64,000 nucleotides of DNA from Pseudolabrys sp. (GTDB lineage Bacteria > Pseudomonadota > Alphaproteobacteria > Rhizobiales > Xanthobacteraceae): NCBI GenBank assembly GCA_037200245.1, contig JBBCIM010000029.1:166342-230341 (forward strand), in the 5' to 3' direction. Positions 1 through 64,000 of this stretch are shown here, piece after piece. Position numbers and translations under genes: made by a program. Position 1 is the first letter of the stretch. The number at the start of each line of letters is the position of its first letter. The notes below the pieces were generated by a model, which worked only from the letters and a program-made list of their open reading frames with translations, searched no databases and was not told the DNA's origin.

Positions 1-446
1 TCGTTTTTTACCACACACATTATTTCGTCATCGAAAACCGATTGCAGTTCATCGCCCGGCTTCAAGCCAACCAAAGAAAAACGGAAATTCGATTTGCGCT
101 TTCGCTCTTCGTTCAGCGCAACTTGATCGTCTTCTTCGATGATGACTTCTTGCCCCGGTGTCATATTTTTGATGGCCAGCAATTCGATGATTGCCTTCGG
201 TTTTGTCCGGGAAATTCGAAAGAACTCTCGGCTCTTTCGAATGCGATGGTCGCCAAATGCCTCGTGAATCGCTCGCTCAATCTTTGCCGGATCTGTCACC
301 TCGGCGGCGTAAAAGCATTCAAATGGCACCGGCACAGATGTATTATCTAGGCTGCGAATTCGATCTTCGACGCTACTGCCGGTGACACCAATTTTGATCA
401 ACCCCGGCATTGCTCCATTTGTAAGGACGTAAACCACCCCAGACAT
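1..446 (-). CDS. GIY-YIG superfamily / T5orf172-domain protein (runs off left edge; not in the ORF track)
   Basis: Manual translation from ATG at 446 (GAGGT RBS): MSGVVYVLTNGAMPGLIKIGVT...DNTSVPVPFECFYAAEV...IERAIHEAFGDHRIRKSREFF, with the typical T5orf172 motifs; open to the window edge. Confidence 0.8.
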   Translation of the reverse strand, partial: MSGVVYVLTNGAMPGLIKIGVTGSSVEDRIRSLDNTSVPVPFECFYAAEVTDPAKIERAIHEAFGDHRIRKSREFFRISRTKPKAIIELLAIKNMTPGQEVIIEEDDQVALNEERKRKSNFRFSLVGLKPGDELQSVFDDEIMCVVKN

Positions 447-571
447 TAGAACACCTCTCATCGCCAAATAGAGCCGTGCAATTTCCAATTCTGCCATTGT
501 CGGTCTCGACCCGGCAATCCATGATCGAGCGCGGCAAACGAAATCTTACGTAGGCAGGTGAAGGGCTCTTG

Positions 572-606
572 CTCATGGATGCCCGGGTCAAGCCCGGGCA
601 TGACGG
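572..606. repeat. REP-like palindrome (GCCCGGGTCAAGCCCGGGCATGAC)
   Basis: GC-rich hairpin ending in ATGACG, directly after the pccB stop; same family as 15737-15822. Confidence 0.7.
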
Positions 607-2140
607 CTAGAGTGGCAGATTATCGTGCTTCCGCGTCGGCATTTCGGTGTGCTTGTGCCGCAGCATGGCGAGCGCGCGGGCGAGCCTACGGCGCGTCGAG
701 TGCGGCATGATGACGTCGTCGATATAGCCGCGCTCGGCGGCGACGAAGGGCGACAGAAACCGGTCCTCGTATTCCTTGGTGCGCGCGGCAATCGCATCCT
801 TGTCGCCGATGTCGGCGCGGAAGATGATCTCGACCGCGCCCTTGGCGCCCATCACCGCGATCTGCGCCGTCGGCCAGGCATAATTCAAATCGCCGCCGAC
901 GTGCTTCGACGCCATCACGTCATAGGCGCCGCCGAAGGCCTTGCGCGTGATGACGGTGACCAGCGGCACTGTGCACTGGCTATATGCGAACAGCAGCTTG
1001 GCGCCGTGCTTGATCAGGCCGCCATATTCCTGGTCGGTGCCGGGCAGGAAGCCTGGCACATCGACGAAGGTGACGATCGGGATATTGAAGGCGTCACAAA
1101 AACGGACAAAGCGCGCGGCCTTGCGCGACGCGGCACTGTCCAAGACGCCGGCGAGCACCAGCGGCTGGTTGGCGACAAAGCCGACCGAGCGGCCGGCGAT
1201 GCGGCCAAAGCCTACGACGATGTTCATGGCGTGCTTGGGCGAAATCTCGAAGAAGTCGCCCTCGTCCACGACTTTGAGGATCAGCTCCTTGATGTCGTAA
1301 GGCTTGTTCGGATTGTCCGGGATCAGCGTGTCAAGCGATTCATCTATACGGTCGACGTCGTCGGCCGCCGGCCATTCCGGCACGCCGCTCTCGTTGTTGG
1401 CCGGCAGGAAGTCGATCAGGCGGCGCATCTGCAGCAGGCATTCGACGTCGTTCTCGAAGGCGCCATCGGCAACGCCGGACTTGGTGGTGTGCACCGAGGC
1501 GCCGCCGAGTTCTTCCGCGGTGACGACTTCGTTGGTGACCGTCTTCACCACGTCGGGTCCGGTGACGAACATGTAGGACGTGTCGCGCACCATGAAGATG
1601 GAAATCGGTCATGGCCGGCGAATAGACGTCGCCGCCGGCGCACGGCCCCATGATGACGCTGATCTGCGGGATGACGCCGGAGGCCATCACGTTGCGCTTG
1701 AACACCTCGCCGTAGCCGCCGAGCGCAGCGACCCCCTCCTGGATGCGCGCGCCGCCGGCATCGAACAGGCCGATGACGGGGCAGCGCGCCTTCATCGCCA
1801 TGTCCTGCACCTTGATGATCTTCTGCGCGTGGGTCTCGCTGAGCGAGCCGCCGAACACGGTGAAGTCCTTGGAAAACAGATAGACCGCGCGGCCATTGAC
1901 CGTGCCCCAGCCGGTGATGACGCCGTCGCCGGGGATCTTGGTCTTCTCCATGCCGAAGTCGGAGGAGCGGTGCTCGACGAACATATCGAATTCCTCGAAC
2001 GAGCCCTTGTCGAGCAAAAGCTCGACGCGCTCGCGGGCGGTCAGCTTGCCGCGTTTGTGCTGGGCCTCGATGCGCTTTACGCCGCCGCCCAGCCGCGCAT
2101 CGGCGCGCCGCTCTTCCAGCCTGTCGAGGATGTCTTTCAT
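607..2140 (-). CDS. pccB: Propionyl-CoA/acyl-CoA carboxylase beta (carboxyltransferase) subunit; one frameshift near 1600
   Basis: [40 protein letters not shown] and C-terminal KHDNLPL; ORFs 1340-2140 and 607-1593. Confidence 0.92.
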
Positions 2141-2267
2141 GGTCGCCCAGCCCCTATTCGCGCCTCACGGCCGCAATCATTGCTGCATTGCGGTGCAAAA
2201 GCCATACCATGACGGCCCGCAACGCGGCAGGCTTGGCACGGCCCGCAAAGCCTGATTAGAAGCCTGC

Positions 2268-3042
2268 ATGACCGCTCCCCCCGCCTCGATAGCACTGCTG
2301 CAACAGGGCCTGTTCCACCACCGCCAGGGCCAGCTTGCGCTGGCCATGGACCGCTATACCGACGTGCTGCGCACCGACCCGAAGAACCCGGATGCGCTCT
2401 ACTACGTCGCCGTGGTGGCCTGCCAGGAAGGCCAGTTCGAGCAAGGCGCAGCGCTCGCCCGCCGCGCCATCGAATCCGGGCCGCCGCAGGCGCGGGTGCA
2501 CAACCTGCTCGGCCAGGCCCATGACCGGCTCGGCGAACCGCTGGAGGCGATCAAGCAATACGACCAGGCCATCGCCATCGATCCGGATTTCGCCGAAGCG
2601 CATGGCAACCGCGCCGGCATCATGGCCAGCGCGGGGGTTTCCTGAAGAAGCGCTCAAGAGCTTCGACCGCGCATTGGCGCTCAATCCGAATCCGACCGAT
2701 TGGGTCAACCGCGGCAGCGTGCTGATCGATCTGGGCCGGATCGACGAGGCGATCGCAAGCTACGACAAAGCAATCGCGATCGATGCCAAATCGCCGGCGC
2801 CGCACTTCATCCGCGCCAATGCGCTGCGCGACGCCAAGCGGCACGACGAAGCGCTGGCCGGATACGACCGGGCGATCAAGGAAGCGCAGGATTTCGTGCC
2901 GGCGCATCGCGCCCGCGCCAGTCTGCTGGAGACGATGGGCCGCGCCGACGAAGCACGCGCCAGCAACGAGCGCGCGGCGGCGCTCGAGGCGCTAGCGGAG
3001 CAGCAGAAGCGCGGCAGCGCGACGGCGGCGATCCGTCGCTGA
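2268..3042 (+). CDS. Tetratricopeptide-repeat protein (frameshift near 2640)
   Basis: Repeated TPR motifs (EAIKQYDQAIAIDPDFAEAHGNRA; EAIASYDKAIAIDAKS). Confidence 0.85.
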
Positions 3043-3062
3043 ATTAAATTTCGCGCTTCTTA

Positions 3063-3119
3063 TTCGAACACTTATCCGTAAATTATCGAACACTTTTTCG
3101 AACGCTTTTTCGAACACTT
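3063..3119. repeat. Short direct repeats TCGAAC(A/G)CTT, four copies, three in 12-bp tandem
   Basis: GAAC cores at 3066, 3088, 3100 and 3112. Confidence 0.6.
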
Positions 3120-3213
3120 GGAAGCCGCAATTGGTGCAAGGCGCGAACGCGCACGTGCTCCAAGTGTCAAATTAAATAAGCCGGCAAAGAAAAAAGAAAC
3201 GCGCCGTGTTCCC

Positions 3214-3239
3214 GGAACGCAAGCGCGCCGGGCGCGGTT
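3214..3239 (+). promoter_or_regulatory. Putative EcfG/RpoE2 general-stress promoter GGAAC-N17-GGTT
   Basis: Motif ~40 bp upstream of a small Q/G-rich ORF that precedes dps. Confidence 0.5.
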
Positions 3240-3276
3240 GACCCACGTTGAACAAGATCACCAAAGGAGTTCCATC

Positions 3277-3447
3277 ATGACGAGTTCTAACCAGAACCAA
3301 GGCGGCCAGCAAAACCAGGGCGGTCAGCACGGCGGACAACAGGGCGATCAGACGCAGAAGCCCGGCCAGCAGACCCAGAACCCCGGTCAGGGCGGACAGC
3401 AGGGCGACAAGTCGACGGGTAAACCGGCGCAGCAGCCCCAGAAGTAA
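3277..3447 (+). CDS. Small hydrophilic Gln/Gly-rich protein, probably stress-induced
   Basis: AAGGAG RBS; MTSSNQNQGGQQNQGGQHGGQQG...; followed by a terminator. Confidence 0.7.
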   Translation: MTSSNQNQGGQQNQGGQHGGQQGDQTQKPGQQTQNPGQGGQQGDKSTGKPAQQPQK

Positions 3448-3470
3448 TTTCTTCGCGAGCCTCCAAACGG

Positions 3471-3506
3471 AAAGCCCGGCGCGTTGCCGGGCTTTTTGTT
3501 TTTTTG
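3471..3506 (+). terminator. Rho-independent terminator
   Basis: AAAGCCCGGC-GCGTT-GCCGGGCTTT followed by a T tract. Confidence 0.8.
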
Positions 3507-3590
3507 TCATTGACGGACATCAAGGTTCGGTGACGGCCAAAGCGCATTCTGCTACGCTTGATCGACCCTTCTCCCGTTAGGAATATTGCC

Positions 3591-4103
3591 ATGACGAAGT
3601 CCACCCCGCGTCTCGCGACCCCGACCGACCTCCACTCCAACGCCACCAAAGATATTGCCGCCGCGCTCAACGCGATCCTGGCCGACACTTTCGTGCTCTA
3701 CATGAAGACCAAGAATTTCCATTGGCATGTCAGCGGCCCGCATTTCCGCGACTACCACCTGCTGCTTGACGAGCACGCCGACCAAGTGTTTGCCACAACC
3801 GACGTGATCGCCGAGCGCGTGCGCAAGATCGGCGGCAACACCTTGCGCTCGATCGGCGACATCGCGCGCCGGCAGCGGCTCGCCGACAACGATGCGGACT
3901 ATGTCGAGCCCCAGGATATGCTCGCCGAACTGCGTGACGACAACCAGCGCGTGGTCGCCTCGATGCGCGAGGCACACGACCTGTGCGACGAACACCGCGA
4001 CATCGCTACCGCCAGCCTGCTCGAGAATTTCATCGACGAGGCCGAGAGGCGCGTGTGGTTTCTCTACGAGATCAGCCGCAAGGGCGATCCGACCGGGCAT
4101 TAG
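3591..4103 (+). CDS. dps: DNA starvation/stationary phase protection protein Dps
   Basis: KTKNFHWHVSGPHFRDYHLLLDE, DVIAERVRKIGG, ERRVWFL. Confidence 0.93.
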   Translation: MTKSTPRLATPTDLHSNATKDIAAALNAILADTFVLYMKTKNFHWHVSGPHFRDYHLLLDEHADQVFATTDVIAERVRKIGGNTLRSIGDIARRQRLADNDADYVEPQDMLAELRDDNQRVVASMREAHDLCDEHRDIATASLLENFIDEAERRVWFLYEISRKGDPTGH

Positions 4104-4113
4104 CCACGCTGCC

Positions 4114-4145
4114 CGTCATCCTGAGGCGCGAGCCTCAGGATGACG
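4114..4145. repeat. REP-like palindrome CGTCATCCTGAGG...CCTCAGGATGACG
   Basis: Perfect inverted repeat between the convergent dps and ATP12 genes. Confidence 0.7.
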
Positions 4146-4922
4146 AGTTGATGTGCTTCAGCACGGTCGCGGCGGCTTGCATCTCGGCGAAGCGAAACGC
4201 GCGCCGGTCGAGCGCGACATCGTCGCGGCCCCAATGCGCCATTTGCCAATCCTCGTCGACATGGGCCGCGGCCCAGGCGGCTTCGGTGTCGATCCCGCCA
4301 TGCGCCAATGCGAGCGGCAGCAGCGCCGAACCGGTCATCGTCGTGATCGAGGCCACGGCGCCGAGCGCCCAAGGGTCGGCCGGTATGGCTTGGCGCGCGG
4401 CGGCGATCGCCGCTTCCGGCTGCGCGGCGTAGATAATGCCTTCGACCAAGATGAAACGCGCGCCGAGCTTGTGCTGCGCCCATGCCAGCACAGGGTCCCC
4501 AGTGTTGCGCTTGGCGCGCCACCAGCCCGGCGGGCGTCTCGGCACGATAGAACAACAAATCGGAGCCGAGATATTTCGCGACCTCGTCGGTCACGACTTG
4601 CATGCGGTCGCTCACCGCATCGATCACGGCGTTGGCGAGCCGCGTCAGCGGCATCAGGCCGGGCTCGATCGCGGTCTCCTGCGCATTCCATTCCGCGGCG
4701 ATATCCTGCGCGACCGCTTTGGCGGGCGCGGCCAGACTGCGGCGCGCCGGCGTCTTGACCGGCTTGCCGTCAAGCAACACCGGATAGCCGCCCTCGCCCG
4801 CTTCATCGCCGACGGAGGCGCTGCGGTAGAATCGCTTGCGCAACTCCGGCCGCGAGCCGCGGCGCGCGGAGACCATCGGGTATCGGCTGCTGGTCGAAAA
4901 GATCGGTGAGAATGTCTCGCAT
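4135..4922 (-). CDS. ATP12 family F1-ATPase assembly chaperone (frameshifted)
   Basis: KRFY, LLDGKPVKTP, IAAEW, MPLTRLAN, DLLFYRA, AAHVDEDWQ...WG. Confidence 0.88.
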
Positions 4923-5012
4923 CACGATACCGTCATTGTGCGCCGCAACAGATTAGAGCAGCGAAATTGCATAGCGCCTTTTGAGCCAAAATTAGCCATT
5001 CGGTACACCTAT

Positions 5013-5026
5013 TTGATAAGTTGCAA
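5013..5026. promoter_or_regulatory. Possible FixK/FNR-type box TTGA-N6-GCAA
   Basis: TTGATAAGTTGCAA in the divergent intergenic region upstream of the oxidoreductase operon. Confidence 0.3.
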
Positions 5027-5272
5027 CGTCCCTTTGCCTTGTCACGTGCCATGCTGGCGCCGCTTTCGGAGAGCGAAAACATCGGCTGCGATTGTGCAGT
5101 TGCTGTGTCACAGGCACGACCGAAGGATAGCCTTAGGCCGTTGATACTCATATTATCGGGCTCTGAATCGGGCCGGATAACAAGGCCGCCGGAGGAAATA
5201 CCAGCCGCGCATAGGCTGTGACGCGACCTGTCAGTGTCATGTGCGGAGCGGGACGCGTGTTCTGAGGAAGCA

Positions 5273-7073
<1,801 letters not shown>

Positions 7074-8882
7074 ACGACTTCGTCGTCCGCTTCGCCAACG
7101 TCAACGGCTCGGGTTCCGCGAGCGCCAACGAGATGTTTGCCCGCGCGGTGATGCGCATGGGCATTCCGGTGGCGCCGCGCAACATCTCCCGTCCAACATC
7201 CAAGGCCTGCCGACCTGGTACGAAGTGCGCGTCTCGGAAGCCGGCCACCTCGGCGCCCGCGGCGGCACCGACCTGATGGTGGCGATGAATCCGCAGACCT
7301 TCGACAAGGACATCGCCTCGATCGAGCCCGGCGGCTATTTGTTCTACGATTCGACCAAGGAATTGCCGGCCTCGAAATTCCGCCAGGACATCACCGTCAT
7401 CGGCGTGCCGCTGACCGCGATCTGCAACCGCGAATACAAAGACCCGCGCCAGCGCCAATTGTTCAAGAACATCATCTATATCGGCGCCCTGACCGCCCTG
7501 CTTGAGATGGACGTGAAGGTGGTCGAGCAGCTCATCGGCGAGCAGTACAAGGGCAAGGACAAGCTGATCGAGCCCAATATCAAAGCGCTGCATATCGGCC
7601 GCGACTACGCACGCTCAATCTCAACCACACCGATCGGGCTGCGGCTGAAGAAATGCGACAAAGTCGGCGACCGCATTTTCATCGAAGGCAACGCCGCGGC
7701 GGCGCTCGGCGCGGTCTATGGCGGCGCCACGGTCTGCGCCTGGTATCCGATCACGCCGTCGTCGTCGCTGGCCGATGCCTTCACCCGGCACTGTGCCAAG
7801 CTGCGCGTCGATCCCGTCACCAAGCAGGCGAAATACGCCATCATCCAGGCCGAGGATGAACTGGCCTCGATCGGCATCGTCATCGGCGCCGGCTGGAAAC
7901 GGCGCCCGCGCCTTCACCGCGACCTCCGGCCCCGGCATTTCGCTGATGCAGGAGTTCATCGGGCTTTCGTATTTCGCGGAAATTCCGGCGGTCATTTTCG
8001 ACGTGCAGCGCGCCGGGCCTTCGACCGGCATGCCGACGCGCACCCGGCAGTGCGACATCATCTCCTGCGCCTATGCCTCGCACGGCGACACCAAACACAT
8101 TCTGCTGTTCCCGGAAGACCCGACCGAAGCCTTCGAATTCGGTGCCGCCGCCTTCGATCTCGCCGACCGGCTGCAGACCACGATTTTCGTCATGCTCGAT
8201 CTCGACATCGGCATGAACCACCATCTGTCGCAGCCGTTCAAATGGGACGACACCCGCGCCTATGACCGCGGCAAGGTGATGACCGCCGAGGAACTGGAAG
8301 CGGGCCGCGAATTCGGCCGTTATCTCGACGTCGACGGCGACGGCATCCCCTACCGCACCTATCCGGGTACGCATCCGACCAAGGCTCATTCTTCACCCGC
8401 GGCACCTCGCGCGACCGTTACGCCAAGTACACCGAGGAAGGCGCGCCTTACGTCGACAACATGCAGCGGCTGATCCGCAAGTTCGATACCGCCAAGGATA
8501 TGGTGCCGCGGCCGTTGCAGGCGGATGCGGCCAAGCCGACCAAATACGGCGTGCTGTATTTCGGCTCGACGTCGCCGGCGATGGATGAGGCCATTCACAT
8601 GATCGAGGCGCGCGGCCATACGCTCGACCGCATGCGCATCCGCGCCTTCCCGTTCCATTCGAGCGTCAACAGTTTCGTCGCCGACCACGATTTCGTCTTC
8701 GTGGTCGAGCAGAACCGCGACGCGCAGATGCGCTCGCTGATCGTCAACGAATGCGGCATCGACCCGGTGCGGCTGGTGCCCATCCTGCATTACGACGGCA
8801 CGCCGATCACCGCGAGATTCATCGCCAAGGCTATCGGCGATCATCTCGAGCAGTTGAAGGTTGCGCCGATGAAGGTGAACTC

Positions 8883-9937
8883 ATGACCTATCTCGCGAAG
8901 CCGAAATTCCAGCATCCGGATCTGCCGAAGAACGAGCTCGGCTACACCCACCGCGACTACGAAGGCACGGTGTCGACGCTGTGCGCGGGCTGCGGCCATG
9001 ACTCGATCACGGCCGCAATCATCCAGGCCTGTTTCGAATTATCGATCGAGCCGCATCGGGTGGCCAAGATTTCCGGCATCGGCTGCTCGTCGAAGACGCC
9101 GACCTACTTCCTCGGCAATTCGCACGGCTTCAATTCGGTACAAGGCCGCATGCCGTCGGTCTTGACCGCGCGAACCTCGCCAACCGCGACCTGATCTATC
9201 TCGGCGTGTCCGGCGACGGCGATTCGGCCTCGATCGGGCTCGGCCAGTTCGCCCACAGCCTGCGCCGCGGCGTCAACATGACCTATATCGTCGAGAACAA
9301 CGGCGTTTACGGGCTAACCAAGGGCCAGTTCTCGGCCACCGCCGACCGTGGCTCGAAGTCGAAGCGCGGCTTCGTCAACACCGACAATTCCATCGATCTC
9401 GCGGCCATGGCGCTGCAGCTTGGCGCGAGCTTCGTCGCCCGCTCCTTCTCCGGCGACAAGCAGCAACTGGTGCCGATCATCAAGGCGGCCATCGCGCACA
9501 AAGGCGCTGCCTTCATCGACATCATCTCGCCTTGCGTGGCGTTCAACAACCACGCCGGCTCGACCAAGAGCTTCGATTTCGTGCGCGAGCACAACGAGGC
9601 GGTAAACCGGCTGGATTTCATCACCAGCCGGATGCCGATCGAGGTCGAATACGAGCCGGGCTCGGTCGAGATCGTCGAGCAGCATGACGGCTCGCGGCTG
9701 GCGCTGCGCAAGCTCGAGGCCGACTACGCGGTGCACGACCGCACCGCGGCGCTCGGCTTCCTGCAGCACCACGCCTCGAAGGGCCAGATCGTCACCGGTT
9801 TGCTCTATATGGAAAAAGAGCCGGACGACCTGCACGCGCACCTGCACACCGTCGCCGTGCCGCTCAATACGCTCAACGCCAAGGATCTGTGCCCCGGCCG
9901 GTCCGCGCTTGAGGCGATCAACGCGAGTTTGCGGTAG
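8883..9937 (+). CDS. 2-oxoacid:ferredoxin oxidoreductase beta subunit (KorB-like), frameshifted
   Basis: LCAGCGHD, SGIGCSSK, TPP-binding motif GDGD...NNGVYGLTKGQ. Confidence 0.9.
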
Positions 9938-10043
9938 GGTAACCCTTGATCCCGAGGCGCGCGCCGGATTGTGCGCGCCGGGCACGGCGCGTTAGCGCGA
10001 CGCGCTCATCTCCTATGCGCAGGTGATGGAGGAAATCTAATCT

Positions 10044-10154
10044 GTCATTCCGGAGCGCGGCTTAAGGCCGCGAACCCGGAATCCAGAGCAACATACCGCG
10101 CGTCCTTATTGCCCCTGGATTCCGGGTCCGGCCCTTCGGCCGTCCCGGTATGAC
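10044..10154. repeat. REP-like composite palindrome GTCATTCCGG...GGAATCCAG / CTGGATTCCGG...CCGGTATGAC
   Basis: Inverted ends GTCAT/ATGAC with internal hairpins. Confidence 0.7.
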
Positions 10155-10157
10155 TGC

Positions 10158-10580
10158 TTATTGATTAACGCACCCACCCACATAAGCATTGCGGTCGCCG
10201 ACGGGCGGGGCCATAGACGCCGGCCTGATGCGCGCAACGCGCGGCACGATCCTGGTAGGTTTCGGCGCCGCCGCGGCCCGAGCCCCACCGACGGCAAATT
10301 CGGCAGCACCTGCCCGGTCTGGGGGACCACCATCGGCGGCGGCACGGTGGTGGTGCGGCGGTGCGGCGATTTCGGGCGGCGGCGGGATGACGACGCGCTG
10401 CTGCAGCCCGCGCGGCGATTGGTAGGTCGGCGGCAGCCAAGGCGTATTGCTCGGCGCGGCGTGCCGGACGGGATGATTGAGTGCGCATTGTCTCCCGGCA
10501 GCGCACGCCGCGGGAAAAGCCGACGCAATCATCGGCACAATCAGCAAAGCGATCAGCAGCGTTTTGCGGCCCATACCCAT
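10158..10580 (-). CDS. Hypothetical exported Pro-rich protein (frameshifted)
   Basis: Signal-peptide-like N-terminus; C-terminal QDRAARCAHQAGVYG...YVGGCVNQ across frames. Confidence 0.55.
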   Translation of the reverse strand: MGMGRKTLLIALLIVPMIASAFPAACAAGRQCALNHPVRHAAPSNTPWLPPTYQSPRGLQQRVVIPPPPEIAAPPHHHRAAADGGPPDRAGAAEFAVGGARAAAAPKPTRIVPRVARIRPASMAPPVGDRNAYVGGCVNQ

Positions 10581-10607
10581 CAGATAAGAACCCCCCCAGG
10601 CCGTCCG

Positions 10608-11988
10608 CTACTCCTCCTCCGGCGCCTCTTCGATCGGATCGTAGCGCTTGGCGTCGAAGCCGAGCAGGTTCCAGGACTGCTCCATATGCGGCGGTAACGG
10701 CGCGGTGACGTCGATGGTTCCGCCGCGCGGATGCGGCACCACAATGCGGCGCGCCAGCAGATGCAGCTTGTTCTGCATGCCGCCGGGGAATTCGTAATTC
10801 TCGATGTTGAAATATTTCGGATCGCCGATGATCGGATTGCCGACATGGGCCATGTGCGCGCGCAATTGATGGGTGCGGCCGGTGACGGGCTTGAGCGAAA
10901 TCCAGGCGAGCTTCTGCGCCGCGTGTCGACTACCGCGTAATAGGTCACGGCGTGCACGGCATCTTTCTCGCCATGCTGGGCAATGCGCATGAAGGAGTCT
11001 TCTTCTCCTCCTGCTTGGCCAGATAAGTCGAGACGCGGCCCCTGCTTCGGCTTCGGCACGCCGGCCACAAGGGCCCAATAGATCTTGCGCGCCGAGCGGG
11101 TGCGGAAAGTCTTGGCCAAAGCCGCGGCGGCAAAGCGGGTCTTGGCCACCAGCAGGCAACCGGCGGTGTCCTTGTCGAGACGATGGACCAGGCGCGGACG
11201 CTGCGCATCGGCGTAGTTGCCGCGCAACGCTTCGAGCATGTCGTCGACGTTCTCCTTGACGCCGGAGCCGCCTTGCACGGCGAGACCCGCCGGCTTGTTG
11301 AGCACCAGCACGTCGTCGTCTTCCGACAGCGTGATCGAGCGGATGTATTCGCGGTCGCGCTGCGCCTTCGGCGCGTCGTCGCGCAGCTTCGGCGGCTCGA
11401 GCTGGAGCGGCGGGATGCGCACCGCCTGCCCTGCTTCGAGGCGGCTCTTGGGCTCGGTGCGTTTGCCGTCACCCGCACTTCGCCCTTACGGATAATGCGC
11501 TGGATATGGCTGAACGATAGACCCGGAAACCGCGCCTCGAAGAAGCGGGTCGACGCGCATGCCGTTTTCGTCGGCGGTCACCGTGACGTTCTGCACGCCG
11601 GCGGAATAATTCGCCGGCTTCAGATCGGCCTTGGGCTGCGGCGGCGCAACGGCGGCCGGCTGCTCGCGTGGCGGACGGGGCGCGAAGGCGCGGCCGTGAT
11701 CAGCCGGACGCCTGTCGTCGCGCTTGCGGGCGGGCCCACGGAAACCGGCGGGCTTTTCACCACGCGATTCAGCGCGCAAATCTGGACGTTTATTGTCCGG
11801 GCGCTTGTCGCCACGCTTGCCGGCGCGGAAGTCACCACGCAAATCGGGACGTTTGCTGCGGGGCGCGCGGCGGCGCCCCGCGCGGGGCGACCTTCCCGAT
11901 TGTCGGGATGGCGAGAGCCCTTGCGGCCGCCGGCGCGGGAGCCTGCGCCCTGCTTGCCACCGCCGTAACCGCCTTTGCGCATTCTCAT
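10608..11988 (-). CDS. RluA/RluC family pseudouridine synthase with a long basic N-terminal extension; frameshifted
   Basis: LNKPAGLAVQGG, catalytic HRLDKDT, TGRTHQLRAH, IIGDPKY. Confidence 0.9.
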
Positions 11989-12033
11989 GTCAATTCGTCC
12001 AGTTCGGATCAGCGGCTGTCAACCGCTGCGGTA

Positions 12034-12309
12034 TCACGCGCGGCGACGCCGCGCGGTGTGGAAAATTGCGACAATCCGAACGGTCGCACCACTCACACGA
12101 TGGATGACGACGTAAGGATAGCCTGGCACTGACAGCAATCGAGTGCCGTTGAGGCTTGGCCGGCCGGAAAGCGGTAGCACGTCGAGGCGAGCGATTGCTT
12201 GCTCGATGCGGTCAACCACCTTTCCGGCGGCATCCGGATTTTCTTGAGCGATGTAGCTGCGGATCGCTTCCAAATCCCTCAGTGCACCTCTGAGGTAGAT
12301 GACTTTCAT
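12034..12309 (-). CDS. RelE/ParE family type II toxin
   Basis: ALRDLEAIRSYIAQENPDAA...GR...YVVIHRV...IVAIFHTAR. Confidence 0.85.
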   Translation of the reverse strand: MKVIYLRGALRDLEAIRSYIAQENPDAAGKVVDRIEQAIARLDVLPLSGRPSLNGTRLLSVPGYPYVVIHRVSGATVRIVAIFHTARRRRA

Positions 12310-12524
12310 GATTTAAAGCGACTGAAAAATTCCCTTACCTCTTCGTCGCTGGCGACGTCGTCCTCCTCCAGCCGCTTCTCGACCTCCGCGATCTGTTCCG
12401 GCGTCAGCACGATTTCCGCTTCGCGCGCTTCGATGAATTCCAGCAAAATTTCCGCGGCCTCCTGCTGCTCGTCTTCCGACAGCGCTTTGACCTTGGTGAG
12501 AGCCTCGTCGAGGCGCTTGTTCAT
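12306..12524 (-). CDS. Cognate acidic antitoxin (addiction-module-like)
   Basis: 72 aa, acidic, LTPEQIAEVEKRL; 4-nt overlap with the toxin start. Confidence 0.75.
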   Translation of the reverse strand: MNKRLDEALTKVKALSEDEQQEAAEILLEFIEAREAEIVLTPEQIAEVEKRLEEDDVASDEEVREFFSRFKS

Positions 12525-12599
12525 GGCGGCCTACCCTTCGCTGCCCGCATTATAGCAGACGAATCAAGGCGAATCGACGCCGGTTCCGCCCGCCCCTTG

Positions 12600-12955
12600 T
12601 CACTCGCACCGGCCCATGTCGCTTTTTGGGCCGCGGTTCCAGGTGACCGCAAGCCGGCCACTGTGCGGGGTCATCGACACCGGGATCGACCGCTCGCCGT
12701 CGGCGCCCCAGCAATAGGCCTGGATATGGACGGTCTCGCCGGTCTTGTACATACGCCCGACCCGGCAGCTATCGCCGAGCCAGCGCACCGCGTAGCGGTG
12801 ACGACGAAGGGCGAGCGCTCCGGGCTGTCGCCCGAACCCCAGCACGAGCCGGGATCGGCCCGCCCCAGCGGCCGTTGATCGTCTCGGCGGCCCCGCGACG
12901 GCGACGCCGCGGACAGCGCCACGGCGGCCACCGGCAGCCATTTCCAGAACATCAT
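12600..12955 (-). CDS. Hypothetical exported protein (frameshifted)
   Basis: Signal peptide [16 protein letters not shown]; Cys-containing C-terminal domain; start overlaps the rarA stop. Confidence 0.55.
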
Positions 12956-14277
12956 TCCCCGCCCCGCTCCTGCTCGCGTTCCTTGCGGAGCTTCGCCCAA
13001 TAATCCAGCCTCTTCCTGATCTCGCGCTCGAAGCCGCGCTCCGGCGGGTCGTAGAACTGCTGGCGCGGCAGCGCCTCGGGAAAATAGTTCTGGCCGGAGA
13101 AGGCCTCGTCCTGGTCGTGGTCGTAGGCATAGCCGCGGCCGTAGCCTTCGGTTTTCATCAGCGTCGTCGGCGCATTGAGGATGTGCTTGGGTGGCAGCAA
13201 GGAGCCAGCCTGCTTGGCGACCTGCATGGCGGCGCCATAGGCCGAATAGGCCGCATTCGATTTCGGCGCGGTGGCAACATAGAGCACGGCCTGTGCGATG
13301 GCGAGTTCGCCTTCCGGACTGCCGAGAAAATCGAAGGCCTCCTTGGCAGCGTTGGCGATCACCAAAGCTTGCGGATCGGCGAGCCCGATGTCTTCGATGG
13401 CCATGCGTACCACCCGGCGCGCGATGTAGAGCGGCGGCTCTCCCGCATCCAGCATGCGGCAGAGATAATACAACGCGGCGTCGGGGTCCGAGCCGCGCAC
13501 CGACTTGTGCAGCGCGCTGATCAGGTTGTAATGGCCGTCCTGCGCCTTGTCGTAGATCGGCGCGCGGCGCTGTACGATGTCCTGCAGCTTGGCGGAATCG
13601 AAAAACTCGCCCGGCCGCGCGGCGCGCCAGATTTCCTCGGCCAGCGTCAGCGAGGCGCGGCCGTCGCCGTCGGCCATGCGCTCCAGCGCCATGCGGGCAT
13701 CCGAGTCGAGCGGCAGCGGCTTGCCTTCGATCGCCTCGGCACGGGCCAACAGCTTCTCGATCGCATCGTATCGAGCGACTTGAACACCAGCACGCGCGCG
13801 CGCGACAGCAGAGCGGCGTGAGTTCGAAAGACGGATTTTCCGTGGTGGCGCCGACCAAGACGATGGTGCCGTCCTCCATGACGGGCAGGAAACTGTCCTG
13901 CTGGGCGCGGTTGAAGCGGTGCACCTCGTCAACGAACAGCAGCGTGCCCTTGCCGCTTTCGCGCGTAGGCGCGCGGCGTCGAACACCTTCTTGAGGTCGG
14001 CGACGCCGGAAAACACCGCTGAAATCTGCTCGAAATGCAGGTCGGTTTCCTGCGCAAGGAGCCGCGCGACCGTGGTCTTGCCGGTGCCGGGCGGCCCCCA
14101 GAAAATGAGCGAGCCGAGCGAGCGCGTCGCCAGCATGCGCGTCAGCGCGCCGTCGGGCCCGAGCAGATGATCCTGGCCGACGACTTCATCGAGCTTTTGC
14201 GGACGCAGCTTGTCGGCAAGCGGCCGCGGCGCGTCTTTGTCCAAGCCCGCGGCGGCAAAGAGGTTGGGACCCGGCAT
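12952..14277 (-). CDS. rarA: Replication-associated recombination protein A (MgsA)
   Basis: [52 protein letters not shown]. Confidence 0.92.
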
Positions 14278-14295
14278 TTTTGGGCCGCGGGCTCA

Positions 14296-15711
14296 TCAGT
14301 TGAAGACCGCGGAAATCTTCTGCCCGCCGCGCAAGATGCCGATGCGCCAGGAATTGCTCGGCGTCTTGCTGACGCGGTCGAGATCGCGCGTCTTGGCGAT
14401 GGCCTCGCCGTTGACCTCCTGGATGACGTCGCCGCGCTGAAAGCCGAGGTTGCTGGCGTAGGAGCCGTTGTCGACGTCGAGAATGACGACGCCCTCATCG
14501 ACGTTCTGCAACTGCAATTCGTCGGCCAGCGCAGGCGATAAGTTCGCGACCTTGGCACCGGAAAACGGCGAGCGCGAGCGGATGACGATCTCGTCGCGCG
14601 GCGTCTCGGGCGCGGTCTGCAAGGCCACCGCGACCGTGAGTTCGCGGCCGGCGCGCCAGATGCCGAGTTGCGCGGTGCCGCCGAGCGGCTTGGTGGCAAA
14701 GCGATAGTCGAAGGCATTGGTGTCGTCGACCGCCTGGCCGTCGACCGAGACGATGAGATCGCCGGGCTTGAGGCCGGCTTTGGCCGCCGGGCCGCTCGCC
14801 GCCACGCTTGCGATCAGCGCGCCGGCCGGACGCTTGAGGTTCATGCTGTCGGCGATATCCGGCGTCACGGCCTGCAGCTTGGCGCCGAGCCAGGGGCGCT
14901 TCACGGCGCTGCCGCCGGTCTTGGCCGAGGTCACCACCACCTGCACCATGTTGGCGGGAATGGCGAAGCCGACGCCGACCGAGCCGCCGAACGCGAGAAG
15001 ATCGCGGTGTTGATGCCGACCAGCCGGCCGTTGATGTCGACCAGGGCGCCGCCGGAATTGCCGGGATTGATGGCGGCATCGGTCTGGATGAAGAACTGAT
15101 AGTCGGAAATACCGACTTGCGTGCGCGCCAGCGCCGAGACGATGCCGTGGGTCACGGTCTGGCCGACGCCGAACGGATTGCCGATGGCGAGTACGATGTC
15201 GCCGACTTCCAGCGCGTCGGAATTGGCGAACTCGAGCGAGGGGAATTTCTCGCGCGCGCCTTTGAGACGCAAAATGGCCAAATCCGTGCGCTGATCCTTG
15301 AGCAACCAGCGTCGCCTCGAACTCGCGCTTGTCGGCGAGCGAGACTTTCACCTCGTCGGCGCCTTCGATGACGTGGTAGTTGGTGACGACCAGGCCCGAG
15401 CCGTCGACGATGACGCCGGAGCCGAGCGAGCGCTGCACCTGGCTGCCGCCGCCGCCATCGGGCACGCCGAAGAAGCGGCGGAAGATCGGGTCGTTGAGCA
15501 GCGGGGTTCGCCGCCTGCACCGTCTTGGCCGCATAGACATTGACCACGGCCGGCGCGACGCGCTGCACCACCGGCGCATAAGACAGCCGCAGCTCCGAGG
15601 TGGTTGGCACGCGCCGGTCTTGAGCGACGGCTTTCTGCACGGGCGCCACAGCCAAGCCGCCAAGCTCAAGGCGGCCATCAAAACAGCGGTCAAAACAGGC
15701 TTCAGGCGCAT
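14296..15711 (-). CDS. degQ: DegQ/HtrA (Do) serine protease with PDZ domains; frameshifted
   Basis: [34 protein letters not shown]. Confidence 0.88.
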
Positions 15712-15736
15712 GGTTTCCGGTCCCGGCTTCTCATCT

Positions 15737-15822
15737 TGTCATGGCCGGGCTAGTCCCGGCCATCCACGCCCTGCAACACACAAAGAAAGACGTGGATGCC
15801 CGGCACAAGGCCGGGCATGACG
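15737..15822. repeat. REP doublet GTCATGGCCGGGC...CCCGGCCATCCAC / GTGGATGCCCGG...CCGGGCATGAC
   Basis: Two inverted palindromic units; same family as 572-606. Confidence 0.75.
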
Positions 15823-15931
15823 ACGTGGGAACGCCAAGATATAGGCTTGGCACAGGGCTAATTGAAGGCCAGACCGGGTTGCCAGCCTGCCTTACCCGGG
15901 ACAATTGTGCTGGCTGACGCAGGAGAAACCC

Positions 15932-16948
15932 ATGAAAGCTGTCGGCTACCAGAAATCCCTCCCGGTCTCCGATCCCGAGGCCCTTCTCGACTTTACGGCC
16001 GGCCGCCCAACGGCAGCCGGCCGCGATCTGCTGGTCAAAGTCATGGCAGTGTCGGTCAACCCGGTCGATACCAAGGTCCGCATGCGCGCGGCGCCCGCCG
16101 CCGGCGAGCCGCCCAAGGTGCTGGGCTATGACGCCGCCGGGATCGTCGAGGCAGCCGGCCCCGAAACGACTTTGTTCAAACCCGGCGACGAGGTGTTTTA
16201 CGCCGGCTCGATCATCCGCGCCGGCACGAACGCCGAATTCCACCTGGTCGACGAGCGTATTGCGGGGTTAAAGCCCAAGTCGCTGTCCTTTGCCCAGGCC
16301 GCGGCTCTGCCGCTGACCAGTATCACCGCCTGGGAGATCTTGCTTGACCGATTGGCTGTCACGACAGGCCAAACGCCGGATCCTCGCGCCCTGCTCGTGA
16401 TTGGCGGTGCCGGCGGTGTCGGTTCCATCCTGATCCAGCTGGCGCGACGGCTAACAGGCCTGACGGTTATCGCCACGGCGTCGCGTCCGGAAAGCCGCGC
16501 CTGGTGCCTCGAGCGCGGCGCCCATCACGTCATCGACCACGGCAAGCCGATGCCCGAGCAACTCAAGGCCATCGGCCACGCCGATGTGGCGCTCGTGGCG
16601 AGCCTGGCCGGCACCGAACGACATTTCCCTGCCATGCCCGACATCATCGCGCCGCAGGGCAAAATGGCGCTGATCGACGATCCCAAAACGCTCGACGTCA
16701 ATCCGCTCAAGCGAAAATCGATATCGGTGCACTGGGAATCGATGTTCACACGCTCGATGTTCGCCACGCCTGACATGATCGCGCAGCATCAACTGCTCGA
16801 CCGCGTTTCGGCCATGATCGACGAAGGCATTATCGTCACGACGCTCGCGCAGGAACTGACGCCGATCAACGCTGCCAACTTGCGCAAGGCGCACGGCATG
16901 GTCGAGAGCGGCACCTCGATCGGCAAGATCGTATTGAGCGGCTGGTGA
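15932..16948 (+). CDS. Zinc-binding alcohol dehydrogenase family (quinone oxidoreductase-like) protein
   Basis: SVNPVDTKVR, LGYDAAG, AAALPLTSITAWE, GGAGGVGS, HWESMFTR. Confidence 0.9.
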   Translation: MKAVGYQKSLPVSDPEALLDFTAGRPTAAGRDLLVKVMAVSVNPVDTKVRMRAAPAAGEPPKVLGYDAAGIVEAAGPETTLFKPGDEVFYAGSIIRAGTNAEFHLVDERIAGLKPKSLSFAQAAALPLTSITAWEILLDRLAVTTGQTPDPRALLVIGGAGGVGSILIQLARRLTGLTVIATASRPESRAWCLERGAHHVIDHGKPMPEQLKAIGHADVALVASLAGTERHFPAMPDIIAPQGKMALIDDPKTLDVNPLKRKSISVHWESMFTRSMFATPDMIAQHQLLDRVSAMIDEGIIVTTLAQELTPINAANLRKAHGMVESGTSIGKIVLSGW

Positions 16949-16949
16949 A

Positions 16950-17796
16950 CTACTCCTTCGCCGGGACGGTACGCAGATAGGCCACGACCGCATCAAGATC
17001 CTCGCCGGTCATATGGGCATAATAATCGAAGCCCATCGCGGCTTGAGCGGGCTGCCGTCCTTGCTCTTGCCGGCCGTAATGGCGGTCTTGATCTGGGCGT
17101 CGGTCCATTCGCCCAAGCCCTTGGTCTTGCTCTGGGTGATGTTGCGCGAGGTCGAGACGCCCCACGGCCCGGGGAAATCGAAACCGCCGGTGCCGAGCTT
17201 GTCGGCAAATTGACGGCCGCGCGGACCCATCGGCGTATGGCATTCCATGCAGTGGCCGATGGTGGCGAGGTAGAAGCCCTTCTTCAATTTGTCGCTCAGC
17301 ATGGCTTCCGTGTACGGCTTCTCGGCGCCGGGGAAAGCATGATGCACCTGCGGCATCTTGTAGATCGGAGCCGGCACGGTGCTCTGGACCGGCTTGATCG
17401 TGCGCAGATAGGCGACGATAGCGTCCATGTCGCGCTCGGTGATGATCTCGTAGAAGTCGGTCGGCATCACCATGGCGATCTGCACGCCGTTCGGCCGCAC
17501 GCCGGTGCGCAACACCTTCTTGATATCGGCATCGCTCCAGGCGCCAATGCCGGTCTCCTTGTCCTGCGTGATGTTGGACGCGGTCACCTTGAACGGCGGC
17601 TCATCCAGGACAGCCCGCCGGAGAAATCCTTGCCGGCGACGGCGGCCGGCGGTCCCTTCGGCGTGTGGCAGTTGCCGCAGGTCATGATGGTGTTGACCAG
17701 ATAGTCGCCGCGCTTGACCAAATCGGCCTGCGCGTTCGCCGTGGCGGATAGGCTTGCGGCCAGACCTGCGCCCAAGACCAGCGCGAGAAATCCCAT
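16950..17796 (-). CDS. Periplasmic diheme c-type cytochrome (frameshifted)
   Basis: Signal peptide; CGNCH and CMECH heme motifs; NIT...GIGAWSD repeat. Confidence 0.85.
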
Positions 17797-17950
17797 ACGA
17801 TCATGTTGTGTTCCCCTGACGTCGTTGGCGATTATTGACTATCGCTCGGTGCCACCATCATACCCGTGGCCTCGGTTGGGGAGCTATCGGGGGCCGGGGT
17901 TGTCCGCGACTTTTCGTCAATCGAACGCTACCTGCCACCCACACAAACGA

Positions 17951-17975
17951 AAAGGGCGGCGCTGAGCGCCGCCCT
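17951..17975 (-). terminator. Terminator after rplQ
   Basis: AGGGCGGCGC-TGA-GCGCCGCCCT hairpin with a T-run on the minus strand. Confidence 0.7.
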
Positions 17976-18002
17976 CGTCAGAATTCTTGAAAGCCGCGCG
18001 AT

Positions 18003-18436
18003 TTAAGCCGCGGCGGTCTCGTTCTCGTCGACCTTCTTGGCCTGCACCGGAACCGGAATCGAGGCCCTTGGCATCGACGTCGCGATCGACGAACTCGATC
18101 ACCGCCACCGGAGCATTGTCGCCCTTGCGGAATCCGGCCTTGAGCACGCGGGTGTAACCGCCGTCGCGATCTTTGTAACGGGGTGCGATCACATCGAACA
18201 ACTTCTTGACCATTTTGGCGTCGCGCAATTCCGAGATCGCCTGACGGCGGGCAGCGAGATCGCCCTTCTTGCCGACAGTCACGAGCTTCTCGACGATCGG
18301 GCGAAGCTCTTTCGCCTTCGGGAGAGTCGTAACGATCTGCTCGTGCTTGATCAGCGAAGCGGCCATGTTCGCAAACATAGCCATACGATGCGACGAATGC
18401 CGCCCCAACTTACGGTAAACCTTTTCCGTGACGCAT
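18003..18436 (-). CDS. rplQ: 50S ribosomal protein L17 (frameshifts)
   Basis: [45 protein letters not shown]. Confidence 0.95.
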
Positions 18437-18511
18437 CGCGAAACTCCTGCCTCTATCCTGTATATGCCCGGAACCATCCCAGGCACGCCGCGGAAGGCGG
18501 CTTAGTAATGC

Positions 18512-19529
18512 CTAGTAATGATCCTCGAAGCGCTTCGCCAGCTCTTCGATGTTTTCCGGCGGCCAGCCCGGCACTTCCATGCCGAGATGCAGGCCCATTT
18601 GCGCCAGGACTTCCTTGATCTCGTTGAGCGACTTGCGGCCGAAGTTCGGCGTGCGCAGCATTTCGGCTTCGGTCTTCTGCACGAGATCGCCGATGTAGAC
18701 GATATTGTCGTTCTTGAGACAGTTGGCCGAACGCACCGACAGCTCGAGTTCGTCGACCTTCTTGAGGAACGCCGGGTTGAAGGCGAGGTCCGGGATGGTC
18801 TCCTGGGCCTGCTCCTTGCGGGGCTCTTCGAAGTTCACGAAGACGTTGAGCTGGTCTTGCAGGATGCGCGCCGCGTAAGCAAGCGAGTCATCCGGCGTCA
18901 CCGCGCCGTTGGTCTCGATGGTCATGGTCAGCTTGTCGTAGTCGAGGATCTGCCCTTCGCGGGTGTTCTCGACCTTGTAGGAGACCTTGCGCACCGGCGA
19001 ATACAGGCTGTCGACCGGGATCAGGCCGATCGGCGCGTCTTCCGGACGGTTGCGCTCGGCCGGCACATAGCCCTTGCCGGTGTTGACGGTGAATTCCATG
19101 CGGATCTCGGCGCCCTCGTCGAGGGTGCACAGCACGAGGTCCGGATTGAGCACCACCCACGTCGCCGACGGTCTGGATGTCGCCGGCGGTCACGGTGCCG
19201 GGGCCTTGCTTCTTCACCACCATGCGCTTGGGGCCTTCGCCCTGCATCTTGATGGCGATGTCCTTGATGTTGAGGACCATGTCGGTGACGTCCTCGCGGA
19301 CGCCGGCGATCGAGGAGAACTCGTGCAACACGCCGTCGATGTGCACCGACTGCACCGCCGCGCCTTGCAGCGACGACAGCAAAATGCGGCGCAGCGCGTT
19401 GCCGAGCGTCACGCCGAAGCCGCGCTCAAGCGGCTCGGCAACCACCGTGGCGTGCCGCGCGGGATCGGTCCCGGCGGTTACCTGGAGCTTGTTCGGCCTG
19501 ATCAATTCCTGCCAATTCTTTTGGATCAC
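18512..19529 (-). CDS. rpoA: RNA polymerase alpha subunit (frameshift near 19157)
   Basis: [46 protein letters not shown]. Confidence 0.97.
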
Positions 19530-19637
19530 GTCTTCACCTATTGAGCGGCGCGGGGTTTGCTCGCGCACCCCACCCCGCCGTTGTGGGGGAAAGTTCAGCG
19601 GTAGCGGACTCAAAAGCCGGTCCGCTTGATGGAAAAT

Positions 19638-20028
19638 TCATACGCGACGACGCTTGCGTGGACGGCAACCATTATGCGGGATCGTCGTCACGTCGCGAAT
19701 CGACGTGATGGTGAAACCGGTCGCTTGCAATGCGCGCAGCGCCGACTCGCGGCCGGAGCCAGGACCCGACACCCTCGACTTCAAGCGTGCGCATGCCGTG
19801 TTCCTGCGCCTTCTTGGCGGCGTCTTCGGCGGCAACCTGCGCGGCATAGGGCGTCGACTTGCGCGAGCCCTTGAAGCCCATGGTGCCCGACGACGACCAG
19901 GCAATGGTGTTGCCCTGCGCGTCGGTGATGGTGATCATCGTGTTGTTGAACGACGCGTTGACGTGGGCCACGCCCGACGCGATGTTCTTGCGTTCGCGGC
20001 GGCGAACGCGGGTGGCTTCCTTACCCAT
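19638..20028 (-). CDS. rpsK: 30S ribosomal protein S11
   Basis: [36 protein letters not shown]. Confidence 0.95.
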
Positions 20029-20082
20029 CTCTTAGTCCTTTCGCGGCCCGCGAGCCTTATGAGGCGCGGGCGATTTCGGTTA

Positions 20083-20462
20083 TCAGGTCGCCGTCTTCTT
20101 CTTGCCGGCAATGGTCTTGGCCGGGCCTTTGCGGGTCCGCGCATTGGTGTGGGTGCGCTGGCCGCGGACCGGCAGGCCCTTGCGGTGACGCAGGCCCCGG
20201 TAGCAGCCGAGATCCATCAGGCGCTTGATGTTCAGTGAGACTTCGCGGCGCAGATCGCCTTCGACCATGAAGTCGCGGTCGATCAGTTCGCGGATCTGCA
20301 ACACCTCGGCGTCGGTAAGCTGCGACACCCCGCCGGTCCATCGGGCAGGTTAACCTTTTCCATGATTTCCTTGGCGATCTTCTGACCGATGCCATGGATA
20401 TACTGAAGCGCGATCACGACGCGCTTGTTGGTGGGCAGATTCACGCCCGCGATACGAGCCAC
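20083..20462 (-). CDS. rpsM: 30S ribosomal protein S13
   Basis: GTG start ARIAGVNLP; [27 protein letters not shown]. Confidence 0.95.
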
Positions 20463-20604
20463 GAATAAACTCTCCTGTTATTGCCGGCCGCGTATGCCGC
20501 GCCGAATCTTGCAGTCCCTGGAAGGGGTTAGCCCAAAGCGTAACACGACACCTGTCCCCGCCGTTTCGGGGCCCGGCATCGCGCCAAACTTCTGAATAGG
20601 CAGT

Positions 20605-20634
20605 GTATTAAGGGATTCATCTTGCCTTCGTCAA
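20605..20634 (-). promoter_or_regulatory. Probable sigma70 promoter of rpsM-rpsK-rpoA-rplQ (TTGACG-N18-TAATAC) overlapping the adk 3' end
   Basis: Near-consensus -35 box within the last adk codons (RLTK). Confidence 0.55.
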
Positions 20635-21475
20635 CCTCCGCCTGGTGTGGGATTTGCCCTGTCCAGACTTGTTTTTGGCGCGTCCGGCCTTTCGGCCGGA
20701 TTTGCGGGATTTGGAACTTTTCGGCGTCCTGCGCGAGGCGGCCTTCTTGGCGGACGCCTTCTTGGCAGAAGCTTTGCGGGCCGGCTTGGCGACAGCCTTT
20801 TTGGCCTTCACCTTCGGCTTGACCTTCGATTTTGGCTTAGATTTGGCTTTAGGGACCTTGGTGGCAACCACCGGCTTGGCCTTGGGCGCTTCAGCGGGGC
20901 CGAGAAGCCCGTCCAGGGCCGCCGTGACCTCATCGATCGGCGCCATGCCGTCCACGGTCTTGAGCATGCCCTTGCCGGCGTAATAGTCGGCGAGCGGCGC
21001 GGTCTGGGTGCGGTAGGCGGCAAGCCGGCCCTTGAGCACGTCGGGATTGTCGTCCGAGCGCACCTTCTCGCCCCGCGCCGTCATTTCGGCGACTCGGGTG
21101 GCGATACGGTCGAGCAGAATGCCCTCGTCGACCTTGAGCTCGACCACGGCGTCGAGCTTCATCCCGCGTTCGGCGAGCAAGTGGTCGAGCGCCTCGGCCT
21201 GCGGCACGGTGCGCGGGAAGCCGTCGAGCACGAAACCGCGCGCGGCGTCCGCTTGGCTGATGCGGTCGGCGATGATCGCCACGACCACCTCATCCGGCAC
21301 CAGTTGGCCTGCTTCCATGATGCTTTTGGCGCGCAAACCGACCGGCGTGCCCGCCGCCACAGCGGCGCGCAACATGTCTCCGGTCGAAAGCTGGACAATG
21401 CCGTATTTGGAAACCAGGCGTTGCGCTTGCGTGCCCTTCCCCGCCCCCCGGCGGGCCGAGCAGTATCAGTCTCAT
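20617..21475 (-). CDS. adk: Adenylate kinase with a Lys/Ala-rich C-terminal tail
   Basis: [31 protein letters not shown]; located between secY and rpsM. Confidence 0.93.
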
Positions 21476-22813
21476 CGATTGCGCCCCCCGCAATTTCGAC
21501 CGTTTGATCAAACCTTCATATTGATGCGCCAGCAGATAGCCCTGGATCTGCGCCACCGTATCCATGGTGACGCTGACCACGATCAGCAGCGACGTGCCGC
21601 CGAAGTAGAACGGCACCGCGGCGTAGGAGATCAGGACTTCCGGGATCAGACAGACGATGGCGAGATAGATCGCGCCGACGACGGTGATGCGCGAGAGCAC
21701 ATAGTCGATGTACTCGGCCGTGCGCTCCCCCCGGACGGATGCCCGGCACGAAGCCGCCGTGCTTTTTCAGATTGTCCGCGGTCTCGGTCGGGTTGAACAC
21801 GACCGCCGTATAGAAGAAGGCGAAGAATACAATCAGCGCCAGATAGAGAATCAGAAACAGCGGCCGGCCGTGACCGAGCAGCGTGGTCATCGTGGTCAGC
21901 CCAGCCAGGACCGCTGCCGGCGTTGAAGTTGGCGACCGTGGTCGGCAACAGCAGCAGTGACGAGGCAAAGATCGGCGGAATGACGCCCGAGGTGTTGAGC
22001 TTGAGCGGCAGATGCGAGGACTGGCCCTCGAACATGCGGTTGCCGACCTGGCGCTTGGGATACTGGATCAGCAGGCGGCGTTGCGCGCGCTCCATAAACA
22101 CGATGAAGGCGATCACGGCCACGCACATCACGATGACCAGCAGAATGAGACCGGTCGATAAGGCGCCCTGGCGGCCGAGTTCGAGGGTGCCGGCGATCGC
22201 GGCCGGCAGTTGCGCGACGATGCCGGACAAAATGATCAGCGAGATGCCGTTGCCGATACCGCGCGAGGTGATCTGCTCGCCGAGCCACATCAGGAACATG
22301 GTGCCGCGCCGGTCAAAGTGATCGTGGTCGACATCAGGAAGAAGAAGCCGGGAGCGGACACGACGTTGCCGGTGCCCTCGAGGCCGATGGCGATGCCCGT
22401 AAGATTGGAACGCCGCGAGCACCCACGGTGAGATACCGCGTGTACTGGTTCATGATCTTGCGGCCGGATTTCGCCTTCCTTCTTGAGCGCCTCAAGCTGG
22501 GGCGAGACCGTCGTCATCAACTGAATGATGATCGAGGCCGAGATGTACGGCATGATGTTGAGCGCGAAGATCGCCATGCGGTGGATGCCGCCCCCCGGAG
22601 AACATGTTGAACATGCCGAGGATGCCGCCGGACTGGGTATTGAAGATCTGCTCCCAGGCGGCCGGATCGATGCCGGGCAGCGGGATATAAGTGGCCGAGC
22701 CGGTAGACCAGCAGCGCGCCGACCGTAAACCAGATTCGTTTCTTGAGTTCTTCGGCTTTCGCCAGCGCGCCGAAGTTGAGATTGGCTGCGAGTTGTTCTG
22801 CTGCCGAAACCAT
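21472..22813 (-). CDS. secY: Preprotein translocase SecY (multiple frameshifts)
   Basis: [52 protein letters not shown]. Confidence 0.95.
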
Positions 22814-22959
22814 CAATCGCTCCTGCCCGCGCCCCGTCTTGTGGCCGGCCCCCGGTCTATGGGGGCCGCTATCAGCAAGCTTAAATAGGCACCGCATCCC
22901 AAACTTGTAACCGGCAACCGGTGGATCGCCCGCCTGAGCGGGCGATGACGTAGCTGCAA

Positions 22960-23529
22960 CTATTCAGCCTTGGCTTCGGCGTCCGCAGCCTTGCCCTTAG
23001 GCTTCTTGTCGCCGGCGAGCGCCATGCGCTTGTTCTTGCCGCGCGGCTCGGCGTCGGCTTCCTTCGCCACCGCCAGGATCTTCACGGTGCCGCCGGCCTT
23101 TTCGACCGCCGCGACCGCGGACTTCGAGGCGCCGTGCACGGCGAAATCGACCTTGCTCTTGAGCTCGCCCCCGCCGAGCAGCTTGACGCCGCCCTTGGCG
23201 CGCCGCATCAGGCCGCCCTTGACTAAGGCAGCCGCATCGACCGGGTTCTTGATGTCGATCAGGCCGGCGTCGATCGCCGCCTGGACCTTGCCGAGATTGG
23301 TTTCGTTGAGCTTGACCGCGAACGAAGTGTTGCGGAAGCCGCGCTTGGGCAGACGGCGATGCAGCGGCATCTGGCCGCCTTCGAAGCCCTTGATGCGCAC
23401 GCCCGAACGCGCGGTCTGGCCCTTGCCGCCACGGCCGCCGGTCTTGCCCATGCCGGAGCCGATGCCACGGCCGATGCGCATGCGATTCTTGCGCGATCCC
23501 GGATTGTCGGCGATCTGGTTGAGTTTCAT
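22960..23529 (-). CDS. rplO: 50S ribosomal protein L15 with C-terminal extension
   Basis: [27 protein letters not shown]. Confidence 0.96.
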
Positions 23530-23549
23530 TGGATCAGTCCCTGTATCTC

Positions 23550-23747
23550 TTACTTCGTCTCTTCGACCACGCGCACCAGATGACGAACCTTGTGGATCAT
23601 GCCGTGGATCGACGGCGTGTCCGGCAGATCCTTGGTGCGGCCGATCTTGTTGAGGCCAAGCCCGATCAGCGTCTCACGCTGATCGTGATGCCGCCGTGCG
23701 GCGCTCGCTATCTGCTCGAGCTTGATCGTCTTTTTTGCGGTTGCCAT
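23550..23747 (-). CDS. rpmD: 50S ribosomal protein L30
   Basis: [10 protein letters not shown]...[16 protein letters not shown]. Confidence 0.95.
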
Positions 23748-23764
23748 CGTTCAGTTTCCTATTT

Positions 23765-23814
23765 GCGCACGATCTCAATCCGAAAACCGGTTCCCACTTT
23801 TCGGGATCGCGCGC
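23765..23814. repeat. Short rhizobial-type palindromic element (CCGAAAACCGGTTCCCACTTTTCGG)
   Basis: Imperfect inverted repeat between rpsE and rpmD. Confidence 0.55.
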
Positions 23815-23820
23815 TATTCC

Positions 23821-24404
23821 TTAATCGACCGCGACTTCGTCGGCGCCTTCGCGGCGGCGCGACTGCAGCGTGGAAACCTTCAGGCTGCGGCGCGACGCGA
23901 CCGAACGCGGCGAATCCTGATGCTTGAGCGCGTCGAAGGGTCGCGCGCACAACGTTGTACGGGGTTCGACGAACCGAGCGACTTGGCGACGACGTCCTGG
24001 ATGCCCAGCGTCTCGAACACGGCGCGCATCGGGCCGCCGGCGATGATGCCGGTGCCGGGAGGCGCCGCGCGCAGGAACACCTTGCCGGCGCCATGACGGC
24101 CGAGCACGTCGTGATGCAACGTGCGGCCTTCGCGCAGCGGCACGCGGGTCAGCGCGCGCTTGGCGGCGTCGGTCGCCTTGCGGATGGCTTCCGGCACTTC
24201 GCGCGCCTTGCCGTGGCCGTAACCGGCGCGGCCTTTCTGATCGCCGACGATCACCAGCGCGGCAAACGCGAAACGGCGTCCGCCTTTCACCACCTTGGCC
24301 ACACGATTGATGTGGACCAGCTTGTCGGTGAACTCGCTGTCGCGCTCTTCACGGCCGCCACGTTCGCGGTCGCGCCGGGGCTCTCGTCGTGGTTCACTTG
24401 CCAT
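23821..24404 (-). CDS. rpsE: 30S ribosomal protein S5
   Basis: [35 protein letters not shown]. Confidence 0.96.
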
Positions 24405-24442
24405 ATCTGTTCAACCCGTTCGATCTAGTAGTCGTTTAACTC

Positions 24443-24811
24443 TTAGAAATTCAGTCCGCCTTCGCGCGCGGCATCGGCCAGCGCCTTGATGCGTCCGTGA
24501 TAAAGATAGCTGCCACGGTCGAACACCACGTCCTTGATGCCCTTTTCCTTGCCGCGCTCGGCGATCAACTTACCGACCGCCTTGGCCGCCGCGATATTGG
24601 CGCCGGTCTTGGCGTTCTCGCGCATGGTCTTTTCCAGCGACGAGGCCGAAGCCACCGTGACGCCCTTGGCGTCGTCGATGAGCTGGGCATGGATATGCTT
24701 CGACGAACGGAACACGGAAAGCCGCGTGCGCCCGCTGGTGCCGGCCGCAAGCTTTACCCTGCGCCGCACTGTTGCCGTCCGCCGCGCGGTCCGGTCTCTT
24801 AATCTCGACAT
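24443..24811 (-). CDS. rplR: 50S ribosomal protein L18
   Basis: [39 protein letters not shown]. Confidence 0.96.
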
Positions 24812-24825
24812 GGCTCTTAAGCCCT

Positions 24826-25359
24826 CTACTTCTTCTTGCCTTCCTTGCGGAAGATGTACTCGCCGGCATATTTCACGCCCTTGCCTTTGTACGGCTCAGG
24901 CGGGCGATAGCCGCGGATTTCGGCGGCGACTTGCCCGACTTTCTGCTTGTCGACGCCGGTGATGACGATTTCGGTCGGCTTCGGCGTCGCGATCGCGATG
25001 CCTTCGGGAATCGGGAAATTCACGTCGTGGCTGAAGCCAAGCTGCAGATTCAGGGACTTGCCCTGCACCGCGGCGCGATAGCCGACGCCCGTGATTTCCA
25101 GCTTCTCTTCGAAGCCTTTGGTGACGCCGTTGATCAGGTTGGACACGAGCGTGCGCGAGGTGCCCCACAGCGAACGGGCGCGCTTGCCCTCGCCGCGCGG
25201 CTCGACCTTGAGCGAGCCCTTGTCCATCGAGACCAGAACGTCGTCATGCAGCACAAGCTGAAGTGCGCCCTTCGGGCCCTTCACCTTGACGGTCTGGCCA
25301 TCCACGTTGGCTGTGACGCCGGTGGGGACCGCAACCGCTTTGTTTCCGATGCGCGACAT
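24826..25359 (-). CDS. rplF: 50S ribosomal protein L6
   Basis: [26 protein letters not shown]. Confidence 0.97.
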
Positions 25360-25446
25360 TAAAACACCGTGCAGATGATTTCGCCGCCGACATTGGCTTC
25401 GCGAGCGTCGTGGTCGGCCATCACACCCTTCGGGGTCGAGACGATG
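25359..25446 (-). pseudogene. rpsH: 3' fragment of 30S ribosomal protein S8, truncated at a junction (probably artefactual)
   Basis: Reads [28 protein letters not shown]; the upstream part is missing. Confidence 0.9.
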
Positions 25447-25447
25447 G

Positions 25448-25810
25448 GATCCCGATGTCATCCTGATGGATGAACCGTTCGCAGCGGTCGACGCCATGAC
25501 CCGCCTGACGCTTCAGGAAGAACTCGGCCGGCTGTGCGTGGCGACGCGCAAAACGGTGTTCTTCATCACGCATTCGGTCGACGAGGCCGTGTTTCTCGGC
25601 GACCGCGTGCTTGTGATGACGCGCAGGCCCGGCACCATCAAAGCCGAGATCGCGGTGCCGCGAGGCGCTGCCGGCGGCCGCGATTGGGAAAGCTTCACTA
25701 CCGACGCCGAAATGCAGGGCATCGCCGAAAGCGTGCTCAAGCTGGTGCGTGCCGAGCGCGGTCTGACCCCGGCGGAAGAGGCGCGCGCCGTCGCGGGCGC
25801 CAGCGCATGA
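25448..25810 (+). pseudogene. C-terminal fragment of a nitrate/sulfonate-type ABC ATPase (no Walker A or signature)
   Basis: Begins at [15 protein letters not shown] (Walker B/D-loop); FITHSVDEAVFLGDRV. Confidence 0.85.
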
Positions 25811-26644
25811 GTGTGGCGAGCGCATCGCACGAGGCTGCCGCGCGTCCATTTCCGCTGCCCAGCGGATGGACCGTTGCCGCCCGACAATTGCGTGGCGTCA
25901 AAATACTATTCCCGTTCATTGTGCTGGTCGCGATCTGGTGGGCTATCCAGGCGACCGGCAATTTTCCCGAGCGTGTTCTGGTGTCGCCGCGACGCGTGTT
26001 CGACACCATGGTGCTGCTGGTCGAGCATGGCGTGCTCGCCGAATACGTCAGCACCAGCTTGCGCATGATCGGTATCGCCACTGCCGTGTCGGTGCTGGTC
26101 GGCGTGCCGATCGGCTTTGCGGTCGGCGCCAATCGTTACGCGGCGCGTTCGCTCGAAGGCTTCTTGCGCTTTCTGCAGGGTGTGTCGGGCATTGCCTGGC
26201 TGCCGCTGATCATCATCTGGTTCGGCTTTACCCACACCACGACGCTGGCCGTGGTGATCTATACGCTGATCGTACCGATCGTCTTCAACACCATGATCGG
26301 CATTCGCGCGATCCCTGAGCACTACGCTTTGGCGCTGCGCTCACTCGGTGCCGGCAGGCTGCGGCTGATTACCGATGTCTACCTCCCGGGCGCGCTGCCG
26401 AGCATCGTGGTCGGGCTGCGCCTCGGCATGGGCTACGGGTGGCGCGCGTTGATCGCTGCGGAAATGTTGGTGCGGCAAGGCGGGGCTCGGCGATCTCATT
26501 TTTGGCGCACGCACCTCCGGCCAGATCGACCGCATCATCGGCGGCATGATCATCATCGGCACGCTCTACTTGCTGATAGACCGATTGCTCGTGCAGCCGC
26601 TAGAGAATGTGACGATCGCGCGCTGGGGAGTGCTGCGCAAATGA
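25807..26644 (+). CDS. ABC transporter permease (SsuC/TauC-like)
   Basis: IAWLPLIIIWFG, LPGALPSIVVGLRLG, WRALIAAEML. Confidence 0.88.
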
Positions 26645-27476
26645 GCGTCCAAGGCCACACAATCGCGGCGCCGTCGAACGTGCGCCATGCGCTGAACCGG
26701 CTGACGTGGATTCTGGTACCGGCGGCACCATTTGTCATCGTGCTGTTGGCCTGGATCGTCGCGACCACAGCCCTGCATCCGTCGAAGGAAACGCTGCCGC
26801 CGGTGTCGGATGTGCTGGCGACCGTCAAAGAACTTGCCGTGTCCGGCCAGCTTGCCACCAACGTGCTCGCAAGCCTTTACCGGCTGCTTCTTGGCAGCAT
26901 ACTCGGCGTGATCACCGGTTTGATCGGCGGCGTCATCGTCGGGCTGAACCGCAAATTGGCCGAGTCGCTCAACCCCATCGTGGTATTCTTCAACGCGATC
27001 TCCGGCATCGTCTGGCTGCCGCTGATGATCACGTGGCTCGGCATAGGCACCGCGCTTGCCGTGTTCCTGATCTGGAACACGGTGTTCTTCATCGTGTTCC
27101 AGAACGCCGCGCTCGGCGTGCAACTCGTGCCGGAAGCCTATGAGCAAAGCGTGCGGGCGCTCGGCGGCAGCCGCTGGGGAGACGATGCGCAGCGTCACCT
27201 TGCCCGGCGCGTTGCCCTATATTCTGACAGGCATCCGCACCGGCCTCGGTTTTGGCTGGCGTGCTTTTGATCGCCGCCGAACTAGTCGGCGCCGCCACCG
27301 GCCTCGGCACCATGATTTTCGACGCCGCGGAATATCACCGTTCCGATATCATCGTCGCCGGTTGTCTGATTATCGGGGTCATCGCCATTGCGATGGATCG
27401 CTGGCTGCTGCTGCCGATCGAGCGGCGCACGGTGCTGCGTTGGGGCCTGGTTTCCGACGCCGAGAAGGAGCGCTGA
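26641..27476 (+). CDS. Second ABC transporter permease (SsuC/TauC-like)
   Basis: IVWLPLMITWLG, LPGALPYILTGIRTG, IAAELVG. Confidence 0.88.
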
Positions 27477-27479
27477 GCC

Positions 27480-27845
27480 ATGAGCCAGGCGAAAACGGTC
27501 AAACCGCCAGGCCGCCGCAGTCTGTGGGCCACCGCCGACGGCCGCCGCTTCATCACCGGCGCGGTGGTGCTGGCGGTCATCTTGTTCGGACAGAACGTCT
27601 ATGGCATGGCGACCGCGTCGAGCCGGCTCGACCCGGCGTTGCGCAACGCGACGGGACCGAGCAATGTCATCGTCATTCTCGATTTCATGCCGGATCGCTT
27701 CCACAATGAACGGGTCGCGCAATATGGCACTTTCGCAGGACGCGACGGGGCGCTCAACCGGCTGCGGCTGCGCTTTGTCAGCCCCGACAATCTCCACGCA
27801 CTGGCGGAAGTCGCGTGGATATCGCGCATCGAGCCATTCGAGTGA
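27480..27845 (+). CDS. Hypothetical protein with one TM segment
   Basis: Operonic spacing; hydrophobic segment FITGAVVLAVILFG. Confidence 0.65.
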   Translation: MSQAKTVKPPGRRSLWATADGRRFITGAVVLAVILFGQNVYGMATASSRLDPALRNATGPSNVIVILDFMPDRFHNERVAQYGTFAGRDGALNRLRLRFVSPDNLHALAEVAWISRIEPFE

Positions 27846-27899
27846 CGACATGGCCGCGCGACCTTATAATGTCGGGAAATAGGACGGAGTGTCAGGTCC

Positions 27900-28677
27900 A
27901 TGAGCGACGGTGAAGTGCGATTGGTGCGTGACGGCGCAGCGGCGACGGTTCTGTTCGACCGGCCGCAGGCGCGCAACGCCATGACTTGGCAGATGTACGA
28001 AGGCCTCGGTGCGGCATGCAAGCAGCTCAAAAGCGACAGCGGCATCCGCGTCGCGGTTTTTCGCGGCGTCGGCGGCAAGGCCTTCATTGCCGGCACAGAC
28101 ATTGCGCAGTTTCAATCGTTCACCACGGCCGAGCAGGGCACAGATTACGAAGCCAAGATGGAGGCCTATCTCGGCGCCGTCGAAGCTTTGCCGATGCCGA
28201 CGCTTGCGGTGGTCGAGGGCTGGGCGATCGGCGGCGGGCTGGCGATTGCCGCCTGCTGCGACCTGCGCATCGCCACCACGGGATCGAAATTCGGCGTACC
28301 GATCGCGCGCACGCTGGGCAACTGCCTCTCGGTCGCCAATTACGCGCGGCTGGTGGCGAACCTGGGCGTGGCGCGCGCCAAGCGTATGCTGCTGATGGCC
28401 GAGAACATTCCGGCCGAGGACGCGCTGGGCCGCCGGCTTCCTGATGGACGTGCTCGATTCGGCAGCGCTCGATGCCCGCATCGCCGAAATCTGCGAACGC
28501 CTGCAAGGCAACGCCCCGGTCACCATGCGCGTCACCAAGGAAGCCATCCGGCGCTTGCAGCACGCAAACCTGCCGGACGACGACGATCTTGTGCGCGCCT
28601 GCTATGGCAGCGACGACTTCCATACCGGCGTCAAAGCGTTTGTCGAAAAGCAGCCGCCGCAATGGCGCGGCCGCTGA
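27900..28677 (+). CDS. Enoyl-CoA hydratase/isomerase (crotonase) family protein
   Basis: RPQARNAM, AFIAGTDI, AIGGG, CDLRIA, DFHTGVKAFVEK. Confidence 0.88.
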
Positions 28678-28723
28678 TCGCACTTCCCCGAACCTGAAAT
28701 CACCCGAAACGAGGAAAGTTCAA

Positions 28724-29155
28724 ATGCATCCTTACGACAAGCAAATGCTGACCGTGGTTCGCCAGAACAAGATCGGCACCGACACCAGCTACGAGCCGCC
28801 GCTGCGCATCGGTTTCGGCATCAGCGACAAGACCGTCGGCGACGTCGCCAACGCCACCATGGGCCGTACCATCTTGGTGCCGGGGGCCGGACCGAACCCG
28901 ACGCATTATCATGCCAAGAACGACGTCTGCTGGTACATCCTCTACGGCAAAGTGAAGTGCTGGTATTCAAAGAGCGACGGCAAGGACCGCACGGAGGTCA
29001 TCCTCGAAGGCGGCGATTTCGTCTACGTGCCGTCGGGCGCCATTCACGTCATCTCCAACGCGTCGGAGACGGAAGAGGCGTCATTGATTTTCTGCTACAT
29101 CGGCGTGCCCAACACCGATGCTGCCGAAACGGTCTGGCTGCCGCATATGAAGTAA
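28724..29155 (+). CDS. Cupin-domain protein
   Basis: HYH...WYILYG and GDFVYVPSGAIH cupin motifs. Confidence 0.85.
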   Translation: MHPYDKQMLTVVRQNKIGTDTSYEPPLRIGFGISDKTVGDVANATMGRTILVPGAGPNPTHYHAKNDVCWYILYGKVKCWYSKSDGKDRTEVILEGGDFVYVPSGAIHVISNASETEEASLIFCYIGVPNTDAAETVWLPHMK

Positions 29156-29199
29156 GCGGCGAAACATATCCACGATTTTTCTAAAGCAGGAGTGACACA

Positions 29200-29526
29200 A
29201 TGTTCCGCCACATGGCGATTCTAAAGTTCAAGCCCGATGCCAAGCAGGCGGATATCGACGCTTACTTCAAAGCGTTCCCCGGTTTGATGGCGAGCCTTCC
29301 GGTGATCAAGGCCTGGAATATTGGCCGCAACCAAGGCGCCGGCGGCGAGACCCACGTCAAGAAAGGCAGCTTTGCGCCGAACTACGACGTCGGGCTGATG
29401 ATGGATTTCGATTCCGGCGCGGACTATCTCAAATACGCCGAGTCGCCCGAGCATCAGGCCTTCTTCGCCAAATATTGCGTGCCTATCTTGGCCGAGCGCG
29501 TGGTAGCCCAGTTCAACAAGGACTGA
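29200..29526 (+). CDS. Dabb (stress-responsive A/B barrel) family protein
   Basis: MFRHMAILKFK...YDVGLMMDF...YAESPEHQAF. Confidence 0.8.
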   Translation: MFRHMAILKFKPDAKQADIDAYFKAFPGLMASLPVIKAWNIGRNQGAGGETHVKKGSFAPNYDVGLMMDFDSGADYLKYAESPEHQAFFAKYCVPILAERVVAQFNKD

Positions 29527-29573
29527 GCCGCGCCACGTGCGGTGAGGCTAGATCAGATCCTGCGCGACGACCT

Positions 29574-29921
29574 TCATGAAGGCGCCGTGGGCGAGGGGTG
29601 ATCTTTGGGCTGCGTTGGTTGTCCTGCTTGGTTCGGGCTTGCTCGAACAGCATGGCGCCGAAGCTGCCGCCGGCATCCATCAGATCGTCCTTGTCGCATT
29701 TCGCTGCGAGGGGCGAGGCCGATCGCCGCCAGGTGGCCGCGACGGCCGCAATAGATCGCCAGTGTCGCGCGGAGCGACGGCGACACCGCCTCAATGAGGT
29801 CGTCGCGTCCTTCCGGACTTGCGCGATACAACTGTCCCAGAACCGCTTCGGGAATAGGGCAGATCTCTTCGTTTAGCTGCATGGATACGCTCTCCGGCCC
29901 CCCGGCACTCTTCGTTTGCAT
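29574..29921 (-). CDS. Hypothetical protein (frameshifted; start may be at 29882)
   Basis: CPIPEAVLGQLYRAS...RATLAIYCGRRGHLAAIGL. Confidence 0.55.
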   Translation of the reverse strand: MQTKSAGGPESVSMQLNEEICPIPEAVLGQLYRASPEGRDDLIEAVSPSLRATLAIYCGRRGHLAAIGLAPRSEMRQGRSDGCRRQLRRHAVRASPNQAGQPTQPKDHPSPTAPS

Positions 29922-29929
29922 TCAAATCG

Positions 29930-29945
29930 TTAACAAATCGGTAAC
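29930..29945. promoter_or_regulatory. Possible CtrA box (TTAA-N7-GTAAC, one mismatch)
   Basis: TTAACAAATCGGTAAC upstream of the 29574-29921 gene. Confidence 0.35.
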
Positions 29946-29993
29946 CGTGAAACGGCGTGACGGACCTTCTTCGGGCAAACCCACGAATTTCCG

Positions 29994-31221
29994 TCACCCA
30001 ACAAGAATCGCCAGCGCACTCGCTTGGTCGATCGACATGACGTTGATCTGCTGCATCGAGAACGCATTGCCTTGTGTCGTGGTCAGGGCGCTGATGTCGT
30101 CGGTGCTGATGCCGGCAATCGCCGCGGTGCTCAGGGCTGGAATACCGGTCGTGCTGGTGAGTGCGCCGAATTGTTCGGTGGTCAGGGCGGCAATCTGGGA
30201 GCTCGTCAGCGCGCCGGCTTGCGATGCCGTCAATCCGGCCAACTCTGTCGTCGTCAAGGGTATTGAAGTCGGCCGGCGTCACCACACCCATCTGCGCGGC
30301 AGACAGGCTCCCGACCTGCGTCGAGGTCAAATGGCCGAACGTGGTGGTGTTCAGTCCAGCCACCTGGACGGTCGACAACCGCGCGACGTTCAACGCCTGA
30401 AGATTGTCGGTCGCCAATCCGTTGAGTTGGGACCACTTCAGGCCCTGCACCTGCGTTGCCGTCAGCGCGGCTGTCTGGGTCGTCGTCAGGTTGTTGAGCA
30501 CGGTGGTCGCAAGATTGCCGAGCTGCGTCGCAGTCAGCGCATTGGCCTGAGTAGTGCTCAGCGTGGTGATCTCGGTGGTGGTCAGTTGACCGATCTGCGC
30601 CGCATTCAGCGCCGCCACCTGGTCGGCCGTGAGCGTGCCGACCTGTGTGGTGGTCAAATTGCCGATCGCGGTGGTGTCGAGACCGGAGACTTGATCCGTT
30701 GTAAGCCTGACGGCGTCGATGACGTTGAGCTTGCCGGTGGACAAGCCGTTCAATTGCGTGCTGGTCAGGCCCTGCACCTGCGCCGTCGTCAGCGCCGCCG
30801 CTTGCGTGGTGGTCAAGTTGTTGAGTGCAGCGACGGTCAGGTTGCCGAATGTGGTCGCGGTCAGTGCGTTGGCCTGATCGGTGCTCAGGTTTTGCAATTC
30901 ATCCGTCGTCAAGGCGCCAATTTGCGATGCGGTCATTTGGCTGAACTGATCGGACGTCAGCTCGCTGATTTGGGTCGTCGTGAACGATTGGATTTGCAAA
31001 TCCAACAGCGCGCTGATGACGCTGGGCGACAAGGCCTGGACCTGCGTCGTGGCGAGAAATTGCAGATCGGTCGAGGTGAACGCGTTGATCTGCGCGGCGT
31101 TCAAGACCGCCACTTGGGTCGTGGCCAAAGCCGCGATGCTGGTGGTGTGCAGACTGTGGATGGCTGTCGTCCAAAGCCCGGCAACCTGCCGCGTGCTCAG
31201 GGCGTAAATTATCGAAGACAT
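29994..31221 (-). CDS. Thr/Ala/Leu/Gln-rich octapeptide (L-T-x-x-Q) repeat protein, ~410 aa; frameshift near 30255
   Basis: Continuous LTTTQ/LTAAQ periodicity across ORFs 29791-31221 and 29994-30257. Confidence 0.8.
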
Positions 31222-31407
31222 CTCGTCGACCCCACCCCGACTGACCGTCGCCGCGCTTTAGGACGCGTCCGCTCGCGGCGCGGGATGGAGATTCACACGC
31301 GGAAGTTTATTGAATCTAACGGTGCTCGATTTTTTGGAACTTTAGACTTACCGCGGCCTAAATTTTCAGTCGCTTTGCAGATTGTCCGTTGGCAGCGGGA
31401 GGGGTAT

Positions 31408-31422
31408 TGGCGGAAAGGGCGT
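31408..31422. other. Degenerate att-like copy of the tRNA-Ser 3' end (TGGCGGAAAGGGCGT)
   Basis: 12/15 identity to TGGCGGAAGGGGTGA at 39230 and 48788, same orientation. Confidence 0.4.
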
Positions 31423-31619
31423 CCGTCGAGCGCCAGTCCGAGGCAGTCCGGCCACATCCAAATTATCCATGTTAATACAGCAATTTATTCACTATCTTTG
31501 TCCACCAACATCCAGCAAGTGCGTCCCCATGTGGTCGGCAACAACGCTGCCGCCTCCGGCAGAAGCGGCAGATCGGCGGCGGATAACGAGGGTCAGTTTC
31601 GAGCCGCGGGCCATTTCCA

Positions 31620-31908
31620 AACCATGTCTCGGGCATACTTTTGAAAAAGAGCGTGGTTTGCGATGGTCGAAGGCGGTAAGTGGGTCGGCGCCGCACGCGC
31701 CGCTTTTGACGGAACCGTGGTGGTGCAGAACGAAACGCTGATCGGCAAGCCGGGCCTCTTGACCACCGATCCATTTGGCCAAGGCTGGATGCTGGTGGTG
31801 CGCCCGGCCGGCGACGATTGGCGCGTCGGGCTGGTCACCGGCGCCGACATCGGCCCAACCATGGAGCAGTGGATCGCCGGTGCTTCGTACAAGGATCGCG
31901 CCGGCTAA
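31620..31908 (+). pseudogene. GcvH-like (LbpA-like) lipoyl-carrier protein lacking its N-terminus
   Basis: VEGGKWVG lipoyl-Lys motif; G.VV..N..L...P......DPFGQGW; no upstream homologous frame visible. Confidence 0.65.
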
Positions 31909-33095
31909 TGGACCGCGCCGGATCCGTTCATACCGATATTGTTTTGCTCGGCGGTGGGCACGCTCACGTACATGTTCTAACGGCATTCGCGATGCGGCCG
32001 CTGCCGGGCGCGCGGCTGACGCTCATCACGCGCGACGTGATGACACCGTATTCCGGCATGTTGCCGGGCCTAGTTGCAGGGCTTTATCGCTTCGAGCAAG
32101 CCCATATCGATCTCGTCCGTCTCGCCACTGCGACCGGTACACGGTTCATTCATGCCGAAAGCATTGGGCTGGATCGCGCCAACAAGCGCGTGTTGCTCGC
32201 CGGCCAGCCGTCAATCGTCTACGATATTCTGTCGATTGATGTCGGCATCGCGCCGGCTCTGGCGCCGATCCCGGGTGCGGCCGAGCATGCCGTCGCCGTC
32301 AAGCCAATTGGCTCGTTTCTCAACAAATTCGGAGAATTGCTGGAGCGTTGCGGTCGGCCAGACGGCCCGCGCCGGATCGCTGTAATTGGCGGTGGCGCCG
32401 GGGGCGTCGAACTCCTGCTGTCGGTACGGACGCGCCTATTAGCTGAAGCGCGCGAAGCCGGGGTCGACGCGGATGCCTTTGCATTCACGCTTGTGACTAA
32501 CGGCGAAATTCTCGCCACGCATAATGCCCGCGTCCGCGACGCGTTCCGGCAGGTCTTTGCGGCGCGGGGCATCGCATTGCATGAACATAGGGCTGCGCGC
32601 GCCGTGACGGACCGTGCCATCGAAATGGACAATGGAGAAGCAATAGCCGCCGACGCGGTCTTGATAACGGCAGGCGGTTCCGCACCTTCTTGGTTCCGCG
32701 GCACCGGCCTCGATCTCGATCCTAAGGGCTTCCTTGCCGTTGCACCGACGCTACAGGCAACGAACGATCCGGATGTCTTTGCGGCTGGCGACTGCGCGGC
32801 GCTGGCAACGCCCCGCGAGAAGGCGGGGGTTTATGCCGTGCGAGCCGGACCGCCGCTGGCGGACAATCTCCGCCATCGCGCGCGTGGCGAGCCCCTGAAA
32901 CCGTGGCATCCGCAGCGGCGTCATCTGGCGTTGATATCGACTGGCGAGCGCTATGCCATAGCCTCACGCGGCGCGCTCAAGGCTGAAGGCGCCTGGCTGT
33001 GGACCGTGAAAGACTGGATCGATTGCCGCTGGATACGGACGTACCAGGACGTCGATACGCTGGTTTCGCGGGTGCCGCCGCGGGTGTCCGCATAG
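31908..33095 (+). CDS. Pyridine nucleotide-disulfide FAD oxidoreductase of the family usually found N-terminal to SelD
   Basis: GGGHAHVHVL, PYSGMLPG, VKPI, GGGAGGVE, FAAGDCA, KAGVYAVR, KDWID. Confidence 0.82.
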   Translation: MDRAGSVHTDIVLLGGGHAHVHVLTAFAMRPLPGARLTLITRDVMTPYSGMLPGLVAGLYRFEQAHIDLVRLATATGTRFIHAESIGLDRANKRVLLAGQPSIVYDILSIDVGIAPALAPIPGAAEHAVAVKPIGSFLNKFGELLERCGRPDGPRRIAVIGGGAGGVELLLSVRTRLLAEAREAGVDADAFAFTLVTNGEILATHNARVRDAFRQVFAARGIALHEHRAARAVTDRAIEMDNGEAIAADAVLITAGGSAPSWFRGTGLDLDPKGFLAVAPTLQATNDPDVFAAGDCAALATPREKAGVYAVRAGPPLADNLRHRARGEPLKPWHPQRRHLALISTGERYAIASRGALKAEGAWLWTVKDWIDCRWIRTYQDVDTLVSRVPPRVSA

Positions 33096-33120
33096 CCGCG
33101 GCCTATGGAACGGCCCAGTT

Positions 33121-33181
33121 GATATGAAATCGCAATCGGTCGAGTTCAATATCCGATCGTGCTCAATCAGATAAACCGATC
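33121..33181. promoter_or_regulatory. Two T-N11-A LysR-type boxes upstream of fdsG
   Basis: GAT-ATGAAATCGCA-ATC (33121-33137) and AT-CAGATAAACCG-AT (33166-33180). Confidence 0.4.
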
Positions 33182-33263
33182 ACGCCATGTGATGTACGGC
33201 ATTGATCGACCTACGGTAACTGGCCAACGTCTTAATTCATCTAATGAGAATCGGAAGCACGAC

Positions 33264-33737
33264 GTGGCGGTTTACGAGCCCTGGAACGCGGCGCGCGCGC
33301 GCGAAATCATCCTGCAATATGGCGGGCAGGAAGGCGCGATGCTTCCAATTCTGCACGCGTTGCAAAGCGAATTCGGTTGCATTCCTGAGCCGGCCGTACC
33401 GATGATCGCTGAGGTGCTCAATCTGTCTCGCGCCGAAGTACACGGCGTTGTTACATTTTATCACGACTTCCGTAGCGAGCCGGCCGGGCGCCATGTCTTG
33501 AAGCTGTGCCGTGCGGAAGCCTGTCAGGCGATGGGTGGCAATGCCCTTGCGGCACGCGCGGAAGCGAAACTTGGCTTAGACTTCGGTCAGACCAGCGTAG
33601 ATGGCCGTGTCACTCTTGAGCCGATCTACTGCCTCGGCCTTTGCTCGGTGGCGCCGTCGGCGATGCTCGACGGCAAGATCGTCGGGCGTTTGGACGAGAA
33701 AAAGCTCGATTCGCTGCTGGCGGAGGCAGCACGATGA
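33264..33737 (+). CDS. fdsG: NAD-dependent formate dehydrogenase gamma subunit
   Basis: LPILHALQ, SRAEVHGVVTFYHDF, CRAEAC, YCLGLC. Confidence 0.92.
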   Translation: MAVYEPWNAARAREIILQYGGQEGAMLPILHALQSEFGCIPEPAVPMIAEVLNLSRAEVHGVVTFYHDFRSEPAGRHVLKLCRAEACQAMGGNALAARAEAKLGLDFGQTSVDGRVTLEPIYCLGLCSVAPSAMLDGKIVGRLDEKKLDSLLAEAAR

Positions 33738-35289
33738 GCGCGCTTCGCATTTATGTGCCGGGCGATGCCGCTGCGGTCGCCTGCGGCGCGGATGAGATCG
33801 CAAGCGCGATTAAATCCTCCGCGGCCCATCGAAAGATTGACGTCGAGGTCATCCGCAACGGTTCGCGCGGCATACATTGGCTTGAGCCGATGCTTGAGGT
33901 CGCCACCGACGCAGGCCGCATCGCCTACGGGCCGGTTGAGTTTTCGGATGTAGAGAGCGTGCTCGATGCGATGGTTGCCGGCGGCGGCGCTCACAAATTG
34001 CGTATCGGCGTGCCGGAAGACCATCCGTTCATGAAGAAGCAGACGCGGCTGACGTTTGCCCGCTGCGGCATCGTCGATCCGCGCTCGCTTGAAGATTACA
34101 AAGCGCATGACGGCTACAAAGGCCTGGCGCGCGCGCTCGCCAATCCGTCCGGGATTGTCGAGGAAGTGACGCAGTCGGGGCTTCGCGGTCGCGGCGGCGC
34201 CGGCTTCCCGACCGGCATCAAGTGGAAGACGGTCGCGGAGACCAAAGCCGAGCAGAAATACATCGTGTGCAATGCCGACGAGGGCGACAGCGGCACTTTC
34301 GCCGATCGTATGATCATAGAGGGCGATCCCTTTGTGATGATCGAGGGTATGACCATCGCCGGCATCGCCGTCGGCGCGACCAATGGCTACATCTACATCC
34401 GCTCGGAATATCCGCACGCCATCGCCATGATGAACCACGCCATCGCGACCGCTCGGCGCGCTAGGATGCTGGGTCCGGGTGTCGCCGGCTCGTCTTACGC
34501 CTTCGATCTTGAGGTCCGTGTCGGCGCCGGCGCTTATGTTTGCGGTGAGGAAACCGCGCTGCTCGAAAGCCTCGAGGGTAAACGCGGCGTCGTGCGCGCC
34601 AAGCCGCCGTTGCCGGCGCACAAGGGCTTGTTCGGCAAACCGACCGTCATCAACAATGCCCTCTCGCTCGCGGCGATCCCCATCATCATGGATAAGGGCG
34701 CTGCTTTCTACAAAGACTTCGGCATGGGCCGCTCGCGCGGCACCATGCCGATCCAGCTTGCCGGCAACGTCAAAATGGCGGCCTGTTCGAGGCCGCTTTC
34801 GGCATCACGCTCGGCGAACTGGTCGACGATGTCGGTGGCGGCACCTTGAGCGGCCGCCCGGTGCGGGCAGTTCAGGTCGGCGGCCCGCTCGGTGCGTATT
34901 TCCCGCGCGCGCTGTTTGGTACGCCATTCGACTACGAGGCCTTTGCCAAAGCCGACGGCCTGATCGGTCATGGCGGCATCGTCGTGTTCGACGACAGCGT
35001 CGATATGGCCAAGCAGGCGCGTTTTGCCATGGAATTCTGTGCCATCGAATCGTGCGGCAAGTGCACGCCGTGCCGCATCGGCTCGACACGCGGCGTCGAA
35101 ACGGTGGACCGCATCATCGCGGGCGAGGATCGGGCCAAGAACCTGACTGTCCTTGAAGACCTCTGCAACACCATGAAATTCGGCTCGCTCTGTGCCCTCG
35201 GCGGTTTCACGCCCTATCCGGTGATGAGTGCGCTCATCCATTTCCCTGAGGACTTTGGCACGCCCGCGCGCCTGCAGGCAGCAGAATAG
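33734..35289 (+). CDS. fdsB: Formate dehydrogenase beta subunit (NuoF-like); frameshift near 34775
   Basis: GLRGRGGAGFPTG, CNADEGD, GAGAYVCGEE, ESCGKCTPCRIG. Confidence 0.93.
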
Positions 35290-35298
35290 GAGACACCT

Positions 35299-38176
35299 AT
35301 GTCGCTCGTGCATGAGGTCGACTACGGCACGCCGCGTGTAAAGGCGGAAAAGTCCGTTACGCTGACCATCGACGGCCAGGCGGTGACAGTGCCCGAGGGC
35401 ACCTCGATCATGCGCGCGGCCATGGAAATGGGCACGCAGATTCCCAAGTTGTGCGCGACCGACATGGTCGACGCCTTTGGTTCCTGCCGGCTCTGCCTTG
35501 TCGAGATCGAAGGCCGCAACGGCACGCCGGCTTCCTGCACGACACCGGTCTTGCCGGGGATGGTCGTGCGCACCCAGACCGACCGCTTGAAGACCATCCG
35601 CAAGGGCGTGATGGAGCTTTATATCTCCGACCACCCGCTCGATTGCTTGACCTGTTCGGCCAACGGCGATTGCGAATTGCAGGACATGGCCGGCGCGGTC
35701 GGGCTGCGCGACGTTCGTTACGGCTACGCCGGCGACAATCACGTCGGGCCCAAAACCGAAGGCATTGCCAATCCGAACTGGCTGCCGAAGGACGAGGTCA
35801 AACCCTTATTTCACCTACGACCCGTCGAAGTGCATCGTCTGTTCGCGCTGCGTGCGCGCTTGCGAGGAAGTGCAAGGCACCTTCGCGCTGACGATCTCGG
35901 GCCGCGGCTTCGACAGCCGTGTATCGCCGGGCATGAGCGAAAGCTTTCTCGGCTCCGAATGCGTGTCCTGCGGCGCCTGCGTGCAGGCCTGCCCGACGGC
36001 GACTTTAAACGAGAAAAAGGTCATCGAGGTTGGCAAGCCGGAGCATTCGGTGGTGACGACCTGTGCCTATTGCGGCGTCGGATGCTCGTTCAAGGCGGAA
36101 ATGCGCGGTGAAGAGCTGGTGCGCATGGTGCCGTACAAGGACGGCGAGGCCAACCGCGGCCATTCCTGCGTCAAGGGCCGCTTCGCCTGGGGCTACGCAA
36201 CACATCGCGAGCGGATCCTGAAGCCTATGATTCGCTCCAAGGTCACCGAACCGTGGCGGGAAGTGAGCTGGGACGAGGCGATCGGTTACGCCGCGTCCGA
36301 GTTCAAGCGCATCCAGGCCAAATACGGCAAGGATTCCGTCGGTGGCATCACCTCGTCGCGCTGCACCAACGAAGAAACCTTCCTGGTGCAGAAGCTGATC
36401 CGCGCCGCCTTCGGCAACAACAACGTCGATACCTGCGCGCGCGTCTGCCATTCGCCCACCGGCTACGGCCTGGGCCAGACTTACGGCACGTCGGCCGGTA
36501 CGCAGAACTTCGATTCGGTCGAACACAGCGACGTCATTTTGATCATCGGCGCCAATCCGGCCTCGGCGCACCCGGTCTTCGCATCGCGCATGAAGAAGCG
36601 CCTGCGCGAAGGCGCCAAGCTGATCGTCATCGACCCGCGCCGCACCGAGATGGTGCGCTCGGCGCACATCGAAGCGGCCTATCATCTGCCGTTGCTGCCT
36701 GGCACCAATGTCGCGGTGGTGACCTCGCTCGCCCATGTCATCGTCACCGAAGGATTGTTCGACGAAAAATTCATTCGTGAGCGTTGCGACTGGGATGAAT
36801 TCCAGCACTGGGCCGAGTTCGTCGCGCGGCCACAGAACAGCCCAGAGCAGGTCGCGAAGCTTTCCGGCGTGCCGGCCGAGACGATCCGCGGAGCGGCAAG
36901 GCTTTATGCCACCGGCGGCAATGGCGCGATCTATTACGGCCTGGGCGTCACCGAGCACAGCCAGGGTTCGACCACGGTGATGGCGATTGCCAACCTCGCG
37001 ATGGCGACCGGCAATATCGGCCGGGTGGGTGTCGGCGTAAACCCGTTGCGCGGCCAGAACAACGTGCAGGGCGCCTGCGACATGGGCTCGTTTCCGCACG
37101 AGCTTTCCGGCTACCGGCATATCTCGCTCGACGAGCCGCGCCATCTGTTTGAGAAGGACTGGGGCGTCACGCTCGACAAGGAACCGGGTCTGCGCATTCC
37201 CAACATGCTTGATGCCGCGGTCGACGGCACATTCAAGGGCATTTATATCCAGGGTGAGGACATTCTTCAGTCCGATCCCGACACCAAGCACGTATCGGCC
37301 GGCCTTGAAGCGATGGAATGCGTCGTCGTGCAGGATCTCTTCCTTAACGAGACGGCGCGTTTTGCCCACGTCTTCCTGCCCGGCTGCACATTCCTTGAGA
37401 AGGACGGCACCTTCACCAATGCCGAACGCCGCATCCAGCGCGTGCGCAAAGTGATGACGCCGAAGAATGGCTACGGCGACTGGGAGATCACCTTGATGCT
37501 CTCCAAGGCGCTCGGCTACGAGATGCACTACGATCATCCTTCGCAGATCATGGACGAGATCGCACGATTGACCCCCGGTTTCGCCAATGTCTCCTACAAG
37601 ATGCTGGATGAGCGCGGCTCGGTGCAATGGCCCTGCAACGATAAGGCGCCGGAAGGCTCCCCGATCATGCACGTCAACGGCTTCGTGCGCGGCAAGGGTA
37701 AGTTCATCGTCACCGAATACGTCGCGACTGACGAGCGCACGGGCCCGCGTTTCCCGCTATTGCTCACGACGGGACGTATCCTATCCCAGTACAATGTCGG
37801 GGCGCAGACGCGGCGCACCGACAATTCGATCTGGCACGCCGAAGACCGGCTTGAGATCCACCCGCATGATGCCGAACAGCGCGGCGTGCGCGACGGCGAT
37901 TGGGTCAAGCTCGCCAGCCGCTCCGGCGAAACGACGCTGCGTGCCCTCATCACCGACCGGGTGGCGCCGGGCGTGATCTACACGACGTTCCATCATCCCG
38001 ACACGCAGGCTAACGTCATTACCACCGATTATTCGGATTGGGCGACGAATTGCCCGGAATACAAGGTGACGGCGGTACAGGTTACACCGTCGAACGGTCC
38101 ATCGGCCTGGCAACAGGAATACGAGGAGGTCTCACGCGAGACTCGCCGCATCTCCGCTGCGCAAGCCGCGGAGTAA
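35299..38176 (+). CDS. fdsA: Formate dehydrogenase alpha subunit (Mo, Cys ligand); frameshift near 35800
   Basis: CAYCGVGC, CVKGRF, DTCARVCH, LRGQNNVQGACD, PEYKVTAV. Confidence 0.95.
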
Positions 38177-38181
38177 GCCGC

Positions 38182-39003
38182 GTGCCCGATCCGATCCGCA
38201 GTGTTGAAAGAACCGCCTGGCGCGGCGGCCGTCTGGTAACGGGTCAACGGACGATTCCCGAAGAGACGGCGGTCGCCTTCACCTTCAACGGTTCGTCCTA
38301 TGCGGTGATGATGGCAACGCCGCACGATCTCGAAGATTTTGCAGTCGGCTTCAGCTTGACCGAAGGTGTCATCAAATCGCCTTCCGAGATCGAGCGACTG
38401 GAGGTTGTGGAAGAGTGCCTCGGCATCGAACTGCGGATGTGGCTGGCCGAGCCCCACGCGACGGCCTTCATGGAACGCCGCCGCTATCTTGCGGGACCGA
38501 CCGGCTGCGGACTGTGCGGCATCGAGTCGCTCGGCGAGGCCATGCGGACGCCTGCGACGATTTCAGACGCGGCTCATTTCGCGCCTGACGAAATCATGCA
38601 TGCGCTCGATGCATTGACCGGACTGCAGGAGATCAACGAGCAGACCAGAGCAGTTCATGGCGCGGCGTTCTATCAGCCGGGGCAGGGCATAGTGGCGCTA
38701 CGGGAGGATGTCGGGCGGCACAATGCGCTCGACAAGCTGGCGGGCGCGTTGGCGCGGGCCAACTGTCCGGCCCACGGCGGCGTCGGCATCGTCACCAGCA
38801 GGCTTTCGGTCGAAATGGTGCAGAAGGCCGCGGCTATCGGGCTTCCGGTCCTGGTCGCGGTCTCCGCGCCAACGGCGCTGGCGGTGCGCGTCGCGGAAGC
38901 CGCCGGGATTACCCTGATTGGCGTCGCCCGTAGCGACGGCTTCGAGATTTTCACGCATGCGGGTCGCATCAAGGCCGACAGGAGCCTCCATGCCCTTGCA
39001 TGA
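38182..39003 (+). CDS. fdhD: Formate dehydrogenase accessory sulfurtransferase FdhD/FdsC
   Basis: GCGLCG, VHGAA, EDVGRHNALDKL, SAPTALAV. Confidence 0.93.
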   Translation: MPDPIRSVERTAWRGGRLVTGQRTIPEETAVAFTFNGSSYAVMMATPHDLEDFAVGFSLTEGVIKSPSEIERLEVVEECLGIELRMWLAEPHATAFMERRRYLAGPTGCGLCGIESLGEAMRTPATISDAAHFAPDEIMHALDALTGLQEINEQTRAVHGAAFYQPGQGIVALREDVGRHNALDKLAGALARANCPAHGGVGIVTSRLSVEMVQKAAAIGLPVLVAVSAPTALAVRVAEAAGITLIGVARSDGFEIFTHAGRIKADRSLHALA

Positions 39004-39229
39004 CGAGTCCGCACACAAATCGACGGACGAAAAACTGGTCTATATGGCCAACCAGATCGGCAAGTTCTTCGCCTCGCAGGACCGAGACAAAGCGCCGGCC
39101 GCGATTGCCGAGCACCTGAAAAAATTCTGGGATCCGCGCATGCGGACGGCGATCGTCGCGCACCTGCAAGCGGGCGGCGCAGGCCTTGACCCGCCGGTCC
39201 GGAGCGCGGTCGAAAAGCTACGGCTATAG
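38990..39229 (+). CDS. fdsD: Formate dehydrogenase delta subunit
   Basis: KLVYMANQIGKFF...HLKKFWDPRMR. Confidence 0.92.
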   Translation: MPLHDESAHKSTDEKLVYMANQIGKFFASQDRDKAPAAIAEHLKKFWDPRMRTAIVAHLQAGGAGLDPPVRSAVEKLRL

Positions 39230-39244
39230 TGGCGGAAGGGGTGA
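39230..39244. repeat. att core, duplicate of the tRNA-Ser 3' end
   Basis: Identical to 48788-48802. Confidence 0.9.
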
Positions 39245-39420
39245 CCGCTTTTTGGCCGCGCGCTAAGCCCCGGCGCGCGCCGAAGCCGACCGCCACGACA
39301 GCGGAAAAAACCTTCTGCTATCGTGCTTTTCTCCTTTCCATCACCCCGATATAAGCCGAAGCTTCCCGCTAGGCCCCGGTACAGCCAAGCCGGGGGTTTA
39401 TAGGTTCGGCGAAGGGAAAA

Positions 39421-40644
39421 ATGGAAATGTTGACCGTCAAAAAGATCGAACGGCTCAAGGAGCGCGGTCGCTATCTGGATGAACGCGGCCTGTACCTGCA
39501 AGTGATGAGCGCCAGCAATCGCTCGTGGCTGTTGCGCTATGAAATCGACGGTAAGAAACGCTGGATGGGTTTGGGGTCCTTGGGCGACTTCAATTTGGAC
39601 GAGGCCCGGCAACGCGCCCGGCAGGCGCGGCAACTTCTGACCGATGGCGTTGATCCGCTTGAAGCCCGTAAGGCCGAACGCGCCAAGCGAGCCTTGGAAG
39701 CCGCAAAGGCCGTCACGTTCAAGGAAGCGGCGCAGCAATACTTCGACCAGCACGAACGCAAATGGCGTAACGCCAAGCACCGTCAGCAATTTTTATCGAC
39801 GCTCAAAACGTACGCATTCCCCGTCCTGGGCAAGCTGTCGGTCGCGGCAATCGACACCGGCCTGGTGCTCAAGGCCGTTGAACCGCACTGGCTGGACAAG
39901 ACCGAAACGGCGAACCGGGTGCGCGGCCGGATTGAATCAGTGCTCGATTGGGCGGCTGTGCGCGGCTATCGGACAGGCGACAATCCGGCCCGGTGGAAAG
40001 GCCACTTGGCTGAGGTGCTGCCCGCGCGGGGCGATATTGCGCCGCACCAGCATCACAGGGCGCTCCCGTTCGTGGCTGTACCGGACTTCATGGTTCAACT
40101 CGCTACCCGCGAGGGCATGGGCGCACGGGCTTTGGAGTTTACGATCCTGACAGCCGCCCGTACCGGCGAAGTGATCGGCGCGCGCTGGTCTGAGATTGAT
40201 CTCAAAGCCAAGCTCTGGACCGTCCCGGCCGGACGCATGAAAGGGCATCGGGAACACCGTGTTCCGCTCTCCGACCGCGCGGTTGCGGTCTTGAAGGCGC
40301 TGCCGCGCGAAGCTGATTTCGTGTTCCCAGGCGGGCGCAAGGGCGTCCCAATATCAAATATGGCAATGGCCGAACTTTTGAAGCGCATGGGACGACACGA
40401 CGCCACCGTGCACGGGTTCCGGTCAGCGTTCCGCGATTGGGCAGCGGAACGGAGCAACTTTCAAAATCACGTCATCGAAATGGCGCTGGCGCACGTCATC
40501 GGCGACAAGGTTGAGGCTGCTTACAGGCGCGGTGATTTGTTTGAGAAGCGCCGCAAGCTCTTGGAGGCATGGGCCAAGTATTGCGCGACGAAGCCGGTTC
40601 TCGCGAAAGACAATGTGATCCAGATGCATGGGCAGGCGGGATGA
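39421..40644 (+). CDS. P4-like tyrosine integrase with arm-binding domain
   Basis: GLYLQV...SWLLRY...MGLG; catalytic ARTGE, MK, HGFRSAFRDW, LAH, AYRR. Confidence 0.93.
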   Translation: MEMLTVKKIERLKERGRYLDERGLYLQVMSASNRSWLLRYEIDGKKRWMGLGSLGDFNLDEARQRARQARQLLTDGVDPLEARKAERAKRALEAAKAVTFKEAAQQYFDQHERKWRNAKHRQQFLSTLKTYAFPVLGKLSVAAIDTGLVLKAVEPHWLDKTETANRVRGRIESVLDWAAVRGYRTGDNPARWKGHLAEVLPARGDIAPHQHHRALPFVAVPDFMVQLATREGMGARALEFTILTAARTGEVIGARWSEIDLKAKLWTVPAGRMKGHREHRVPLSDRAVAVLKALPREADFVFPGGRKGVPISNMAMAELLKRMGRHDATVHGFRSAFRDWAAERSNFQNHVIEMALAHVIGDKVEAAYRRGDLFEKRRKLLEAWAKYCATKPVLAKDNVIQMHGQAG

Positions 40645-41168
40645 AACTAACCCACGACCAACAGGTGAGGCAGGCATTCATTGTCTTGAAGCAGGCAGCA
40701 CACTCACAGTGCAAAAGCGACATTGAAGACGCGCTTGACAACATTGAGTGGGACGGCCTGGACCCAAAGCCTAATTCCAAGCAGGTCAGAGAAGCTGTGA
40801 AGCGGCTACTCAAGCAGCTGGAAGATTGCAAACGCGAATACGAAGCATTGCACAAATTGGATTGCGCCCATGCCCATGAATTGATGAGGGGTGCGCCTGA
40901 CCTCGACGTTCATATTGCCACCTACAAGGAGTGGCTATCAGAGCGCCCAGGCCAGCCGCGCCGCAGTGCGGCTAAGCAAATGTGCGCTGTGAAAGAAGCG
41001 CGCACCTTGGTCCTGAAATATTGCAAAAGCGAAAAGGACCATTCCACCACGCGCGGCAATGCTTGGCACAAGCTGTCCGCTATCCTTGCCGGTGATGACC
41101 AACTCGATCTTTTCAACCACATGCGGAAGACCTTATCCGGTGCAAAAATAGTTCCACCTAAGGTCTAA
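40641..41168 (+). CDS. Hypothetical protein
   Basis: 175-aa ORF with ATGA overlap on the integrase stop. Confidence 0.6.
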   Translation: MKLTHDQQVRQAFIVLKQAAHSQCKSDIEDALDNIEWDGLDPKPNSKQVREAVKRLLKQLEDCKREYEALHKLDCAHAHELMRGAPDLDVHIATYKEWLSERPGQPRRSAAKQMCAVKEARTLVLKYCKSEKDHSTTRGNAWHKLSAILAGDDQLDLFNHMRKTLSGAKIVPPKV

Positions 41169-41225
41169 AATCCCAGACACGCTTCGCTCCAGCCCGACGA
41201 ACGACGCCGGGTGTTACCGGAGCGA

Positions 41226-41462
41226 ATGCAAATGAAACAGCAACAGCAAGAAGCGCCTCGGCTCCAGCGGATGATCCGCCTCAGCGAATTGCCGCTTTAC
41301 GTTGGCATTAAGCGCACCGTAATCGGTGAACTGATTACACGCGGTGAGTTTCCGAAGCCGGTGCCGATCTCTGACAGCGGCCGTGCCGTCGCCTGGTTGG
41401 AGACAGACATAATCACGTGGCAGAACTCACGCATCGCCAAGCGCAACTCGGTCGCAGCGTGA
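41226..41462 (+). CDS. alpA: AlpA family regulator/excisionase
   Basis: IRLSELPLYVGIKRTVIGELITRGEFPKPVPI...AVAW. Confidence 0.85.
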   Translation: MQMKQQQQEAPRLQRMIRLSELPLYVGIKRTVIGELITRGEFPKPVPISDSGRAVAWLETDIITWQNSRIAKRNSVAA

Positions 41463-41465
41463 ACC

Positions 41466-41696
41466 ATGACAACAGATCAGCACATCAACACGATCATAAT
41501 CGGGCTCTATCCGGATGCATGGGCGGCTTGGGGGCCTCGCGGACCGGACTACGATTTTACGCACAGTGAGTTGGAAAAATTGTCGCCAAAACTGCTTGAG
41601 AAAATCGCGGGTAGTCTGACCAGATTAAGCAGTCTGACCGAATTGGCCAACACTCTCATCGCATGGGTGGACGAACACAATTCGGAGGCTCTGTGA
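41466..41696 (+). CDS. Hypothetical protein
   Basis: 76-aa ORF in operon spacing. Confidence 0.5.
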   Translation: MTTDQHINTIIIGLYPDAWAAWGPRGPDYDFTHSELEKLSPKLLEKIAGSLTRLSSLTELANTLIAWVDEHNSEAL

Positions 41697-41702
41697 CCCG
41701 CC

Positions 41703-43976
41703 ATGTTAAAAAACAAAAACCCCGCGCGCCATGTCACTGGCGGCGGGGCTGGGAATGCTGACCTTGCTGCTGAGCGGGTCGGCATCGAGTATCGCTCTAA
41801 ATCTCAAACAAGAGTGGAAAATTATTGGTTGTTCGGTGTCGGTGTCGATGGATTCCAGCACGCCTATGGCCGGGACAGGCCCCCGGGCAAAGGCTGGTGG
41901 TCACCTTCTGCTGAAGGTCCCTACCATTATACGTGCGGTCCGCCAGACGGCGGGGGCGGTCATGAGCAAGATGAACAACAAGCTATGGCGGAACGCGAGG
42001 ATGTGGACCGTGTCATTGGGCGCAAGGGCAACTGGAAAGGACCATACGCAAGCGGAGAAGCGCATGGCGGCAATGTCATCGATGAATATATTTATCGGGA
42101 CAAGGATGGCGAGTTCTATCTGCGCGTGGAACGGACGACTGGTAAGCAATTCCTGCAAGCCCATTGGGACGGCAAAGCATGGAAGTATGGCGCTCCAAAA
42201 GGTCTCAAGCTGCCGTACTACTTGCCGCAGCTGATAAAAGCCGCGCCAGATGTGCCGGTGTTCATCTGCGAAGGTGAGAAGGACGCAGACAACCTAACTG
42301 ACCTCAAACTGCTGGCACCTGCGCCAGCGGCGGCGCGGGCAAATGGACCGCCGATCTTAACCAGTGGTTCGCGGGCAAGAAGACTGTCTATGTGTTGCAA
42401 GACAATGACGACCCCGGCTGTAAGCACGCGCAAAAGGTGGCCCAGAACCTAACCGGCATCGTCGCAGAAGTGCGCATTGTCGCCTTGCCGGGCTTAGCAG
42501 AAAAAGGTGATGTGTCCGATTGGCTGGAGGCTGGCGGCACCAAAAAACAGCTCGTTGAGCTTTGCGCAGCCGCGCCGCTTCATGCAGCCGAGCCGCTTGA
42601 CCCCACAGACCCCATGCGCACGGCACGCGCACTCATGGCCGTAACCTTCACCGACGCCGATGGTCTGCGGACACTGCACCGTCATCGGGTGCATTCTGGT
42701 CATGGACTGGCAGCTACTACCAACTGGCTGATGACGAAACGATACGTTCCGCCGTCTGGACCTTCTTGGAAAAATCTTGGCGGCTCGTAAAGGACAAGGA
42801 CGAAGAAGACAAATGGCTGACGGTGCCATTTAAGCCAACACGTGCACGTGTCAGTGATGCGCTAGATGCGCTGGGGGCCGTCATCCAATTAGACAAATAT
42901 GTTGAGCCGCCCGCATGGCTGACGCAGAGCGCTGCCCCGCCCGCGCAGGAGTTGCTGGCGTGCGGCAATGGACTACTGCACCTGCCGACCGGCAAAATGT
43001 ATCCGCCGACACCCGACTTCTTTGGCCTCAGCGCCAGTGAAGTCATCTTTGATCCGGCTGCACCCGATCCGGTGTTGTGGTTGAAATTCCTCAAGGAATT
43101 ATTTGACGATGACAAGGAAGCGGTAAAGACGCTGCAAGAGTGGTGCGGCTATGGGCTTGCGCCAGATAACTCTCAGCAAAAAATCTTGCTTGTCGTCGGC
43201 CCCAAGCGATCTGGCAAAGGCACCATTGCCCGCATTCTGACTAAGCTGCTCGGCCGCAATTCGGTGGCTGGCCCGACCATGTCCAGCTGGGCGAGACATT
43301 CGGCCTTGAACCGCTGATCACCAAGCGCTGGCCATCGTTTCCGATGCAAGAATTGGCGCGCGCACCGACAAGTCGGCAATCGTGGAGCGGCTGTTGTCTA
43401 TCAGCGGCGAGGACACCATGACGGTGGCGCGTAAGTTCCGTGAGGCATGGCATGGGCGGCTGCTGACTAGGTTTATGGTGCTGACCAACGAACTGCCGAG
43501 CCTGAGTGACGGGTCTGGCGCATTGGCTGGACGGTTTATCGTCTTGATGTTGAAGAATAGTTTTTTCGGCAGAGAGGACCCAGCGCTGACCAACAAGCTG
43601 ACGGCAGAATTATCCGGCATCCTGAATTGGGCCATTGCCGGTTATCGACGGCTGCGCAAGCGCGGGCACTTCATAATGCCGAAGAGTTCGCTTGATGCAG
43701 TCGATGACATGAGATGCTAGGCGCACCGGTCAAGGCATTCATCCGCGACTACTGTGACCTAGGTCCAGGAAAGACGGTGGAGATCGATAAACTGTGGTCC
43801 ATGTTTCAGGTGTGGTCGGGGAAAGAGGGACGCCGAGACGCCGGAACCAAGGCGTGGTTGGCCGTAATCTCCATTCCGCTGCACCAGGCGTCACCGTGCA
43901 CAAGCTGGGTTCTGGGGACCAGCGGCCTCTGTCCTATGTTGGCATCGACCTCAAGCCGAAGGCGGGGGCATATTGA
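41703..43976 (+). CDS. Toprim primase fused to D5-like/SF3 helicase (P4-family primase); several frameshifts
   Basis: CEGEKDAD, DNDDPG, KGDVSDW (Toprim); GPKRSGKGT Walker A; ISGED, TNELP, GRFIVL (SF3). Confidence 0.87.
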
Positions 43977-44371
43977 TGGGCTGTGCAAGGCCGAGCATCC
44001 CCGGACCTTGGCCAGAAATAAAAATCCCTAAAGGCCCTAAAATTCTCTCCCAGAATTTTCCTCTAGGGTTCGTAATGCTCGGCCTTGCACGGACGTAAAT
44101 CGTTCTGCCCAGCCTTGGCACACCTGTCATCGCCCGTTTCCCCCATCCTGCGCACCCGCGCTTCCCCCAAGTTTTTCTCGCACCCCGGGGCCGGGCCGCA
44201 AACGAGCACGCCGCGCTGCCCGCTGCCGGCACCACGGCGGTACCCTCCACCGCCAAACTCAACCATATTTGTCAGTGTTTATTGGTGGATTGCTACGATG
44301 TGGCGAAAAACCGACCGCTTAACCCCCGGAATTTCCTTTCCTTGGCGCACGAATAGGAAGATAATCCACCG

Positions 44372-44780
44372 ATGAAACCGACCGCCACCCGTACCGCGAC
44401 CGAGGCCCGCGCGCCGCGCCAGCGTAGCGCAGTGACCAACGGCAAACGGCAATTCGTTGATGGCAACGGCAACGCGGCCTGGACCAGACGCTGGCAGGAC
44501 TTGGTGCGCGCTCACGCCTGTGACTTGGGCGGTGCAGACACCTTGAGCGAAGCGCAATCGAGCTTGGTCCGCCGCGTGGCGACAATCGAAATTGAGCTTG
44601 AGCAACTGGAAGGCAAGTTACCAAGGGCGAACCTGTTGACCTTGATGGCTACACCCGCGCCGCGTCGCACCTTCGGCGCATCCTTGAAACGCTCGGCATC
44701 GCGCGCAAGATGAAACAAATTCAAGCCTGCAAGAATACTTGGCCGCTAAGCAAACAACAGCGGGCGAGGCGCTGACATGA
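44372..44780 (+). CDS. Small helical protein, probable terminase small subunit (frameshifts)
   Basis: RSAVTNG...LSEAQSSLVRRVA...RRILETLGI.R across frames; lies upstream of terL. Confidence 0.5.
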
Positions 44781-44970
44781 CAGCCCCGCTCAGCCCTGAG
44801 CACACATGGTTGATCCTTGAAGCAATCCACAAAATGGATGAACGCGAGACCGACAATTTCGTTGACCACATTGCGCATGAGCTTTCGCAGAACCTTGATC
44901 CGAGCACCGAGATGTGGAGCGTACCATCTCAGCGGCCCGCAAGGCGCTCCGGCTCTCGGAGGCGCATTGA
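44777..44970 (+). CDS. Small hypothetical protein, translationally coupled to terL (frameshift)
   Basis: ATGA overlap upstream and TGATG overlap with the terL start. Confidence 0.5.
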
Positions 44971-46552
44971 TGACTCCAACCACCACCATCCGCGAGGCGC
45001 TCACCGATCCGAAGCTGCTCGGTAATGTGCTTGCCGGTGATAGCTGGTCCGCGTGGCGCGTGCTGCTGATCGCCAGCATGGGCGAAGCCCTGACTGACGA
45101 CGAGCGCGTGATCTTCAAAGCATTGACCGGACGCGACCACGAGCCACTAGAGCGCGTCGAGGAATTGGAAGCGGTGGTCGGTCGTCGCGGTGGCAAGAGC
45201 CGCGCAATGGCAACGCTCGCAACTTACATCGGTGGCCTTTGCGAACACCCTCTCGCACCCGGTGAGCGCGGCGTCTTGCTTGCATCGCGCCCGATCAACG
45301 GCAAGCCGCGATCACGCTCGACTATGCGACGGCAGCATTTGAAGGCTCGCCGATCTTGTCGCAACTGATCGCCAACCGCACCGCCGACACACTTGAACTA
45401 AAAAACAAAATCAGCATTGAGGTGCGCGCAGCTTCTTTCCGTCGCCTGCGTGGCCCAACTTACATCGCAGTGATCGCCGACGAGGCCGCGTTCTGGTTCA
45501 GCGACGAATTTAGCTCCAATGCCGACACGGAAATCTTGGGAGCTTGTCGTCCCGGTTTGGCGACAACGCGAGGCCCGCTCATCATCGCCAGTTCGCCATA
45601 TGCACGTCGCGGCGTCCTATGGGAAACGCACAAGCGTCACTTTGGCCCGGAAGGTGATCCGCTGATCCTTGTCGCGCAAGGCACATCAAGAGAATTCAAT
45701 CCATCACTACCGCAGTCCGTCGTGGATCGTGCATTGGAGCGTGACCGTGCAGCAGCATCAGCCGAGTACCTCGCACAATTCAGAACCGACATCGAAAACT
45801 ACATTTCGTTTGAAATCGTCCAAGCCTGCATCGGCGATCATGTCGAGATGGCCCCGCTCGCTGCAAATAATTACCGCGCATTCGTCGATCCGTCTGGCGG
45901 TAGCGCTGATTCATTCACCATGGCAATCAGCCACCGTGATGGTGAGCGCATTGTTATCGACGCCATCCGTGAGGTGAAGCCGCCATTCTCACCGGAGAGC
46001 GTGGTCGATGACTTTTCAATCTTGCTGAAGACCTATCGCGTTTATCAAGTTTCCGGCGACCGCTATGCTGGCGAGTGGCCACGCGAGCAATTCAAGAAAC
46101 GCGGCATCACCTACCTGTGCGCCGACAAGACCAAAAGCGATTTGTTCCGTGACCTGTTGCCGCTACTCAACAGCGGGCAAATTGTTTTGCCGAAATCCGA
46201 CCGCCTTGTGAACCAACTCACCGGCCTTGAGCGAAAAGTTGCGCGCTCCGGTAAGGACAGCATCGACCACGCTCCAGGCGCGCACGACGACATAGCGAAC
46301 GCGGTGGCAGGAGCGGCCGATCTGGCCTCTGCACGCTTCATTGCACCGCTTCCGCAATTCGGCATGCCTGACGGTCGCGGCGGCATTCACATTTTTCACC
46401 GCAGAGGAAATCGAAGCGCGGACCCGGACCGATATCGGCCCCCTCGTTATTTGCAGGACTGGAATGCGCAAATTCAAGCTAAGAGCCGCGCGCGCGTTGC
46501 AGCATTGCCGTCATCGTCAACAAACACCCGCGCGAAACGCTGGGTTCAATAG
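44970..46552 (+). CDS. terL: Terminase large subunit (ATPase plus nuclease); frameshift near 45280
   Basis: Walker A GRRGGKS, LRG, Walker B IADEAAF, coupling motif ASSP, nuclease VDPSGG..D and HDD. Confidence 0.85.
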
Positions 46553-46564
46553 AAAGGAAGCATC

Positions 46565-47294
46565 ATGGCTGCACCTCAAGGCCACACGCAAACCAAATTG
46601 ATCGGTCCCGATGGCCGCACTGGCGTTCGCGTTCCGCTTGGCCACTGGTCCGGGGACTGGGATCAATTCCGCGAAGAGCCGTGGCACGGTCAACTTTTCG
46701 GAGCGTTCCGCGCCTCCATGTCCGCCTTGCAGCGCCATGAACAGGCCGACACTCAGGATGCGATGGCCAAGGCGTCGAACGCACCGCCCGTTCCGCAGGG
46801 ACGAACGTGAGCGCTTCGAGCTTCGCCACCTCAATCGTGAAATGGACGCGCTGGAAGCCATCGACCTCGACAAGATTGCAGCGGACCTTGCCACCCGGCG
46901 CAATGCGTTGTCCCCATTTTCTGCCCCGCTCGACAAGCAGGACGTGCCGCGCGCAACCGTGCGAGCGCAAATTCGCGAGCACATCAAATCGCTGCCGCCC
47001 GACCAAGCGCGCGTGTTCCTGCGCACGGCCGATGAAGTGACCAGCGCCGCTGTGCTTGAAGGTCCTGCATTCCTGTCTGGTCTTTCGCCAGAGATGCACG
47101 CCAATTTCCGCGAACAACGCTTGCGCGCGCTGCACGGTGAAAAATTGAAGTCTCTCGACGCCGCCGCCGCCGCAAGCAAGCTTGTCCGCCGTACTCTCGA
47201 CGCTGCCCGCCAATCGACCCGCACAAGGATCGCGCCGTTCCTTCCGCCGGTCGAGCCTGAAACGAAAAACGCCGCCGCACCCTGGGTTTCATAA
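46565..47294 (+). CDS. Hypothetical helical protein, ~240 aa (frameshift near 46790)
   Basis: AAGGAA RBS; ORFs 46565-46810 and 46611-47294 join; RAQIREHIKSL...AAVLEGPAFLSGL. Confidence 0.6.
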
Positions 47295-47306
47295 AGGAGA
47301 ACGACC

Positions 47307-47525
47307 ATGAACCTGTCTGAAAATTTCAAAACTGAACTGGCAAAAATCTACGCCGACAACAAACCTGGCCGCCGTGAACATATTCTGACCGCGACCGCAC
47401 GCTTGCGGGCCAAGTACAACGCCAAGCTGGTGAACGCCCGCAGGGATGATCCGAGCGGCGCGGCTACTGCCGAGCTCGCGATTGTGCGAATTGAAAACGA
47501 ACACGCCGCCAAGCTGGCAGCTTGA
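47307..47525 (+). CDS. Hypothetical protein
   Basis: AAGGAG RBS; 72 aa; followed by a terminator. Confidence 0.65.
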   Translation: MNLSENFKTELAKIYADNKPGRREHILTATARLRAKYNAKLVNARRDDPSGAATAELAIVRIENEHAAKLAA

Positions 47526-47563
47526 GGTAGCGCCAACCGTCACGCCAACGGTTTAGCGCGCGC

Positions 47564-47609
47564 AAGCGCCCGGGTGTGGTCATGACGCGCGCCCGGGCGC
47601 TTTTCTTTT
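47564..47609 (+). terminator. Terminator closing the element's main transcript
   Basis: AAGCGCCCGGG...CCCGGGCGCTT followed by TTCTTTT. Confidence 0.7.
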
Positions 47610-47620
47610 ACGAGGTGAAC

Positions 47621-47860
47621 ATGGACGTTGCTACAATTGACATCTGGAAACCGCGACCGCTGCCCGAAGATCAGTGGCGCGTGCAATTTTATAAGGACTG
47701 CATCGGCGTTTCCACGCACATCAACGGCCCGGAACCGGGGTGCCTCTACTGGACCCGGCTTGAGCTATCCGATTTTCCGAAGGATTTGTTTAGTATCGAC
47801 GATCTCAAACGTGCCGTCGTTGCGGCTGCGAACGCTCGCATTGCTGCCGGAGATAACTAG
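47621..47860 (+). CDS. Possible hypothetical protein (overlaps the opposite-strand gene)
   Basis: GAGGTG RBS, but the 3' part overlaps 47765-47999 (-). Confidence 0.35.
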   Translation: MDVATIDIWKPRPLPEDQWRVQFYKDCIGVSTHINGPEPGCLYWTRLELSDFPKDLFSIDDLKRAVVAAANARIAAGDN

Positions 47861-47999
47861 TCGCCTAGGGGCCTTTGATAGGCGGCCCGGGGTCGTTGAT
47901 TGCGTTGTCCGGGACCATCATTGTGTATTCGAGGATGGTGTGGACCGTACCGTCATCATCGGCTCGCGCATCAAATCTATCGGTCAAGTCTTCTTTCAT
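47765..47999 (-). CDS. Small hypothetical protein missed by the ORF track (one extra base in a homopolymer)
   Basis: MKEDLTDRFDARADDDGTVHTILEY...; removing one base near 47868 continues to NDGTFEIVDTKQILRKIG*. Confidence 0.45.
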
Positions 48000-48032
48000 T
48001 CTGGTCCATCCCGTTCTTGGAGCCACATCGAA

Positions 48033-48509
48033 TTAACGCGGCTTGGGTGATGGTGGCCCGCGCCCGTTCAACTCGGGGAAGGGTTTCAGATTTGGGCAGA
48101 GTTCGGCAGACGGTCCAACTGTGCCGTAGTTCACAGGGGACATATCGCCGGCATTCGTAATGGCAAAGACCTCGCGCTTTGCTCCGGTGTAGCCGCCATA
48201 GCTGTTGCGGGCGTTTAGCTCGATGCAAACGCAGGTGGAGCCAGGGGCATTCGTTGTACCACTCATGGCGTGAATGCGGCATTCCATCGGGTCGGCGATC
48301 TGCGCGCCGACGATCGACCCCGGGTCTTTCCACGTTCGTGTTCGCGCGGCCAACACTATGCGCCGCACCTCGGTGTCTGAGAGCGCGGATTTTTCCACCG
48401 AGGCTTCGGGGTATGGCGTCGGTGACGTAGCGCACCCAGCCAATAAAAGGCCGCACAGCGCCCCAACGGCGGCGCGCTGTGCGTTATGAGTCCATCTTGG
48501 CGACGCCAT
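48033..48509 (-). CDS. Putative lipoprotein (cargo)
   Basis: LLAGC lipobox; KDPGS and C...NARNSYGGYTG motifs. Confidence 0.75.
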   Translation of the reverse strand: MASPRWTHNAQRAAVGALCGLLLAGCATSPTPYPEASVEKSALSDTEVRRIVLAARTRTWKDPGSIVGAQIADPMECRIHAMSGTTNAPGSTCVCIELNARNSYGGYTGAKREVFAITNAGDMSPVNYGTVGPSAELCPNLKPFPELNGRGPPSPKPR

Positions 48510-48787
48510 GTCGGTTCTGCCCCTCCCACACTGATGCTGCGATCTAAGCACCCGCAATGCGCGAGTGTCGAATCCCCAGCAAGGGAGGCCCGCCAACGGC
48601 CTAGCAAGCCCGCTGGCGCGCTTTCTGACGCTGAGCTAAACCGCGTCCCAGGCAAATCCCCGGCGTTGGAACCTCTCACCCCGGGATGATGCGTTAAGGC
48701 CCGCTGCATTTTCTGGGGCGCGGCAGCCTGCTAATCCGGGGGTTATTCTAAAAAAACAGTGAATATACCAATGATATCAATATGATT

Positions 48788-48877
48788 TGGCGGAAGGGGT
48801 GAGATTCGAACTCACGGTACCCTTGCGGGTACGCCGGTTTTCAAGACCGGTGCCTTAAACCACTCGGCCACCCTTCC
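48788..48877 (-). tRNA. tRNA-Ser (anticodon TGA)
   Basis: GGAAGGGTGGCCGAGTGG...CCGGT-CTTGAAA-ACCGG, long variable arm, GTTCGAATC, CCA end. Confidence 0.97.
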
Positions 48878-49087
48878 GTAACACCTGTCGTTTACAGCTA
48901 GTCCAATGGTCGAAGCTGGACGCACTTGCAAGCGGGACCAGCATCGGGTTAAGGCGTGACCACCGGTTTGCCGCAGAAACGCCAAAGTCTCCGTGGAACC
49001 AAGTGTTTACCACGACTGGCCCCGGCGGTTCACGCGACAGCCGCCGCAAGGTAAACTAGCCGCATCAATTCGGGGACCGTAAACAGA

Positions 49088-50032
49088 ATGGGCGGACTGG
49101 GGGGGTAACGGCACAGTAGGCCGGTTCGCGCGCGTCTGTGGCGCGGCCGTTGCCTGTCTGGCGCTGGCCAACTGTTCCAGCCAGGTTTCCAGCAAAATCG
49201 ACCCCAGATACGGCACCTCCGCCAGCGCCCGCGTCGTCGGTCCCGGCGAACCGGTGCCAAGGGCGGCGGCGTGTATCGCGTCGGCAAGCCCTATACCGTC
49301 GCCGGACGGGTCTATATCCCCGAAGAGGACGTCAATTACAGCGCCATCGGCCTGGCCTCCTGGTACGGCGACGATTTCCATGGCCGCTTCACCGCCAATG
49401 GCGAAGTTTTCGACATGAATTCGATCTCGGCGGCCCATAAGACGCTGCCGTTGCCGTCTTATGTGCGGGTCACCAACCTCGCCAACCGTCGGTCGATCGT
49501 GGTGCGGGGTCAACGACCGCGGGCCTTATGTTGGCGATCGCGTCATCGACCTGTCGGTCAAGACCGCGCAGCTTCTCGGCTTCTACGGTCACGGCGTCGC
49601 CAAGGTGAAGGTCGATTACGTCGGTCGCGCCCCGCTCGCCGGTTCCGACGATCTCAAGCTGGCGGCGACGCTGCGCGAGTGCACGCCGGCCACGGCGCCG
49701 GTCATGGTAGCGGCCAACGACAGCAAAACTTACGCCCCAGCCTATTTCGACGCCCGCCCGATGACCCAATCGGCCGCCAAAGCGCCGACGCCGCCGGAAC
49801 GGCCTTACAGGCTGGCGAGGGCGCCCGTGAGATTGCCGCGGCCGATGTGGATACCGGGGCACCGACCACCGAACTGGCGGCCGCCAAGCGCCCGCAACGC
49901 GCTGAACCCATCACTCGCAGAGCACTCGCCGCTGTGGAACCAGCCGAACCTTCGGTTTCCCCGGTATCGGCCTACGCCCCGACGCGCTATGATGCAGTGG
50001 CGGGATTCATGAGTGGCCGCGGCCTTTACTGA
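49088..50032 (+). CDS. rlpA: Septal ring lytic transglycosylase RlpA lipoprotein (frameshifts)
   Basis: LANC lipobox, [31 protein letters not shown]. Confidence 0.9.
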
Positions 50033-50105
50033 GCCGCATTTTTCCGTCACAGCGCCGCCATACCATCCCGCAATTCACGCGCTCCGGCGTGGCTATGGGC
50101 TCTCG

Positions 50106-51366
50106 ATGACGTTTGGCGCTTCCCGACTTGGACGATTGCTATCGGCGGCGATCTTGATCGTCGGTCTGGCGGGCGTCGCCTATGCGGGCGTCGCCTAAGC
50201 ATCAGCCGGGCTCCGGCCTCGCCGCCAAGAAAGAGGCACCTAAAAAGGACGCGCCGAAAAAAGACGAACCGCCGATCACCGCGCCGCACGCCATCCTGAT
50301 CGATGCCGAGAACGGCGCGGTGCTGTTCGAACGCGACGCCGACCAACTGATATTCCCGGCCAGCCTCGGCAAGCTGATGACGGTCGAATACGTCTTCAAC
50401 GAACTCAAGCAAGGCCGCATCAAGCTCACCGACGAATATCCGGTGAGTGAAAACGCCTGGCGCAAAGGCGGCGCGCCGTCGCATTCATCGACCATGTATG
50501 CCGCGCTCAACAGCCGCATTCCGGTCGAGGCGCTCTTGCACGGCGCCATCGTGCAGTCGGGCAATGATGCCTGCATCATCCTGGCCGAAGGGTTGGCCGG
50601 CACCGAACAGGCCTTCGCGGCAAAGCTCACCGAACGGGCGCGTCAGATCGGCCTCACCAAATCGGTCTTCACGACATCGAACGGCTTGCCGGATCCAGGC
50701 GAAAAAGTGACGACGCGCGAGCTCGGCCTGCTCGCCCGCCACATCATCCGCAACTATCCGGAGTATTACCCGATCTTCGGCGAGCACGAGTACACCTGGA
50801 ACAAGATTCGCCAGCCGAACAGAAATCCGCTGCTGCCCTTGGGCATCGGTGCCGACGGTCTCAAGACCGGCTTCACCAAGGAGGCGGGCTACGGCTTGGT
50901 CGGCTCCGCCGTGCAGAACGGCTTGCGCCTCGTGGTGGTGGTCAACGGTCTCAAGGACGCCAAAGAGCGCGCCGACGAAGCCAAGAAGTTGCTGGAGTGG
51001 GGCTTCAAGAGTTTCGAACAGCGCGTGCTGTTTGCCGAAGGCCAGACCATCGGCACGGCCAAAGTTTTCGGCGGCGCCGCCGGCCATGTGCCGCTCGTCG
51101 CGACGGGGCTCGCCCGCGTGATGCTGCCGAAGAGCGGCGGGGCAAAACTGATCGCGCGCATCGTCTATACCGGCCCGGTGCCGGCGCCGGTTGCGCAAGG
51201 CGAGTCGATCGGCACTCTCAAGGTCTGGCGCGACGATGTCGTCATCCTGGAAATGCCGCTGCGGGCCTCCGCAGACGTCGCCAAAGGCAGCATGTCGCAA
51301 CGCGCTTTCGACGCTGCCACCGAAATGATGATCTCGCTGTTCCGTGCCGGGGCCGAGCGGCTATGA
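50106..51366 (+). CDS. dacA: D-alanyl-D-alanine carboxypeptidase
   Basis: ASLGK (SxxK), SGN (SxN), KTG. Confidence 0.9.
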
Positions 51367-52080
51367 TGACGGCCGCCGCGTAGCGCGGGCGATGACACGG
51401 AGAGGCTTGCTCGTTTGCGCGGACATTTCATCACCTCGAAGGCGGCGAAGGCAGCGGTAAATCCACCCATGCGGCGATGCTGGCGCAGCGGCTTAAGTCG
51501 CTCGGGGTTCCGTCGTTCTCACGCGTGAACCGGGTGGCTCGACCGGCGCCGAGATCATTCGTCACATCTTGCTATCCGGTGTCGCCAAGCCGCTAGGCGC
51601 CGAGACCGAAGCCATTCTGTTCGCCGCCGCGCGCGACGATCACGTGCGCAACATGATCCTGCCGGCAATCCAAGCCGGGCAGTGGGTGATCTGTGACCGC
51701 TTCATCGATTCGACCCGCGTTTATCAGGGCGCGCTTGGCAGCGTCGATCCGCGTCTGATCCGCAGTCTCGAGCGGGTCACGGTCGGCGCCGCGGGTGCCG
51801 GAACTGACGTTCATCCTCGACGTTCCGGCGAAAATCGGTCTGGCGCGCGCCACGGCGCGCCGCGGCAAGGACGTCGCCGACCGCTTTGAGGCGGAGTCGC
51901 CTCGACTATCATGAGAAGTTGCGCATGGCCTATCGCGCGCTGGCCGAGAAGGAGCCGAAGCGCTGTTTCGTCATCGACGGCCGCGCGCCGCGCGATGTCG
52001 TGGCGGAGCGCATCTGGAACGTCGTCGTAGAGCGGCTGCAGCCTTTGGAAAAGCTGAGCGCGGAAGCGACCGCGCCATGA
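51363..52080 (+). CDS. tmk: Thymidylate kinase (frameshifted)
   Basis: FIT.EGGEGSGKST, REPGG, CDRFIDSTRVYQG. Confidence 0.88.
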
Positions 52081-52090
52081 ATGGCCGACG

Positions 52091-53123
52091 ATGAGCGACG
52101 ACGATACCGACAATGGGCTTCTGCTGCCGCGCGAGACCTCGGTGCTGTTCGGGCACGAAGAGGCCGAATGGACTTTGCTTGAAAGCTATCAGAGCACGCG
52201 CATACCGCACGCCTGGCTGATCGGCGGCCCGCCCGGCATCGGCAAGGCGACGCTCACCTATCGGCTGGCGCGTTTCGTGCTCGCGCATCCCGATCCGTCG
52301 GAGGCGGCCGTGCAGAAGGCGGCCTCGCTTGCGGTCGATCCGGACAATCCGGTCGCGCGCCGCATTGCCGCGCAGGCGCAAGGCGATCTCCTGGTGTTGG
52401 AGCGCATCGTCAACGAGCAGACCGGCAAGCTTTACACCGTGATCCGGGTCGATGACGTGCGCCGCTCGGTGCCGTTCTTCGGCTCGACCGCGGGCGAAGG
52501 CGGCTGGCGTATCGCGATCGTCGATGCGGTCGACGACCTGCAGCGCGAGGGCGCCAATGCGCTGCTCAAGGTTTTGGAGGAGCCGCCGGCGCGCACGCTG
52601 CTGCTGCTGATCAGCCACGCACCCGGCCGCGAACTGCCGACCATCCGGTTCGCGCTGTCGCCGCCTGTTGCTGCGGCCGTTGTCCGCCGACAATGTTGCT
52701 CTCGCGGTCGCGGCCTCGACCGGCCGCAACGCCGATGAATCCGAGGTGAAACAAGCCGCGGCAGCCGCCGATGGCAGCGTGGGACGCGCGCTTCGTTTTC
52801 TCGATGGACCTGCCCTCGCTCTGCGCCAGAGGATCCTCGACCTGTTCGCGCAACTCCCCAATCCGGACCCGCGCGCGCTGCATGCGCTTGGCGACGCACT
52901 CGGCGGCAGCGAACCGCAAACGCTGCACGCCTTTATGGATCTCGTGAATAGCTGGCTGTCGTCGCGGCTCGACAGCGAGCCGCAGCCGTCGCGTATGGCG
53001 CGCGTCGCGCAAGCCTGGGACAGGGTCAATCGTGCCGCGCGCGACGTCGAGACCTACAATCTCGAGCGCAAACCGCTGGTATTTGCCGTTTTCGGCTTGC
53101 TCGCAGAGGCGGCGCGCGCGTAG
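52091..53123 (+). CDS. holB: DNA polymerase III delta' subunit
   Basis: HAWLIGGPPGIGKAT, ANALLKVLEEPP, PTIR; follows tmk. Confidence 0.9.
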
Positions 53124-53458
53124 CCGCACACATCGCCGCCGCGCGGTTCCCCGACCCAAATAATACCTGATGTGAAGAACATTTCGGTGTCGCGACACCC
53201 GAAAGGTATTTTCAAAAGCGTTCAAAATTGAACAGCGCGGCGTAAAAATCGCTGTCATATTTTCGTCAGTTGAAATCAGTTGGTCGCTTTGCTGCGCGGG
53301 TTCCGAACGCAGAGTTTCCGGTGGAGACGGCGAGGGCTGAGGTTGCGTTCTAGCGTCTCGAGTGGCGTTTAAACTTCATTCGGCGAGTACCCAACGAACG
53401 ATTGCTGTGCGCAAAAATCGCCAGTGGTGTACCTCGTCCGGTTTACAGGGGCAGTCAT

Positions 53459-53743
53459 ATGAAATCCTTAGTCGTCAAGCGTTCCATCGTTATCGCCGGG
53501 CATAAGACCAGCGTCAGTCTCGAGGAACCCTTTTGGCTGGGGCTTAAGGAAATTGCCCAAAATCAACATGTGACTTTATCCAACATGGTAGGCGACATCG
53601 ACACGCGGCGCCGGCAAGGCAACTTGTCATCGGCCATTCGCTTGTTCGTTCTCGACACGGTGCGGGCGCGGTCTCTAGAATTGGCCGGCGGCATGCTTCC
53701 GACCGAAGTCATGCGCTCGGGCAACGGCCAAAGTCACGCCTGA
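53459..53743 (+). CDS. Ribbon-helix-helix (RHH_4-type) domain protein
   Basis: KRSIVIAGHKTSVSLEEPFW...NLSSAIRLFVL. Confidence 0.85.
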   Translation: MKSLVVKRSIVIAGHKTSVSLEEPFWLGLKEIAQNQHVTLSNMVGDIDTRRRQGNLSSAIRLFVLDTVRARSLELAGGMLPTEVMRSGNGQSHA

Positions 53744-53756
53744 ACGAGCGGCCGGC

Positions 53757-54518
53757 TCACGCGTCGGCGATGGCCGGCCGTAGTGGCAGAAACTCCGACA
53801 TCCGGGCGCCCGGATAGAATGTCTGCTGGAATGCAGGGCGCGCCTGCATGCGCTCGTACCATTCGGCGACGCGCGGAAACCGCGGCTCCCAGATCTGAGC
53901 AAAGCCTAGGTCGGCCATGCGGTCGACCAACGGTGCGACGATGATGTCGGCAAGGCTGTACTGCTGGCCGAGAAGCCACGGGCCGCTCTCCAGCGCCTTG
54001 TCCATGCGCGCGCAGGTATTGCCGAGCTGCTCCAGCGAGGCTTCCACATCTTCCTTTTTGAAGCCGCCCGGACCCATCCGGCGGTAGAACTGCTTGCGGA
54101 TCGGACGGACATCCGATTGCTCGGCCTCGAAGCGTTTGCGGTCGAGCCCTTCGAATCGCGGCAGGAATCCCATGTTGAACGAAGGCACGCGTACAGCCGC
54201 GGTCGGAACCTCTTCGAGAAACCGCATCCAGGCGCGCATGCGCGCGCGCTGCACGAGGTCCTCGGGCGTCAGCCGGACTTGCGGATAGCGCTCGTCGAGA
54301 TATTCGCAGATCACGCTTGAATCGACGATGATGTTGCCATCGTCGACCAATGTGGGGACCACGCCGTTCGGATTGATCTTGAGATATTCCGGCTTGAGAT
54401 GATCCTTGGCCTTGCCGAGATCGAGCCGGATGTCCTCGAAGGCCAGATTCTTTTCGGCGAGACAGATTCTCACCTTCTGGCTGCAGGTCGAATGCGCGGC
54501 ATTGTACAAAGTCAGCAT
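53757..54518 (-). CDS. Glutathione S-transferase family protein
   Basis: STCSQKVR, INPNGVVPTL, DSSVICEYLDE, SLADI. Confidence 0.9.
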   Translation of the reverse strand: MLTLYNAAHSTCSQKVRICLAEKNLAFEDIRLDLGKAKDHLKPEYLKINPNGVVPTLVDDGNIIVDSSVICEYLDERYPQVRLTPEDLVQRARMRAWMRFLEEVPTAAVRVPSFNMGFLPRFEGLDRKRFEAEQSDVRPIRKQFYRRMGPGGFKKEDVEASLEQLGNTCARMDKALESGPWLLGQQYSLADIIVAPLVDRMADLGFAQIWEPRFPRVAEWYERMQARPAFQQTFYPGARMSEFLPLRPAIADA

Positions 54519-54663
54519 GAATTCCCCGGCTGGTGCGTGCGGCCGCCAGTCTAGCGGGCCGCCGCGCCATTGCCGAGACTTTGCGCGGACCCCCTTTCGC
54601 CGCCACACGGTTGCAGCTTATCATTCATGCAATTGGCGCGAATGACGCCAAATCGGGGGGACC

Positions 54664-55633
54664 ATGAAAAAACTCGTCACTGCGATCGCGCTGACCTTGT
54701 TGGCCGGTATCGCCGCCGTATCGGCGGGAAACGTTTCCGTCGCGTCCGATCACGCTGATCGTGCCATTCCCGCCGGGCGGGTCGACCGACATTGCGGCCC
54801 GAATCATGGCAGAGCACATGCGCGGTACGCTCGGGCAATCGGTCCTTGTCGAGAATGTCGGCGGCGCCGGCGGCAGCATCGGCGTGCGCCGCGTCGCGCG
54901 CGCCACACCGGACGGCTACACCATCGACATCGGCCAATGGGACACCCATGTCGGCAGCATCATTTACAACCTCGATTACGATCTCCAGAAGGACTTCGAG
55001 CCGATCGGCCTGATCACGGTCAATCCGCAGCTGATGGTCGCGCGCAAGGATTTGCCGGCTGACGATCTCAAAGGCCTGGTTGCCTGGATGAAGGCTAATC
55101 CGGGCAAGGTCAATTTCGTCAACCAGAATGCCGCCGGCAATGTCAGCGGCGTGCTGTTCGAACAGCTCACCGGGCAGAAGGTTCAGTTCATTCCTTATCG
55201 CGGCGCAGGGCCGGCAATGACCGATCTGATGTCAGGCCAGGTCGACCTCCTGGTGGTGCAGGGCGCCATCGCGCTGCCGCAGATTCGCGGCGGCAAGATC
55301 AAGGCACTCGCCAATCTTTCGCCGGAACGCTCGGCCTCGATGCCGGATATTCCGACCTCCGATGAGAGCGGCGTGGCAAAATTATATATGGCGGGCTGGT
55401 TCGGCTTCTGGGCGCCCAAAGGCACGCCGAAGGAGATCGTCGCCAAGCTCAATGACGCCATGGCTCGGGCGCTTACCGACAAGAATGTGGCGGCGCGCTT
55501 CACCGAACTCGGCCTCGACGTGGCGCCCAAGGCACAGCAGACGCCGCAAGGGCTCGCCGCGTTCCAGCAAGCCGAGATCGACAAGTGGTGGCCGATCATC
55601 AAGGCCGCGGGCATCGGCGCGCAGGCGCAATAA
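54664..55633 (+). CDS. Bug/TctC tripartite tricarboxylate transporter substrate-binding protein
   Basis: PFPPGGSTD, VENVGGAGG, PDGYT, IPYRGAGPAMTDL. Confidence 0.9.
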
Positions 55634-55725
55634 TAATGTAATGCCGCTTTTACTGTTCTGCCGGACCGCGTTTGCTAGTGTTGCGCCACGCCGAAACGAT
55701 TCACCTGACCTGACAGGAGTCCGTC

Positions 55726-56124
55726 ATGACGCTGAAATTTATCATCTCCGTTGCAGCGATCGTCGCGCTGCCATTCTGTGCGCAAGCGCAACAGCCTCAA
55801 GGCGCGCCTCCGGCTCCGAAGGCTGCGCCGACGCCCACCAAGGCGGACGCGCAGAAAGTCATCAAGATCGTCAGCAGCGACAAAGCCAAGACCAAGATCT
55901 ACTGCGACATCTCCGCGCTCGGCGATCAGATCGACGAGGCCGTACAGAAAAAAGACGAAAAGAAAATCGACGAACTGTCGCAGAAGGCCGATGAGATGGG
56001 TGCCAAAATCGGCCCCGAATATGTCGCCTTGATGGATGGCATGCAGGAGCTGGACCCGGACTCGAAGGAAGGCAAAGACCTTTCCGCGATGCTCGAGCAG
56101 CTCGAAAACCTGTGCGGCAAATAA
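55726..56124 (+). CDS. Hypothetical exported helical protein
   Basis: Signal peptide; two Cys; AGGAG RBS. Confidence 0.7.
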   Translation: MTLKFIISVAAIVALPFCAQAQQPQGAPPAPKAAPTPTKADAQKVIKIVSSDKAKTKIYCDISALGDQIDEAVQKKDEKKIDELSQKADEMGAKIGPEYVALMDGMQELDPDSKEGKDLSAMLEQLENLCGK

Positions 56125-56177
56125 AGCGCGCGCCGGCCACGGCGCGCGCTTGACGAGGATAAAGGACCGGCTGCGTC

Positions 56178-56570
56178 CTAGTAGCCGCGGCGGCGGACCT
56201 TCTTGGCGGCCTTGCGCGCGGCGTAGCGGGCGTCGCGTTCGGCCTTCTTCTCGGCCTCGAGAGCTGCTTCGCGCTCGGCCGCTTCGGCGGCGAGGCGCAA
56301 TTCTTCTGCTTCCTTTTCACGCTGCGCTTGGGCGGCGCGTTCAGCGGTAAGCGCGGCCTCGGCGGCGATTTCCGCCTCGCGAACCTTGCGGGCGGCTTCA
56401 CGCTCGGCCTGGCGGGCGGCGCGGGCTTCGGCGATGGCGATGCGGGCGAGGCGGGCCTGCTCGAGGGCGGGGTCTTGCGTGGCGGCTTTGAATTTCTCCA
56501 GCATCGCCTTCTTGACGGCGGCGGCGCTGTTCCGGCGTTCCAAAACGTCGGGGCTACGGAAGTTGCTCAT
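56178..56570 (-). CDS. Coiled-coil hypothetical protein (DUF6481-like)
   Basis: KKAMLEKFK...KAERDARYAARKA. Confidence 0.7.
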   Translation of the reverse strand: MSNFRSPDVLERRNSAAAVKKAMLEKFKAATQDPALEQARLARIAIAEARAARQAEREAARKVREAEIAAEAALTAERAAQAQREKEAEELRLAAEAAEREAALEAEKKAERDARYAARKAAKKVRRRGY

Positions 56571-56719
56571 TCACACTCCTGGGAGGAAAAGGCGTATCGC
56601 GGCGGGACCAAAGCTTATCGGCTATATGGCCTTGTTGAGCCGCATCTACAATGCGCCCAGGCCGCAATTCAATGGTAAAATTGAGCACTAGCGCCCGAAA
56701 ACGAGGCTTTGCCGCGCCT

Positions 56720-56887
56720 TTACGCCGCTTCACCGGCCGGCGGCGCGCCCAGTAGAGCCTGCCGCGCCTTGTCCTCGAACTCGCGCGCCAGCCGTTTGAG
56801 TTCTTCGGCGATAAAGCGATCGGCGGTGTCCGCGGCGATTCGGCGGCAGTGTTCAGCTTGGCTGAGAAGATATTCGCGCGACGTCAT
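56720..56887 (-). CDS. Small hypothetical protein
   Basis: YLLSQAEHCRRIA...LKRLAREFEDKA; preceded by an EcfG-type promoter. Confidence 0.6.
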   Translation of the reverse strand: MTSREYLLSQAEHCRRIAADTADRFIAEELKRLAREFEDKARQALLGAPPAGEAA

Positions 56888-56927
56888 GGGCGACCCGTTC
56901 ATGATTCCGGCAGGAGTAGGGGCAAAA

Positions 56928-56953
56928 AACGCCGACAGCCGCGTTTCCGTTCC
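56928..56953 (-). promoter_or_regulatory. EcfG/RpoE2-type promoter GGAAC-N17-CGTT
   Basis: Consensus match ~40 bp upstream of the ATG at 56887. Confidence 0.6.
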
Positions 56954-57156
56954 ATCGGCGAAGAGACGACCCGGCCCCGGTTGCGCCGCTTTGCACCATT
57001 CGCATGAAATGCGGATGACGAAGCACGGGGACCCGTGGAACTTTCCGCCGGTCAGCAAACGTTAACCGACCGGCGGCAATTTTCGGCAACTCGTAGGCGC
57101 TTCCATAACGGCCGACGTGTTAGCCCGGTTGATCAACCAACCGATCACAGGGCGCG

Positions 57157-59334
57157 ATGGCCGCATTTTTCAGCACTCAACTCGTCTATGGCCTGGCATT
57201 CATTCTGCTCGGTTCGATCTGCCTTGCATTGCGCGCGGCGGCCGGCGGCAGACGCCCTGGCTCGTGCTTGCGGCATTCGGCTTTGTGCATGGCGCCAGCG
57301 AGTGGCTCGATCTGCTGGCATTGATCGCCGGCGATACGCCCGCGTTCGCGATGGCGCGGTTCTGCACTATGACGGGCTCATTCGTGCTGCTGTTCGAATT
57401 TGCCCGGCTTGAAGCGGTCCGGCTCGGATTTAAAATGCCGGGACGCTGGATCTATGCACCGATGATGGTTTTCGTGGCGTGGGGCGCACATTTGGCGGGC
57501 CTGAACGGCGCCAGTACCTTTGCGCGTTATGCCATCGCTCTGACCGGCGCCTTGGGCACAGGCGCCGTACTGGCGTGCCACGCTCGCGACGCTTTGCCAG
57601 CCGAGAAACGCTGGATCGCTTCCGCTGTGATTGGCTTCGTGCTGTACGCCTTAGCCGCGGGCGTGGTCGTGCCGCCGGTCGCCGGCTGGGCGGGCGACGT
57701 CATCGACTACGCGGATTTCAGCGGCTTCACGGCGTGCCGATCCAGTTCGTGCGCGGACTCTTGGCGTGCTGGATCGCCTTCTCGGTCTGGGGCTATTGGG
57801 GCCAGCGCCTGATGCGCGACATCGGCTCGCCGCGCTACACCGCATTTATGCAGCGGCAGTTCGTCTGGACCCTCGTCGCCATGGGCCTAACGCTGGTGCT
57901 CGGCTGGGGCCTGACAGAATATCTGGGCGCATCTACAAGCAGAATGTCCAGCAACAGTCGCTCGGCGACCTCGACATGATTTTCGGCCGCTTGAACGCAG
58001 AAACGGCCAGTGCCGACGGCATAACCCACGTCATTGCCGCTTCGCGTTCGGTTGCCTCTCTGCTGATCGAAGGTGACAGGCGTTACGAACCGCGCGTCAA
58101 AGCGCTGTTGGCCGTCGATAGCGAAATCGCCAGCGTCAATGATGCCTTTATTCTCGATACCGCCGGAAAAGTGGCTGCTTCATCCGACTCGCCCCATCCG
58201 GCAATTTTGCCGCCGCGCCATATTTCAAATTGGCCATGGCGGGAATGCCGGGCCGGCATTTCGAAGTCGCTGCGCAGGGCAAAACGCGCGATTATTATAC
58301 GAGCTATCCGGTGCGCGACGATGCCGGCGATGTCGTTGGCGTTGCCGTGTTGAAGAAATCGCTCGATGCTTTCGATGCCGGGCTGAAGCAGTTTGATGTT
58401 TCGTTCTTTCTGATCGATCCCCATGGGGTCGTCGCCGTGACCAACAAGCCTGACAGCCAATTCCGGACGCTTTGGCCTCTGGCGCGGAAACGATCAAATC
58501 GCTGACGCCGCAGTTCGGCGAGATAAGCGCAAAGCCACTGCTGGCCGACGAATTCACTGGCGGCCAATGGACGACGCTCGACGGCAGCCGCGACTACGTG
58601 CAGCGCCGCCCGATCGGCAATACCGGCTGGTCGCTGGTGATAGCGACCGCGCCGCACGGTATTTTCGCGAGCCGCGTCCTGGGCATTATCATCACTTTGC
58701 AAATGGCAACCTTGGCGCTGGTCTATTTGGTCGGCCGGGAGCGCTGGGTTCATGACAATGTTCAACTGCAAAAGCGGATCGAATTGGAAGAACTCGCCCG
58801 CAATCTCGACTATCGGGCAACGACCGATCCGCTGACCGGACTGTACAACCGCGCAAGTTCGACCGGGAAATCGAACTCGAGATGTTGCGGGCGCAGCGTT
58901 ACAAGACGCCGTTATCGCTGATCTTGTTCGACATCGATCACTTCAAAGCGATCAATGACACTTACGGTCACCAGGTGGGCGATAACGTCCTGGTCGATTT
59001 GTCGGGCTTCATCGCCGGACGCATCCGCCATTCGGACGTCCTGGCGCGCTGGGGCGGGGAGGAATTCGTCATCCTTACGCCGGCCTGCACCGTGGATATG
59101 GCCTTCCGCATGGCGGCGAACCTGGCGGCGGCAATTCGATCCCACGCCTTCGGCGCCGTGGGCAAAATCACCTGCAGTTTCGGGGTCGTCGAGTTCGAGG
59201 ACAGCGATACCGCCGAGACGCTGATGGCCCGCGTCGACGAGGCGCTCTATCTCGCCAAAATGAACGGGCGCGATCGGGCCGAAATGGCGCTTCGCCATCC
59301 GGTCGCCGCGCCGCATCTGGCGCCAACCGCGTAG
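57157..59334 (+). CDS. Multi-pass membrane sensor diguanylate cyclase (several frameshifts)
   Basis: Multiple TM segments, Cache-like region, DPLTGLYNR, DIDHFK.IND..GH, RWGGEEF. Confidence 0.85.
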
Positions 59335-59531
59335 GGCTGTACGAAAGTTCCCGTGTCCGCCCGAATTGCCGGTGTTTACAGGTGCTTAACCTTACCCCGG
59401 GCATAGTCTTAACGGCCTCGCAAAGCGGTGAGGCCAGCGGGTTTGGGGATTCCAACACCAGTTCAAGAGCGGCGGCGCGCCAATCAGCGGCGGCTACGGC
59501 GTCATAGTAAGCAGTCGAGTTTGAGTGCGTA

Positions 59532-60639
59532 ATGAGATATGCGACCGCGACGATAGAGGGCGTTCCTTCTTTCGATAGCGCCTTTTCATCGGGCGACTAT
59601 CGCCGGCTGGTTCGGACGATCGGCAGCCACCTCGTCACGGCGGTCGCGGCCTTGGCCGCAGTGATCGTGCTCGGTGCCGTCGTCACGACGACGGCCGCAT
59701 GGATCGTCAATTCCACACTCGTGACCGGCCCCAACCCAAATGTGAGATCCTTTTCGGGACCGGGCACACTCGCGCTCGCCACGAGCGATCCCGTCTTGGC
59801 CCGCACCGCCGCGATCAGCTTTGATGCGAAATGGGCTCAAGTCTCGACCGCCGCGGTTTCCTTGCTGCCGCTACAGGCGGAAATCCCGCAGCCGAAGCGG
59901 CAGATTGCCGCGGCGCCTGTCGTCAAGCCGGTTGCCGAACTTACGCCCGTTGTGCCGCTGCCGCGTCCGCATCCCGTGCAAATTGAAATCGCCCAGGCGC
60001 CGGCTACCCCCGTCGCGCCGCAAGTTGCACCAATTGCTGCGCCAAAAGCTGAGCCGCCAATAGCCGTTCAAGCTGCCGCCGCGACGCCAAAGCCGCCGCG
60101 ACCAGTGCCGAGCCGCGCATGGCCGCGTTGGAACCGCCGAATAAATCATTGGGCTTGCCCGATCCCGATGGCCGCACCGCGATCTACGACATTTCCGCGC
60201 GCGCCGTTTACCTGCCGAACGGCGATAAATTGGAGGCACATTCCGGCCTGTTCGACAAAATGGACGATCCGCGCTTTGTCCACGTCAAGATGCGCGGGGC
60301 GACGCCGCCGAATGTTTACGAACTGACGTTGCGCGAAAAGCTTTTCCACGGCGTCCAGGCCATCCGCCTCAATCCGGTCGACGAGCGTAGATGTTCGGCC
60401 GCGACGGCATCCTGGCGCACACCTATATGCTTGGCCCCAACGGCCAATCCAACGGCTGCGTGTCCTTCAAGGACTATGAGAAGTTCTTGCAGGCCTTCCA
60501 GCGAGGCGAGGTCGATCGCCTGATCGTCGTGCCGGAGGGCGGCACCAAGCTCGCGCTCGTTGCCCGCTCCCGACGTGGCCACATTGGCCGCTATGCCGAG
60601 AATAACCCGAACGCGGCGTCCAATCCGAATACCTGGTAG
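59532..60639 (+). CDS. Membrane-anchored DUF2778/Tlde1-like (L,D-transpeptidase-fold) protein with Pro-rich linker
   Basis: AHSG, GATPP, RDGILAH...SNGCVS. Confidence 0.75.
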
Positions 60640-60731
60640 AGCAGGGCGGAAAGCCCTGTTTCCGCCTTATTCCCCTTGCTTGCCCTGGCCTTCCGCGATT
60701 GTACCTAACCCCGTGACTCGCCGTGGCCTGA

Positions 60732-62330
<1,599 letters not shown>

Positions 62331-62333
62331 ATC

Positions 62334-63140
62334 ATGCTGGTGGACAGCCACTGCCACCTCGATTTTCCCCGATTTCGCCAGCGAGCTGGACGCCGTGGTG
62401 CAGCGCGCGCGCGACGCCGGCATCGGCCGCATGGTGACCATCTGCACGCGGGTGCGTCAGCACGCGAAGGTGCTGGCCGTGGCCGAGCGATTTCCCGATA
62501 TTTTCTGCTCGGTGGGCACGCATCCTCATAACGCGCACGAGGAGCTCGACATCGACGCCAAGGTGCTTATCGAAATCGCCCGGCATACGAAGGTCGTCGC
62601 CATCGGCGAAGCCGGCCTCGATTATCATTACGACACCTCGCCGCGCGAGGCGCAGGAACAAGGCCTGCGTCAGCACATCGCCGCGCGCGCGAGACGGATT
62701 GCCGCTGGTGATTCATTCGCGCGAGGCCGATGAGGACATGACCCGCATTTTGCGGAAGAAAGCGGGAAGGGGCGCCTTCCCCGCCGTGCTGCATTGCTTT
62801 ACCGGCGGCCGCGATCTGGCTTTCGCCGCGGTCGAACTTGGGCATTATGTCGTCCGTTCACGGCATTCTGACGTTCAAGAACTCGCAGAATTTGCGTGAC
62901 ATCGCGGCCGCTCTGCCGGCCGACCGCATTCTGGTCGAAACCGACGCGCCGTATCTGGCGCCTTTGCCATATCGCGGCAAGCGCAACGAGCCGTCTTATG
63001 TGGTCGAAACCGCCAAGATGCTCGCTGCGACACGCGGCGTTTCGCCGGACGAGATCGCGGCGCAGACCACGGAGAATTTCTTCCGGCTGTTCAACAAGGT
63101 GCCACGTACACAGGAAAAAGCCGCAAGGATGGCAGGATGA
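62334..63140 (+). CDS. tatD: TatD family hydrolase
   Basis: DSHCHLD, GTHPH, GEAGLD, IHSR, LHCF, ETDAPYL. Confidence 0.92.
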
Positions 63141-63960
63141 GCTTGACCTTCACCATCCTCGGCTGCGGCTCGTCGATGGGCGTGCCGCGCGTCGCGCTCG
63201 GCTGGGGCGATTGCGACCCGAACGAGCCGAAGAACCGCCGCCGGCGTTGCAGCTTGCTGGTGACCCGGAAAGGCCCGAACGGCATCACCCGGGTTCTGGT
63301 CGATTGCTCGCCGGACCTGCGCGAGCAACTGATCGAGGCCGAGGTCGACTGGCTCGACGGCGTTTTGATCACCCACGAGCACGCCGACCACACCCACGGC
63401 ATCGACGATCTGCGGCCGATCTTCGTCAACAAGCGCCGCCGCGTCGATGTGTCAACAAGCGCCGCCGCGTCGATGTCTACATGGACGACGCGACGTCGCG
63501 GATCATGAACATCCGCTTCGGCTATTGCTTCAAAACGCCGGCCGGCAGCCAATATCCGCCGATCTTGCACGAGCGTCGCCTCGTGCCCGGCGAGCCCTTA
63601 ACGATCGACGGGCAGGGCGGCCTTATCGAGGTTTTGCCGCTGCTGCAGAACCACGGCGACATCAATTCGCTCGGCTTTCGCTTTGGCAACGTCGCCTACT
63701 CGACCGACCTCAAAAGCCTGCCGGACGAAAGCGTCGCTCTGCTGGCCGGGCTCGATGTCTGGATCGTCGATGCCTTGCGCCGGACGCCGCACCCGAGCCA
63801 TTTCCACCTCGATGAGACATTGCAGTGGATCGAGCGCATCCGGCCGAAGCGGGCCATCCTGACCGATATGCACACCGACATGGACTACGCCACGCTGCGT
63901 GACAGTTTGCCGGATCACATCGTGCCGGCCTTCGATCGGATGAGTTTTCCTGGCAAATAA
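63137..63960 (+). CDS. MBL-fold metallo-hydrolase (PhnP-like); frame broken by a 26-bp duplication
   Basis: LGCGSSMGVP, THEHADHTHG, HPSHF. Confidence 0.9.
63425..63476. repeat. Exact 26-bp tandem duplication
   Basis: GTCAACAAGCGCCGCCGCGTCGATGT twice. Confidence 0.9.
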
Positions 63961-64000
63961 TCCGATATCTTAGGAATAGCCATCAATAGACTGATATATC

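Follow-up and report, generated by a model that had tools for sequence, protein, structure and literature searches.

The window analysed here is a 64-kb stretch of DNA, within which an element of 9,573 bp (~9.6 kb) is enclosed by an exact 15-bp repeat, TGGCGGAAGGGGTGA, at positions 39230-39244 and 48788-48802. The repeat has two exact copies in the window; a two-copy match arose in none of 100 shuffles, and 0.14 matches are expected by chance. The left copy, attL, has the same plus-strand sequence as the tRNA-Ser 3′ end, and the right copy, the attR core (plus strand), lies within tRNA-Ser(tga), a minus-strand gene at 48788-48877 called by ARAGORN, which is the integration target and whose 3′ end the repeat forms; exact 15-bp att repeats at tRNA-Ser(TGA) had been proposed in a sequence-only reading of this DNA, and both are there. 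In three congeneric genomes the tRNA-Ser site is empty. Public contigs over the element, at a depth of only ~2x, showed neither an attP junction nor a circular form, an absence that says little at such depth.

The plus-strand genes run in the order integrase, ORF, AlpA, ORF, Toprim/D5_N/SF3 primase-helicase, gap, c2, 64-aa ORF, TerL, c3 and small ORFs. This agrees with the sequence-only reading from int to TerL, and the earlier account needs amending in four respects: c2 and TerL are separated by a 64-aa ORF, c2 is longer and frameshifted (see below), the element has 11 or more frameshifts in all, and a minus-strand lipoprotein gene sits inside it. The tyrosine integrase (39421-40644; 407 aa) is intact, has Arm-DNA-bind_3, Phage_int_M and Phage_integrase Pfam domains, and is 92% identical to the integrase of a related locus, L002, with a dN/dS of 0.17. 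It is followed by an ORF of up to 199 aa (40569-41168), which matches no Pfam or PHROG family and whose real start is probably downstream of the annotated one, by an AlpA-family regulator or excisionase (41211-41462; PF05930, E 4.6e-9) with 69% identity to its L002 counterpart, and by a 76-aa ORF (41466-41696) without a family match. The P4-alpha-like primase-helicase (Toprim, D5_N, SF3 P-loop) spans about 41703-44031 in at least five frame pieces, and tblastn against those of the relatives L059 (787 aa) and L048 (709 aa) places the frame switches near 42300, 42650, 43300 and 43700; it matches D5_N and DUF5906, its Toprim motifs were recognised by eye, and its translation contains CEGEKDA, DNDDPG and GPKRSGKG. 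A 340-bp gap separates it from c2, and here, ahead of the packaging genes, is a perfect 16-nt inverted repeat (arms 43983-43998 and 44075-44090) that may act as terminator, operator or packaging site.

The large terminase gene (44970-46552, plus strand) codes for ~525 aa in a frame interrupted at 45280 and, by a +1/-1 pair, at 46392 and 46442, and its product is 91-93% identical to the homologue P0001. It matches the profiles phrog_2 (E 1e-16) and phrog_9 (E 7e-9), members of its family match Terminase_6N and TerL_ATPase, and hhalign relates it to HK97 gp2 with a probability of 88.8% (E 2.5e-6). The ATPase and nuclease motifs, all of which had been reported earlier, are present in the translation as GRRGGKS, ADEAAFW, ASSPY, FVDPSGGSADSF, GDRYAGEWP and HDDIANA and sit on invariant columns of a 23-sequence family alignment (P0001 numbering: G71, R73 and K76; D171 and E172; S208, S209 and P210; and, for the nuclease set, D307, D364 and D441). 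The protein thus has the features of its class, an N-terminal ASCE ATPase with Walker A, Walker B and coupling motifs and a C-terminal RNase H-like nuclease with three acidic residues. The gene is a genuine terL under purifying selection (dN/dS 0.09 over 521 codons, relative to L002), and the relaxed selection that would have pointed to decay is not seen. TerL has more than 7,400 relatives, the best 120 of which are 70-91% identical, whereas the closest TerL among 50,697 cultured-phage records has 26% identity, so there is no known phage with an obviously matching portal.

Directly 5′ of TerL, c2 is conserved in 41 loci, and several relatives have the c2 stop codon overlapping the start of TerL. 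In the element, c2 (44372-44776, plus strand) codes for a predicted four-helix protein of ~134 aa with two 1-nt frameshifts and is therefore not the clean 113-aa ORF described previously; the 64-aa ORF that follows (orf64; 44777-44970, plus strand, frameshift at 44910) is 76% and 74% identical over two frames to L002 5515-5709 (dN/dS 0.18). The earlier assignment of c2 as the small terminase (TerS) was by position and size, and c2 has no Pfam, PHROG or PDB sequence match and resembles no TerS by sequence or profile (hhalign probability 0.1%). Small terminases of the HK97/P27 type (Terminase_4) have a helical core for DNA binding and oligomerisation, which makes a ring and contacts TerL, and three further comparisons lean weakly towards the assignment of c2 as TerS. 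HK97 TerS (8pop) is among the top matches to the c2 fold (Z 8.2, rmsd 2.6 Å over 80 aa), but unrelated helical proteins match equally well and the Foldseek E is 1.3, in the noise range for helical proteins; Terminase_4 is the sole named family among the ESM look-alikes of c2 (cluster score 0.90); and the predicted c2-TerL complex scores 0.53 against 0.00 for the best control, a weak pass on a scale where values up to 0.60 count as weak and where solved complexes attained this mark in 58 of 80 cases and mismatched pairs in 2 of 110. At least 94% of contacts are common to the complex runs, with a partner pLDDT of at least 69. We regard c2 as a candidate TerS that may form a holoenzyme with TerL.

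Downstream of TerL, c3 (46565-47294, plus strand, frameshift at 46798; 243 aa, dN/dS 0.32) is the sole ORF big enough for a capsid or portal. Its predicted fold, a beta-hairpin and a helical bundle (pLDDT 84.8), has no significant structural relatives, neither HK97 capsid nor portal, and an ORF folding as either, which would have made the element capsid-forming, was not found. Homologues of c3 adjoin a portal gene in three relatives (L043, L058 and L065), and our guess is that c3 is a scaffold or capsid-assembly factor. Two small plus-strand ORFs follow, orf72 (47307-47525; 72 aa), which is conserved in L002 (77% identity to 8043-8273, dN/dS 0.29), and a 94-aa ORF (orf94; 47576-47860) without a family match; the lipoprotein-like cargo gene (48033-48596, minus strand; lipobox LLAGC; phrog_2320, E 3e-13) is 98.8% identical to its L002 homologue. 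Pfam and PHROG searches of the element's ORFs gave no match to a major capsid protein (MCP), to a portal, head-tail adaptor or connector, or to sid, psu or delta; the ORFs remaining beside c3 are at most 94 aa, none of portal size. The lack of capsid and portal genes noted from the sequence is thereby upheld.

The same arrangement recurs in other genomes. L002, L003 and L004 have int-(alpA)-primase-c2-TerL in common, with a different primase type in each, and seven relatives of 8.6-16.1 kb are bounded by tRNA att repeats and have the same layout and orientation, with no capsid, portal or protease PHROG among their 31 post-TerL ORFs. Portal and MCP are both absent from 21 of 26 informative c2-TerL loci and both present in none, such that close homologues do not routinely carry head genes, and att-bounded elements without capsid or portal, whose recurrence the sequence-only reading had proposed to check, do recur. 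A recombinase accompanies c2 in 31 of 41 loci; of 18 loci in which a TerL relative lies beside a conventional phrog_51 TerS, by comparison, 17 have a portal and none a recombinase. L043 is the one member with a portal in the well-supported TerL clade of 12 around the element. The edges of the class are fuzzy, since a lone portal, a lone MCP, a DUF2213 protease or tail genes occur in some relatives; in four (L028, L041, L050 and L051) a serine recombinase and a tape-measure protein accompany c2 and TerL. The group turns up in about 2.5% of the genomes sampled in the order, its metagenomic TerL homologues number in the thousands, and the element is a member of a common soil family.

Judged by class definitions and by Pfam and PHROG matches, the element lies outside the SatelliteFinder classes PICI, cf-PICI, P4-like and PLE, as the sequence-only reading had inferred for PICIs, cf-PICIs and P4-like satellites from a terminase pair without capsid or portal, and we found no description of such a satellite type in the literature. 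Satellite phage P4, of ~10 kb, has an alpha-type primase-helicase (Toprim, D5_N, SF3), a tyrosine integrase and Sid, and depends on its helper's terminase. The element resembles P4 in primase-helicase type, integrase, size and a late-region helical protein comparable with Sid, but brings its own terminase and has no sid, psu or delta homologue by Pfam or PHROG. With Gram-negative PICIs, whose medians are 9.5 kb and 15 proteins (de Sousa et al. 2023, PMC10085698), it shares size, site-specific integration, an int-alpA-primase/replicase backbone and a packaging module at the far end; the integrase (three Pfam domains), AlpA regulator and primase-replicase of the PICI definition are all there, but that definition admits no other structural or packaging genes and the element has a full TerL, a TerS candidate that matches no TerS profile, and no recognisable Cpm/Ccm-type capsid-morphogenesis gene. 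Like cf-PICIs, it has a terL, and a candidate terS, on an int-alpA-pri backbone; unlike cf-PICIs, which are marked by capsid, head-tail adaptor and connector genes besides terL (PMC10085698), it has no MCP and no adaptor, connector or portal, nor do 21 of the 26 informative relatives have such genes. EPIPs of Mycolicibacterium (PMC12822802) and PLEs (PMC11417361) are similar in having TerS plus odd morphogenesis pieces, and EPIPs, with a serine integrase and a tape-measure protein, recall the four serine-recombinase relatives; no TerL is reported in either class, they have no sequence relationship to the element, and they belong to other host phyla.

We favour, with moderate confidence, the interpretation that the element is an integrative phage satellite of PICI-like build, with its own terminase and using helper procapsids, and it most likely travels in helper-phage capsids. 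The tyrosine integrase and AlpA would move the element into and out of the tRNA-Ser 3′ end, and the P4-alpha-type primase-helicase would replicate the excised circle. The late operon of c2, orf64, TerL, c3 and orf72 would then supply a terminase holoenzyme that selects the DNA of the element itself and drives it into helper-made procapsids, with the portal, tail and lysis functions also borrowed from the helper; c3, helical and portal-adjacent in relatives, is the best candidate for a scaffold-like adaptor of helper capsid assembly. The same genome contains an HK97-type TerL-portal-capsid module on contig C11, a further TerL on C25 and an RcGTA-like cluster on C8, each a possible source of particles.

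More tentatively, and with somewhat more doubt than belief, we suggest that c2-TerL elements at large are a self-standing, widespread satellite lineage that carries a motor, namely a complete terminase, often with a scaffold-like protein, docking on a foreign portal. That portal could be a helper phage's or, conceivably, that of host gene-transfer-agent particles, and the TerL clade would be one kept in satellites and essentially absent from cultured phages.

The resident copy has at least 11 frameshifts: at least four in the primase, two in c2, one in orf64, three in TerL and one in c3. All are 1-nt indels in short base runs, whereas all longer indels relative to L002, in multiples of three, stay in frame. 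Compared with an intact copy from the same genus, the adjacent fdsA and fdsB are each split by one 1-nt indel, and the genome, of 3.48 Mb, scores only 54% for completeness. Another contig of this sample is identical save for indels at 41928 and 41979, and X1 contig ends at 44911, 45280 and 46395 coincide with indel sites. Because the indels are all of 1 nt and housekeeping genes are split too, most of the frameshifts are probably assembly errors. Their density between 42.0 and 47.3 kb is nevertheless ~2 per kb, ~6-fold that of the flanking fds operon, and homopolymer runs, 2-3-fold denser in these 5.3 kb, explain only part of the excess; this copy could therefore be partly decayed. It is unlikely, though deserving of serious thought, that the frameshifts in the primase, c2, orf64, TerL and c3 are real and the resident is a dead, decaying member of the same satellite family: an intact integrase and alpA would suit inactivation limited to late genes, but indels alone distinguish the same-sample contig from the assembly, and both att cores are exact.

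We consider it quite improbable that the c2-TerL pair serves not packaging but another function, such as interference with phage packaging, as a defence of the host or the element, or processing of the element's replication products. TerL has no known portal partner, its clade was not found in cultured phages, and satellites and prophages that target the terminase step of phages are known; but full ATPase and nuclease motif sets are conserved under strong purifying selection, the TerL gene is always paired with c2, and its neighbours in some relatives are morphogenesis genes (portal, MCP, protease, scaffold-like or tail). That the element is what deletion left of an ordinary prophage, with the terminase genes kept by chance, is very improbable: distant TerL relatives (37-45% identity) do occur in phage-like loci with portal, MCP and tape-measure genes, yet the element has both att sites intact, a satellite-type int-alpA-primase backbone and a TerL dN/dS of 0.09, and the architecture, at 8.6-16 kb, is found again at seven different tRNA sites, with portal and MCP jointly absent from most informative relatives (21/26). 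Hardly credible is an autonomous minimal virus with unrecognised shell proteins such as c3 or the small ORFs, since, although neither a family nor a fold is known for c3, orf64, orf72 and orf94, the known TerL-driven packaging systems all employ a portal together with a capsid of HK97 fold, c3 is a helical bundle, and lysis and tail genes are absent, twelve genes in 9.6 kb leaving no space for them.

If elements of this family do package themselves, by their own TerS-TerL, into borrowed procapsids, current classes and detectors overlook a common group in soil Alphaproteobacteria. If satellites of this kind carry their own motor, they would use a third hijacking strategy besides capsid-size redirection and TerS swapping. 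How a terminase with 26% identity to any cultured-phage TerL docks on a helper portal would then be a testable question, and these elements would offer a natural system in which to study the specificity of motor-portal matching.

The window contains exactly two copies of the 15-mer TGGCGGAAGGGGTGA, at 39230-39244 and 48788-48802, where chance would supply ~0.14 matches even with two mismatches permitted, and the second copy is the 3′ end of a tRNA-Ser(tga) gene (48788-48877, minus strand). The sequence-only reading had proposed exact 15-bp att repeats at this tRNA gene as the bounds of a mobile element, and these two copies bear it out. Both flanks are chromosomal, with a NAD-dependent formate dehydrogenase (fds) operon, whose last genes are fdhD and fdsD, on the left, and an RlpA-like gene and a D-Ala-D-Ala carboxypeptidase gene on the right; G+C is 0.55-0.60 inside the element, compared with 0.62-0.67 in the flanks. 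In three same-genus genomes, the 14 kb lying 3′ of tRNA-Ser(tga) contain no second att copy and no homologue of int, alpA, the large terminase (TerL) or c3, the 243-aa protein encoded downstream of TerL. In the same-genus genome G409 (G409:C1, locus L123), homology to the fds operon spans window positions 33333-39201 and stops at 39201, just before attL; the tRNA-Ser(tga) gene is ~0.85 Mb away from the operon, so a clean attB with both flanks is not reconstructable. Adjacency of this operon to tRNA-Ser is thus not a conserved feature, an observation that bears on the question of an older island at the same site. Contigs from four public runs cover the element at a depth of ~2, leave parts uncovered, and show no joint from 48802 to 39230, which is uninformative at such depth. 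The closest relative, on metagenomic contig L002, retains the tRNA-Ser-derived attP-side core TGGCGGAAGGGGTGA at its left junction (50-320 region) and abuts tRNA-Glu(ttc) at its right junction (9384-9720 region), with only TTTGGCG in common; this suggests either that the L002 element integrated at a secondary tRNA gene other than its cognate target or that the contig is chimeric.

The plus-strand genes begin with a tyrosine integrase (39421-40644), an ORF (40569-41168), AlpA (41211-41462), a second ORF (41466-41696), and a primase-helicase ending near 44031, whose Toprim motifs, D5_N domain, and SF3 P-loop (DUF5906) have the same domain order as P4 gpalpha. A 340-bp non-coding gap (44031-44372), with a perfect 16-nt inverted repeat separated by a 76-nt spacer (43983-44090), separates the primase-helicase from the packaging operon; c2 (44372-44776), a 64-aa ORF, orf64 (44777-44970), TerL (44970-46552), c3 (46565-47294), orf72 (47307-47525), and orf94 (47576-47860) follow, also on the plus strand. 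The sole minus-strand gene (48033-48596) is lipoprotein-like, with the lipobox LLAGC and a match to phrog_2320, a phage protein family without assigned function. Between the window and L002 the integrases are 92% identical, the TerLs 91%, and the DNA 83%; the lipoprotein-like cargo protein is 98.8% identical to its L002 homologue, compared with ~83% in DNA for the rest of the element, and its gene may reflect recent exchange or very strong conservation. It could be of the superinfection-exclusion type.

The gene at 44970-46552 encodes a real, constrained TerL. Members of its family match Terminase_6N, TerL_ATPase, GpA_ATPase, and Terminase_6C, and the L002 TerL (P0001) matches the PHROG terminase families phrog_2 (E 1e-16) and phrog_9 (E 7e-9). 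The family profile aligns with HK97 gp2 by hhalign (probability 88.8%, E 2.5e-6, 294 columns), and against PDB sequences gives marginal matches only, to T4 gp17 and other terminases (E 0.05-0.6). The full set of ATPase and nuclease motifs noted earlier is present: an alignment of 23 TerL sequences, with members down to 43% identity with P0001, has no variation in the Walker A, Walker B, and coupling motifs or in the three acidic residues of the nuclease. We looked for relaxed selection of the kind expected of a decayed prophage, and found constraint, with a TerL dN/dS of 0.09 between the window and L002 over 521 codons; the corresponding values are 0.17 for the integrase, 0.18 for orf64, 0.32 for c3, and 0.29 for orf72. 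There are >7,400 family matches, the best 120 of which have 70-91% identity and are nearly all metagenomic, and the best match among 50,697 cultured-phage records is only 26% identical.

Several genes of the element are broken by frameshifts, which we located by comparing the window with L002. Those in the packaging module are all 1-nt indels in short base runs (44910, 45280, 46392 (+1) with 46442 (-1), and 46798), and window-L002 indels of 3, 6, and 12 nt keep the frame; c2 has two more breaks and the primase at least four, which makes at least 11 in all. Outside the element, fdsB and fdsA (33600-38200) are each broken by a 1-nt indel, at 34774 and 35796, relative to the intact 534-aa and 982-aa pair of a same-genus genome, and these split genes, together with the 54% completeness score of the 3.48-Mb source assembly, point to genome-wide indel errors. 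One same-sample contig differs from the window solely by indels at 41928 and 41979, and contigs of X1, a public run of the same wood-decay metagenome, start or stop exactly at 44911, 45280, and 46395. Real decay would be the other explanation, and the frameshift density in 42.0-47.3 kb is ~6x that of the fds operon, an excess only partly accounted for by homopolymer runs, which are 2-3-fold denser there. Weighing this partly explained excess against the 1-nt indel pattern and the split fds genes, we think it likely that most of the frameshifts are assembly errors.

The arrangement recurs among relatives, as the sequence-only reading had anticipated. A single-protein scan of genome contigs yielded only 8 loci, and an alignment-based scan of viral contigs added 80 IMG/VR loci. 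Loci L002, L003, and L004 have the order int-(alpA)-primase-c2-TerL, the primase being of a different type in each, and seven relatives, 8.6-16.1 kb in size, lie between direct repeats of 45-58 bp that match the 3′ half of a tRNA (tRNA-Glu and tRNA-Met twice each, tRNA-Phe, tRNA-Arg, and tRNA-Gln). Relatives that are att-bounded or intact are carried by G156, G190, and G345, all nearly complete genomes. Six of the seven share the window's layout, in which int occupies the end distal to the tRNA; in L008, int adjoins the far att copy. Their 31 post-TerL ORFs include no match to a capsid, portal, or protease PHROG, one match to a neck/tail-completion protein, and one weak match to a tape-measure protein. 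Clustering the neighbour genes of TerL distinguishes two types of loci: of the 41 loci where TerL lies beside c2, 31 have a recombinase, whereas loci in which TerL lies beside a conventional phrog_51 small terminase (TerS) have a portal in 17 of 18 cases and a recombinase in none (0/18). Head genes are not routine in the close homologues, since among the 26 informative c2-TerL loci (at least 5 kb downstream, or att sites known) neither portal nor major capsid protein (MCP) is found in 21, portal only in two, MCP only in three, and both in none.

The late region varies among relatives, coding for c3, a DUF2213 head-protease-like protein, tape-measure, chaperone, or Dit-like tail proteins, or nothing recognisable. 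In five loci (L028, L033, L041, L050, and L051), c2 and TerL are accompanied by a serine recombinase/integrase and a tape-measure protein (PF20155, E 1e-41 to 1e-44); the set also has tail-assembly-chaperone and Dit-like matches but neither portal nor capsid. Such an incomplete tail module is reminiscent of EPIP satellites, which carry a tape-measure protein. Other TerL relatives (L066 and L067, also L060, L083, and L105) have a major capsid gene of HK97 type (phrog_10, E 1e-87) with portal undetected, and the capsid proteins of L066 and of the GTA-like cluster on contig C8 of the host genome share 36% identity. A quick TerL tree places L002, as proxy for the window, in a clade of 12 element-type loci with full support, L043 alone of them having a portal; deep branches do not resolve in this tree, so we make no claim as to how often the capsid-less state arose.

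The predicted lack of capsid and portal genes holds for the element itself, where no ORF matches capsid, portal, protease, or tail families. The sole post-TerL ORF large enough for a capsid protein is c3, whose model (21-sequence alignment, pLDDT 84.8, pTM 0.75) begins with a beta-hairpin and continues as a helical bundle. The fold has no significant match in Foldseek searches of PDB and BFVD, VIA-align comparison with 48,161 chains, or an ESM Atlas shape search, with generic helical matches only, which rules out an HK97-fold capsid or portal; an ESM feature search returned unnamed clusters only. Because c3 adjoins a portal gene in L043, L058, and L065, our guess is that it may be scaffold-like.

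The ~134-aa c2 had been assigned as TerS from its position and size. The position stands, as c2 is directly upstream of TerL in 41 loci and its stop codon overlaps the TerL start in several relatives. No TerS match was found by sequence or profile: c2 has no known relative in a PDB profile search, Pfam, or PHROGs, and does not match HK97 gp1 by hhalign. Its model (four helices, pLDDT 81.7) aligns with the HK97 small terminase (8pop) by VIA-align with Z 8.2 and rmsd 2.6 Å over 80 residues, and by Foldseek with the highest listed probability, 0.63, but E 1.3, both within the noise range of helical proteins. Terminase_4/Terminase_6 is the only named family among the 100 nearest ESM clusters (score 0.90). 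A predicted c2-TerL complex scores 0.53, compared with 0.00 for the best control, a weak pass (scores up to 0.60 being weak) at a mark met by 58 of 80 solved complexes and two of 110 mismatched pairs; contact agreement between runs is at least 94% and partner pLDDT at least 69. From position, fold, ESM clusters, and the predicted complex, the candidate c2 is probably a divergent small terminase and would have a TerS role.

Possible particle sources were identified in the host genome (G000). Contig C8 (541-16068 and 155936-156535) has an RcGTA-like cluster with portal, HK97 capsid, and GTA_TIM domain and, towards its other end, a Terminase_6N-type TerL; C11 (13605-19840) has a TerL-portal-capsid module of HK97 type, and C25 (98364-98978) a further TerL. 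None of their TerLs resembles that of the element by BLAST. Transfer of the element in the RcGTA-like particles is unlikely, because the element, at 9.6 kb, exceeds the ~4 kb that RcGTA-type heads hold.

The element agrees with PICIs in its int-alpA-pri backbone and size but has TerL, whereas TerS is the only phage structural or packaging gene of PICIs; cf-PICIs also have terL, yet what defines them is a set of capsid and head-tail connector genes, and these are missing here (de Sousa et al. 2023, PMC10085698). The Pfam and PHROG matches include no sid, psu, or delta of P4, and descriptions of PICMIs, VEIMEs, PLEs, EPIPs, and Streptomyces satellites do not include TerL without capsid. As proposed, the element appears to fit none of the PICI, cf-PICI, P4-like, or PICMI classes, and we found no description of its layout in the full-text literature searched, which covered few subscription journals. 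Its anatomy, recurrence, and selection support its reading as a TerL-carrying, capsid-less satellite; it would belong to a known kind, the phage satellites, and we infer that it depends on a helper.
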